From: Eledone cirrhosa
Lineage: Eukaryota
NCBI GenBank assembly: GCA_964016885.1
Contig: OZ024741.1
Span: 131,812,001 to 131,876,000 of the forward strand
Direction: 5' to 3'
DNA length: 64,000 nt
The translations under genes and the position numbers were made by a program. The notes beneath the pieces were generated by a model, which saw nothing but the letters and a program-made list of their open reading frames with translations, was not told where the DNA came from and searched no databases. This document shows positions 1 through 64,000 of this stretch, one piece after another. Position 1 is the first letter of the stretch; each line of letters starts with the position of its first letter.

Positions 1-296
1 ATGGTTGTATTTGCGCATGTAAGTGAATGTAAGTTTGAGCTTACATATAAGTAGGTATGAGTTTGTGTTTGGATATGTATGTGTTTGTATATATGTGTGT
101 ATGTTTGTAAGTGTATGTAAGTTTACATTTAAGTTGGTAGGAATTTATGTTTATATAAGTATGAGTTTGTATATGTGTGTGTTTGTATATATGTAAGTGG
201 ATGTAAGTTTGAGTTTACATTTAAGTTAGGTATGTGATTGTGTTTATATAAGTATGAGTCTGTATATATCTGGGTGTGTTTATATATATATATATA

Positions 297-351
<55 letters not shown>

Positions 352-1420
352 GCGTGTGCGTGTGTGTGTGCGTGTGTGTGTGTGTGTAAATATATGAGCG
401 TATAGGGGTTTTTGAATAAATATGCGTATATCTGTGTATGTCTGGAAATGTTTGTGCGGGGTATGATCGCGTACGTTTGCTTTGATGCGTGTATTTTAGT
501 GAGTTAATATGTAAATGTATGCGTGCGTGAAATTTTATGTTCTTCGTTTCGATGTGTTTGTATGCGTATATTTATATGTTTATGTTCATCTATGCATGTT
601 TGTGTGTATGTATTCGTGTTGTATATATGCATTGAATTTCTGTATGCATGTGCGTTGTTGAACCTGTGATTTAATGCGCTTTTGAGTTTATCATATATGT
701 ATGCACATGTATGTATGTGTATGTGAGTGTGTATGTAAGTTTGTGAAAGATAACATGACTATGTTTATGTCTTTCTTTCATACTGTATATTTTGAATCTC
801 TGTGTATTTATTTATCATGTGTTCTCTCTATTGCTTCTGCATCTCCCCTTCACTATTTCAGTGTGTTTACGTATATGTACATGTGTGTGTATGTGTGTGT
901 ATTATGTACATGTGTGTGTATGTGTGTGTGTTTCTCCCCTGTACTATGAAATTTATTTCACTATGTGTATATATTAAGGACTGTTCATATCTATTCTTTT
1001 TCATTCTCCACCAATGTGTTTGCAAGAGAGGTAGAAAGAAAGCAAGAGAAATATAGAGTGTGAGATATTGGGAGTGTGTAAATGTTTGCATGTGTATCTA
1101 ATATAGCGTTATACACTAAGCTTATATATCATGTTCTCTTTCTCTCTTTGTCTCTCTCTCTCTCTCTCTTTCTCTCTCTATATCTCTCTCTCTCTCTCTC
1201 TCTCTATCACTCGGTCTCTCTCTATCATTCGCCCCCGCCCCCTCTCTCTCTCTCTCTATGTCCATATAAATATATTTATATGTGTTTGTGTGCGTGAGTG
1301 TTTGTGAATATATATATATATATATATATATGTTTGTGTGTATTTATATATATATATATATATATGTGTAAGTATGTGTGTATACGTACATACATATATG
1401 TATACAGACGTACAGTAGCA

Positions 1421-1506
<86 letters not shown>

Positions 1507-1676
1507 CATACATATATATACATACAGGTACACATACATATATGCACGTATCAGTTTAGCAGACTTTTATTATAACGCCGCTTTGTTCGTTTGTAAACAA
1601 ACTGAACAGCCTGAATTTTTATGCCATACGGTGTTAAGGCAACCACGTCACCTTTTTGTTCAACACTGACACAGGA

Positions 1677-1719
1677 ACGATGTACTAGTTTCAAGCTTGT
1701 TAGCTATCATCAGCACCGT
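1677..1719 (-). ncRNA. Minimal type I hammerhead ribozyme (family A)
   Basis: Minus strand ACGGTG-CTGATGA-TAGCT AACA AGCTT-GAAAC TA GTA-CATCGT: helix I 6 bp (one GU), helix II AGCT/AGCT, palindromic helix III ACTAGT, GUA site. Confidence 0.85.
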
Positions 1720-1956
1720 ATACCCATCTGCCAGATAGTTGAAGGTTCGAAAGTATATACTTTCCTTATGGAAATTAACGGCTGAGCAGCCTAATTTGCA
1801 TATCGAGTGAGCTAAGTCGGTCAGGCATACCGAAAACGATGAGTTGAAAAAAAAATGAAAACGAAATTTCATTTCTCACTCTTAGTACGGCACTTACTTA
1901 AATGTAAGTATGTGTGTATACGTACATACATATATGTATACAGACGTACAGTAGCA

Positions 1957-2036
<80 letters not shown>

Positions 2037-2189
2037 CATATATATACATACAGGTACACATACATATATGCACGTATCAGTTTAGCAGACGCTTATTATA
2101 ACGCCGCTTTGTTCGTTTGTAAACAAACTGAACAGCCTGAATTTTTATGCCGTACGGTGTTAACGCAACCACGTCACCCAGATGGGTAT

Positions 2190-2232
2190 ACGGTGCTGAT
2201 GATAGCTAACAAGCTTGAAACTAGTACATCGT
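2190..2232 (+). ncRNA. Minimal type I hammerhead ribozyme (family A)
   Basis: ACGGTG CTGATGA TAGCTAACAAGCTT GAAAC TA GTA CATCGT; complete core; predicted cleavage after 2226. Confidence 0.85.
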
Positions 2233-2398
2233 TCCTGTGTCAGTGTTGAACAAAAAGGTGACGTGGTTGCCTTAACACCGTACGGCATAAAAATTCAGGC
2301 TGCTCAGTTTGTTTACAAACGAACAAAGCGGCGTTATAATAAGCGTCTGCTAAACTGATACGTGCATATATGTATGTGTACCTGTATGTATATATATG

Positions 2399-2476
<78 letters not shown>

Positions 2477-2596
2477 TGCTACTGTAGTCTGTATACATAT
2501 ATGTATGTACGTATACACACATACTTACATTTAAGTAAGTGCTGTACTAAGAGTGAGAAATGAAATTTCGTTTTCATTTTTTTTTCAACTATATAT

Positions 2597-2700
<104 letters not shown>

Positions 2701-3176
2701 ATATATATAAACATATATATATTTGCGTGTGTGTGTGTGTGTGAATGCGTTAGTGTGTTAGATTAGTTTGTAGTGTAGATTCCTTACTTTATCTGTAATG
2801 GATGTTTCTTTATTATCCAGCCTCCTTCCCCCTGCCTAAATTCTGTTCTCTTCGGATTAATTCAATAATCGTTCATTTATCTACTTATTTACTTATTCTA
2901 TTTCGTTAGTCTCCCTATTTCGTTGTTTTATCTGGTCAGTCATTGCAATAATCCACGATGATATATATATATATATATATATATATTGGAAGTATGAGGC
3001 GCATGCGCAATACAAACAGCGGGAGTGAGGAGGAGTGTAAGAATGAGAGGAAGAGTGAAGGAGAGTATGGAGGAAAGAGGAGGGAAATATATGTAGTTAT
3101 GAAGTGAAACAAAATGGCGAGTAGAATATATTCGCTATAAGAGGAAGGGAGACGGAGAATGTTTGGCTTCATAGTC

Positions 3177-3250
3177 AAGAAGAAGAAGAAGAAGAAGAAG
3201 AAGAAGAAGAAGAAGAAGAAGAAGAAGAAGAAGAAGAAGAAGAAGAAGAA
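3177..3250 (+). repeat. (GAA)n microsatellite
   Basis: Perfect AAG/GAA run. Confidence 0.95.
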
Positions 3251-3464
3251 TAATGAGCAGGAGGAGGAGAAAGTTGATGCATATGTGGAGAAAATGGAGA
3301 AATAACGTTATAAAGGCCTAGTGGTTTCGTCCATAATATTTGTAGTCTTATTTAAATGTAACTGTATAGGACAAGTAGCTAAGTAATCAAGTGACACACG
3401 GTATATACATACACTGGACAACAATGGACATATAATGAAAAATGACAAGAACGAAATAAGAACA

Positions 3465-3523
3465 CGTATGAATGTATATATATATACATATCGACCCTTT
3501 TTGGATATCTCATCAGATATACG
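3465..3523 (-). ncRNA. Degenerate hammerhead-like motif
   Basis: CGTATAT CTGATGA GATATCC AAAAA GGGTC GATA (GAAA>GATA), palindromic TA-rich helix III, then ATACG. Confidence 0.35.
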
Positions 3524-3551
3524 AACTTATATGTGCAACGACACATCTAAA

Positions 3552-3753
<202 letters not shown>

Positions 3754-3840
3754 GAGTGTATGTGTGGTAATCTGGTAATGAAAATCCAAAAATTTGGCGA
3801 GCATTCAATACTTGGGACGGGTATATATATACATCTATCT

Positions 3841-3965
3841 GAAGGCGCGTGGCTGAGTGGTTAGAGAACTGGATTCGCAATCGTGTATTTATGATTTCGA
3901 TTCCCGGACCAGGCGATGCGTTATGTCCTTGAGCAAGACACTATATTTCACGTTGCTCCTTCTAC
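3841..3965 (+). mobile_element. tRNA-derived SINE 5' fragment
   Basis: GGCGCGTGGCTGAGTGG A-box, TTCGATTCC B-box, then GTCCTTGAGCAAGACACT...TTTCACGTTGCTCC shared with the SINE at 39661-39945. Confidence 0.75.
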
Positions 3966-4129
3966 CTGGATTTGCGATCGATAGATAATATTTGCAATTG
4001 GAAAGACCAATAGAAACATTGTAACTTCGGTTCGGTTTGACGAATTCCACTCCACTCTTTAGCAATGAGGTCTGGGATCTTGTCGATCGACTGTCGATAT
4101 ATATATATATATTTATAGGAAAATGTTCA

Positions 4130-4320
4130 AGACCCGACAACAGATCTCAAGCCGTTTCGACGGCTATTTCTGGACTACTACCCTAAGTATTGAGTACTGT
4201 GGTGCGTTATGGTCCATCTGGTTCCTTACATATATATATATATATAGATATATAGATATATAACGAAGGAAGTGTTGTAAGGAACCAGATGGACCATAAC
4301 GTATCACAGTACTCAATACT
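4130..4320. mobile_element. Short fold-back remnant of the PLE family at 24980-27359
   Basis: CTCAAGCCGTTTCGACGGCTA (3' half of HHR, minus strand) and GTAAGGAACCAGATGGACCATAACG match 24980-25120; 4185-4230 and 4275-4320 are inverted around (TA)n. Confidence 0.75.
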
Positions 4321-4338
4321 CAATATATATATATATAT

Positions 4339-4470
4339 ATTGTTTCTACATTTGGCACAAGGCCAGCAATTACCCAGTGCATTACTGGTACTTTATTTTA
4401 TCGACCCCGTAAGGATGAAAAGCAAAGTTAACCCCGGCAGGATTTGCACTCAGGCCGTAGAGGGACATAA
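4339..4470 (-). mobile_element. Abundant SINE (family S1), 5' part interrupted by Helitron
   Basis: TTGTTTCTAC-TTGGCACAAGGCCAGCAATT...TATCGACCCCGTAAGGATGAAA shared with ~12 other copies. Confidence 0.8.
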
Positions 4471-5216
4471 CTATATAAAAGCGAGGATGTGTGTGTGTCT
4501 GTGGACAAATTTGGACACCTAAGGCTTTTACAATTCCCAACCGAATTTGACCAAATTTTCTGTGCACGTTGCACCTGTCGCTAAGATTGTCACATGACAA
4601 CATTTTTTCAAATCGACCCACGTTGAGCAATAAAAATCGATAGCAAAATTATCGATAGCAAAATTACTTTTTTCTAAAGTGCACGATGTAAGGAAGATAA
4701 CAATGAAGACAAAATCCTTATGGGATTTTCCATGCAAATTAAAAGTTGCAATTACTTTTATATTTTTCGAGCTTTTTTTTATCAAATGTGAGGCAAGCAT
4801 TGCGTATGTTGTCGAGGTAATACAAGAAGACTTTTTTTCTAAAGTGTATGCTGTAAGGGAGAAATCAATCTAAAAACAATCCTTATGGGACTTTCCATTC
4901 AAACTTTTGTTACCTACAATTTTTTAAGTAATTTCGTCCATATTTGAGGTAGGCATTATCTATGCTTCCAGGATATTGTGAATTTATTAAAAAAAACTAT
5001 TATTACAATGAAGAAATCAGTTAAAACAAAATTTTCCTTCATTATCAGCATAGTTTTATGTGTACAATGATTGCACTAAATATTCGTTTGCATTAATTAT
5101 TGAAGACTTCTGCTTATTTTGACAGGTTGGGGACAAATAATTTTCTTCTTTTACTTCCTAGCTGTATATTCTTAGCATAATTTCAAACCCCGGGCAACGC
5201 CGGGTAAATCTGCTAG
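4471..5216 (+). mobile_element. Non-autonomous Helitron-like element
   Basis: 5' CTATATAAAAGCGAGG + (GT)n; 3' hairpin CCCGGGCAACGCCGGG followed by CTAG|T; internal direct duplication. Confidence 0.7.
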
Positions 5217-5375
5217 TATATATTAAAAGAAAAGAATAGTGAAAAATAATTTTTCTTCGTTTCGTTTCAAAATAATGTTTTTCTTCAGTAACTTGACTAC
5301 TTATCCTATATTGTATGTGAACGTATTATGTATGTTTGTATATGTTTTCATATACACCTCCCTCTCTCCATCTCG

Positions 5376-5435
<60 letters not shown>

Positions 5436-5443
<8 letters not shown>

Positions 5444-6257
5444 ATACTTGGGAGGGTCATATTTGTGTAATATTGCCAGAATTAATAACAGAACTATACG
5501 AACATGCCAGACAACAACACGACGGTAACATAGACAACATAGAAATTAGAATAATATCTAAACATAGAAATGACCCAGCAGATAGGCAAATCAGAGAGGC
5601 CAGTGAAATAGAATTTAGAAGGCCAAGGCTAAACAGAAAGAAGGAATGGAATAACAACAACACCCAAACAAACAACACTGACCTAAGAGAAGTATAAATA
5701 AATCGATAAATAAATAAATAAATAAATACACAAGTACAATAACAACAAACACATATAAACACACACTAGTAAAGATAGAATACATTAACCAATACACAGT
5801 CACCCAATCACGAACACACATCAAACAAAACACTATACACACACGCAAACGCATGCGCAAAGAAGACAAAATAAAATAAACAAATAAATAAATATATAAA
5901 CAGACTAAATAAAGATGGCGTAGAAAATACAATGCAACGGGAGGAAACAATAGCACCACTGACGATGCTGCAGATGTGCAACGAAAGAATTTTGCTAAAC
6001 TATATATATGTGTTTGTGTCTATATTGTATCTGTATTTTTGACCGTTGGTCAGTCAATGGCAACATTGAGGACCGAATAAATTAAATTACCGATATAAAA
6101 GACACAGAAGCGAAAAGCGACAACCAACCAAACAGTTGAGTGTGTTCTGTTATTAATTCTGGCAATATTACACAAATATGACCCTCCCCAAGTATAACAA
6201 TATTTGTTTCGGCACACGATTTCATATCAAAAACCTCGCAAAAATAATTCAACGTCG

Positions 6258-6258
<1 letters not shown>
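5436..6258 (+). mobile_element. 5'-truncated Penelope-like element (family B): GIY-YIG C-terminal remnant, HHR-like motif, inverted 5' end
   Basis: 5490-5650 encodes ELYEHARQQH...DPADRQIREASEIEFRRPRLNRKKEW (PLE endonuclease tail); 5436-5493 is inverted relative to 6146-6203; flanked by (TA)n. Confidence 0.75.
5951..5996 (+). ncRNA. Hammerhead-like motif (family B)
   Basis: CTGACGA T GCTGCA GATG TGCAAC GAAA; helix II has one mismatch here but is perfect in the 14378 and 58471 copies; helix I weak. Confidence 0.5.
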
Positions 6259-6292
<34 letters not shown>

Positions 6293-6321
6293 ACACACAC
6301 ACTCTCTCTCTCTCTCTCTCA

Positions 6322-6396
<75 letters not shown>

Positions 6397-6961
6397 ATAT
6401 ATAAAGGAGGCGGTTCGTCACAGTGGTAATACCTGATGGTGTACCACCACCGAATCAATTTTGTTCTCTGGTTGTTTGCTGTAATCTAGAAATTGATTAC
6501 TTAATCTTTGAAATTTACTCCTGATCTCGTCGCCATAAATCTCACGCCAGGGTGGGATGATGTAAGCGGGCCATAGAAATACGTATTGTGATTTTTGCAA
6601 CATTAAAGGAATATTTGGAACTCGGCTTTCTATTATATGTATATTCATGAATATATTCATTTAAATATATATATGTGCCATCAATATTGCCAATAAAATA
6701 TTCTCCTTTTCTGACTGAAAATAACTGTTGCCGTTAGTGAGGGATTGGATCTGTCTTTGTGCTAAAATATGTTTATGATAGCCTATAAACAGTAATTAAA
6801 ACAGGAATTCTAGCATCAAATCTACAGCCGCCCGAGGTGGATTTGTGTCAATGAATAACCATACACATACATAGCATATATATACATACATAGATAGCAT
6901 ATATATATATATATATATACGTGTGTATGTGTGCTTGTGTGTGTGTATGTATATATGTGTT

Positions 6962-7002
<41 letters not shown>

Positions 7003-7049
7003 ATAAAATAACAGGAGGCTGGTGTGGGGTAATTCCTTAAAGATTTATT

Positions 7050-7107
7050 ATACTATGAACATTTCAATGGCCGTGTTCAGTATGAATCCGGTGACATCAT
7101 CAGCTAT
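7050..7107 (-). ncRNA. Hammerhead motif (family C) in short element ~7005-7205
   Basis: ATAG CTGATGA TGTCACCGGATTCA TAC TGAACACGGCCATT GAAA TG TT CAT A GTAT; sister copy at 57541-57598. Confidence 0.55.
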
Positions 7108-7219
7108 TCGAAATTTAACAAAGGAATATGATCCATGGGGCAGAAAAGGCAGAGAGACAAGAAGGCGGCCACACATTTAGCAGTTTCTAGTTCGGTCGGC
7201 CGGCCTATATTATATATAT

Positions 7220-7304
<85 letters not shown>

Positions 7305-7432
7305 ATAATAATAAATATGAAGACTAAAATCCAAAGAGGGCTCGATAAGGATAAATATATATCAAATATATAAGAACCGTAGAGCAAATATTTACTAAAA
7401 TAACAGATTAAAGTGTAAGCAAAGAATCGCTG

Positions 7433-7519
<87 letters not shown>

Positions 7520-7590
7520 TAAAAGAGATTTGGCTGACACATTTTAAAGACAAATTGGCGATTGTGCATCGACACATATGCACACGCACG

Positions 7591-7629
<39 letters not shown>

Positions 7630-7638
7630 GCGCACGCA

Positions 7639-7677
<39 letters not shown>

Positions 7678-8218
7678 ACACACACACACACATATATATA
7701 TATATACACACACAAACATACATATATTTGCCTCTATGTCTGACTGTATGTATGTATAAGTGTTTGTTTGTGCTTTTTCTATGTATGTGCAAACACACTC
7801 GTAAACGCACACACATATATACACGTATATTATATACATATGTTTACACACATGAAAACATACTCTCACGCATACAAATACCCACAGGCACAGCCAAGCA
7901 TTAATAATTAATATTCAACAATGCACAAGAACATATAGGTTTCGAATGACATATTGTTGGAAAACTATAGAATTTATGTGATTGCCTGACACCCAGATTT
8001 CTGTATACTGTGCACTGATTGGTCTATTTTGATCATGTGATTTGCAATCTTTCCAACCTTCGTCTGTCATGACTTATTTGAACAGTTTTATATAATGCAT
8101 CTTTGATTCTTGTTTAAATCGCTGTTTTTATGAATAAAATATGATGTTCCGTGCTTGTTTCACCTTAAAGTTATATGTACAATAACAATAACTCCAACAA
8201 CAAATACAACGATAATAA

Positions 8219-8432
8219 TAATTGTTTCTACATTTGGAACAATGCCAGCAGTTTAAAAGGAACAGAAAAGTCGATTAAATCGACCCCAGTACGTTATTGG
8301 CTCTCTATGTTATCGATCCCGTAAGAATGAAAGGCAAAGTTAACCTGGTCGGGATTTGAACTTAGAACGTAAAGGACTGTAACTATATGCCGCAAAGCAT
8401 GTTGTCCGACGTTCTACCGATACTGCCAATCC
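8219..8432 (-). mobile_element. SINE family S1
   Basis: Matches S1 consensus including GGGATTTGAAC (B-box complement) and GATACTGCCAATCC head. Confidence 0.8.
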
Positions 8433-8854
8433 ACAGCATTTTGCTAGATAACTATAACTACAATGATAACAATAACAATAGCTACAGTGACAGCTGTAAC
8501 AAAATCTACTACAACTACAACTATAATGAAAACAGCAACAATGAAAACAGCAACAATGAAAACAACAACAACTGCCTACAACGACAAAAATAATAACTAC
8601 AGCTATAACAATAACAACTATCCCGACATGGATAACAACAATAGTAACAACCATAATATAGACAGCATCATCGGCAACACTAACCATTACAACTAATGTT
8701 TTTGTTATCGGACCTCCGTCGTTTCCAGCGAAGAGTGTTCTATGTGATTCAATCAAAAGAACAGCTTTTTAGTAAACTAAGCTTTTAAAGGGGCTGAGCA
8801 TACCACACGTGTCCCAGTCTTGCGAAATTGTTCTCTTGAACTAGATCCTGTTCT

Positions 8855-9010
8855 ATCTAAACTTTACAGCATTTGCCTCGGTGATTCTTGCTTTCCATCT
8901 TGTTGGAAATACTCTTCTTCCAGTTTTTAAGAATTCTGGAGAACAGTTGAAATTCATAAATATAATCGCAAATTCTGCCTCACACATCTCACCTATAGAA
9001 TTCTCTTCCA
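8855..9010 (-). pseudogene. Possible decayed Tc1/mariner transposase fragment
   Basis: Frameshifted IFMNF..PEFLK / LEEEYFQQDG resembles the mariner FQQDGA motif; no TIRs found. Confidence 0.25.
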
Positions 9011-10197
9011 GCTTTTTTGCATTTTTGACCACTACAATTTTAGGAAATTCCAGAGAAACATCATTCGTCATCTTCCCTCTCCTTGAATTATGTACTCTCT
9101 ATCTTGTCCTTTTCCTTTTTCGCATTATTGTCTTGCTTAGGGTGAGAAAAATAAAGACTAGCCTTTTGAATTAGAGGTACCATGCATTTTTGTCAGCTGA
9201 GTACACTCGATTAATGTGGTTTAAACTATCTTGCTCACCAACACAACGCACCGTCCAAAATCGAACTCACGACTTAATACTCACAAATCGAAAACTATAA
9301 CCACTAAGCCAACAATAAGAATAACAACGGTAATAAAAAGAATAGCAACAACAGCAGCAATAACAACAAAACAACAATAATCAGATTAACAACAGCAACA
9401 ACAGCAGCAGCAACAACAACAACAATCACACAATCACAATAGCATCAGCAACAGCAATCACATGAACAACAAAAATCACACAGACAACAACAATCGCATC
9501 AAGATGAACAGCAACAACAATCGCATCAAGATGAACAGCAACAACAATCGCATCAAGATGAACAGCAACAACAGCGACAACAGCAACAACCGCAACAATG
9601 GATAGCAATTTTCATTGAAATCATACCTGAACGTCTCTATAAAGAAAAGGAATGCTTTTGATCTTAGGTCAGCTGAGTGAAGCCTAAGCTGGGGCTAAAC
9701 AACAACAACTAAAACAACAACATCAGTAGTCACATCAATGACATTCCCTGTTAGTGGTGTGTCCGTGAGATGTCACTAAGGTTCTACTTCTGTTACACAA
9801 TTGCCAGCAGTAAAGTGCTATTGTCCATTTAAGGCATCCCCAACTTGTCATAGTGTATTGATGTGTTGTTGCACATTAGAAATGGCATGCAGTGTTGTTG
9901 TTGTTGCTATTTGATGTTGTTGTTGATGGAAGCTAACAAATATATACACACGCGTGTACGTGTATCACATATATTCCTCATATACTGTTTATATACAAGC
10001 TCTACATCGAACTATAGGCTTATAGTGCAGACCCGCTTCCATCTCTTTCTCTTTTCCACACATCCAGATACATAAAATGAACGGAGGCTAGGCCTACACA
10101 TAAAGTTATACATGCATATATATATACTTATAGGTATGCACGCATTTGTACGAGTACGTAAAGTTTTGTATTCACATATATATGTATATGTGTGTAT

Positions 10198-10255
<58 letters not shown>

Positions 10256-10259
10256 ATGT

Positions 10260-10305
<46 letters not shown>

Positions 10306-10306
<1 letters not shown>

Positions 10307-10866
10307 TAGGGCGGGTAAAATTCCCGAGATCCATGTACGAATTCTCTCCAGCGGTCTCTGTCCCTCATCATCGCTGCCATCTCATGCGTCTCCAAGAGAC
10401 CAGTGTCTGTCCTTAGGGCATCAACATATGTCAACCTCGGTCTTCCTCTTCCAGTGTGTCCATGCAGGGACTCCCACAGGAGCACTGAGTGCAGTGTTAA
10501 CTCTGGATGTCGGTGAGCATGTCCAGCTAACCTCAGTCTCCTCTGTGCTACTCTCGAGCTGACCTTTGGGATGCTCCCGTACAGTTCTGAGTTCTTCATT
10601 CTCAATATATACTGATTAATGTTCAGAGCAATCCTCAGCATTCTCGTGTAGCACCCATCCACCATCTGAATGAGTTTCTTGGTCAGTGTCCAAATCTCAG
10701 ACCCGTCCAGCAGCACATACTTCACTACAGCAACGAAGGGACGGATCTTCAGGTCTTTACGAAAGTCTGACTTCCACACCGATCTCAAGCTGTGGCATAC
10801 CACGCAGGATTTTCTCTTCCTCTCGACCACATCATCTTCCGTATTCCAAATCTTTGCTCCCAAATA
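10306..10866 (-). mobile_element. 5'-truncated RTE-like LINE 3' end
   Basis: YLG...GSEIWTLTKK...DGCYTRMLR...RRLRLAGH...GRGRPRLTYVD...DRDRWR C-terminal motifs; stop codon runs directly into (CA)n. Confidence 0.9.
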
Positions 10867-12202
10867 CAGGAATATATATATACATACATATTCATACACC
10901 CATATGCATATATACATACATAGTGGAAAGTCTACTCGTGTTCGAGTACGACCATTCGTTGGATCGAAAGAAATGAGATACAGAAACTTCCAAAAACATG
11001 TTATTGATGTATGCATATATGTGTGTGTCTGTATTATATATATATATATAAAGAGAGGGAGAGAGAGTGAGAAAGGAAGAGACAGATTTCCCTAATCATT
11101 TACGAATTGTCACTCCAAAACTGCTTTCATTGCTTCAATTATTGGTCAATAATAATACAATTTTCTTTTGAAAATATCCTTGGTAAATTGGGTAATGGAG
11201 GCAAAGATAAGTAAGCAATTTTGGTATGTCTTATGCAGGCTGTTTGCTCTGTAATGTCGATGCCTTCCTCAGTTCAGTAGGTTTATAGGTTTGATTGGCA
11301 TGAATGAAATTAAGAAAGAAAAAAGGTGGTTAATTACACAGCTTAAAGAGGCAACTAAGATATATCGATCCCACTATAATAAACATGATTAAGAGTTTTT
11401 TTCTGTATTTGATTGTTTTTGTGTCAAATACATAGATATAGATTTATGTATAAATCAGTCTCTTTTTTCTCTTTCTCTGTCCCCTTCTCCTCCCCTTCTC
11501 TCTCTCTCTCACTATATATATATATATGTGTGTGTGTATGTGTGTGTGTGTGTATACATGTGTGCGCCTTTCTCTGTGTATGTGTATACATTTATCTGTG
11601 TCTAATAATCAATCGATTTACTTATCTATGGCAATATGTTTGTTTTTAACTTTATCTGCATATATATATATATATGTGTGTGTGTGTTTGTGTTTGTGTG
11701 TATGTATATATATATATATATATATATATAAAATCAATTTAAACGGGTGACTTGGGGAGGTATCTCCTACCATTTACAATTAAGAAAAAAAAAACAAGAT
11801 AGACAGAGATAAAAAAAGCATTAAAAAAATAATGGAAAACGTGGAAAACTGTAAAGTAACTAAAAGTTTCTCTTGTTGATCTTTTCCAAGCTTCCGTGTA
11901 GCAAAATATATTTTTATTGTTGGTAGATTTTTGACAATATATCTTGGTAGTTTTTTCTTTTACGATCAGCTTCAAGATGTCCTCTCTCTCAGACTTATAG
12001 CTTCTACACTGGAACAAATAATGACAAAGTATTTATAGGAAATCTCCACAAGAACATAGAGGCGACTCTCTGTGGCCTGTTCGTGATAAAATGTAGTTCA
12101 AAGGTATATGGGCCCGTACGAAACCAGCATGACTTTTTTTTCTATTGAAAATTTACCTAGAGTTAGAAGCTTAAACACGCGAATTTTATTGACTACGAAA
12201 AA

Positions 12203-12277
12203 TATTGGGTCGTTAACTATGAAATTTGTAGAAAAAAAACCCAGATTTCTACAAATTTCATACTTTACGACCCAATA
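12203..12277. repeat. Hairpin / inverted repeat with ~31-bp arms
   Basis: TATTGGGTCGTTAACTATGAAATTTGTAGAA versus TTCTACAAATTTCATACTTTACGACCCAATA. Confidence 0.85.
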
Positions 12278-12603
12278 GTCTAACTAATTGGGCATGAAAG
12301 CCACGGGATGGAAAAAGTTGAGAGAATTACCCTTTTTACATATGATATATTTTAAATATTGACTGACAAATCTGGCTGGAAAGGTGGATGATTGAAATTT
12401 GAGAGCTTACTTTTAGATTCTTCACGAAATTTCCCCTCGCCCTATGACTTTATTTTTGCTAAATGATTTGATTTGCTATAGATTTGAGATGTAGTCTATA
12501 TCTATTATTTCCCTTTGTGCTCCCTCTTTATTAATCCACCTGTTTTCCTGTTTCCCTTGATATCTTTATGATCTGGTGTCAAAACATTATTTGTTTCTTA
12601 TTT

Positions 12604-12790
12604 TCTGGCAGAATTGGCAGTATCGGTGGGACGCCATGCTTTGACGCATAGAGTTACGGCCCTTGCCATTCTGAGTTCAAATCCCGTCGAGGTTAACTTT
12701 GCCTTTCATCCTTACGGGGTCGATAAAATAAAGTACCAGTAATGCACTGGGTAATTGCTGGCCTTGTGCCAAAAAGTAGAAACAATTATT
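12604..12790 (+). mobile_element. SINE family S1, near full length
   Basis: TGGCAGTATCGG A-box-like, GAGTTCAAATCC B-box, 3' GGCCTTGTGCCAAAAAGTAGAAACAATTATT. Confidence 0.85.
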
Positions 12791-12915
12791 TTCTGGGAGA
12801 AATTTATCTATTCTTAGCCCCTCTTAGCAGAGCAATCAAATAGCTTTCACCCGACCTCTTTCCTTCATTGAAACAGTTCTAGCTTTATATTAAACGTAAG
12901 ATATACGTATGATAT

Positions 12916-13058
<143 letters not shown>

Positions 13059-13120
13059 CTCAAACAAACACACACACACACATATATATATATAGACATA
13101 TATATATAGTAAAACACATA

Positions 13121-13273
13121 AACTGGCGTATACCTTCCTAGGTACTCAGAGATTTCCGAAGCAAGCTTTGTTATTGCTACTTCGTTCGTGTGCCAAACTG
13201 AGTGGGGTATGAACGGCAACTTTAACACCTTGCTTCGGGAATCTCCGTGTACCTAGGGAGGTTACGCCAGATT
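13121..13273. mobile_element. MITE-like element with ~45-bp terminal inverted repeats
   Basis: AACTGGCGTATACCTTCCTAGGTACTCAGAGATTTCCGAAGCAAG versus CTTGCTTCGGGAATCTCCGTGTACCTAGGGAGGTTACGCCAGATT. Confidence 0.7.
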
Positions 13274-13477
13274 ACCATATGTTTCATCTACATAATGCAC
13301 ATCTACATAATATATAATAATTACCTCTAATGTTACATATTGATGGTTCATTATTTAAAATCATATATCAAAACAGTGATATATGTATATATAAAAGGTA
13401 AACAGAAATAACAACACAATCGGTAGAGTATATGGAAGGTATATATTAAGTTAACGCTTGATATAGCAGGAAGTGGG

Positions 13478-13513
13478 TCTTAACGTTTCGGACGCTAGTC
13501 CTTCATCAGAAGA
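13478..13513 (-). ncRNA. Minimal type I hammerhead ribozyme (family H)
   Basis: TCTT CTGATGA A GGAC TAGC GTCC GAAAC GTT AAGA: helix I TCTT/AAGA, helix II GGAC/GTCC, palindromic ACGT helix III; related decayed copy near 32195-32230. Confidence 0.85.
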
Positions 13514-13621
13514 AAGAATGAGAAATAAAATAGATTGGGCGGGATGGAATTGGAAAAAACGTCTTTAGATAAAAATAACAGGTCCATTCATTTTGACATC
13601 TCTTGCAAAACTGTTGGTGCT

Positions 13622-13711
<90 letters not shown>

Positions 13712-14079
13712 ATATATATATGTACATATGATAATGTCAGTAAATGCCCGCACGACGACTATGATTTTAGAAGATTAATTCAAAGACAATGAAAAAAAAC
13801 TACAGAAAGATGGACAATCCCATCCCCTTAATTAACCTCTGGAAATCATTATGATGTCGGTGTATTAAGACTCATCCAGTGCATACACGATATATACATA
13901 CTTATCTTGTGTGGGTGTGAATGTGTGTGTATGCGTGGGTGCATGTGCTTTGTGTGCTTGACGTAATTACTTTCAGGATGGCACCACATGATGGATAGTA
14001 TACATAACTCACCTGTGCCATTTAGAATGCAATATATTATATTAAGAAATAGACTATCAATCGTATGTACATCATAAAC

Positions 14080-14127
<48 letters not shown>

Positions 14128-14187
14128 GCACCGATTCTTTGCTTAAACTTTTATCTGTTATTTTAAAATATATATATATATATATAT

Positions 14188-14620
14188 GAATTAGTTTTGC
14201 GAGGTTTTTGATATGAAATCGTATGTCGAAACAAATATTGTTATACTTGGGGGGGGGGGGTCATATTTGTGTAATAATATTGCCAGAATTAATAACAGAA
14301 CACACTCAAATAAATAAATAAATAAACAGACTGAATAAAGATGGCGTAAGCATATAATGCAACGGGAGGAAACATAATAGCACCACTGACGATGTTGCAG
14401 ATGTGCAACGAAAGAACTTTGATAGACTATATATATATGTGTTTGTGTCTATATTGTGTCTATATTGTATTTTTGACCGTTGGTCAGTCAATGGCAACAT
14501 TGAGGACCGAATAAATTAAATTAACCGATATACAAGACACAGAAGCGAAAACCAACCAAACAGTGAGTGTGTTCTGTTATTAATTCTGGCAATATTACAC
14601 AAATATGACCCTCCCCAAGT

Positions 14621-14630
<10 letters not shown>
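14188..14630 (+). mobile_element. Family B non-coding PLE derivative with inverted end; HHR motif at 14378-14425
   Basis: Matches 5880-6250; CTGACGA T GTTGCA GATG TGCAAC GAAAG AA CTT TG; lies within (TA)n. Confidence 0.75.
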
Positions 14631-14686
<56 letters not shown>

Positions 14687-15181
14687 GAGAGAGAGAGGTG
14701 GGGGAGAGAGAGAGAGAGCATTGACATTCATAGAGGCATATATATTATATATTTACCTATCTATCTATAGCAATAGCTATATGTTCAATATATTTAGCCC
14801 ACCTCAGTAACCAGGCTGTATGATTGTTCAGTAAACAATCACACTGACACCCGTTGTGACTGTCTGAAAATGTTGTGAGTATGAGACATATTGATCATAC
14901 GGATGGATCATCATACTTATTTTGGTTGTCATGGTGATGACGATGATGGTGATGATGATAACGATGATGATGATTGTGGTGGTCGTCGTCTTGATGATAT
15001 TAATGATAGGGATGGTGATAGTGGTGGTGATTATTATGATGATGATGATGATGGTTGTAGGAGTTGTCGTGGTGATACTGATGATGATTATAATGATTGT
15101 GATGTAGGTGATGATCATCTTGTTGATTTTAATGGTTATGATGATGATGATTATGAGGAGGAGGAGGATGAGGAGGAGGGG

Positions 15182-15930
15182 CAAGTGGATCCCCAACAGT
15201 ACAAAATTATGAGTTGGTACACGGGTGGATGAACTGAGTGAACGTCCATCTACTCCAACAATGGATTAAATAGCCTCTCCAACCCGTAATTGGCCAAGTG
15301 TGTTGAGTAATGTTACACCCCTAAAATAACTAGAAAGTAACCAACTTGCTTGCTTTAAAAACTTGATTCAGTGGAATGATACGTGATGCCCCCCAACAGC
15401 CCCGGCGGACAGAATGGAGAAGGCGTTTCCCCGGAGGACGGCAAGGGAGACACGCTGGGAAAGCCACTCCAGCTCACGGGGCTCACACCTGCGACTGGCC
15501 AGCACAGCGCCTATGGTGGTGAGTAGGGAGGTAGCCCTAGAGTCGAGGACACCAGAAGTCTCCACTGCCAAGGGTACGACCGCAAATCTGTTGGAGAGCG
15601 ACCGGTATTTGAGAAGTTTGCCCTCCTCAGCCCGACCTGCAGCAGAACCTGGGTTAGTCGCAGACTGCACCAAGTTGTGGCTGCGGAAAGTGTCAGTGCA
15701 AGTGGCATCCCAGACGAGGGGTTTGCCACCGCGGAATGGGAAGATGGTCATGCCATCTGGCCTTTTGCCGTCCCCTCGGTCCAGTCCTACCGGCTCGAGC
15801 TGGGAAGGGAAGCCTGCAGCGTCCAACCCATGCTTTATGATCTCGTTGAGGGCAGCATGGCGTGGAAGAAAGCGGTAGAGGTCAATCAGGGAGGGTTCCT
15901 CTAACAGGAGTGAGAAGGCTCTGGATTGGA
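15182..15930 (-). mobile_element. CRE-like non-LTR retrotransposon 3' fragment (restriction-like endonuclease)
   Basis: RHAALNEII...EPVGLDRGDGKRPDG...WDATCTD...AEEGKLLKY...PLAVETSG...QRVSLAVLRGNA (PD-(D/E)xK RLE signature); embedded in (GAT)n low-complexity DNA; boundaries approximate. Confidence 0.85.
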
Positions 15931-16440
15931 TTGGATTATGATGATGGTGATGATGATGGTGATGGTGGTGGTGATAGTGTTCGTCGTGGTGATAACGAGG
16001 ATAATGATGATGATAATTATCATGTTGATGATGATGATGATATACATTTTGATACTTAATTATTTATTTTTAAAAAAAGTAAACTTTAGTTGTTTAGAAA
16101 AATAGAAATATTCATTGAATAGTCTACTCTTTGACACTAACTGCATAAAAAAGTAATTTGTATATCTGTCTATATACCAAGGTATTGACTTATGGTTTCA
16201 TTTTTATTAGGTCCCTATGAGGTCCCCATCTCCGATGTCCACGGACGTGGAGTGTGCCACATTACTTTTTCTCCTTCTCCCTTTTCCCCGTTTTTTCTCT
16301 TTTTCCTTTTTCTTTTCTCATTATTTCTCTTTATTTATTTTTTTTTTTTGTCACTGTTATAGACTGTATTCTTAAAAATAAATAACATTGTTTAATTGTC
16401 TATATGAAATAATTAATGGAATATCTTTTTCTATTTCCAG

Positions 16441-16484
16441 GTACGTGAATCTTAAATTTCAATTCAACATGAAACTCAAAACCG
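16441..16484 (+). other. Candidate 44-nt host exon containing an ATG (MKLKT...)
   Basis: Pyrimidine tract TTTTTTCTATTTCCAG acceptor, CAACATG at 16469, donor GTAGGA at 16485, in unique sequence. Confidence 0.3.
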
Positions 16485-17084
16485 GTAGGAAAAAATATCG
16501 TTATTTTTATTATTATTTGATTGTTCCTTACGATCAGCTTTGATGTTGCTTTGGGCCGGGTATTTTAGGGAATACAGGATTACAGCTCGTAGCCTAGGTT
16601 AACTACAACTTTTTTATATCCTTTCTTGTCATTTAGCAAGTGCTGGTAGTCCAGAATCTTTCTCAATATTCGAGCTGTTCCCAGTAGGCATAGCTTTTGG
16701 AGTGGTTCAATCCCTGGTACAAAGCCTTCGACTTGTAGTGCTCACGGTTTTTTGTCATAATGCCAAGAGCACCAATGAACACAGGGACAATGGTAGCTGT
16801 CTTCCCTTCATAAACTCCAGAATTTTAAGATTTCGTATTTTATGTCTGTATAAAGTCCTACTTTCTCCTCTTTTCATTCAATTCTTTTGTCAAGAGAACA
16901 CGCTATACCTGTGAAATTACTGGCTCTCTTATTTTAATTACGACAATAACATGTTTGTTGTGCTAAATTTTTACAGGGGATTGAATTGTGAAATCCCTTA
17001 AGAGGCTTATTACATCTTTCTCGTGACGGCTTGTTTATAGCTATTTTCTTGCATATAGAAATGTATATTTCATTCGTTAGACAT

Positions 17085-17290
17085 GCATTGCGACATAGAA
17101 TTACGGCTTCTTACGTTCTGAGTTCAAATCCCGCCGAGGTTAGCTTTGCCTTTCATCTTTACGGTGGTCGATAAACTAAAATACCAGTCACATACTGAGG
17201 TCAATTTAATCAACTTTCCCGTCCCCAAAAATTGCTGGCCTTGTGCCTATAGTAGAAATCATTATTATTTTTATTATTATTATTATTATT
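17085..17290 (+). mobile_element. SINE family S1 with (ATT)n tail
   Basis: GAGTTCAAATCCCGCCGAGG...GGCCTTGTGCC...(ATT)n. Confidence 0.8.
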
Positions 17291-17501
17291 GACGAAAGTG
17301 GATGTACGTTTTTTGAAGCTCCGTGAGTAAGCAATTTTTTGAGGATTAATTGTGGAGAATTGTTTATTTTTTTGTACCGCTGAAGCATTATAAGACATTC
17401 ATTTGTATCCTGTGAAGGAATAACTCATAATATTTGGGCCTTTTGGCCCAAATATTTGAACTTTATTTTGGAAAAATAATAATTTTTTTTCTCAAAAAAA
17501 C

Positions 17502-19406
17502 ATGGCGGAGCCACGCCCCCTAGAGGCGGGTCTGCTGTCGTGCAACGGCGACTTGAGCGTTGAGAGGAGAGGTGGGGCGAGGAGCGCCACCAGCACGAGT
17601 GTGAGCAGCGACAGTGCCAGCACCAACGGGCCGAGCGGCGCGGAAGGTGGTAACAGCGACAACACCAACACCAACAAGCCGAACAGCGCAGAAGGTGGTA
17701 ATAGCGAGAGCACCAACAAAACGAACAGCACAGAGAGTAATAGTAGCGACAGCAGCAGCACCAACAAGGCCAACAGCACAGAGGGTAACCACGACACAGG
17801 GGAGAACAACAACAGCAATAGCAGCAGCAACACCAACAAGAACAACAACAGTGACAACACCAACAAGAACATCTTCGCTGCTGTGGCAGCGGCTAAAAGG
17901 AGACCATGCTACAGCATCGACTTAACCAACAGAGAGGAAAAGTTGGCCCAGGCCTGGAAAATCATAAATCAAGAGCAGACCTGGGCAAACTTAACTGTCC
18001 CGGCAGAAGCCATTGAGGCAGTGGAAAAAAGAACGGTGCATTTCAGATGCATCTCAGTAGAGACAAAGAGGGCAGCGATAATCGCCCAAGCTGATATAGA
18101 AGCCGCACTGAAATACATCAGAGAGGACACAGACTTCATAGAGAGGGGCAGGCAATACGGCACCGTTTCGGTACTGTTCAAGTCTGAAGCCCTCGCTGTG
18201 AAGCATTCAATGACCCCTTGCAAAACCAGCAAGGTCATAATGTACCCCTCCCACATGGGAAAACGAATAGCACGTGTGCGCATTCCCAGGAATCCACCAG
18301 GACTTGATATGTGGTGGCTCCTGGGTTGCGTAATCGTGGAAGGAACGGATACAGTCCCGGTAGAGGCAACGAGAACTGCCAGGGACGACTGGTCCGGGGT
18401 TGATCTGGAGATACTGCTCCAAATCAGACCCGAAAACGTAAAAGCAATCCCGGACCACATCCGCCTCCAAAACGGGAGGGTGTTGCATATAATGACTGAG
18501 GGCAAAAGGCCGCATTGTTTCCTTTGTGGGGAAACGACACACTTGCGAGCCTTCTGCCCTCAACTGCCGAAAAGCGCAAGGGGTCGAAAGATTCCACTGC
18601 TGGCGACGCCGGGACAAGGACCACCAGCAACACCGTCAACAATGGAACCACCAAAATTGCACACCCAGGGGGGAAACGAGGAAAGCTCTCCCATTCCCCC
18701 TCCCCCCCAAAATACACACACGAACAAGAACATAAACACTCACTCACACACAAACACGCTCACAGACCCCTCATCCTCCAGCAGTGAAGATGAGGGAAAA
18801 CCAAAGTCCCCCAAAATACAAAAAACAAAACACAAAAAAAAAAGAAATCCACAAAGCACAAACACCCCCACAAAAAAAAATACACACACCACCCACACAA
18901 ACATTTTCCCCACAGCATCACCAACACAACCACCAAAATCCCCCAAACGCAAACAAGCTAAACAGACACAAGAACAAATAGACACACAAACATCAGAAAC
19001 TACAGACACCCCACCCACAACAAACGCAGACACAATAGAAACAACACTAACAAAGCTATCACCACCACAATCACACGAACAAATAAAACCCGAGCAACAA
19101 AACATTAAAAACTTCGTGCTTGCCAGAAGGGCCAACAAGGAATTGATGGCCCATGTAGCACGAAGCACAAACATCGAAAAAGAGGGGGAAACATTTGAAG
19201 CGAGCACATTTCGCGTACCAGATAATTTGCTTCTGATGCGAATGTCGCTCGCTTCATACAAAGAAATTCGAAAGAGCTTTCCTCGGGATGTGGGAACCCC
19301 GAACGTAAAACCCACTTCAAGACTATTAAAGGGGTTCCCAAAAGAAACCCCACAAACCATGGAGGTCGAACCACCCGACCTTCACAAGACCCCGGAAGGT
19401 AAGTAA
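17502..19406 (+). CDS. LINE ORF1 protein (gag-like, zinc knuckle)
   Basis: 634-aa open frame; CFLCGETTHLRAFC knuckle; low-complexity N-terminus and linker; ends 29 nt upstream of ORF2. Confidence 0.9.
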   Translation: MAEPRPLEAGLLSCNGDLSVERRGGARSATSTSVSSDSASTNGPSGAEGGNSDNTNTNKPNSAEGGNSESTNKTNSTESNSSDSSSTNKANSTEGNHDTGENNNSNSSSNTNKNNNSDNTNKNIFAAVAAAKRRPCYSIDLTNREEKLAQAWKIINQEQTWANLTVPAEAIEAVEKRTVHFRCISVETKRAAIIAQADIEAALKYIREDTDFIERGRQYGTVSVLFKSEALAVKHSMTPCKTSKVIMYPSHMGKRIARVRIPRNPPGLDMWWLLGCVIVEGTDTVPVEATRTARDDWSGVDLEILLQIRPENVKAIPDHIRLQNGRVLHIMTEGKRPHCFLCGETTHLRAFCPQLPKSARGRKIPLLATPGQGPPATPSTMEPPKLHTQGGNEESSPIPPPPQNTHTNKNINTHSHTNTLTDPSSSSSEDEGKPKSPKIQKTKHKKKRNPQSTNTPTKKNTHTTHTNIFPTASPTQPPKSPKRKQAKQTQEQIDTQTSETTDTPPTTNADTIETTLTKLSPPQSHEQIKPEQQNIKNFVLARRANKELMAHVARSTNIEKEGETFEASTFRVPDNLLLMRMSLASYKEIRKSFPRDVGTPNVKPTSRLLKGFPKETPQTMEVEPPDLHKTPEGK

Positions 19407-19435
19407 ACCTTTCCTCTCCCATTCATCCTGCCAGC

Positions 19436-22400
19436 ATGGCCATAAGAGTAGGAAGTTTAAATGTTCGAGGCCTGGGGTCGCCCTGGAAGCAAGGTCACTT
19501 GCTCAACGACCTCAGGTCACTAGGAATGGATGTAATTGCCATCAGCGAGACCAGAATTTCCGACACACGCACACTGGCGCCGATTTTCGACGATTATCAG
19601 ATCTTTGCATCTGTTAGTCGGCCGGGAATGGGAGGTGGAGTGGCTGTGCTGTTTAGGAAATGTCTGGATCTCGAGGTAAGGTCAATCTTCCGGGATCCTG
19701 ACGGAAAGTTGGTGGTCCTGGACGTGAGCAATAGCGAAGGTGGTGCCTTTAGACTGGTGGCCGTCTACGCCCCTACTGGGGCCGGTCGGCCGGACTTCTT
19801 TAGGTGCCTGGAAAACTTTCTGCTTACGTCTCGCCCTTTACTGTTAATAGGGGATTGGAATGGCATCTTAGAAGCACGCTGGGATTGTGTGGGAGTATCT
19901 GATAGGAGCGGGGGGTGCAAAAGCCTCAAGTACCTGATCAGCCAGTTTCAACTGTCTGACAGGTACCGACTAGATTTCCCTAATGCGCCAGTATGGACCT
20001 GGACCAATCGCATAGGGTCATCTAGATCGTACATAGATAGGATTTTCATTAGGAAAAGAGATAGAAATAGTGTAGGATGTCCACATTTTAAAACGGTTGC
20101 CTATTCAGATCACAAGCTTGTGATCTGTATGGTCGACCTAGATAAGACACGTAGGTTAGGACCTAGCTACTGGAAGCTAAACATGTCGTTTCCGGCACGT
20201 AAAGCTTACAGGGACCGGGTCAACAACTTAGTTAAGCAAAAGTTGACAGGGGGGGTTGTCAACAACAGGTGGTGGGGGGCTCTCAAAAGAGAGATTAGAG
20301 CAACCTCGATAGGATTTAGCAAAGAAGTAGCAATAGAGAAAAATAGAAAGGAGGAGGGGCTGATAGCTAAGTTAGACGAGGCTATTTGTAGTGGCATTGC
20401 AACAGACGTGCTAGCGGCGAGAATGGCACTAGACCATTTCTTCAATGCGAAACACGAAGGTTGCATTGTCAGAGCTAAGGCGCGTGCTCTGAGGAACGAG
20501 GGAACCAAAGCTGCCCGATGGGCTCGCTTTGCAGAGACGCAGCGTGGAAATAAAGCCACAATTCGGTCTTTGACGGATCGAGATGGACACGAACTGAGCG
20601 ATTCCAAGCAGATGTGTGAGGCCTTTCGCCAGCACTTTGCTCGATTGTTCGGGAGGATGGGTGAGTCGGAGACGGCGGCGGACTTCAGTCCCTACCTCGA
20701 CGGCTTGCCACGCCTCTCGACGGCCGACGCTGAGCGCTGCGAAGAGCCGATAACATCAGTCGAAATTCAGGACGCCCTTGTCGGCTGCTCGTGTCGCAAG
20801 TCACCCGGTTTGGATGGTCTGCCCTACGAGCTTTACGTAAATATGCCAGACTTGTTCTCCGATCTCCTCGAAGCGCTCTACTGCAAATGGCAGCAGAACG
20901 GGAGCATTCCCTGTTCTGTGAGCCGTGGCGTAGTGACGCTGATAAGGAAAGACGAGAACAAGAGGGACACACTAGATAATTTCAGGCCCATAACCCTGCT
21001 CAACACAGAGTTTAAGATTTTGGCCAAGGTGTTAGCGAAAAGGTTGGCGCTTGTCGTCAAAGATTTGGTTGGGGAGGCGCAAACTTGCGCAATCCCGACC
21101 AGGTCCATACACGACAACCTCCACCTCATGCGATACATCATAGAGAGGGTTGGGTGCAAACCTGGCTTCGGTGGGGCTCTGATCAATTTAGATCAATCGA
21201 AAGCATTCGATAGGGTCGACCATCGGTACTTGGAGGCTGTCCTCGAGGCGGCTGGCTTCGGCCCCGTCTTCAGAAGCTGGATCGCTGCAATGTACAGCGG
21301 CATCTGCTCGGTGGTCAAAGTTAATGGCCACCTCTCGGAACCGTTTCCGATCTCTCGATCGGTTCGTCAAGGGTGCCCTCTCTCCTCACTTCTGTACGTA
21401 TTGACTCTTGAGCCTCTACTGCGGAAGCTGGAGTTGTTGCAGGGCATCCCGCTCGAACCGGGACGTAGAAAGGCTGCGTCCGCTTATGCGGACGACATCA
21501 CCGTGATGGTGTCGGACACCTCGGAAATCGAGGTGATCCGCACCCATTTTGAGGAATATGAAAGGTTGACGGGAGCAAAACTTAACCCGGAAAAGTCGGT
21601 GGGCTTGCAGCTCGGCACCTGGAAAGGCAAGTCCATGCCGTCCAACAGCGTCGTTGGGCGCTGGACAGACGGACCGGTAAAGTTGCTCGGGGTTTGGTTC
21701 GGACCAGACCTCCAGGTGGATAAGAATTGGGACGAGGTGACGAGCAGGATAGCCAACCTCACCCAGAAATGGGCTGAGAGAAAGCTATCACTGAAAGGGC
21801 GGGCGGAGGTGGCGAACGCGTACATCGCGTCCGTCATCTACTACCGCCTGACCGTCGTGCCTTGCCCCCGTCCACGCCTCGCCAATTTGGAACGGCTCCT
21901 TTTCAAATTTTTGTGGAGGGGACGGGTCCCGTTGGTGAGGCGGTCCATCTGCTGCCAGCACCCTCTTCGTGGAGGGCTGGGCATGCCGTGGCTAATGATG
22001 CGCAGACATGCGCTGAGGCTGCGACATCTCCAGATATTTTGCCTAAACGGTGAACAGGTGTGGTCGCCGTTTGTTAGACGGGCCTTTCCGCAGCTCATCT
22101 CTTTGACTGAGCTGCAGTCCTGGGTCAAGAAGAGACCGAGACTGGGCGACTGGCATCTGGAATGTTGCCAGGCGCTCACTTCACTCTGCAAGGTGGGCAA
22201 TGCGGCCAGTGGAACTTCCACTCAAGATTTCTATAGAGGATTAGTGGAGGGCAAGTACGATGACGTACTAGGAGAGGCTCTAGGCGTCAACGAAGTAGAA
22301 CTGACCAGTATGTTCCGGAGGACTTTCGAGCCGGGGACGATGGATAACTTCCAGAAATCCCTCGCTTGGCAGTGCTACCGGGGGGGCGCTGCCGGTTCGG

Positions 22401-22856
22401 GATAAACTCTACAGGCACGGAAGTGCTGTCAGACGAACCTGCCCGAGATGCGCGCAGAGCGACGAAACCGTTCTGCACGCACTCGTCCAGTGTCCGTGCA
22501 TTGCTGACTTGTGGGGTCATGTCGAACAGCTATTGTCGCGTGTAGAACGGATCCGGCTATCGTCCGAGTCCATAGTGAAGATTGACCCGCCGCCTTCTTT
22601 TGGTCAGGAAGGGCAGGCAATTTTCCTCTGCCTGGTGGCAGTAGCGAAAGAGGTTGCATGGTGGACCAGGTTGAAAGGACTGAAGACAGACACTTTTCTC
22701 TTCGGCCAATCCCTCATCAACTTCTTCAAGTTTCACTTGGAAAGGAAGGTGAGGGTGGAGAGAGAAGTGCTGCCCCCCAGTACATTTACTGAAAGGTGGG
22801 TGAATGTGGCGAGAATGGCCCGCGTGAGTGGGCCTACTCTGATCATGCGCCTGTAG
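19436..22856 (+). CDS. LINE ORF2: AP endonuclease + reverse transcriptase + C-terminal CCHC, with one +1 frameshift near 22380-22386
   Basis: SLNVRGL, GDWN, IDR, SDH (APE); FRPITLLN, QGCPLS, YADD (RT); removing one G from the G7 run gives YRGALPVRDKL...CPRCAQSDETVLHALVQC and reads through to TAG at 22856 (1139 aa). Confidence 0.93.
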
Positions 22857-24805
22857 GCTGGTGAATTCGAGAAGGAGAGGGGTGCCCTTCCCGGGTGCCC
22901 TAGGAGCGTCGGGTGGCTCAGGACTGGTGGGGTGCTTGAGTCAACCCTGGCTGGTGATCCCTCTTATTGGGGAACTTTCATTGTTGTATTTTTATTGTTA
23001 TTTTGTTTTTTTGTTATTTATACTTACTCGATCTCTATGTAAACCCCCACTGTCCCTGTCTATTGTGTTGTCCCCTATATGTCGGCCCTTGTGGCCAATA
23101 AATGAAATCATTATTATTATTATTATTGGTCATCACGCATACTTTTTTTTCAGTAACTTTTGTTGATTTTCACTTGTTTGTTTATCGCTCCTTGTTAAAA
23201 GTATTGTTACACCCTGGAAATAAGGCAATATACATTGCCATAAAAAAAAGTGATACAATAATAATTGGGCCTTGAGCCCAGATATTGCAATTATCAGCCA
23301 AAAAAATTCTTTTAAAATATTGGTGCGAATATTCCTCTGCATCCACATGACAGAACAACAAAAACGAAAAGCTGTTCGAAAGGAGCATGCTATATTTTCT
23401 CTATAACAGCCAGAATACAAAAGTGATAGAACCAACAGCACTAAAATGTGTGCAGCATTGTCCTTTAGGGCTCCTTCCTTGTCTAATGGTTCGAAGAAAT
23501 AATAATGTCGTGGTGTGAAGTTGTTATGCGGTAGCGTGATAGTCCGATTTTGTGACAGAGTGGTTTTATGCAGGTGTGGTAATGTAAAGTTTCAGCGTGA
23601 TCGAGGAGAGTATAGTGTGCTGGTATGAAAATTTGATGGGGTTTTATAGACCTGTGGTTGTATGTAGATTTGGCTTGATCCTGTGGTTATATGCTGTTAG
23701 GGACGTTTGGTTTCATGCGTTGTGGTGGTCCAGAATCGTAATAGGAGGGTGTGGGGTTGTGAGCTGGTATGTAGTTGTGACGTTCTGGTAGTATAGAGCT
23801 GCAGTGTGATGGTGTGAAGTTGTAGCGTTGTGATGTTGTGTTGATGTTATGGCGTGCAGTTTTAATGTACAGGTGTGAAATTGAGATACTGTTATATGGA
23901 TAAGCAAAGAGACGATATAAGGTTGTAGGATGATGATGTGGTGATGGAGTAGTGACAGTAATTTAATAAGGAGTGATTGGACTAAATCCACACTCCCACG
24001 TGCAGTAATCGGATTAAAGGTCCTGTAGATATAGATTCTCTTCGGTAACCACAACCGCACCCTCATATCACATATCTTAATATTGACCTAAAAATTCACT
24101 TTGTGGTTGTGATGAAGATGCTGAGGATGGTGAAGAGGTTGGGATCGATGACGATAAAGTATGGTGGGATGCTGGGAGGCTTGAATATTATAATACCGTG
24201 TGTGTTTGTGGGATGGTCTTCAATATGTGGATGGTGTTGGTGCTGAAACTAATTGTCTTGTTGAGAAAGGTGGTGTTGTAGGTACTGATGGCGTTGTTGG
24301 TGACGTTGGTGTGGTATTGGCTTGACGGGATTGATGATAATGAGTATGTTGGTGATGGTGTTGCGGGCCTTGATAAGCGTGCTGTTAGTGATGGAGATGG
24401 TGGCAACAGTCTTAATGACAAGTGGTAGTGGTGTTGGTAGTAGCGTGATAAAGTTGATGATGAATGTGGTGGTTGTGGTGGTGGCCTTGATGATGAGAGT
24501 GATATTGGTGATGGTAATGATGTTTTTGTTAGTGATGGACTTGCTTTTCAAGAAAAGGGTGCTATTAATGGTGGTGTTCGTGCATATGGTATTCATGATG
24601 AAGGTGATGTTAGAAAACGTTGTGTTGGTAGTTTAATGATGAGATGGGTGCAGATGGTGTTGATGTTAGTATAATGCAGGTTATGGTGATGTTGGGGTTG
24701 ATACCAGTCGGGGTTTGATGTTTAAGGATATAATTTGATAGGATTGATGTTTGCTGACTATCTATCTACACACCTCTCTCTCACTCTATTTATATATATA
24801 TACAT

Positions 24806-24904
<99 letters not shown>

Positions 24905-24905
24905 A

Positions 24906-24981
<76 letters not shown>

Positions 24982-25072
24982 CGAAGGAAATGTGGTAAGG
25001 AACCAGGTGGACCATAACGCACCAAAGTACTCAATACTTGAGGTAGTAGAGTGGGTAATAGGAACCAGTAAG

Positions 25073-25166
25073 ACCCCGACAGCTGAGCTCAAGCCGTTTC
25101 GACGGCTAATTCTGGACTAAATGAACATTTATCCTGGTATTTAAATAGCCGATCTTCTCAAGGGGT
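25073..25166 (-). ncRNA. Type I hammerhead ribozyme, U3-A8 core variant
   Basis: Reverse complement of 27250-27343. Confidence 0.8.
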
Positions 25167-25521
25167 AATTCCATATATGGTCAAAGTGATTGTCAAAAAT
25201 CAGTAGTAATTCTGTGGTTGCAAATTAGTAGGGGAGATGGTGGCTAAACCTGCCAGTAGGAGAAAGAGGGGAGGGGGTGGAGTAGACCTAATCAAGCGTT
25301 GGTAGTGCCAGCTACAGCTGGGCATGAGGTCAAAGAAGATACAGGGGAGGGGGAGGGGGAGGAAGTCGGAACGGTAGGTAGAACAATGGGGGGTAAAAAT
25401 AGGAAAGAAAAAATACTGAGAGTGAAGAAAAGCAAATAAGTGTAAAGAAAAAATTAAATTCTACGACCTAGGTGTCAGGCTATTGTTAGGCGAGAATAAA
25501 ATAAAGAAAGAAAGAAAGAAG

Positions 25522-25552
<31 letters not shown>

Positions 25553-26268
25553 GGAAATAAGTAAAAGAACTAGGTGGGACGAATTAGGCAAGGACCCTTT
25601 TAAGAGGTATAAGTACGTAAATGATACGGTGACTGGTCAACAAAAGGGGCCAAAATACTAAAGAGACTACCACGAAATAAACAATAAAGGTTTCCATCCC
25701 GGGCCAGCAACGACCCAGTGCAGCAAAGTGAACTTGTACGACATAATAATTCTGAGTCCCGGGAAAAATATATACTAATGCTAACTCTAAAAGATCTAAA
25801 ACAAGCTACATGAAAGTTCGTACGAAATAAAGGTAGAATACGGAGAAATAAGTTCAGAATCCACCCCGCCCAGAAGAAAAGCGAAGCAAGAAATACTGAA
25901 ACGAAAAAATAAGGCATAAGTGCCACTAAGAAATATAGAGGGCACAGAGAATAGTGGGAGCGGTCGGAAAAGGGGGGCAAGTATCCGGGGTCTAAGCCAA
26001 CTGCTATAAAGGGCGGAGTCCGCCAAATCTATCAAAGACTAGGGGAGGGGGGAGTGGGGGTACTAAGGCTACATGGGGCCAAAGGGCAGCCTCGGGTGGG
26101 CGAGAAAAGACGCCGACAAAGGAGAAGAGCTGGGGTAGAAGGACAAAGGAGAGAGGGGGGAAGGAAATAAAGGATGCGATAAAAGAATACAAAGAAGATC
26201 TTACGTCTTCCTTGGCAAGCAGGGGTTACCCATTGCAAAATCGGCAACTGGGGTGTTATAGCCCTAGT

Positions 26269-26730
26269 CTACCCCCCCGGGTCATTATGGGGTTTGAGGG
26301 CGAGGTAAGTCCTACGCAATCTATGTTTACATGCAGTAACCAGTTCATCTTTCTTGTTTAGGAGTTGGTCCGTCGAAAACAGCATTTGTAAAGTTTCCTC
26401 CGAGCATAAATTGCACGGACGGCGTCCTCCCGTGTAAGGATTGGCTCTGGACAGTAATCTCCAAGTGAGATCATAGGTGATGTTGTTGTCCTTGAGGTCC
26501 CATATGTGGCCCGAAAGTGTAGTGGCGTGACGCCGGGCCGGGTTTCGGAAGGTATGTCTACGTTGGTATAGCCGGGTCTTGAAGTCACATGCGGTAAGTC
26601 CTATATAGGCTTTGTTGGAGGTATCCGTCCTCACGTTGCACTGGTAGATCACATTACGGTCTCTGCATCTATTGTCGAGTGGGCAAATAGATCTATCCGG
26701 GCAGTTACACCTCCTGGTCGGTTCTCCACT
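26269..26730 (-). pseudogene. PLE GIY-YIG endonuclease domain fragment
   Basis: CNCPDRSICPLDNRC (CxCx5Cx5C linker) then VIYQC...AYIGLT...FKTR...LSGHIWDLK...CNLCSEE...LLNKKDEL...CKH; RT absent. Confidence 0.88.
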
Positions 26731-27249
26731 GCTATTTGTTTATTTCGTGGTAGTCTCTTTAGTATTTTGGCCCCTTTTGTTGACCAGTCACCGTATCATT
26801 TACGTACTTATACCTCTTAAAAGGGTCCTTGCCTAATTCGTCCCACCTAGTTCTTTTACTTATTTCCTTATTTATTTATTTATTTATTTATTTACTTCTT
26901 TCTTTCTTTCTTTATTTTATTCTCGCCTAACAATAGCCTGACACCTAGGTCGTAGAATTTAATTTTTTCTTTACACTTATTTGCTTTTCTTCACTCTCAG
27001 TATTTTTTCTTTCCTATTTTTACCCCCCATTGTTCTACCTACCGTTCCGACTTCCTCCCCCTCCCCCTCCCCTGTATCTTCTTTGACCTCATGCCCAGCT
27101 GTAGCTGGCACTACCAACGCTTGATTGGGTCTACTCCACCCCCTCCCCTCTTTCTCCTACTGGCAGGTTTAGCCACCAACTCCCCTACTAATTTGCAACC
27201 ACAGAATTACTACTGATTTTTGACAATCACTTTGACCATATATGGAATT

Positions 27250-27343
27250 ACCCCTTGAGAAGATCGGCTATTTAAATACCAGGATAAATGTTCATTTAGT
27301 CCAGAATTAGCCGTCGAAACGGCTTGAGCTCAGCTGTCGGGGT
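27250..27343 (+). ncRNA. Type I hammerhead ribozyme, U3-A8 core variant
   Basis: ACCCC TTGAGAA GATCGGCTA...TAGCCGTC GAAAC GGCT TGAGCTC AGCT GTC GGGGT; helix I 5 bp, helix II 8 bp with one bulge, helix III 6 bp, GUC site. Confidence 0.8.
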
Positions 27344-27353
27344 CTTACTGGTT

Positions 27354-27411
<58 letters not shown>

Positions 27412-27412
27412 A

Positions 27413-27484
<72 letters not shown>

Positions 27485-27485
27485 T

Positions 27486-27534
<49 letters not shown>

Positions 27535-27575
27535 ATATATCTATATATGTATATATATATATATATATGTGTGTA

Positions 27576-27620
<45 letters not shown>

Positions 27621-27934
27621 GTGTGTGTATGTGTGTGTATATGATTACACAAGTGCTTTTTCTCAAAAAACACTTTCCGTTCCCCCCTCTTCTCACTCTC
27701 TATCTTTCTATTTCATCTTTTATTTCTCATTCTAACAAAAGATGAAAGACTACTGTCCGGAACGTAAAAGTTCTTTTCCTACTCTATCAAGCATTAAACT
27801 AATATATTTCGTCATTTTGTTGTGTTGGATGAAACAGATGTAGTTGCTATTTTTAAAACTAATGCTATATTCGATGAATCTTTAACTTTCTCGTGTTTAT
27901 ATATAAGAACCGTGCATTCATTTGTTTATTGGAT

Positions 27935-28810
27935 GCTGCATCGAGATGCATGAATTTTGTTTTGTCAGCATTCAAGAAGAGTCCAATGGAGTGAACTGCA
28001 GCCTCCACCCTGTGACTTACTTCTTCATCTTCTTTGCAAGTATTTTCTAGGAGAGCTATGGCATCAGCGTAGGCCATTTCAGGTAGAACTTTTTCCGGGT
28101 GATGGGTGCTTTGTCGACTTTTTAGCATTATCTGTCTGGTGATGCAATGGCATTACGCAGTACATAGTCAAGGCATATCGCAAAAAGGATCGCAGTGGAT
28201 CTCCTTGGAGGTTTCCGATATCAATGAGGAGTAGGTCTATGTTTCCCTCGGATGACATCACAAGTGCTGAAGTATGCTCATATATGACTTTAATTACATT
28301 CATGATCTGATGAGGTATGCCATAAAGAAGACCTTTTAACATTTCGTTCGCTCGATCGAATCAAAAGCTTTCCTGAAATCTATGGATACAATTGCTGCCT
28401 CCTTCTTGTGATTCCGTACTTCCTCATCAATCCTTCTAAGAAGCAAGATATGTGAGGAAGTAGAGCGAAATGGCTGAAATCCAATTTCGCTGCGACGTAG
28501 ACTGTTGTCGATACTTATTCTGATCCTATTCTACATCATTCTGTTGCAAGACTTTGCTGTAATTTGCGTAAGACTGATGCTTCTATGGCTTGTGAAAATG
28601 GTAAAGACATCTTTCTTAGGAATTGTTACTATTCTTGATAGTCCTCAATGCACAGGCCTGAGCCCATCAAACGTCTCGATACAGAAGTTTCTTAGAAAGT
28701 TGCGAGCATTAAGTAGTTTCTATAGGTCTACTGTTAGGCCATCAAGCTCAGGAGCTTTGCTTGGTTTCATTGCCTTTAGTGTATTGTGCACCTCTTGTAC
28801 AGAGATGTTA
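27935..28810 (-). pseudogene. Decayed RTE-like reverse transcriptase fragment
   Basis: Frameshifted IDFRKAFDSI, YGIP, QGDPL, AYADAIALL, IGLFLNADKTKFM. Confidence 0.85.
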
Positions 28811-28844
28811 TCTAAGTTATATATATATATATATGTTATCTAAG

Positions 28845-28927
<83 letters not shown>

Positions 28928-28990
28928 TATATACATATATATGTATGTATATATATATATATATATACATAATATACATGTATATATATG

Positions 28991-29036
<46 letters not shown>

Positions 29037-29101
29037 CATATATATATGTATGTATATATATATATATATATATATATACATAATATACATGTATATATAT
29101 G

Positions 29102-29139
<38 letters not shown>

Positions 29140-29250
29140 CGTTATTCCGGGTTGAATCGGAGGTAACCACAGTAAGTAAGGTACTCAATACATAGCAGAG
29201 TATAACAGTTTTAATATAGATTAAGATTCCTGATGATTTAATATAGATAT

Positions 29251-29301
29251 AGATTCCTGATGATTTCAAATGAATGAAACAGTTCTAGTCCTGTAGAATC
29301 T
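29251..29301 (+). ncRNA. Type I hammerhead ribozyme (family D) in ~170-bp element 29140-29317
   Basis: AGATTC CTGATGA TTTC AAAT GAAT GAAAC AG TTCTAGTC CT GTA GAATCT; helix I extends via TTAATATAGAT/ATCTATATTAA; decayed sisters at 61075-61260. Confidence 0.8.
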
Positions 29302-29313
29302 CATCTATATTAA

Positions 29314-29388
<75 letters not shown>

Positions 29389-29570
29389 AGCAAGCAAGCA
29401 CGTCTATTTAGAAGATGTTGTCAAGTGAAAATTGCAAACTGTATGAGCAGCTTTCGCCGTACGTTTGACCGCTGGAAATAGTTTAATAACTGGGCATATA
29501 AGCCTCTAGAAAGGCTGCAAATGGGCATCAGCACGTATATGGATATATATATATAGAGAATATATATATA

Positions 29571-29671
<101 letters not shown>

Positions 29672-30010
29672 TATATAGTATTTGCCTTATGTGTTTGCTG
29701 TTGTTCATTACGTTATTTTTCTCTTTTTTTCTTACCTAATATCATTTATACAATTCAGTAACTTCAACTTCAAGTATGTATTAGGTAACTAAACCTATCA
29801 CTAGCCTTGCAAGCTCGCATCTACAGAAACATAAAACAAAAGAATTTGGAAGCCCAACCATGGATAAATTCCTAATATACTTCTAATGCTCTCAACTGAA
29901 ATAAACTGAAATAATGCGTGCAAACTACGATTGTAAGTCTTCAGAATATCAGCATACGTGCCAGAGGGGTAAATATCAACAAACTATTTATATAAATGTA
30001 TGTATATATG

Positions 30011-30081
<71 letters not shown>

Positions 30082-30100
30082 TATGCATATATATATAATA

Positions 30101-30163
<63 letters not shown>

Positions 30164-30347
30164 GTATGTATATATATATATAATATACCAAATATACTGT
30201 ATATATGCATATTTCGATGTTAGCATACATGCAATAGTACATATGTGAATGAATACTTGTTAGATGTACGCTGTTGGTGGCCTTCTGGCTCGCTACACAG
30301 TCTTTTAGTGTTGCATTGGTTCTTCAGTGACGTTATATAGTTTCAGA

Positions 30348-30487
<140 letters not shown>

Positions 30488-30521
30488 CATCTGAAACTAT
30501 ATAACGTCGCTGAAGCTCCTT

Positions 30522-30572
<51 letters not shown>

Positions 30573-30817
30573 CACAGGAATCAAAGTTATGTTCAAACCA
30601 TTTATTAGCTTACAATTGTTTCATCCAAACCGAGGTTTGGAGTCTCCGGAGCATTTTTTGTAATAAGGTAGTAATAAATTACTGTCTTTCACTGTTTAGG
30701 GTTTAAAATATGTATAACTATAAAAAGTTTTAGTATATACATAACCATAAATAGTAACCTTAATACTATATATATATATATATATTCATCTGAAACTATA
30801 TAACGTCGCTGAAGCTC

Positions 30818-30908
<91 letters not shown>

Positions 30909-30920
30909 ATATATATATAA

Positions 30921-31257
30921 AGGAGCTATAACAGGATATATCAATTGAGAAACAAACTAGTATTTTGTACATATATAGAAAACAAATATGTAAATTAAAA
31001 TACATACTCCTAGGTGTTAATTGAACCACCTAACCATACTAAGGTAGGATATCATGATCTTAAGAAGTTTACCAAATCGATAATTGGTGATCAAAGGATT
31101 GCATTTTATTTTTGATTTTTGATTACCAGAAACAGATCTGTCTATGAGAGTATAGACCATTTAATACCTAGGTCTATGGCTATGAATTTACAAATAATTT
31201 GTTCTGTATATATGTACAAAATATTAATTTGTTTCTCAATTGATATATCCTATTATA
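30921..31257. mobile_element. Fold-back element with ~70-bp inverted ends and a degenerate HHR 3' half
   Basis: 30927-30996 inverted versus 31185-31257; internal long stem then GAAAC AGATCT GTC; CTGANGA not intact. Confidence 0.5.
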
Positions 31258-31551
31258 TATCCTATTTATACTTATATTACTGATACTCTGAACTGACGTT
31301 TATTGAGTTTGTATCGATATACATTTTATATGTTTTGATTAGACCTAAAATTGGCTTGGTTCTACTCCTTATTTGTCCAAATAAGTTTAAGTTGTCTAAA
31401 ATAGATTCGCCTGAAGATCTTTCTCAAACACCTTGAGGCCTCTCCCGTTTTATCTACCTTTCTGTTAAACGTTATCTTCACACCATATTTCAAATATGTG
31501 TATTGATTAACCCTAAAAGTAGGTTATATATATATATATATATATATATAA

Positions 31552-31737
31552 TAATTGTTTCTACTTTTGGCACAAGGCCAGCAATTACCCAGTGCGTTAC
31601 TGGTACTTTATTTTATCGACCCCGTAAGGATGAAAGGCAAAGTAAACCTCGGCGGGATTTGAAGTCAGAATGGCAAGGGCCGTAACTCTATGCGTCAAAG
31701 CATGGCGTCCGACCCTCTACCGGTACTGCCAATCCAC
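31552..31737 (-). mobile_element. SINE family S1
   Basis: Full match to the S1 consensus. Confidence 0.85.
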
Positions 31738-31796
31738 AATAATAATGATAATAATGAATAACAAAAAAAATGATCGCTCTACATGGCTGAATACAA

Positions 31797-31971
31797 TAAA
31801 TGTAATCTGAGTTTTTTGAATATTGATAATAATATTCGATTCCTTTACAATCATGCAGAAGAGCAAGAATGGGGGGTTCATTCTAATGACATGGCTTAGA
31901 AGAGGCCGTTTGCATAATTGCAAAGGAATCGAATATTATTATTAATATTCAAAAAACTCAGATTACATTTA
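31797..31971. mobile_element. Fold-back short element (sister at 60533-60660)
   Basis: ~55-bp inverted ends TAAATGTAATCTGAGTTTTTTGAATATT...; interior carries a decayed CAGAAGA-hairpin HHR-like motif. Confidence 0.6.
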
Positions 31972-32011
31972 TATATATATATATATGTTTATATACATAT
32001 ATATATATGTT

Positions 32012-32112
<101 letters not shown>

Positions 32113-32343
32113 AGAAATATCAAAATATCAAAGCAAACAACATTGTACTATGAAGAAATATATTAGTTGAACGCTTGATATAGTAGGAAAAGTGCCTTAA
32201 CGTTTCGGACACTAGTCCTACCTCTTTAGATAGGATGAGAAATAGCAAATTAAATAGGAAAATAGAGAGTGTGAAGAGGAAGAAGCGGAAACAATTTATT
32301 TAGAAAAAAACATATGTATATTCTGTCAGCCAATTTGGATATC

Positions 32344-32412
<69 letters not shown>

Positions 32413-32630
32413 GCGCGTGCGTGTGCGCGTGCGTGTGCGTGTGTGTGCGAGCATGTAAGAAGCAATGTCAAGATTCAAGCAGTCATTTATACAAAATAGT
32501 TTTAAAACGCCATTTTCTATTTATATATTTTGATTTTTTTATCATTCCTGTTGGTTTGAACAATACAATGGTGAATAAACTGAAAGGAGCAGGGGGAAAC
32601 AAACAACAGATATGGTGGAAAACATCACAC

Positions 32631-32688
<58 letters not shown>

Positions 32689-32781
32689 ATCTTAGTAGTG
32701 GTGATGTTAGCGCGGTAGATGGTGGATGGCGTCTGTTAATGGTATCAACAAAAGCAATATGATGATAAAATATACTAACAA

Positions 32782-32786
32782 TAATT

Positions 32787-32827
<41 letters not shown>

Positions 32828-33257
32828 GATTTCATTTATTGGCCACAAGGGCCGACATGTAGGGGACAATACAAAGACAGGGACAGTGGGGATTTACAAT
32901 AAGGTCGAGTAAAAGTGCACAATGGCAAGACTAATTTAACAATGTAGATATAAAAATATAAAATAAACTATGCATAAATACAACAAAATAAATTCCCCCA
33001 TAGGGGGTGGACGATCCGGGGGTGACTCGGGTACCCCACCAATCTTGAACCACCCTGTGCTTCTAGGGAACCCAGGAAGAGCACCCCTCTCCTCAAGTTA
33101 GCTAGCCTATAGGCGCATTCATCCACCTTTTAGCAAATGTAGTGGGGGGCAGCACTTCTCTCTCCACCCTCACCTTCCTTTCCAGGTGAAACTTGAAGAA
33201 GTTGATGAGGAATTGGCCGAAGAGAAAAGTGTCTGTCTTCAGTCCTTTTAATCTGGT
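32782..33257 (-). mobile_element. 3' fragment of the same Tx1 LINE family
   Basis: Reverse complement matches 22665-23127 (GTCGGCCCTTGTGGCCAATAAATGAAATC, GAAGACAGACAC), with (ATT)n tail. Confidence 0.9.
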
Positions 33258-33559
33258 AATGATAATAATAATAATAATAATAACGGATGTGGTTGCGATG
33301 ATGATGATGATGGTGGTGATGTGCTAACTCAAGAAATAAATCTACGATTAAAAGAGAAAAGAAATAAAGTGACATGAAGACACATGGACAGACGTCAGTT
33401 TACTGCACTGAATATACTGCATGATTAGATCTCTTGATGGAGAGATGGAAGTTCACATGGAGGGATGGGTGTTCACATGGAGGGATGGATGTTCACATGG
33501 AGGGATGGATGGGCGGATGGGTAAAAAGATACTTTCTGGGATGACTGGATAGATGTAGG

Positions 33560-33560
<1 letters not shown>

Positions 33561-33642
<82 letters not shown>
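33561..33642 (+). repeat. (GATA)n microsatellite
   Basis: Perfect tetranucleotide run. Confidence 0.95.
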
Positions 33643-33847
33643 GCAGGGATAGATGCAGGGATGGATGTATGGATGGATGGATGAGTGAATAGTTAGATGG
33701 ATGGAAATAAATATATAACGGTTAAACAACCTTCAATTACCCTTTTCTATTCTCTTCCTAAATTTTAATAAAAATAGTGTAAACTAAAGCAAATTAAAAG
33801 AACATAATCACACACACACCCACACACACATACACATACACACACAT

Positions 33848-33961
<114 letters not shown>

Positions 33962-34544
33962 ACATATATATATATATATACATACAAATATATTTCAGCC
34001 AACTACACCAGTATGAAAATTATCATCATCATCATCTCCCCCACCACAACAATCATCGTCATCATCATTATCGTTATATCCTCCACAATCGCAAAGACCT
34101 CCAAAACTACCCCATCATCATAATCATCTCCACCACCATGTTTATCAAGCCAGACCACCACCAAAGCCACCTTCACCATCATCTCCACAATCACCATCAC
34201 AAGCACCAACACCACCACCATGATCTCCACCACTCCCATTACCAGATCCACCACAACCACAGACACCAGCAACACCAACAACAACAACAAAAATCATCAC
34301 TTCCAACACCACAACCACCAACAGCACAACCATCAACACCACAGCCACCAACACCACAACCACCAACACCACCACAACTACAACCACCCACGCCACAGCC
34401 ATCAATACCAACACCAACATTACCACAACCACCAACACCACCATAACCACAACCACCCACATACAACCACCAACACTACCAACACCATCATCACATCTAC
34501 CATTACCATAACTACAGATACCACCACAGTGAACCCACCTCCCA

Positions 34545-34835
34545 ACACAATCACAACCACCCACACCTCCATAATCACAACCACCAACACCTCCATAACC
34601 ACAACCACCACCAACACCTCCATAAGCACAACTACCACCAACACCTCCATAACCACAACCACCAACACCTCCATAACCACAACCACCACCAACACCTCCA
34701 TAACCACAACCACCACCCACACCTCCATAATCACAACCACCAACACCTCCATAACCACAACCACCACCAACACCTTCATAACCACAACTACCACCAACAC
34801 CTCCATAACCACAACCACCAACACCTCCATAATCA
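34545..34835. repeat. 21/24-bp minisatellite (AACACCTCCATAACCACAACC[ACC]) within C/A-rich low-complexity DNA
   Basis: About 12 tandem variant units. Confidence 0.85.
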
Positions 34836-35237
34836 AAACCACGCACATATAACCACCAACACAACCAACGCCACATCCATCACCTCTACCACAGATTACC
34901 ACCACAGGGAACACATCACCAACAACAACACAATAAACAACACAACCAACACCACAGCCACCAACACCATAACCAGAACCACCCATCACATCTACCATTA
35001 CCATAATCACAGATACACCACAATCAACCTCCACCCCAACAACAAAAAACAACAACAGCATTGTAACAACCAACAGGACAACTATTGATTATACAGAATG
35101 ATACAATAATAGCCGGCAGATATAACCATTAACTGGATGACAGAATAGAAACGTGAAAGTACAAGATAGCGTTAGAAACAATTGGAAACATAAGATAGCA
35201 ATAAATATAAACAAATACACACGCATTCAGATGCATA

Positions 35238-35319
<82 letters not shown>

Positions 35320-35347
35320 CACTCATCGACACATGATCACACACACA

Positions 35348-35400
<53 letters not shown>

Positions 35401-35431
35401 GTGTGTGTATTTGGGTATGTGTGATGCGTAC

Positions 35432-35496
<65 letters not shown>

Positions 35497-35581
35497 CACA
35501 TATACATTAAGAATAAGTGCGAAGATTGGTATAGATGTTTAAAATTCTTTATGTGTGTGTGTGTATATATATATACATACA

Positions 35582-35651
<70 letters not shown>

Positions 35652-35849
35652 GTATGTGCATACGCGATAATGTATGTAAGCTAACTTAATCAAGTAATCA
35701 CTTGCAGGCATATGTATGTTGAAACAAATATTTATCATTTATGCATTGATATTCCTTTAATTGTTCTCTTGATTCAGTTACCCACATATATAATACCATT
35801 ATAGCTAGATTACTGCTTTTAAGATACATTCCTGATGTATCTTATATAT

Positions 35850-35904
<55 letters not shown>

Positions 35905-36199
35905 AGTGCGTATATGCATATATATTTTAATGTATATATAAAAATATACATGCCTGCATACATACATATATAGATACATACATACATGCATACATACATA
36001 CATACATACATACATACATACATACATACATACTGCTCAACAAAGGGCCAGGAGGGGGGGGGGGTCCACGTGCTTCACTGAAAATATTGCAAAATTCACA
36101 AGACATAAAACTGCATGTACGTACGGGTGTATGTGTGTATGCGTGTACGTACGTGCGTATGTGTGGTGTGTGTGTGTGTGTGTGTGTGTGTATGCGTGT

Positions 36200-36610
36200 T
36201 CTTCTTCACCCCACGTATTCCTGTGAATGTTAAATTATCAGTCACGCCTTCCCAAGTATCTTATCAGAAGCAGCGGTCTCAAACTGATCCTACAGAATCC
36301 GAACAAACACTCTTAGTAGGTGGCAACATCCGTGATATAGCGACACCGCCACCGGTAACGCCAACCTAGCTACCGTTCTCCCGCCCAGTACAAGAGGAGC
36401 CGCGAAATCACACCAAAGGTTTGCGCGTTCTCTCTATAGCGTGTTGGCGCTTATCTTGAAGCCTCTATGCCGGAAGACTAGCTGGACTCAAATTGGGTTT
36501 GAGAGCTCAACCCGCTGCCACCTTAGTTTGGCGATTACATTCTGTGCACCGCCACCCTCTTTGTGTTCACAGCGGCGGCTGTGGTGACGACTGAATTGCC
36601 ACCATTAGTA
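36200..36610. promoter_or_regulatory. Unique CpG-enriched island; candidate promoter or regulatory element
   Basis: Many CpGs in otherwise AT-rich DNA; CCGGAAG (ETS-like), CCCGCCC (Sp-like), AGTAGGTGGCA (CTCF-like). Confidence 0.35.
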
Positions 36611-38534
36611 TGTATGTATGTATGTATGTATGTATGTATGTATGTATGTATGTATGTATGTATGTATGTATATATGTATGTATGCATATGTGTACATATG
36701 TGTCCGTTTGTGTATGTGTTCCCTGCAAGGGCAATCATTAGAATTTTGTTTCAAATTTTCACTGTACTAAATGTATTTCTGTAGGCGGTGATATCTGAGG
36801 GAAAAGTATTTTTTCTGCCTTCTTTATAAATTGTTTCAGTGACATAAATCTCACCAGTCTTGTGGGTGGATGTACTTTATTTTGAAGGTCTGTAAATATC
36901 AAGCGTCCGTCCCTTCTCTTTCTCGTTGACTGGTAAGAAAGTCTGTCCTTCCTATTGAAATATTATGAGGTATTCAACTCCCATGAGAAATTGATATTTT
37001 ATAAAATATATAAACACGCTATCACAGATTTATACAGAAATTGTTATTTAGGTCTTACTAAACACTTTTCTTAACTTACACGTAATTCTTTTATTCATCA
37101 ATTTGAAATACAGATAGTAAAGCCTCCTCGTGGGAAAAAATATTGTTGTTTTTGCAGTTGTGTATTTAGCACCAGGTTAGAGATGATTGACGAAGTCTTT
37201 TGATTAAAAATAGAGTGCATCAGATTCTAGGAGTGCATCAGTTTATGTAATGTAGTGTGACGTGTAGTGTTATCGTTTAGGTCAGCTTTGACTGGGAAAG
37301 AGCTATGATCAAGTGTTCAAAATCTAATCTTCCGAATGTGTATCTTGAAGTATATTCAGTTGTGTAGTATGATGTTTATCCCCTGATCAGACTTAAATTC
37401 AAATGTGTTCCAGCCACAAAGATTCCATTATTGTCTTACGTGTATAGGACACAGCAAAGTGTAATGGCTTCGCAATCATTAGTTCTGGATTCGATCATAT
37501 GGCGTGACTTATTGGGAAAATGTCATTTACTATAGCCTTGAATCGGCCTATGCTTTGTGAATGGAGTCGGGTGGACTGAAAATGTTTGAAACCCATTGGA
37601 TGAACTATGCCTGTAATTCACAATGTGTCACGCTGAATTTCCCCTAATTACGTTAACCATATACTTGCCCGCTAATTTCACAAGTAGGCTCTTCCGTTGA
37701 CCGAAGGTCGTTCGTTTGATCTGTATGGGTGTTTTTCTGTTTTATTTTGGATATCAAGGAGTTTTGGTCGTAAAAGGAAATGATGAAAGACAAAGTTGAT
37801 CTCGGTGGGATTTGAACTCAGAGCATAGAGTCGGGACAAATAATGCTAAGCACTCTGTCCGATGTTAAAAAAACTCTACCAATTCGCCGCCCTGCTATTA
37901 ATCCGAATGAAACATAAAAAATACCCCTTTATTTATGGGATATTGAGATATACACCATAAAAATAGCCATACTATTCTTAGACACTGGTTGAAAAACTAG
38001 ATTCATTTAGATATATATCTTTTATAACCAAAATCCCCAGCCCGAACTAACACACACAAACACACACACATGCACTCACACACACACATATATATATATA
38101 TACATATGCCTGTGTGTATGTGTGTGTGTATATATGTATGAATGCATGTATATACATACATACATACATACATACATACATACATACATACATACATACA
38201 TACATACAATCGTACATACGTACGTATATATGCCCACAAACAACACATACATTAACGGAGATAAACAAACGAAGAACTCGTCCTTCTCCCAAAACATCCA
38301 AGTTTCTTGTCTAAATATAGCGTGTTCTCTGTGTCATTTGTATTGGTGTGAACTCATCTGGCAAAAATGAATGGTACCTGTAATTAAAGAGGTCTGCCTT
38401 TTCACAAACTGCGTCACGCTGAACTTCATGAGAATTACGTGAAGTGCACACTTGTCTTTGGAATGCTCAGACACTTGCACATAAACTTCAAGACCGGGCT
38501 GTTACGTTGTTCGAGCAACGAAACAGCTACTGTG

Positions 38535-39660
38535 TCTTTTATATTAGTGTAGTATATTCTCTACAACTGTTATATTAGTCTTTTATATTAGTGTAGTTTA
38601 TTGTCTACATCTGTTATATTAGTGTAATATATTGTCTGGGTCTTTTATATTTTTGTAGTTTATTGTCTACATCTGTTATATTAGTGTAATGTATTGTCTG
38701 GGTCTTTTATATTAGTGTAGTATATTGTCTACATCTGTTATATTAGTGTAGTGTGTTGTCTGGGTCTTTTATATTAGTGTAGTATATTGTCTACATCTGT
38801 TATATTAGTGTAGTGTGTTGTCTGGGTCTTTTATATTAGTGTAGTATATTGTCTACATCTGTTATATTAGTGTAGTGTGTTGTCTGAGTCTTTTATATTA
38901 GTGTAGTATATTGTCTACATCTGTTATATTAGTGTAAAGTGTTGTCTGAGTCTTTTATTATAGTGTAGTATATTGTCTACATCTGTTATATTAGTGTAAA
39001 GTGTTGTCTGAGTCTTTTATATTAGTGTAGTATATTGTCTACATCTGTTATATTAGTGTAAAGTGTTGTCTGAGTCTTTTATTATAGTGTAGTATATTGT
39101 CTACATCTGTTATATTAGTGTAAAGTGTTGTCTGAGTCTTTTATTATAGTGTAGTATATTGTCTACATCTGTTATATTAGTGTAAAGTGTTGTCTGAGTC
39201 TTTTATATTAGTGTAGTATATTGTCTACATCTGTTATATTAGTGTAAAGTGTTGTCTGAGTCTTTTATTATAGTGTAGTATATTGTCTACATCTGTTATA
39301 TTAGTGTAGTGTGTTGTCTGAGTCTTTTATTATAGTGTAGTATATTGTCTACATCTGTTATATTAGTGTAAAGTGTTGTCTGAGTCTTTTATATTAGTGT
39401 AGTATATTGTCTACATCTGTTATATTAGTGTAAAGTGTTGTCTGAGTCTTTTATATTAGTGTAGTATATTGTCTACATCTGTTATATTAGTGTAGTATGT
39501 TGTCTGAGTCTTTTATTATAGTGTAGTATATTGTCTACATCTGTTATATTAGTGTAGTGTGTTGTCTGAGTCTTTTATTATAGTGTAGTATATTGTCTAC
39601 ATCTGTTATATTAGTGTAAAGTGTTGTCTGAGTCTTTTATATTAGTGTAGTGCGTTGTGT
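38535..39660. repeat. 62-bp minisatellite built from two 31-bp subunits (~18 copies)
   Basis: TCTTTTATATTAGTGTAGTATATTGTCTACA + TCTGTTATATTAGTGTAAAGTGTTGTCTGAG; decayed continuation at 39946-40035. Confidence 0.95.
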
Positions 39661-39945
39661 CTAAAAGTCTAAAGTCTGTCTTAAGCCAGAAGTGCTTATC
39701 CCGGTGCTTATCCCGATTTCATGGCGTGAAGCGACTGAGAGTACAAGACTCCCCACAGGAGAGGACGCCAGTCCATCGCAGGGCTAAACCCCCAGCTATT
39801 GCTGGTACTCATTTTCAGCTGAGTATACTGGAGCAACGTGAAATGAAGTGTTTTGCTCAAGAACACAACACGCAACCCAGGAATCGAACCCACAACATTA
39901 TGATCGTAAGTCCAACACTCTTACCACGAGGCCACGTGCCCCCAC
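39661..39945 (-). mobile_element. Full-length tRNA-derived SINE with 13-bp TSD
   Basis: A-box TGGCCTCGTGG, B-box GGTTCGATTCC, (GACTTTA)2 tail; TAGTGCGTTGTGT duplicated at 39648-39660 and 39946-39958. Confidence 0.92.
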
Positions 39946-40049
39946 TAGTGCGTTGTGTACATTTGTTATATTATAGTGATGTGTTGTCTGAGTTTTTTTT
40001 ATATTAGTATAGTGTGTTGTGTATATGCGTTATATTCTGTAATAATATT

Positions 40050-40084
<35 letters not shown>

Positions 40085-40617
40085 TTGTGAGTGTGTTGTG
40101 TGTACCTGTTATATTAGTGTAGTGCATTGCCTGACCCTTCTGCAATAGTATAGTATGAAGTCTATGGACTTTCGTTTAATGTATATAGGTTGTTTCTTTG
40201 TCCTATCAACTTGTACGGCGCTAATGCCTTTTATTTAAATAACAAATATGAAATATATAGTCACACAGACAGCATATGGAGCCATTATTGACTCAGTCTA
40301 GAACTACACTATTTCTAACAGTATACTGTGTATGTATGTGGATGCGTATGTATGTTGGAGGTTACGTGTGGGCGGATAGGGATGTAACGTTTACATTATT
40401 AGACGGATGTTTTTATTTAACTTAAAAATATGAGAAGAAATGTCAATAGTGAAAGGAAATTTCAAGCATTGTACTCAGCATTTGATAAAGAAGTATGTTA
40501 TGAAATGAACTATATCTGAGAAACGATATACACAGATACTCAAACACACCCACACACAATCACACATACATACATATATGTATGTGTGTATTGTGTATGT
40601 ATTTATGTATATATGAT

Positions 40618-40806
40618 AGTTGTATCTACTTTTGGCACAAGGCCAGCAATTATCCCAGTGTATTACTGGTGCTTTATTTTATCAACCCCGTAAGGATAAA
40701 AGGCAAAGTTAATCTGCGCGGGATTTGAACTCAGACCATAAAGGGCCGTAACTCTTTGCTGCAAAGCATGGCGTCAGACCCTCTACGGATACTGCCAATC
40801 TACCAC
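40618..40806 (-). mobile_element. SINE family S1
   Basis: Matches the S1 consensus. Confidence 0.85.
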
Positions 40807-42007
40807 GACTAAAGAAAGCAAGTGATTATTTTGGTAAATTAGATGGTCGTCTCTGGTGTCGAGGTGGGTTTACCATTGATATAAAGTTAAAGGTGTACAG
40901 AACATGTGTATTGTCTTCATTGTTGTACGGATGCAAAACTTGTGTCAAATACAAGCGAAATATAAACATGCTTCAACATTTTCATTAATATATACTCAGT
41001 ATCCATTAGCAGTCACATATGAGTGATGTTGAAGTACTGAAGTCATTTTGGAAGTATTGAGTCTCTAATTCAATATAGATTGTGCTGAAGCGGCCATGTA
41101 GTAAAAACGCCAGATCATCGTATTCCTAAGACGTTACTGTACAGGGAGTCAGTCAAAGGCAATCGGCCAAGGTATAAACCAAAACTCAGGTATAAAGACT
41201 GCATCTAAAATGCTTTGATAAAGTCAGAAATTAGAAAAGATAACTGGCAAGACAGTTAAAATGTTTGACAGGTAAAATGTTTTCGGCGTTACCAATGGGA
41301 AAATATCTAGGAGATTCTGTTACCGGTTTTAATTTTCTGCTAAGTAATTCATTAAAGTATGGAAGAACTCTGTCGACAGTGAACCAATTCATAATGAAGC
41401 ATTTGTAACCGTAGACTCTGATCTTTCAGAAAAATTGAATGAGAGAGAGAGAGAGGGAGAGAGAGAGTGGGGAGAGAGAGAGAGTGATGAGAGAGATAGA
41501 GGGAGGTAGAGAGAGATGGGGAGAGAGAGAGAAGTTGCGTTTACTTTTTCCTTAGATCTAAAGGACTTCAGATGTTGACAGTACCGCCACATGAGTTTAT
41601 TAGTGGACCCTAGTATAGTTTCTCTGAATACCATCATGTGGAATTAATATGGTTGTATATACAGAGACTTTCAGCGAACAACTGATCCAATTTCAGCAGA
41701 TGCGGGTGAGCTGGTGTGGTGAGAATTATATGGATGCGTATCTTCAGACAGAGCGTTTGGTTCGAAAAACATATTGTCTAGCGTTATGTGGGTTAAATTG
41801 TTTATGGTATTTATATGATATCGGAAAGTGGTGTCTTACAGGATATAGGAAGTTCCTGGTGATATTTGAAGTGACGTCTAAATTATGAGTGGAGTGAACC
41901 ATACTTTCCGATTCCTGAATCTGCTAGAAAATATCTGAAAGAGTAATCACGTTGTATATGCATCTATGAAACTCCGAGTAATGATTGTTTGTGTCAACAA
42001 CTGTTCC

Positions 42008-42044
<37 letters not shown>

Positions 42045-42354
42045 GGGGGGCGTGCGTGCAGGGGGAAAGTGGGCGAGAGAGAAATATGTAAATATAGACA
42101 TTATATATACATATGTAAGTGTGAGTGTGTGTGTGTGGGGGGGGGGGCGTCTGTATGTGTATATGTATGTGTGTGTGTGCTTGTATGTGTGCACTTGTTT
42201 GCGTACGTAATACGCAGGCGCAAAGCACTTATGTTGATGTAATACGGAAAACATCGACGGGAGACACGAAAATAGATTGTAATTACATTTACACAGGGTT
42301 GTCTGGGAAAGTTCGGAAAACAAGATTCGGACGTGGATAGATAGTAGAGGCTCT

Positions 42355-44492
42355 GGGAAGAGAGGTGGTGAGGTGGGGGAAGGATTAGGCCTGCAAGGGT
42401 GGAAGTAGAAACAGGAAGATCACCGATGGTGGTGGGAAGAGAGGTGGTGAGGTGAAGGAAGGATTAGGCCTGCAAGGGTGGAAGTAGAAAAAGGAAGATC
42501 ACCGATGGTGGTGGGAAGAGAGGTGGTGAGGTGAAGGAAGGATTAGGCCTGCAAGGGTGGAAGTAGAAACAGGAAGATCACCGATGGTGGTGGGAAGAGA
42601 GGTGGTGAGGTGGGGGAAGGATTAGGCCTGCAAGGGTGGAAGTAGAAACAGGAAGATCACCGATGGTGGTGGGAAGAGAGGTGGTGAGGTGGGGGAAGGA
42701 TTAGGCCTGCAAGGGTGGAAGTAGAAACAGGAAGATCACCGATGGTGGTGGGAAGAGAGGTGGTGAGGTGGGGGAAGGATTAGGCCTGCAAGGGTGGAAG
42801 TAGAAACAGGAAGATCACCGATGGTGGTGGGAAGAGAGGTGGTGAGGTGAGGGAAGGATTAGGCCTGCAAGGGTGGAAGTAGAAACAGGAAGATCACCGA
42901 TGGTGGTGGGAAGAGAGGTGGTGAGGTGAGGGAAGGATTAGGCCTGCAAGGGTGGAAGTAGAAACAGGAAGATCACCGATGGTGGTGGGAAGAGAGGTGG
43001 TGAGGTGGGGGAAGGATTAGGCCTGCAAGGGTGGAAGTAGAAACAGGAAGATCACCGATGGTGGTGGGAAGAGAGGTGGTGAGGTGAGGGAAGGATTAGG
43101 CCTGCAAGGGTGGAAGTAGAAACAGGAAGATCACCGATGGTGGTGGGAAGAGAGGTGGTGAGGTGGGGGAAGGATTAGGCCTGCAAGGGTGGAAGTAGAA
43201 ACAGGAAGATCACCGATGGTGGTGGGAAGAGAGGTGGTGAGGTGGGGGAAGGATTAGGCCTGCAAGGGTGGAAGTAGAAACAGGAAGATCACCGATGGTG
43301 GTGGGAAGAGAGGTGGTGAGGTGGGGGAAGGATTAGGCCTGCAAGGGTGGAAGTAGAAACAGGAAGATCACCGATGGTGGTGGGAAGAGAGGTGGTGAGG
43401 TGAGGGAAGGATTAGGCCTGCAAGGGTGGAAGTAGAAACAGGAAGATCACCGATGGTGGTGGGAAGAGAGGTGGTGAGGTGGGGGAAGGATTAGGCCTGC
43501 AAGGGTGGAAGTAGAAACAGGAAGATCACCGATGGTGGTGGGAAGAGAGGTGGTGAGGTGGGGGAAGGATTAGGCCTGCAAGGGTGGAAGTAGAAACAGG
43601 AAGATCACCGATGGTGGTGGGAAGAGAGGTGGTGAGGTGGGGGGAAGGATTAGGCCTGCAAGGGTGGAAGTAGAAACAGGAAGATCACCGATGGTGGTGG
43701 GAAGAGAGGTGGTGAGGTGAGGGAAGGATTAGGCCTGCAAGGGTGGAAGTAGAAACAGGAAGATCACCGATGGTGGTGGGAAGAGAGGTGGTGAGGTGGG
43801 GGAAGGATTAGGCCTGCAAGGGTGGAAGTAGAAACATGAAGAACACCGATGGTGGTGGGAAGAGAGGTGGTGAGGTGTGGGGGAAGGATTAGGCCTGCAA
43901 GGGTGGAAGTAGAAACAGGAAGATCACCGATGGTGGTGGGAAGAGAGGTGGTGAGGTGGGGGAAGGATTAGGCCTGCAAGGGTGGAAGTAGAAACAGGAA
44001 GAACACCGATGGTGGTGGGAAGAGAGGTGGTGAGGTGAGGGAAGGATTAGGCCTGCAAGGGTGGAAGTAGAAACAGGAAGATCACCGATGGTGGTGGGAA
44101 GAGAGGTGGTGAGGTGGGGGAAGGATTAGGCCTGCAAGGGTGGAAGTAGAAACATGAAGAACACCGATGGTGGTGGGAAGAGAGGTGGTGAGGTGTGGGG
44201 GAAGGATTAGGCCTGCAAGGGTGGAAGTAGAAACAGGAAGATCACCGATGGTGGTGGGAAGAGAGGTGGTGAGGTGGGGGAAGGATTAGGCCTGCAAGGG
44301 TGGAAGTAGAAACAGGAAGAACACCGATGGTGGTGGGAAGAGAGGTGGTGAGGTGAGGGAAGGATTAGGCCTGCAAGGGTGGAAGTAGAAACAGGAAGAT
44401 CACCGATGGTGGTGGGAAGAGAGGTGGTGAGGTGGGGGAAGGATTAGGCCTGCAAGGGTGGAAGTAGAAACATGAAGAACACCGATGGTGGT
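42355..44492 (+). repeat. 79-bp G/purine-rich minisatellite (~27 copies)
   Basis: Unit GGGAAGAGAGGTGGTGAGGTGGGGGAAGGATTAGGCCTGCAAGGGTGGAAGTAGAAACAGGAAGATCACCGATGGTGGT; copies near-identical. Confidence 0.98.
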
Positions 44493-44721
44493 GATGACGA
44501 TATTGATCATGATGATGGTGGTGGTTGTGGTTGTGGTGATGGTGCTGGTGGTGATGATAATGACGACGACGACGATATTGATGGTGATAGTTGTGATGAT
44601 GATGATGAGGAGGAGGCGGAGGAGGAGGAGGAGAAGGAGGGGGCTGGAGGGGGAGCAGGAGCAGGAAATGGATAGCGATTTTGAAATTTATGTTCACGTT
44701 GTTAGTGATAATGAAATGGAG

Positions 44722-44762
<41 letters not shown>

Positions 44763-44904
44763 TAGATGATCATGATGACAATTTTGACAATACTGTTGAG
44801 GATGAAGATGATGATTAAGATGATGATTAAGATGATGATTAAGATGATGATTAAGATGATGATTAAGATGATGATCTTCGTAATTATGAATATAAAATCC
44901 GTAA

Positions 44905-45125
44905 TAATAATGGTTTCTACTTTTGGCACATGGCCTGCAGTTTGAAAGGAAAGGGAAAGTCAATTAAATCGAACCCAGTGCGTTACTAGTATTTATCTTA
45001 TCGACCCCGTGATGGTTGAAAAGCATAGCTAGCCTAGGCTGGATATTAATTCAGAATGTAAAGGAACGTAACTATATACCACAAAGCATATTGTCCGGCG
45101 CTCTATCGATATTACTATCCACCGT
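44905..45125 (-). mobile_element. SINE family S1 (diverged)
   Basis: TTTCTACTTTTGGCACA...TATCGACCCCGT. Confidence 0.7.
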
Positions 45126-46766
45126 CCTTAAAGTCTTCGAAATAATTGTTTTTGATATAGACACAAGACCAACAATTTTGGGGGCAGCGGAAAGAATATT
45201 TCTTGGGGGGGGGGGGGGGATTCAATTTTCAGTGTTTGAATTTATCTGTTAATGTAGGTAATGTGGATCTTGATTAAGATCGCTTCTTAATAATTAGGTC
45301 TCGATATCGATCTCACAGCGTGACGTTTTTGGGCAATTGTCATTTATTATAGTATTGGGTCGACCCATGCCTAGTGAATTAAATTGGGCAGGCAGGAACT
45401 GTTTGGGAGCCTATTGGAGGGACTGTATCTGTACTTTAAAGGACTAACTAGCTTTGTCACACGCTGGGTCACTTTGAATCTTCTTGGGGATTGCGTTAAG
45501 TGTACAAGTGCATGTAGACTGTTTAGCCACTTACATATTCGAACACCTTGGACACTCAGCGTCGAAACCGACAGAGGTCGATTCGATTGTAGGCTCTCAA
45601 CTGTTCAATCTATTTCCGCATGGTCGTAGATTCGGCTAGTGATCACAGCGGAGATTGGCAATGAGTGTGTGTACTTGAACAGAATATATTCCGATAATCG
45701 CTGTCCTTCTGCAGTAATCATTGTTACGTAAGTGGTGTTGTTGATGACTGGGTTGTTGTTGATGTTGATAGTATTGCTGGCCGTAATGTCGGAGAGGATG
45801 GTGTTGGTAGTGTTGACGATAGGGGTGGTGTTGGTGTTTGTTTGTGGTGTTGATGGTGGTAATTTTGGTAGGGTTTGTTTTTGGTGTTTTAATTGTGGAT
45901 GGCGTTGCTTTGACTCTAGGAGGTATTTTTAGTGATGTTGTTGGTGTAATTGTTGTTTCTCTTAGTGTTTGGTTGGTATTGTTAGCAGTAGGTCCCTGGT
46001 GGTGTGAATATGGTTAGTGTTGTTTTTGCTTTTGTGGTATTGTTAGTATTCATGTCGGTGTAGTTGTTGTCAATGTCCGCGACATTGTTGGCTGATGGTA
46101 TTGATGGTGGCGTCGATCTTGTTCTTGATGGTGTTGGCAGTGTTGCTGGCAATGATGTTAGAAATGTTTGTGGTGAATAGGTAGAAGCTGGGCGTGATGT
46201 TGGTGTTGTTGTTGTTGGTATTGGTGTTGGTCTTGATGCTGGTGCTGTTGATGCTGGGGTTGTTGTTGATGCTGGGCGTGTTTTGGTTGTTGGTGTTGGT
46301 GCTGGTGATGTCCTTGTTGATGTTGGTGGTAGTGGTGTTAGTTGTTGGTGATAGTCTTATTGGTGTTGTTGTTGTTGGTGGTGGTACTGGGGTTAATATT
46401 TGTGTTGGTGATAAGATGGTTGTTGGTGGTTTTAGTGTTGGTACTCTTGTTCTTCTTGAAGAGAGAGAAAATCTATTTTGATATTTCCTTGACTTCAATA
46501 GAAACACAAATAGTGCTGGGTAGATGTAAGGTTTCACTTAGTAAAGCTGTCTATTTGTGTTGTAGTGTAATACTAGTGGTTGGGGTGGTTATTGTAGTGG
46601 TGTGGTGGTTGTGTGGTAGTTGTGGTAGTGGTGGTGGTGGTGTGGTGGTTGTGTGGTGGTAGTGGTGGTGGTGTGGTGGTTGTGGTGTGGTGTGGTCGTT
46701 TTGGTGGTTGTGGAGGTATGGTGGTTGAGTGGTGGTGGTGTGGTAGTAGTAGTAGTAGTAGTAGTA

Positions 46767-46823
<57 letters not shown>

Positions 46824-47847
46824 TTGGTAATTGAAGAGATTGTGTCGGTGGTAATGGCGGCTGATGTTGAAATGCTAGTTGTAATTGCAGTAGTAGTTGT
46901 AGTATTGGTGGTAATTGTAGTAAATAATGATGGTGATGCTGATGGTGGTGGCGGATGTCATTGTACTATTGGGTAAAATGTTGGGGAAGTACTATTACCT
47001 ACAGTGGTGGTATTGAAAGACGAGGTAATGCATTTGGTGTTGATGTTGGTATTGGTGATGGTGTTGGTGATAGTGTTGGTGTTGGTGGTAATATTGGTGT
47101 TGGTGTTGGTGTTGGAATTGTTGATGGCGATGATGTTGGTGTTGGTGATGGTGTTGGTTTTGGTGATAGTGTTGGTGTTGGTATTGGTGATGGTGTTGGT
47201 GGTGGTGTTGTTGTTTGTGTTGGTATTGATGTTAGTTTTGGTGTTGGTGTTGGTGTTGGTGTTGGTGTTGGTATATATGTTGGTGTTGTTGTTGGTGTTA
47301 ATATTGGTATTGGTGTTGATGATGGTTTTGGTGTTGGTGTTTGTCGTGTTAGGTCTGTTCGTATTGTTGCTGGTGTTGATGCTACATTTAGTGCTGTTGA
47401 TAATATTGATGTTAGAGTTAGTGTTGATGTTGGAGCAACTGTGTTATAAATGTTACGCCAAATATTACTTAACCTGCTGTTTTCAAGCCTGGCATACTTT
47501 AACCGAATTATTTCCTAACAACTACGAAATGTTTCCGCTGCCGACATCATTTGACCGATGACATTTAAGGTCAGGGTTAGTTTATAAGGTGGGTGATGTG
47601 GAGCTAGGAATGTGGGGGGTATGTTGCAGTAATAATTATTCCTTTATTCTTTTAGTGGTTTCAGTCAGTTGTGGCCATGGTGGGGCACCACAATGAATTA
47701 ATCGATCATATCGACCATAGTACTTATTTTAGCGATATACTTTATTTATATTTTGAACTGCTAGATTAAATACAGAGGCACAAACTTAAATATAGATATG
47801 GACGGGAACACACACGCACATGCAAACATATATATATATAAATATAC

Positions 47848-47923
<76 letters not shown>

Positions 47924-47924
47924 A

Positions 47925-48024
47925 CAGGGTGTCCCAAAATAATGTATACATACTTCAACAGCATTCTAATAAATATTGCCTGTACAGGTAATCAATGTGT
48001 GTATATATTTTTGGGGACACCCTT
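47925..48024. mobile_element. Tc1/mariner-type MITE (~100 bp)
   Basis: TA|CAGGGTGTCCCAAAA ... TTTTGGGGACACCCTT|TA. Confidence 0.8.
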
Positions 48025-48026
48025 TA

Positions 48027-48069
<43 letters not shown>

Positions 48070-48392
48070 CTAAACGTCTGATGAGCAGATCGATGCCAGA
48101 GTTATGTCTGTTGTATCGATTAAGACCTTGAGTTGATCATCTACGAGAGAGAAAAAAACATACAAAACGTACATGTATGTGTGCTGATGATTATACACAC
48201 AAATAATATAGAAGATATGGAAACATTGCAAATGTTTCCATATAAGGGCTTACAATCCGCCAAAATCTGAAAACCTATCTTCTTGAATCATTACAGTAAC
48301 TTTACTGTTGTTGACGTTGTTGTTGCTGTTATTTTGGTTATCATTGTTGTTGTTGTTGTTTTTCTTGTTGGTGTTGTTGTTGTTGGTGTTGG

Positions 48393-48428
<36 letters not shown>

Positions 48429-48788
48429 GCTGCTGCTGCTTCTGCTGCTGCTGTTGTTGTTGTTTAGTCTCCAGATCTACTCTGATAGAACAAACATAAG
48501 ATCAAAGAGGTTCTAGCTATGATCATTACGTACATCATTTATTCAGACATGGCGTATTCAGGACTCGATTATCCAATATGACCCCATTTTAAAACTGTAA
48601 TATTATTTAATGAAGATTTAGTTGCTATTTCTTGCAGTCTGAGCGTCTGCACAGCGGCTCGCTCGTTCCCTCATTAAAATAGGTTTTCTGAAAATGGCGT
48701 TCTTAATGATTACAATCATCTCAGCTATCAAAGTTATCTCTAAATCTGTGTCCTTAAACATTGCACTTAGAAGTATCATTGCATGCAG

Positions 48789-48804
48789 TGCTGCCCCCTG
48801 GCGG
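48789..48804 (-). promoter_or_regulatory. CTCF core motif match
   Basis: CCGCCAGGGGGCAGCA closely matches the CCACCAGGGGGCGC consensus; lies in unique sequence. Confidence 0.5.
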
Positions 48805-48981
48805 TAACAAAACCCTTTGCTATCTGCAAGAATAAACAAATAATGAATTTATGACAACAGATGTGACCCACATATTTTCACAATGATCGAAGTAGATGAA
48901 GAGGCTTAGTAGAATTATTTCAATATCAAACATAGACACGCAATATATATGTGTCTGTCTGTCTGTCTGTCTGTCAGTCTG

Positions 48982-49068
<87 letters not shown>

Positions 49069-49121
49069 GTCTATCGATCTATATATATATATATATATCA
49101 TTCTGTCAATTTACATAAACA

Positions 49122-49201
<80 letters not shown>

Positions 49202-49236
49202 CATATATATATGTATGTGTGTGTGTATATATATGC

Positions 49237-49274
<38 letters not shown>

Positions 49275-49979
49275 ATGCACATATATATAGAGAGAGAGGG
49301 GAAGAAAAAGAGGGAGAGAATATGTAATGCTATATAGAGAGCCCCCTATCTCTACCCAAACTATATTTCATGGTATACACGCCATCCCCTCTGTACACGT
49401 ACACAACCTAGAAAGGTGATAGACATTACCATGTACTCTAAGCACTTTTTATATAACACACCCCATCTCTTATTGCCAGCTCTTTGCTGGCAGAAACAAT
49501 TTACATAAGACATAAGAGAAAGAGCCCAAACCCTGGGGCTGGACATAAATAAGAGCATTCAACTCAGCAAAATACAGCCACGCCTCTTTAGATTGAAATT
49601 ACAGAATCATAACACCCAGCTGTTGTATGTATATTTCGTTACCATCAACAGAGTGACTCTAATGGCTTGACCGAATTCTTCAGAGACATGCCGGCGGGAG
49701 AAGTGTGTGGAGAGAAGATAGGGATAATAAGTAAGTTATGAAGAGAGGTGTGGTGGAGAAATTAAAGAGGTTAGGGAGCTGAGATAGTTGCAAGAGGGAG
49801 TCAGAAAAAATGGGGCTGGAAGAGAATGGGGTTGCTCAGAGCAAAGACAGTAAAGAAGCAAAATATACAAAGAGAGGTTGCTACAAGGATATGTTAATAT
49901 ATACATACACATAAATACACACGCACACATAACACATACATGCATACACACGCATACATGCATACACACACACACATAA

Positions 49980-50011
<32 letters not shown>

Positions 50012-50210
50012 CTAGGGAGTGTAGGTTCACCCGGGTGAGCACTCGATGTTTAGATTCACGTCGGTATCGAGGTGTAGAGCTAGACAGAGTGTAGTATAAT
50101 AAAATAAAACTAGGACGAGCCGCGGATTACAGAGTCGGGCTAGATCGGTACAGATCGAACTTTGAGCATAACAAACCAATAAACGTAATGAATGAGTAAC
50201 CATTCGTCCT

Positions 50211-50269
<59 letters not shown>

Positions 50270-50270
<1 letters not shown>

Positions 50271-50468
50271 CGTTTCTGAATTTGTTTAGCAAGATTCTTT
50301 ATCTGAAAACATGTGTTGAAACCGATATTGTTATACTTTGGGAGGGTCATGTTGCCAATAAGAAACACACGCACCAGTTGCTTTCACTTCAATTTATTAT
50401 AATAAATTGAAGTGAAAGCAACTGGTGCGTGTGTTTCTTATTGGCAACATGACCCTCACAAAGTATAA

Positions 50469-50474
<6 letters not shown>
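50270..50474. mobile_element. Family B-related PLE end forming a ~150-bp spacerless palindrome
   Basis: 50325-50474 is self-complementary around TTTATTATAATAAA; ends match family B (TTATACTTTGGGAGGGTCAT). Confidence 0.8.
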
Positions 50475-50517
<43 letters not shown>

Positions 50518-50525
50518 TATATACA

Positions 50526-51442
50526 CTAGTAGTGGTACCCTGCATTGCGCGGGATAAGGTATTTAGGAACGCGGGCCGCCAACAGACCTAATCGTGGAAA
50601 AACTGCATGCCTGGACAATATGTAAAGAAAATAAACCGAATACTCTGATAGCTGGATAATCTTTAAGATTTTCCTCGATGAAGCAGGAAAAATGCAAGTT
50701 TTCACCTAATTCTAAGGGATCAAGAAAATTAATTTTTTTATGTGCATAATATGCCTTGAAATTTCGGGAAAATTGGCTAGACGTAACGCCTCCAAAAAGC
50801 CCTAAAAAGCTGAAAAAATGAAGTTTTTCACCTAGGCCATAAAAAAGTTGGATTTTTTGGGCTCACGGTGTGAAGAAAAGACTGACTAATACATAGTTAC
50901 AATTTCAAGGAAGTCGGTCTGACGTCACGCCTCAAAAAACCCTAAAAAGCTTAAAAAACGCAGTTTTTCACCTAATGCGGGCCCTAGGAGATCAAAATGT
51001 TGAATTTTATGTGCATAACACTCCCTGAAACATAAGTAATACATATGTAAAGTTTGAAAAAAATCGGTTGGGTACTTCTCGAGTGTTAGGGACTCAAACT
51101 CACAGACACACACACACACACATACACACACACACAGACAGACATCCTCAGGTAAGTGACGTAATGCAGACAGCCAGACATACAGACAGATATTATAAGG
51201 GCGCGACGTTATATGTATGTATCTATCTAAAAAGAGAAAGACTAAGAATTATAGAGAGAGATCGCTAAATCGCCTAATGCGGTCCCTAGGGCATTGAACA
51301 TTTGAAATTTCTTTGCTCAGAACACTCCCTGAAACATAAGTATTACATGTGTAAAGGTTGAAAACAGTCGGTTGGATGCTTCTCGAGTTTTAGGGATTCA
51401 AACTCACACACACACAAACATCCTCAGTTTTATATATATAGA
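50526..51442 (-). mobile_element. Non-autonomous Helitron-like element
   Basis: Minus strand 5' TCTATATATATAAAACTGAGG + (GT)n; 3' CCCGCGCAATGCAGGG hairpin then CTAG|T; internal duplication; partial copy at 57729-57892. Confidence 0.75.
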
Positions 51443-51447
51443 TATAG

Positions 51448-51617
<170 letters not shown>

Positions 51618-52157
51618 TTGTTGTGAAAGAGTCATTTCTCAATCTTGGCGCAAAACCAATTTTTTATTCACATGACCTCTACCGACCAATCAAAATTGTT
51701 TTGACCACAAGAATTTTTGCTGGAGCCACTTTTTTAACATAAAAACAGGTAGAATTCCCAAAACTAATCAGATCAGAGCAAACAGCACGGACACTCTATC
51801 TCAAAATTATTTTTGAAAAGCATTTAGAAATGCGCAACCGGTAAAAACTTAAAAACTTAAAACCACAACTGAATACTAACCCATACAATCACTAATACTC
51901 TTTTATTCCTAATTAAACCATTTTTCAACTGTGAACAATTTGTCAGCATTTTCTATTCCGTTTACCAATATATAATAACTTGTGTGTTACACCTCTATTC
52001 TTTTAACTATATATATATATATATATATACTTACTGTAAATATTGATGCAATACGAATCAAGCACTCTACGTACTTTTTCCATATAGGAATGACGGAGTA
52101 TACTTAGAATAAGAAAAGGCGAAGATGTTTCTGATGTTAAAGTTCGTTATTGATAAG

Positions 52158-52232
52158 GCTGTGATACATATTTCAATGACGACAGTGGCCACGTGATTCC
52201 GTGTACACAATGACATGATCTCATCAGACAGC
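52158..52232 (-). ncRNA. Type I hammerhead ribozyme with long helix II (family I)
   Basis: GCTGT CTGATGA [46-nt imperfect hairpin] GAAA TATGTAT C ACAGC; helix I GCTGT/ACAGC, AUC site. Confidence 0.7.
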
Positions 52233-52695
52233 TTCTTACATTATTAGGTTACGTTCTCTAGGCTTTCAAGAACATCATCTTTGTCCGTTCCTTTGTCATT
52301 TAAATTTGGATTGCTGGGTTAGCTCGGATCTAGCTGTCGAAACGGCCGGAGCCCAGACAGATGCACACAGATGCACACAAACATACCACAACATCTACAA
52401 TCTCAGCTGTATACACTCTTGTCAGTAGTTAGGACTAATGTTGAACAAAAAGAACTGCGAAAATATATGATACGAGGGAACATTGAGGAAATATGCATGA
52501 TTACAATAACCAACATTACATATGAGTATATGTCTGTGTGTGATTGTGTGTATGTGCATGTATGTATGCATGTATGTATAGTAATGCTTCTATACATTCA
52601 AAATGTCAATAAATGATGTATTACAAACATAAAATACAACCACAAAGGTGAAATGGAAATGGGTTATGTCCTAGTTTGTTTATATATATGCATAA

Positions 52696-52727
<32 letters not shown>

Positions 52728-53902
52728 CATTATTATATGCTATCGCATTTTTATATACACAATTAAATACACAAAAAGAGTCATAGATATGCCATTATAT
52801 ATATATACGTACAACATACGTACAATATACAAATATGACATTATTTATGTAACATCTAACATTATGTGAGGCCTAGAGCTTCTACCAAATGTTAATAAAC
52901 ATATGACCGATATTGTTCAAATTTAAGCAGTAAAGGACTAATAAAGAAATATAGAACACTTTTGGTAATAAAAAAGTTGACTAACAACACTGAATGGAAA
53001 TACCCCATTATGTAAAATCCTACGCGGTGGAAATTTTGACACACTCATTTAATCTGCTAGAAATAGCTACTGAAACGTCTTTAAATCATACACTCATCAT
53101 CATCACCATCGTTTGCATGCAGTAGCAGACGGTTATAATCCTCCTCGACCCATTGCAGCGTTCATACTCAATTCTTATTTCATTGTCAAGTGATTAGCCT
53201 TGTTCATCGGTTGGATTTAAATCCCTAGGCGAAAACAGGTACCACAAACCATCTCAAACGACGCGCAGATAATTCGCCAAATCGTCACCGTAAGCAGTTA
53301 ATTTATTTACCGACCTCGAATGGATGAAAAGCAAATTTGACCTCGGCCGGATTTGAACTCAGAGAGCAAAAAGAGCCGGAACGAATACCACCAAACACTC
53401 TAACCGACGTTCTAATGACTCTGTGAACCACCGTCTTATGTTAGCTACAACCTTAAAAAAAGGACAAGAAAATCACAGCTGGCATACATTTGAACATTTA
53501 TCTACTCGAACGGGTCCGAGTTAAACAATAGCAACTACTAAGGCCCAATGTATCTATGCATAATATATAAGTAAATATTTTCTCGTTATTCTTATCGTAC
53601 TCTGTGGCAGCAAAGTCACATTAACTGAATGTTCTTAGCGTAGTCTCTCGTAATCGAGTATGACATGGTATGTTGTACCTAAGGGCTTTAGTTGTCATAT
53701 CATCCAGCGAAAAATGTGACAGCTGGATGGAATGAGAGCTACATAAGCACTGGTTGGTACTTTCTTTATTGACCCCGAAAAAGATTATGGCAAAGTGGAC
53801 CTTCAAGCAAATATGCAACACTACTGACTCTGCAATTAAAACCAACTATATATATACATTAATAAGAAAATAGCGAGAAAATATTAAATTCTTTACACAC
53901 TT

Positions 53903-53978
<76 letters not shown>

Positions 53979-54429
53979 TTACACACACATACACACGCGC
54001 TTGCAGAAATTGTTTTTTACAGAAAAAGCTGCACATACACTCACATGCCTGAATTACACACGAAGAAAACAACTGACTTCTTCGAGGCATATTTAATATG
54101 GCATTAGCGATAATCATCGAAAAAATAACAACAACAAAAAACAACCATAACACAACAACCACTGCAAGAACACAATAGCAACAACAACAAAAATCACAGC
54201 CAAAATTATGAGAAAGACAACAGCTAAAATATAAAGCACTACTTGCCACCAACAACGAACAACCTTAGCAACTACAACAATATGCAACACTACATCACCA
54301 CACCACCACCACATCACTACCACATCACTACTACAGCCCCACTACAACCACAACAATACGACAACACCGTGTAATACCACGCTACCGCCACGACAACGAT
54401 AATGCACCCTCATGCTACCATCACTACCA

Positions 54430-54845
54430 ACATAATAGCTACCACCACCACAATAACAGGAGCAACTTACCACAACCACCACCACCACAATAACAGAAGC
54501 AACTTACCACCACCACCACCACAATGACAGAAGCAGCTTACTACCACCACCACCACAATAACAGGAGCAACTGACCACCACAAACACCACCACCACCACA
54601 ATAACAGAAGCAACTTACCACCACCACCGCCACAATGATAGAAGCAACTTATCACCACCACCACCACAATGACAGAAGCAACTTACCACCACCACCACCA
54701 CCACCACACGATAACAGAAGCAACTTACGACCACCACCACCACGATAACAGAAGCAACTTACCACCACCAACACCACAATGACAGAAGCAACTTACGACG
54801 ACCACCACCACGATAACAGAAGCAACTTACTACCACCACCACAAA
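54430..54845. repeat. ~33-36-bp minisatellite (CAATRACAGAAGCAACTTAC(CAC)n)
   Basis: About 12 tandem units. Confidence 0.85.
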
Positions 54846-55447
54846 AATAATAATAAATACAGAAAGAAGCCATTAAACTCAGAAGCAATATTCTCATGTC
54901 TATTATTCTGAGATGACAATAAGTCGGTTTTCTCGAAAGTGTTTTCGCTCTTTCTACTTCAAATTAAACAAGAATTAGCCTCAATTTCAATGAAACAACT
55001 CACATTTCCGGCTGTCCATCAAACTGTTTCCCGCTTTTTTCTCTCTCTATCTACTCACATTCACTCACACCTCCACTTACCCTACTCAAACCATCATCTT
55101 TCAAGTCAGCTTAATGCTTCTGTCAAACTATAATAAATATATCCACAGATACTCTCTCATCTTTTCTCCTTCACATTTTTTTTTTTTTTTGGCCTCTCTT
55201 CTTTTTGTTGTTTGTATTTATATTAATGTTAATATTTTTATTTATTAATATTTACGAAATTCAATGGTAGTTAATTGAATAGTTCTTAGTGTCTGCGTAT
55301 GACGTATGTATATATATGTATATGTGTCTGTGTCTGTGTGTGTGTGTGTATGTATGTATGTGTTTGTGTGTGTATAGTTGTGTATGTGATAATGCGCAAG
55401 TGTAGTGAAACGTGAGAGACTTTAAAGATGTATATATGCAATGCATA

Positions 55448-55485
<38 letters not shown>

Positions 55486-55805
55486 GTGTGTGCGTGCGCG
55501 TGTATGTGTGTATATATATATGTATGTATGCATGCGCAGTGAAAATATCGGTGGGAAGGAACAAAGGAAAAGGGCGCACTATCAAGTGAAAAAAGCTAAT
55601 TTATGATGATTCATCCACGTAACAGGCTTCAAGGAATAGGCGTGGCTGCAATAGGTGCAGCAGCGCTGCAACGCGTAAGCCTAATTCGTCAGGTGCACAG
55701 TGAAATGTCTGAACGAGATCTCATGTTCAAATAGTCTAAAAAAACTTGGAGAAGTTACAAGCTAAAACCGCTCAAGATCGCGGTCAGACGTCTACCATAT
55801 TAATT

Positions 55806-56003
55806 AATTGTTTCTACTTTAGGCACAAGGCCAGCAATTAACCAGTGCATTACTGGTACTTTATTTTATCGACCCCGTAAGGATGAAAGGCAAAGTTAAC
55901 CTCGGCGGGATTTGAACTCAGAATGGCAAGGGCCGTAATTCTATACGTCAATGCATGGCGTCCGAGACCCTCTACCGATACTGCCAATCCTCCACCGCCT
56001 ACC
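55806..56003 (-). mobile_element. SINE family S1, full length
   Basis: Full consensus match; a second copy at 56809-56979 lies across an ~800-bp (TA)n tract. Confidence 0.85.
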
Positions 56004-56004
56004 A

Positions 56005-56807
<803 letters not shown>

Positions 56808-57020
56808 TAATTGTTTCTACTTTAGGCACAAGGCCAGCAATTACCCAGTGCATTACTGGTACTTTATTTTATCGACCCCGTAAGGATGAAAGGCAAAGTC
56901 AACCTCGGCGAGTTTTGAACTCAGATCGTAAAGGACGTAACTATGCTGGAAAGCATGGCGTCCGACCCTTTACCGATACAATATATTAATAAACGGAAAC
57001 TATATTTATAAAACCATATT

Positions 57021-57086
57021 TATTTTATTATATATATTTCAAGGGCAACCAAGGCAAATTATGGTGCCCTTTCATCAGATAAAATA
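57021..57086 (-). ncRNA. Type I hammerhead ribozyme (family F)
   Basis: TATTTTAT CTGATGA AAGGGCA CCA..TGG T TGCCCTT GAAA TATATAT A ATAAAATA; 8-bp helix I, palindromic helix III, AUA site. Confidence 0.85.
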
Positions 57087-57184
57087 CAGATTTGTTTTAT
57101 AAATAAATATTGACATACCCGGAAAAAAGACAACCTTAACGGTTGGAGTTTCCTGGATAGTTTAAGCCTATTGAATATAACCTC

Positions 57185-57226
<42 letters not shown>

Positions 57227-57540
57227 GTATACTTGGCAATATACTGTATGTTTAATTAAAACATTTTGAAGACCATTCGCTATGATTTTGAAAGTAGTGA
57301 ATGTGTCACTTACTTATTCTCGGCAAAAGCAAAGGAGAGTAATCGACAGTCCTGTTTCTCGCTTCTTAGTGCTCCTCACCCCTTCGCTTATGCCGAGAAT
57401 TATGGAAACGGGATTCTTGTAGAATTTCAGTAATATTTAAGAGCTGATTAAACATATGTATATATATATATGTATTTATATATAATTATTATAAAATAAC
57501 AGGAGGTTGGACTGGTGTAATTCCTTAAAAGGTTTATTAT

Positions 57541-57598
57541 ATACCATGATCATTTCAGTGACCAGGTTCAGTATGAATCCGGGGACATCATCAGGTAT
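57541..57598 (-). ncRNA. Hammerhead motif (family C), N17 = G
   Basis: ATAC CTGATGA T GTCCCCGGATTCA TAC TGAACCTGGTCAC T GAAA TGATCAT G GTAT. Confidence 0.55.
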
Positions 57599-58108
57599 TC
57601 GAAATTTAACAAAGGAATATAATAGACAAAATCCATGGGGCTGAAAAGAAGTGACATAAGGGCGGCCGAACATTTAGCAGCTTCTAGCCCGGTCAGTATG
57701 TATGTATACTAGTCAGTATGTATGTATACTAGCAGTGGTACCCGGCGTTGCACGGGATAAGGTATTTTGGAACGCGGGCCGCCAACAGACCTAATCGTAG
57801 AAAAACTGCATGCGTTGACAATATGTAAAGAAAATAAACCGAATACTCTGATGGCTGGATAATCTTTAAGATTTTCCTCAATGAAGCAAGTTTGTTTTTG
57901 TGTGGGTGGGGTGTTTCCTTATTTATATGGGGATGGGTATGAACAATTGTGGCATTGTAATGGTGCTGGAAGAATTAGGCTGAGTTGAAGAATTGTCAAG
58001 GGGAAATGAAATATATATAAAATATAATCAATTCATTTTACAGATTTTTTTAACAACTTTATATGGACAACTTATTATTTTACTGACACGTCAATCATCT
58101 AAGCCACA

Positions 58109-58184
58109 CCCCTGATGAGTTATCCAGTCCCCTGCAAGTCTGTTTGTCAACTAGCTGTTGAGACGGCAAAAGCCCAGCCGTCGG
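58109..58184 (+). ncRNA. Degenerate hammerhead related to the Naiad-type family but with C3-G8 core
   Basis: CCC CTGATGA G...TAGCTGTT GAGAC GGC AAAAGCCCA GCC GTC GG. Confidence 0.45.
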
Positions 58185-58212
58185 AACCTGGGTCTTTCAA
58201 AGATATATATAT

Positions 58213-58622
58213 AGTTAGTTTTGCGAGGTTTTTTATATGAAATCGTGTGTCGAAACAAATATTGTTATACTTGGGGAGGGTCATATTTGTGTAATATTGC
58301 CACAATTAATAACAGAACAGACTCACTGTTTGGTTGGTTTTCGCTTTTCTCTTCTGTGTCCTTTATATCGGTAGTCTAATTTATTCGGTCCTCAATGTTG
58401 CCATTGACTGACCAACGGTCAAAAATAATACAGATACAATATAGACCCAAACACATATATATAGTTAGTTTATCAAAGTTCTTTCGTTGCACATCTGCAA
58501 CATCATCAGTGGTGCTATAGATTCCTCCCGTTGCATTGTATTTCTACGCCATCTTTATTTAGTCTGTTTATATATTTATTTATTTATTTGTTTGTTTATT
58601 TTATTTTGTCTTCTTTGCGCAT
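58213..58622 (-). mobile_element. Family B PLE derivative; HHR motif at 58471-58518
   Basis: Reverse complement of 5855-6245; CTGATGA T GTTGCA GATG TGCAAC GAAAG AA CTT TG. Confidence 0.75.
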
Positions 58623-58688
58623 ATAAACATAACGGTTGCTCAATATTTATGGTACGTCAAAATTATTTATAAAACTGTTTATATATTG

Positions 58689-58754
58689 TATTTTATCTGA
58701 AGAAGGCATGCCATATTTTTAATATGGTATCCCCGAAATATGTATAATGAAATA
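58689..58754 (+). ncRNA. Type I hammerhead ribozyme (family F)
   Basis: TATTTTAT CTGAAGA AGGC ATGCCATATT TTT AATATGGTAT CCCC GAAA TATGTAT A ATGAAATA. Confidence 0.8.
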
Positions 58755-58896
58755 AATATGGTTTTATAAATATAGTTTCCATTTGTTTAATATCGTATAT
58801 CTACTCCAAAACTTGTCGAGTGCTTTATATCAGTTATAAAATATTTACTTGTTGTAACCCAACAATTTTAAATAAAACTTTTGCATATATATATAC

Positions 58897-58981
<85 letters not shown>

Positions 58982-59459
58982 CATGTATGTAAAAGGTAAA
59001 CAGAAATAACAACACAATCGGTACAATATATATATATATATATATGGGGGATGTGTGTGCGTGTGTGTTTGTGTGTGTATATAAATATGTGTGTGAGTGT
59101 GTATGTGTGTATATATATACATATAGGTAAATACATGTATATATATATATATATATCTTAAGGAATGACATCAGCCCTTGCCAACTATCCCTCCTCTCCC
59201 CATCTCTTCTGTGCTGTTGACGTGGTCTGTGATATAATTGTTGTTAATGACATCATCATAATAATAATAACAATTAACATCGCTCATATCGTCACCATCA
59301 TCATCATCATCATCATCATCATAATCACTTCGTCGACTTCGTTGCCAACATCATCATAATCATCGTTCACGCAAGAGCTGATCCCATCCCCGTCACCCAA
59401 CATCTCATTCGTATCTACTGATCATAACAGGATGACAACTAGAGCCAGAAGCACCTCTG

Positions 59460-60048
<589 letters not shown>

Positions 60049-60331
60049 AATTCTTCTTTTTCCTTGGTGCAATTTTCCTTATCCAAAATTTAATTGTCCA
60101 GAATTGAAAATATTTTAAAATGATTTGATAAAGAATGACAAGTGTTGTTTATTAAGTATAAGAGAGTGATTGAGAGAGAATGGGATGTGAGCTAAAAAGA
60201 AAGGGGGAGAATGAGAAAATAAGTAGAAGGCAAATGAGAGTTTAAAATAATATAAACAAGTGAAGAATCACATGAAGACAGAGATACGCAGACAAAGAAA
60301 AGCAATATATATATATGTAAATATATATATG

Positions 60332-60533
<202 letters not shown>

Positions 60534-61258
60534 ATAAATGTAATCTGAGTGTTTCGAATATTAATCATAATATTCGATTCGTTTGCAATTATGAAAACAA
60601 GCCTCATTTTTAAAGCCATGTCAGTAGAATGAGCCCCTCATTCTTGCTCTTGTGTTGGCATGTAAACAGAACTGCAGACAATAATGTTTCTGGGTATTAC
60701 TCTTCATCAATACAGTTCACTGTCCACCTGCCAACTGTCAGAGCTAGTGAAAATATATGATATTTTCTAAAATATACAATGATTGACTGGTCTGATTTGC
60801 ATATTAGCAGACTGACTGATCAGTCAGATCTGCATATTAGCTAGTCCACTAGTCAGCTAGATTTGCATATCAGCAGTCTGGCCAGTCAGTTTCCTGTATG
60901 AATGGGCGGCTTTGCCATATTCAAATAAAAATAATTTTCGCTCTATATATTTGTGAGTTTGAGTGTGTGTGTGTGCATGTGTGTGTGTGTGTGCGTGCGT
61001 GTGTGTGTGAGTCTGTATGTGTGTATATATGTGTGTGTGTGTGTGTGTGTGTATTTGTGTGCGTGCGTATCCCAGATTCAAACGGAGCTAACCACAGTAA
61101 GTAAGGTACTCAATACATAGCAGAGTATAAATGTTTAATATAGAAATGGCTTCTACACGTCTAGAACAGTTTCATTCGAAAGAAATCTAAAGGAACGCTG
61201 ACAGTCGGCTTTACTGGTGATTCCCTTCGTCTGAAACAGTTCTAGTCCTGTAGAAGTC

Positions 61259-61335
<77 letters not shown>

Positions 61336-61670
61336 TATAGCTATATATGGTGAGTAATAATAAATATTACCCAGTTACAAGTATAAAAGTAGGTCAATAC
61401 AAAATAACAATACAGAACCGAAATACAATGTATATGATAATCAAAGAGTGTTTAATATTTCAAACACTTAATAACTAAAGATAGTTTCTCGCTAGCACAA
61501 GTCCGGTTTTTTTATTATTTTTTTTTTTTTTTTTGCATTTATCTGGTCCTATTTTCCATAGGTTTTTCATAAATTTTAATGATTGCGCTTATCTAACCTT
61601 CCGTATTATCTATCCTCCAAATGTTCTTGTGACAAAGTTTTGAACTTATATTTGTGTTGACTTCTGTTAT

Positions 61671-61719
61671 TAACTCAGATGATTCCGGCCTTGTGCTAGG
61701 ATGAAACGATCGTCAGTTA
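61671..61719 (+). ncRNA. Hammerhead motif with one core substitution (family G) in fold-back element 61425-61762
   Basis: TAACT CAGATGA TTCCGGC CTTGT GCTAGGAT GAAAC GATC GTC AGTTA; inverted decayed partial copy at 61425-61506. Confidence 0.65.
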
Positions 61720-61827
61720 TTGTTTGAAAGATTAAACACACTTTGATTATCATTTACATTGTATAAATAAATATATGAATTATATATATAAATAAATATA
61801 TATATATATATGAATTATACATATATG

Positions 61828-61869
<42 letters not shown>

Positions 61870-61921
61870 CATATATGTATATATATATATAATTCATATA
61901 TGTATATATATATATATATAA

Positions 61922-61973
<52 letters not shown>

Positions 61974-62027
61974 CATATATATATATATGTACATATTTAT
62001 ATATATATATATATATGTATGTATACA

Positions 62028-62058
<31 letters not shown>

Positions 62059-62401
62059 ACATATGTATACATATATATATATATTCATATATATATATAT
62101 GTATGTGTGTGTTTTTTGTATATATATGTATATATATGTGTGTGTGCATGTGTTTATGTGTGTGCGCGTATGTGTGTGCGCGTATGTGTGTATGTCTGTG
62201 TGTGTGTATTTGTATATCAAGTATCTGGATAATTATTCTGAAATTAAATCCAAACAAGATTCAATGTAAAGCTATTAGAGAGAAGGCTAAATAGATGTGA
62301 AGAGAATTGGACTTCACAAGTACATTTCATACAGAGAAACACTTAAAATGTAAGTATCTCACTTTGAATAAGATATATTCATAGTATATACTTTATATAT
62401 A

Positions 62402-62491
<90 letters not shown>

Positions 62492-62696
62492 TATGTATAC
62501 GTACATACATATATGTGTACAGATGTACAGTAGTATGTATATATATACATACATGCACACACATATATATATATGTACGTATGGCTTTACCGAACATTTA
62601 TTATAATGGTCGGTTTGTTTGTAAACAAACAGCCCGAATTACGCCGTACAGTGCTCGGCAACCATCGTCGCCCTTTTGTTCAACACTGACACAGGA

Positions 62697-62739
62697 ACGA
62701 TGTACTAGTTTCAAGCTTATTAGCTATCGTCAGCATCGT
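62697..62739 (-). ncRNA. Minimal type I hammerhead ribozyme (family A, diverged copy)
   Basis: ACGATG CTGACGA TAGCT AATA AGCTT GAAAC TA GTA CATCGT; helix I fully Watson-Crick. Confidence 0.85.
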
Positions 62740-62814
62740 GTACCTTTCTGTCAGATGATTGAACGTTTGAAAGTATGCATAAGGATACTTAATATGCATG
62801 CCTATGTATGTCTC

Positions 62815-63118
62815 TTATCGACCCGGTAAGGATGAAAGGCAAAGCTAACTTCAGTGGGATTTGAACTCAGAAGTAAAGTGCAATAACTCTATTCTGCAAA
62901 GCATAGCGTCACATGTTCTATTGATACTGCCAAACCACCACCCTACGGCTAAATTTAAGGGTAAATAATTGTTTCTATTTTAGGCACAAGGCCAGCAATT
63001 AGCCAGTACATTACTGGTACTTTATTTTATCGACCCCGTAAGGATGAAAAGCAAAGTTAACCTCGGCGGGATTTGAACTCAGATCATAAAGGGACGTAAC
63101 TCTATGCTTCAAAGCATG
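62815..63118 (-). mobile_element. Two adjacent SINE S1 copies (62815-62942 and 62966-63118)
   Basis: Both match the S1 consensus. Confidence 0.8.
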
Positions 63119-63234
63119 GAATAATGAGTCTTGTTGATCTCGAGTTTGGCCTATTTATCTCAGGTTCATCAGGCGAAACTCCAGCGTAACATCACTCGCT
63201 ATCTAGCCTTAATAAAAGGAATATAATAAGATGA

Positions 63235-63333
<99 letters not shown>

Positions 63334-63721
63334 CGTGTATGTCTGTGACAGTGTGGTGAGTGTGAGTGTATGTGTCTGTGTTTGTAGAGTTCATTTTACC
63401 ACATTTATTTCACACATTTCTAGGAGATAAGTATTCACATAGACATATGACTGTAGTTTTGTGTTTATATGTATGTGGTTATGTATACGTGTATGTGGTT
63501 ATGTATACGTGTATGCGTGTGACTGTGCGATTTACTGTGTATGTCTGTGATGTAACTCTTTTACGTTGGTATTCCATTTCATTCTATATTTAGTCATATA
63601 ATTTTACTTTATCTATCTGTCATCGCTCCTCCCTCGCTTATGTCTCTTTATCTATATATCCATCTATCTTTTTTTACTATCTTTCTCACTCTCTCTCTCT
63701 CTCACGTACTTTCTCTCTCTA

Positions 63722-63769
<48 letters not shown>

Positions 63770-63776
63770 ACCACTG

Positions 63777-63819
<43 letters not shown>

Positions 63820-64000
63820 GTGTGTGTTAGTACACAGACAGACAGACACATATGCATGTATGCGTTTGTTTACTATATTCATTATTTATACTATCGGATT
63901 TCATGCAGAAGTGAATACAGAAAACAATATTGGATTTCTCTGAACAAGAATGTTTGGGATCAGATATCATATTAAACCTCGTGCTATTATATTGATTCTC

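Follow-up and report, generated by a model that had tools for sequence, protein, structure and literature searches.

Does a non-coding, hammerhead-bearing repeat that is joined head-to-tail and then folds back on itself mark a source of circular RNA, or was it laid down as a copy by the enzymes of another element? We addressed this for a locus in a 64-kb window, i.e. the whole stretch of DNA that was analysed. The locus probably represents one insertion of an abundant ORF-less repeat with a predicted type I hammerhead ribozyme that was copied in trans into (TA)n by a Penelope-like element (PLE). Self-comparison of the window defined a non-coding unit of 536 nt (1367–1902, GC of 0.32) that restarts at 1903, has its RNA sense on the minus strand and ends with its 3' end at 1366–1367 against a left flanking (TA)n tract (1345–1365). 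It contains an internal (TA)n of 70 nt (1424–1493), with counterparts of 72 nt at 1960–2031 and 70 nt at 2403–2472. Upstream of this full unit lies a 5'-truncated copy of 276 nt without ribozyme (1903–2178, minus strand), a pseudo-LTR, which ends 30 nt before a second cleavage site would be reached. The initial annotation had described a TA-containing unit of about 540 bp repeated head-to-tail; the unit stands at 536 nt, but its second copy is only partial. TRF on the window (period limit 500) returned microsatellites only.

At 2178/2179 the partial copy meets, as seen by sequence comparison, an inverted 5'-truncated copy (2179–2529, plus strand) in a head-to-head joint without microhomology. 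The inverted copy enters the unit 78 nt further along than the stop of the partial copy and is followed by a 61-nt tail (2530–2590, plus strand), which equals the first 61 nt of the unit and extends past the 3' end on the right arm only. RNA sense is thus minus across 1367–2178 and plus across 2179–2590, with a left arm of 812 nt (1.5 units) and a right arm of 412 nt including the tail. A second (TA)n tract follows on the right (2591–2710). Both flanking tracts are the likely insertion target, a sequence in which a target-site duplication cannot be read, and (TA)n adjoins each of the three (3/3) 3' ends that the element has in the window.

The inverted arms 1842–2178 and 2257–2590 form the 750-bp palindrome (1842–2590) that had been noted before, with the plus-strand hammerhead (2190–2232) located, as claimed, in the asymmetric 78-nt spacer between them (2179–2256). 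The palindrome arms are 98–99% alike: they differ at three substituted positions, by a gap of 1 nt and by 2 nt in the length of the TA run. Comparison of the three arms gave 3, 1 and 3 positions with changes private to one copy, and so few differences would fit one fairly recent event. The two left-arm copies mismatch at 4 of 143 core positions, which ageing explains and two different templates would explain equally. A near-perfect 750-bp palindrome in low-complexity DNA may raise the suspicion of a fold-back chimera or an assembly artefact, but every arm has private changes, the two flanks differ in sequence, and both the asymmetry of the spacer and the presence of a tail on one side only are features seen in PLEs, so that we give this explanation almost no credence. 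The likeness of the arms could also reflect a DNA-level origin, namely a dispersed ribozyme-bearing SINE-like copy that was later duplicated and inverted by hairpin-primed fold-back or by break repair in a TA tract. TA tracts are self-complementary and fragile. This origin is nevertheless improbable, given that the fold-back joint lies in unique sequence, lacks microhomology and copied no flanking DNA, that both ends stop at element-defined points, and that similar joints occur at many positions of the family (see below).

The fold-back, left unexplained in the initial annotation, is in its layout the standard insertion signature of PLEs. According to the accessible text of PMC8557442, PLE insertions comprise a partial tandem, an adjacent inverted truncated copy and an optional tail at one end, with a bias towards (TA)n, and head-to-head is the most frequent orientation in the part of PMC3846280 available to us. 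At our locus, the partial tandem is the pseudo-LTR 1903–2178 upstream of 1367–1902, the adjacent inverted, 5'-truncated head-to-head copy spans 2179–2529, the tail at one end measures 61 nt compared with the usual 30–40 nt in the literature, and the AT-rich microsatellite target is (TA)n. Since this layout corresponds to the published PLE footprint and no ORF is present, the locus is best read as a retrozyme-type element that is non-autonomous and mobilised by PLEs.

The lack of a coding remnant was confirmed: Pfam gave 0 matches in the three frames from the locus and the copy at 62.5 kb (among 150 of 181 filtered frames), no PLE domain, and with it no autonomous partner, was found among 155 frames scanned in the window, and an RT plus GIY-YIG ORF of an autonomous PLE was not found at the locus. 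An ATG inside the ribozyme opens 16 codons. These observations bear on the alternative that the locus consists solely of pseudo-LTRs, the truncated 3' termini of an autonomous PLE with an ORF, and that no separate short family exists. Autonomous PLEs have the same architecture, and PMC4209133, in its accessible portion, reports that most PLE copies are truncated, with opposite-strand hammerhead pairs 100–700 bp apart. However, 183 nt upstream of the ribozyme the sequence has already come back to the 3' end of the unit itself, and from the tail to the ribozyme there are 122 nt without an ORF between them. Together with the helix sizes of the ribozyme, which are of the canonical retrozyme type and not of the minimal PLE type, and with read depth (both below), this makes the pseudo-LTR explanation unlikely. 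The earlier view of an ORF-less repeat with a conserved type I hammerhead and a retrozyme-like build, and of more at this locus than a long PLE's 3' terminus, is upheld.

A hammerhead descriptor applied to both strands of the 64-kb window gave seven rows, three of them from the 536-nt family (1719–1677, minus; 2190–2232, plus; 62739–62697, minus), compared with strict matches in 0/60 shuffled windows. The first predicted type I core (1677–1719, minus strand) has a predicted cleavage site after 1683 and an outer stem I at about 1660–1743. The second (2190–2232, plus strand) is identical in its core, with predicted cleavage after 2226, and the 5' strand of its outer stem is mostly cut off. In the motif, the core is complete, the cleavage triplet is GUA, helix I has 6 bp together with a bulge of 3 nt and the outer stem, helix II has 4 bp on a U.U, and the palindromic helix III has 1–2 bp. 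Judged by these stem lengths, the ribozyme has canonical type I proportions and not the minimal PLE form (min-HHR), for which the available text of PMC4209133 gives a helix II of 7–8 bp, a helix I of 4–5 bp and a poorly defined loop 1. Of the previous proposal of a minimal hammerhead with palindromic helix III, the short palindromic helix persists and the minimal form does not.

Rfam at the gathering score yielded 0 matches in the 64 kb; by E-value, HH9 was sub-threshold (18.6 bits vs 52, E 0.12) and the remainder was hairpin and TA noise. With no match above threshold, the hammerhead is called from the descriptor together with the pattern of conservation. In population reads (40 of 68 variant rows), variants in the ribozyme fell on N7, on loop II and on both sides of one helix I pair, and catalytic core nucleotides were unhit. 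At this pair (1716/1680), G.U and A-U both occur and U.G is indicated by matching allele shares, the changes that produce it having shares of 0.51/0.49 and 0.045/0.052 that match on both read orientations, which may be taken as an unphased sign of covariation. The active fold of the monomer is predicted to cost about 7.5 kcal/mol relative to the free fold; this modelled penalty counts against the proposed ribozyme function and would also be consistent with a need to dimerise. Axolotl retrozyme ribozymes cleave better as dimers (PMC7229834, accessible text). A further point against the proposed function is that cleavage failed in 8 of the 9 predicted dimers from frogs in the experiments covered by the available part of 10.64898/2026.07.22.740005. 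The ribozyme domain alone reached a folding z of only −1.8, and the 376-nt non-microsatellite part of the unit (1540–1915) one of −3.2, with 0/100 shuffles as good.

The same conservation pattern was seen in an older solo copy at 62488–62776 (minus strand), which lies against (TA)n, is 5'-truncated and is 79% identical over 218 columns. Relative to the first unit, 3 of 43 positions are changed in its hammerhead (62739–62697) versus 34 of 122 columns of its 3' flank (Fisher p = 0.005), which bears out the earlier statement that the hammerhead is better kept than its flanks. The three changes are G.U to A-U in helix I, N7 and loop II; the core is spared and helix I is still paired. The 3' end of this copy lies within 2–3 nt of that of the left arm, in two independent insertions. 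At its 5' break (62777–62814), an inverted 7–8-nt piece of the unit was observed, which might reflect a minute fold-back where the copy was truncated. A 7-bp hairpin with −5.6 kcal/mol is predicted across the unit joint 1903/1902 (1891–1910, minus strand) and is repeated at 2522–2541 on the plus strand. It lies 3' of an AC-rich run, the left arm and the 62.5-kb copy both have their 3' ends in or beside its loop, and the right-arm end is 61 nt beyond. This hairpin forms only in RNA that contains the unit joint.

The 536-nt repeat family is very abundant. Four of 23 public sequencing runs (X1, X4, X16 and X21) were mapped to 1525–1958 at 85% likeness; 1908–1958 was skipped as repeat in mapping, and the unit joint was directly followed for 5 nt only. 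Of the 17 rows with a share below 0.3, 15 fall outside the mapped set and are given no weight; none of the listed runs with the repeat is an RNA data set, which carries no information on expression. Run X1 contained 5,779 contigs of the family, X16 73 and X4, labelled as another organism, 20. In X21, a run of reduced-representation DNA, 114,610 of 12,467,656 reads (0.9%) matched. Parts of 1525–1907 are covered in each of the four runs, with no single piece spanning the whole stretch. The X4 contigs are common only over the ribozyme core 1689–1724 and then differ in their flanks, i.e. they represent other families with the same ribozyme. Exact-pattern scans returned 0 loci in metagenome contigs, prokaryote genomes and viral contigs. 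The family is undescribed in the literature surveyed, including work on cephalopod ribozymes, and may be catalogued in the supplement of PMC7229834 or in Repbase/Dfam.

Among the best 15 of 150 joints, 12 were opposite-strand joints at different positions, all in X21. Four of these 12 are head-to-head like 2178/2179 (side lengths 24, 24, 32 and 36), polarity being read from side length as the distance to the cut site or stretch end. These fold-back joints are supportive of recurrent inversion but not proof, because chimeras arise in libraries of this kind and the majority of joints have 1–5 read starts; the joints listed came from X21 and none from the contig runs. An apparent cluster of fold-back breakpoints at 1712–1765 was discarded as possibly due to size selection. 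Piles of loose read ends were likewise rejected as element ends or as a branch into an ORF, since they coincide with AATT sites and thus with library cuts. The largest were behind 1617–1619 (33,126 reads) and before 1864–1865 (28,452 reads), with an agreement of about 0.34, and read ends at 1776, 1793, 1796 and 1868 also fall on AATT sites. Reads loose before 1864–1865 had a median of 50–51 loose letters; 94 + 50 = 144 of 150 nt therefore places the read start at the GCATGC site 1954–1959 in the 3' segment of the unit, and we infer from this expected length that the unit joint would lie within about 28,000 reads. For the X21 library, a pair of enzymes as common in ddRAD practice is presumed.

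Among the loose ends listed, in runs with short contigs, there was no dominant branch into foreign sequence. A further 504 loose ends beyond these, and one X16 contig that continues for 255 nt unlike the stretch, could be counted in favour of truncated ends of a longer PLE. On the other side, the summed X1 depth of 1.2–1.6 million over 1750–1809 is close to that of the ribozyme (1.0–2.0 million), summed contig depth not being taken as copy number, and contigs that run on unlike the stretch have a share of 0 in X1 and 0.01 in X16, a weak argument with contigs this short. A loose end with a TA run before 1859 in X16 is hinting at a tail that ends near 1842 in other copies.

Like metazoan non-LTR retrozymes, the repeat is ORF-less, low in GC and high in copy number and has a predicted canonical type I hammerhead. 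Its short palindromic helix III is shared with axolotl HHR_Amex1 and the U.U at the base of helix II with HHR_Amex2. It differs from metazoan retrozymes in its 536 nt with internal (TA)n, which is above the 170–400 nt given in the accessible text of PMC7229834 and inside the 51–972 bp given in that of 10.64898/2026.07.22.740005, and in its arrangement as 1.5 units plus an inverted copy instead of a same-strand array. We therefore considered whether the locus itself is a classical tandem non-LTR retrozyme that gives unit-length linear and circular RNA. The head-to-tail joint, the canonical type I ribozyme, the 32% GC and the structured unit (z −3.2, bettered or equalled by none of 100 shuffles) would all suit such an element, as would the resemblance of helix III and the U.U to the two axolotl retrozyme ribozymes (PMC7229834, in the part accessible). 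A monomer, however, requires two same-strand cuts. The locus comprises 1.5 units with one ribozyme per strand and does not contain at least two consecutive same-strand units with a complete ribozyme, whereas two consecutive hammerheads are the criterion in the available text of 10.64898/2026.07.22.740005. With one cleavage site per strand, the locus cannot release unit-length RNA or form a dimer in cis, which renders the tandem-retrozyme explanation very improbable. The tandem monomers with one hammerhead each that the initial annotation had envisaged are accordingly absent, as the second copy has no ribozyme and the two ribozymes are on opposite strands.

With endonuclease-bearing PLEs (Penelope/Poseidon, Neptune, Nematis and Hydra; Pen2a_Av, PMC3846280; PAc, PMC11167929; both in accessible part), the repeat shares the partial tandem, the head-to-head inverted truncated copy and the one-sided tail, as well as a hammerhead in the terminal repeat, an AT-rich target and a fixed 3' end at an AC-rich hairpin. 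It differs from them in having no RT/GIY-YIG ORF, a body of about 250 nt, a tail of 61 nt and a ribozyme that is canonical, not minimal. Non-autonomous Chlamys PLEs such as MRC1 are also short and non-coding, with pseudo-LTRs, head-to-tail copies and microsatellite targets, but Chlamys is green algal and its clade is mostly without canonical hammerheads, as far as described in the available text of PMC8557442. Animal retrozymes have been proposed to be moved by PLEs, and solo and partial copies are described (PMC7229834 and 10.64898/2026.07.22.740005, accessible parts). The relation of non-autonomous PLE derivatives and retrozymes is thus already argued in print, and the class is known. The contrast drawn earlier between a retrozyme and a PLE pseudo-LTR is largely a false choice, animal retrozymes having been proposed as non-autonomous PLE derivatives in the part of 10.64898/2026.07.22.740005 available.

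For a PLE-mobilised, non-autonomous repeat, the two arms place limits on the template. Each crosses the unit joint as well as the cleavage site without a break; the template was therefore likely circular or multimeric, as a linear monomer that runs from cut to cut cannot template them; the data fit a circle or an uncleaved multimer alike. In experiments with a purified PLE protein, as far as covered by the accessible text of PMC11167929, ribozyme cleavage was dispensable and uncleaved RNA was the main substrate. [quoted passage not shown] The hairpin across the unit joint and the end points of the two arms agree with this scheme. We propose that the template was an RNA exceeding one unit in length, either circular or an uncleaved multimer, that came from another locus and on which the RT and endonuclease of an autonomous endonuclease-bearing PLE would have acted in trans. 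The enzyme would nick both strands of (TA)n, and cDNA would be primed from each strand. The left-arm cDNA may have started at the hairpin that marks the unit 3' end and given 812 nt (1.5 units), and the right-arm cDNA may have started 61 nt further on and given 412 nt with the tail. Both cDNAs would have stopped early and then been joined end to end, which would yield the head-to-head palindrome. Self-priming on an antisense template has been proposed as an inversion route (PMC3846280, in its accessible part); end joining is slightly favoured over it because the joint has neither palindrome nor microhomology. Multimeric transcripts from true tandem loci would be processed to monomers by the ribozyme, which probably would act as a dimer.

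The repeat is thus likely a hitch-hiker on Penelope-type enzymes rather than itself a circular RNA source, and the locus a by-product copy and not a circRNA source. PLE mobilisation of animal retrozymes has so far rested on co-occurrence, shared ribozymes and pLTR phylogeny, in the literature as partly accessible here. The unit described here is of the retrozyme type and carries the PLE-specific inversion and tail, and its value is that of a test case. More tentatively, and with doubt prevailing, the family could be a circRNA-forming animal retrozyme family in which thousands of copies, through their two fixed start points, the joint hairpin and the head-to-head inversions, record two-ended target-primed copying of a small RNA circle by a PLE enzyme. 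If true, this would support the proposed PLE mobilisation of retrozyme circles with direct evidence from structure, and would offer a compact substrate for that step in vitro.

The window contains further ribozyme-bearing elements. Two related hammerheads at 56976–57119 (minus) and 58651–58787 (plus) are 79% alike, have a long helix II of the minimal PLE type and lie on opposite strands 1.6 kb apart; they form a second ribozyme-bearing family, and a frame scan found no PLE domain between them. A third hammerhead family occurs in (TA)n at 29140–29320, with a U.U at the base of helix II; its helix III is longer, the 5' half of its core is duplicated, and it has a rearranged, partly inverted relative near 61.1–61.3 kb (61068–61266). 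The relaxed scan alone, for which shuffles gave a mean of 0.2 matches, recovered a very small minimal-PLE-type hammerhead with a 4-bp helix I and no loop III (13480–13513, minus), and a weaker candidate lies at 48184 (plus). A near-intact two-ORF LINE at 17460–22856 (plus) encodes a 648-codon frame without Pfam match and a 1000-codon frame with AP endonuclease and RT, with zf-RVT in a shifted frame; it is not a PLE, and no link to the 536-nt repeat was seen. Decayed RT fragments (27868–28530, minus) matched RVT_1 below the curated cut-off. Copies of an abundant SINE-like repeat, which we take to be reminiscent of octopus repeats, are located at 55810–55990, 56810–56980, 62815–62940 and 62980–63060.

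Follow-up and report, generated by a model that had tools for sequence, protein, structure and literature searches.

The stretch of Eledone cirrhosa DNA that we analysed, 64,000 nt in length and hereafter called the window, contains an insertion of a young Penelope-like retrotransposon (PLE) in a (TA)n repeat. The insertion consists of two arms in inverted orientation, 1,773 nt on the minus strand and 623 nt on the plus strand, both more than 99% identical to an intact unit of the family, and has the following parts:

26736 to 27358, plus strand: right arm, a 5'-truncated copy with part of the 3' UTR, the hammerhead and the short end, 99.8% identical to the intact unit
24975 to 26746, minus strand: left arm, a 5'-truncated copy with the endonuclease end, the 1.1-kb 3' UTR, the hammerhead and the long tail, 99.3% identical to the intact unit
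26272 to 26736, minus strand: last 155 codons of a Hydra-clade ORF, with the CxCX5C linker, GIY-YIG-type endonuclease, CxxC and CxH
27344 to 27358, plus strand: short 3' end of the insertion, joined to (TA)n, the putative first reverse-transcription start
24975 to 25057, minus strand: 83-nt tail past the short end, joined to (TA)n, the putative second reverse-transcription start

The (TA)n/(CA)n block to the left of the insertion (24890-24980) recurs at its right (27358-27460), possibly as a target duplication within the microsatellite. Elsewhere in the window lie a near-intact non-LTR retrotransposon (17460-22856, plus strand), in which a 648-aa zinc-knuckle ORF is followed by a 1,000-aa endonuclease-RT frame that goes on in a shifted 183-aa frame, and decayed retroelement-like fragments at 10306-11091 (minus), 15368-16063 (minus) and 27950-28800 (partly by eye).

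Intact units of the PLE are 3,531 bp long (3,528 bp in one pair), arranged in tandem, and combine a 1.1-kb 3' UTR with a single 717-aa ORF that encodes an RT followed by a C-terminal GIY-YIG-type endonuclease. The motifs RWR, DKT, YRDD, CxCX5C, VIY...YIG, CxxC and CxH stand at positions 37, 117, 348, 572, 591, 670 and 698 of the ORF, and Hydra-type motifs are common to 113-119 of 120 homologues among the matches listed. The closest database proteins are about 40% identical across the full length of the ORF; Pfam gave 0 matches, both for an ORF fragment and for the whole 717 aa. Of the marks that define the Hydra clade in Craig et al. (2021, PMC8557442), the family has the RWK-like motif, DKT, the CxCX5C linker, the terminal CxxC and CxH, a (TA)n target and a 3' hammerhead. 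By layout and motifs, with published reference proteins compared by eye only, the element is a Hydra-clade PLE. The sequence-only reading had called it Naiad-type, a label that has to be given up: the endonuclease is C-terminal with none at the N-terminus, DKT stands in place of DKA and the hammerhead is full, whereas Naiad PLEs, which resemble the present element in their (TA)n preference and inverted arms, are described as having an N-terminal endonuclease and DKA and no canonical hammerhead (PMC8557442, in part). Metagenome relatives were found at 8 loci, three of which have a full ORF and share the same C3-G8 hammerhead with a 4-bp helix III; on contigs L062, L063 and L064 the Hydra-like ORF is 36-37% identical and the shared C3-G8 hammerhead lies about 160 nt past the match.

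The hammerhead is present in both arms of the insertion, as had been proposed from the letters of the DNA, and is laid out as follows:

27250 to 27343, plus strand: type I hammerhead ribozyme with a U3-A8 core and helices I, II and III of 5, 8 and 6 bp
27255 to 27261, plus strand: core U3-U4-G5-A6-G7-A8-A9, sequence UUGAGAA, the family consensus
27250 to 27254 (5' strand) and 27339 to 27343 (3' strand), plus strand: helix I, 5 bp
27262 to 27270 and 27308 to 27315, plus strand: helix II, 8 bp with a single bulge and a 37-nt loop
27316 to 27320, plus strand: GAAAC
27336 to 27338, plus strand: GUC, with the predicted scissile bond at 27338/27339 and a smaller second peak of stub 5' ends at 27339
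25073 to 25166, minus strand: second hammerhead, all 94 nt identical to 27250-27343

In the numbering used below, window position 27250 is 1, so that the loop II A is 49 (27298), C17 is 89 (27338) and G1.1 is 90 (27339). Sequence and fold agree with type I: U4-G5-A6-N7-x-A9, G12-A13-A14, A15.1-U16.1, an NUH site and three helices are present, and the 3-8 pair, a feature of hammerheads described in PMC3884650, is by sequence a Watson-Crick U3-A8. Minimum-energy and centroid folds alike predict the three-helix structure, with pair probabilities of 0.74-0.98 in helix I, 0.61-0.76 in helix II and 0.48-0.76 in helix III, next to a rival hairpin burying GAAA at about 0.24. Compared with shuffles, the fold has no extra stability (z -0.5), and Rfam models gave 0 hammerhead matches for the 27250-27343 motif, a miss likely due to the variant core and the long loop II; the case for a hammerhead is therefore built on the core layout and on the family evidence given below. 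Counting A15.1-U16.1, helix III has 6 bp, as had been noted, and a 7-nt loop, and so exceeds the 3-4 bp and 1-3-nt loops of published Hydra hammerheads. Because PLE hammerheads of fungi and protists with a long helix III are described as cleaving as monomers, monomer cleavage is, by analogy, plausible here too; dimers are also possible, the loop of helix III being palindromic. Further hammerhead-like motifs with C3-G8 and a short helix III occur in the window at 2196 (plus), 1713 (minus), 62733 (minus), 58697 (plus), 57078 (minus), 52227 (minus) and 13509 (minus), apparently from a number of further families, PLE or related; those at 1713 and 2196 form an inverted pair.

An exact 16-mer that includes U3 and A8 has 2,237 copies in the 3.0-Gb assembly in which all genome counts were made (reversed-sequence control 0), a count that serves as the only bound on the number of intact ribozyme copies. 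The same context holds C3·A8 in 15 copies, a base other than A at position 8 in 19 and C3-G8 in none, and 40 of 40 scored copies are identical over 159 nt. U3-A8 is thus the consensus of the family and not a pair of chance mutations, and the C3-G8 consensus that would have made it so was not found. Nor is it new: the same swap was published in 2014 for Cercyon PLEs of Schistosoma mansoni, with about 1,300 hits (Cervera and de la Pena, PMC4209133), the sole report that we found. The swap by itself is therefore already known and of modest interest; together with a 6-bp helix III it is new for the Hydra clade as far as File S2 of Craig et al. goes (PMC8557442). Two other U3-A8 hammerhead-like motifs, L036:534 and L050:2172 (both plus strand), each with an inverted copy, have a helix III of 3-4 bp, belong to head-to-head insertions in (TA)n and are by eye unlike the young U3-A8 PLE; given these, the swap may have had more than one origin in the genome. 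Lunse et al. may describe comparable hammerhead variants, and there is a case for adding U3-A8 to ribozyme searches.

The 16-mer at the 3' end of the young family has 16,463 genomic matches and that of the wider group 57,942, and the majority of these roughly 58,000 related 3' ends belong to short head-to-head stub pairs. Insertions have two fixed 3' ends, about 20 and about 100 nt beyond the scissile bond, and all 30 of the 30 best-matching loci fit them (12 short, 9 tailed, of which one is 3 nt shorter, and 9 continuing in tandem; hand count). As both ends lie past the ribozyme, the long copies appear to have come from RNA that was uncut or rejoined there. The 5' ends of stubs are likewise concentrated: of 98 copies among the first 100 matches listed, 63 end at 43-59, 20 at 60-87 and 1-2 at 6-42 or its edge (1 at 11), while 9 retain the whole core, 4 (from two insertions) end exactly at G1.1 and 1 at position 91. 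Samples of three sister groups place 19, 17 and 22 of 30 ends in the same main class, and ends at G1.1 number 1 of 30 in sample E, none of 30 in D and one ambiguous case of 30 in C. We regard the two points at which genomic 5' ends pile up as likely the transcription start and the cut site of the ribozyme. Two features of the window bear on the first:

27296 to 27302, plus strand: initiator-like motif in loop II, in which A27298 is the main stub 5' end and the putative transcription start
4129 to 4320, no single strand: insertion of the stub type from a sister subfamily of greater age, in which the minus arm stops at the loop II start point

About two thirds of stub 5' ends lie near the loop II A. 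A base other than T precedes A49 in 7,042 matches; inspection of 30 confirmed 27 as true ends and assigned the other 3 to a subfamily that has C at 48. The context is pyrimidine-A-purine, as in the animal initiator consensus. Reverse transcription over a cap leaves an extra G, and one-base inserts at loop II head-to-head joins are G or C in 10 of 11 cases (hand count over 50 of 2,707 symmetric joins, among the matches listed), as against 2 of 18 at cut-site joins (hand count; Fisher p 3e-5). In the longer inserts of the same 50 joins, also counted by hand, the base before A49 is G on 15 arms, C on 7 and A on 4; G stands on both arms in 5 joins (L385, L386 and L388 are examples of the extra G), and none of the subfamilies has G at 48. 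Many arms extend 1-4 bases beyond the loop II A, and start positions are probably spread over 45-50. In an independent run of unrecorded type, summed contig depth, which is not copy number, rises about 12-fold at this point; an RNA run that contains 0.22 of the query words gave a single contig, which lies upstream of the ribozyme and does not reach it. The initiator-like motif and the extra G together suggest that the loop II A is likely a capped transcription start. Pyrimidines followed by AG also resemble a 3' splice site, and PLEs are reported to have introns near their ribozymes (PMC4209133, PMC2377424, in part), so the boundary might instead be a splice or trans-splice acceptor; we consider this highly improbable, as the AG is retained in the stubs and a constant leader or exon is absent upstream in 30 of 30 loci and in 20 more, mostly chosen for a preceding G.

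The second boundary, at 27338/27339, is smaller. G1.1 is the exact 5' end of the 3' product of a hammerhead, and matches without C89 number 610, with true ends at 22 of 30 inspected. The corresponding figures are 283 matches and 24 of 30 ends without T88 (15 of them direct or near-direct arm-to-arm joins at the G run, the other 9 not), 153 and 12 of 30 without G87, and 226 and 7 of 30 without G90. The ends thus estimated are about 450-590 at G1.1 and about 85, 61 and 53 at three neighbouring positions, for each of which the estimate is based on 30 loci, an excess of about 6-10-fold. A peak at this very position is likely a footprint of cleavage in vivo, and the earlier suggestion that the variant is probably functional gains indirect support from it, the natural mutants giving a mixed control. 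Cut-site joins make up 313 of 22,025 (1.4%) in the young U3-A8 haplotypes and 9 of 4,458 (0.20%) in mostly C3·A8 haplotypes, a 7-fold difference for which the p-value of 1e-15 is overstated by counting the two arms of an insertion separately. In an older U3-A8 haplotype they are as rare as with C3·A8 (20 of 10,453, 0.19%), and a mixed haplotype has 64 of about 17,000 (about 0.37%); since 0 of 13 tails in the latter carry the U3-A8 branch marker, the C3·A8 lineages probably form such joins at a rate above zero. The marker that splits C3·A8 from U3-A8 stubs is on 3 of 30 tailed copies only, too weak to decide. In the older U3-A8 lineage, and in some of the C3·A8 group as well, helix III is shortened by a shared U·U mismatch, which may account for the mixed outcome, an after-the-fact reading.

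Arrest of the RT or ambiguous junctions can also contribute to the peak, as the cut site lies next to a G run and helix I. On another reading the start site would be real and the cut-site peak an artefact of junctions at the G run, with cleavage unproven or else protein-dependent and rare. About 3% of ends fall in the peak, whose rate tracks lineage more cleanly than core pairing, and a shorter end that gained an untemplated G would be scored as G1.1 by mistake. Most joins at G1.1, however, either lack an insert or have one of A/T, and ends one base deeper in the G run are rare (the 53 above), which makes an artefact of this kind improbable in our view.

A decayed relic at the far end of the window belongs to an older related family:

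58105 to 58190, plus strand: decayed relic in which the core is the canonical C3-G8 and helix III is as long as in the young family

It does retain CTGATGA (58112-58118), as had been reported, and its family, in which C3-G8 predominates, is about 74% identical to the young one across 100 nt that span the 3' half and tail. A 100% identical copy of 58085-58205 lies 16 kb downstream (131886191), suggesting recent local duplication. With U4, G5, A6 and A9 kept fixed, a relaxed pattern found 5,744 further cores; 100 of these, the matches listed, comprise 65 U3-A8, 33 C3·A8, 2 U3·G8 and no C3-G8 (hand count). N7, the one free position of the hammerhead core, is as variable in U3-A8 sisters as expected for a sole free position (G 18, A 16, U 14 and C 13 of 61 parsed). 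Median divergence within subfamilies, grouped by rules of our own (n 5-28, partly from variant-targeted searches), is 8.2% for U3·G8, 5.4% for U3-A8, 4.5% and 2.2% for C3·A8, 2.2% for a further U3-A8 group and 0.7% for the young family. A core-masked tree gives the same ladder, its outgroup root being unreliable. The root obtained with the relic family was discarded, as it fell at the youngest end, against the order of ages; the upstream flank of the relic is not clearly homologous and its branch is long.

With U3·G8, U3-A8 and C3·A8 subfamilies placed in an age series, the 3-8 pair changed stepwise and was broken for a long stretch without halting amplification; the path may be read from the sequences as C-G to U·G to U-A to C·A and to U-A again. 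The proposal that a double change arose within this lineage is too simple, as U3·G8, U3-A8 and C3·A8 each define sister subfamilies. The C3·A8 subfamilies (L075, L081, L092, L093, L344, L358 and others) amplified despite a probably weak ribozyme, and efficient cleavage therefore seems dispensable. It could be argued further that the ribozyme is near inert in vivo and that the two kinds of stub arise where the RT stalls on structured RNA, once it has passed helix I in one case and at a small loop II hairpin in the other. The C3·A8 lineages, a third of the cores listed and so of an order of thousands of copies, still yield some cut-site joins, the older U3-A8 lineage has equally few, and catalytic mutants of another PLE inserted in vitro undiminished (PMC11167929, in part). 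That the stops are sharp to a single base, that the extra G is confined to the loop II point, that the stronger helices II and III halt far fewer copies and that the youngest lineages are back to U3-A8 nevertheless make an inert ribozyme unlikely.

We therefore favour, with a probability of roughly 0.6, a reading in which the 3'-terminal U3-A8 hammerhead of this young Hydra-clade PLE likely cuts read-through RNA after GUC, and a likely start in loop II makes capped RNAs without the 5' half of the ribozyme. Transcription from the loop II A would yield a capped RNA with a 231-nt leader, and an mRNA so begun would be unable to cleave itself at the 5' end. Within tandem arrays the RNA would read into the whole ribozyme of the next unit and be cut there some of the time, which would create the 3' end of the mRNA and a downstream RNA beginning at G1.1. 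Reverse transcription would start at two internal sites near the 5' end of such RNA, on both DNA strands, and would usually run off the template at once to leave stubs, those of the loop II class by run-off at the cap and those of the G1.1 class by run-off at the cut; long copies would require a read-through template left uncut, a circle or a strand jump. What is observed is the layout of the sequence and where the copies end; that the RNA is capped and cleaved, and how long copies form, is conjecture built on this. For other PLEs there are published precedents both of an RT that initiates internally and of promoters inside the element (PMC11167929, PMC2377424).

A bolder version would treat the ribozyme region as a mini-LTR in which all parts act jointly: the loop II initiator would set a capped 5' end and self-cleavage the 3' end, the 41 nt between start and cut would be present at both RNA ends like a retroviral R region, stubs would be strong-stop cDNAs whose insertion involved no jump, and strand transfer through the 41-nt terminal repeat would give rise to long and tandem copies. 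The joint action of all these parts is a tentative idea that we doubt. If true, it would explain the purpose of PLE hammerheads and the formation of pseudo-LTRs and tandems, and would be recorded in tens of thousands of genomic copies.

Under the favoured reading, genomic insertions appear to mark, to the single base, both a start within the ribozyme and ends at its scissile bond. In vivo evidence that PLE hammerheads cleave is rare, and this would be an instance of it. The stub-end test requires an assembly alone and is applicable to any abundant PLE family, and the present family supplies a series of natural alleles of the 3-8 pair and an intact young element for biochemistry. Titles and the starts of abstracts, together with passages of the papers cited here, mention neither transcription that begins within a PLE hammerhead nor stubs that stop where it cleaves. 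What looks new is that genomic copies bear traces of a likely start within the ribozyme and of likely cleavage, and that sister lineages form a natural series of 3-8 pairs.

With published Hydra-clade PLEs (Craig et al. 2021, PMC8557442, in part) the element shares the order of RT and C-terminal GIY-YIG-type endonuclease, the RW[KR], DKT, CxCX5C, CxxC and CxH motifs, (TA)n targets, a sense 3' hammerhead, and tandem and inverted insertions with a tail. It differs in its 3.5-kb unit with a 1.1-kb 3' UTR (mostly <3 kb in the published ones), in its 83-nt tail (30-40), in its longer helix III and in U3-A8, C3-G8 standing in every Hydra-clade row of File S2. The Cercyon hammerheads of S. mansoni share the compensated U3-A8 pair and a long helix II, and are described in PMC4209133 as minimal, heterogeneous and mostly solitary, whereas here there are a full helix III, an intact young host element and intermediate pair states in sister lineages. 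Poseidon of Anolis (Frangieh et al. 2024, PMC11167929) is alike in having two internal RT starts downstream of the hammerhead that set the tail, extension of both DNA strands and uncut RNA as the main template; that study found no reads ending at the cut site, a result that counts against cleavage as favoured here, and its text, in the parts covered, describes neither transcription from within the ribozyme nor stubs that stop at the cleavage site. Penelope of Drosophila virilis (Schostak et al. 2008, PMC2377424, in part) has a TATA-less internal promoter with an initiator in the pseudo-LTR, much as proposed here, together with an intron that runs from 46 bp past the start and ends at helix I (PMC4209133, in part), so that its transcript retains the ribozyme, unlike that of the present family, in which transcription would begin inside it.
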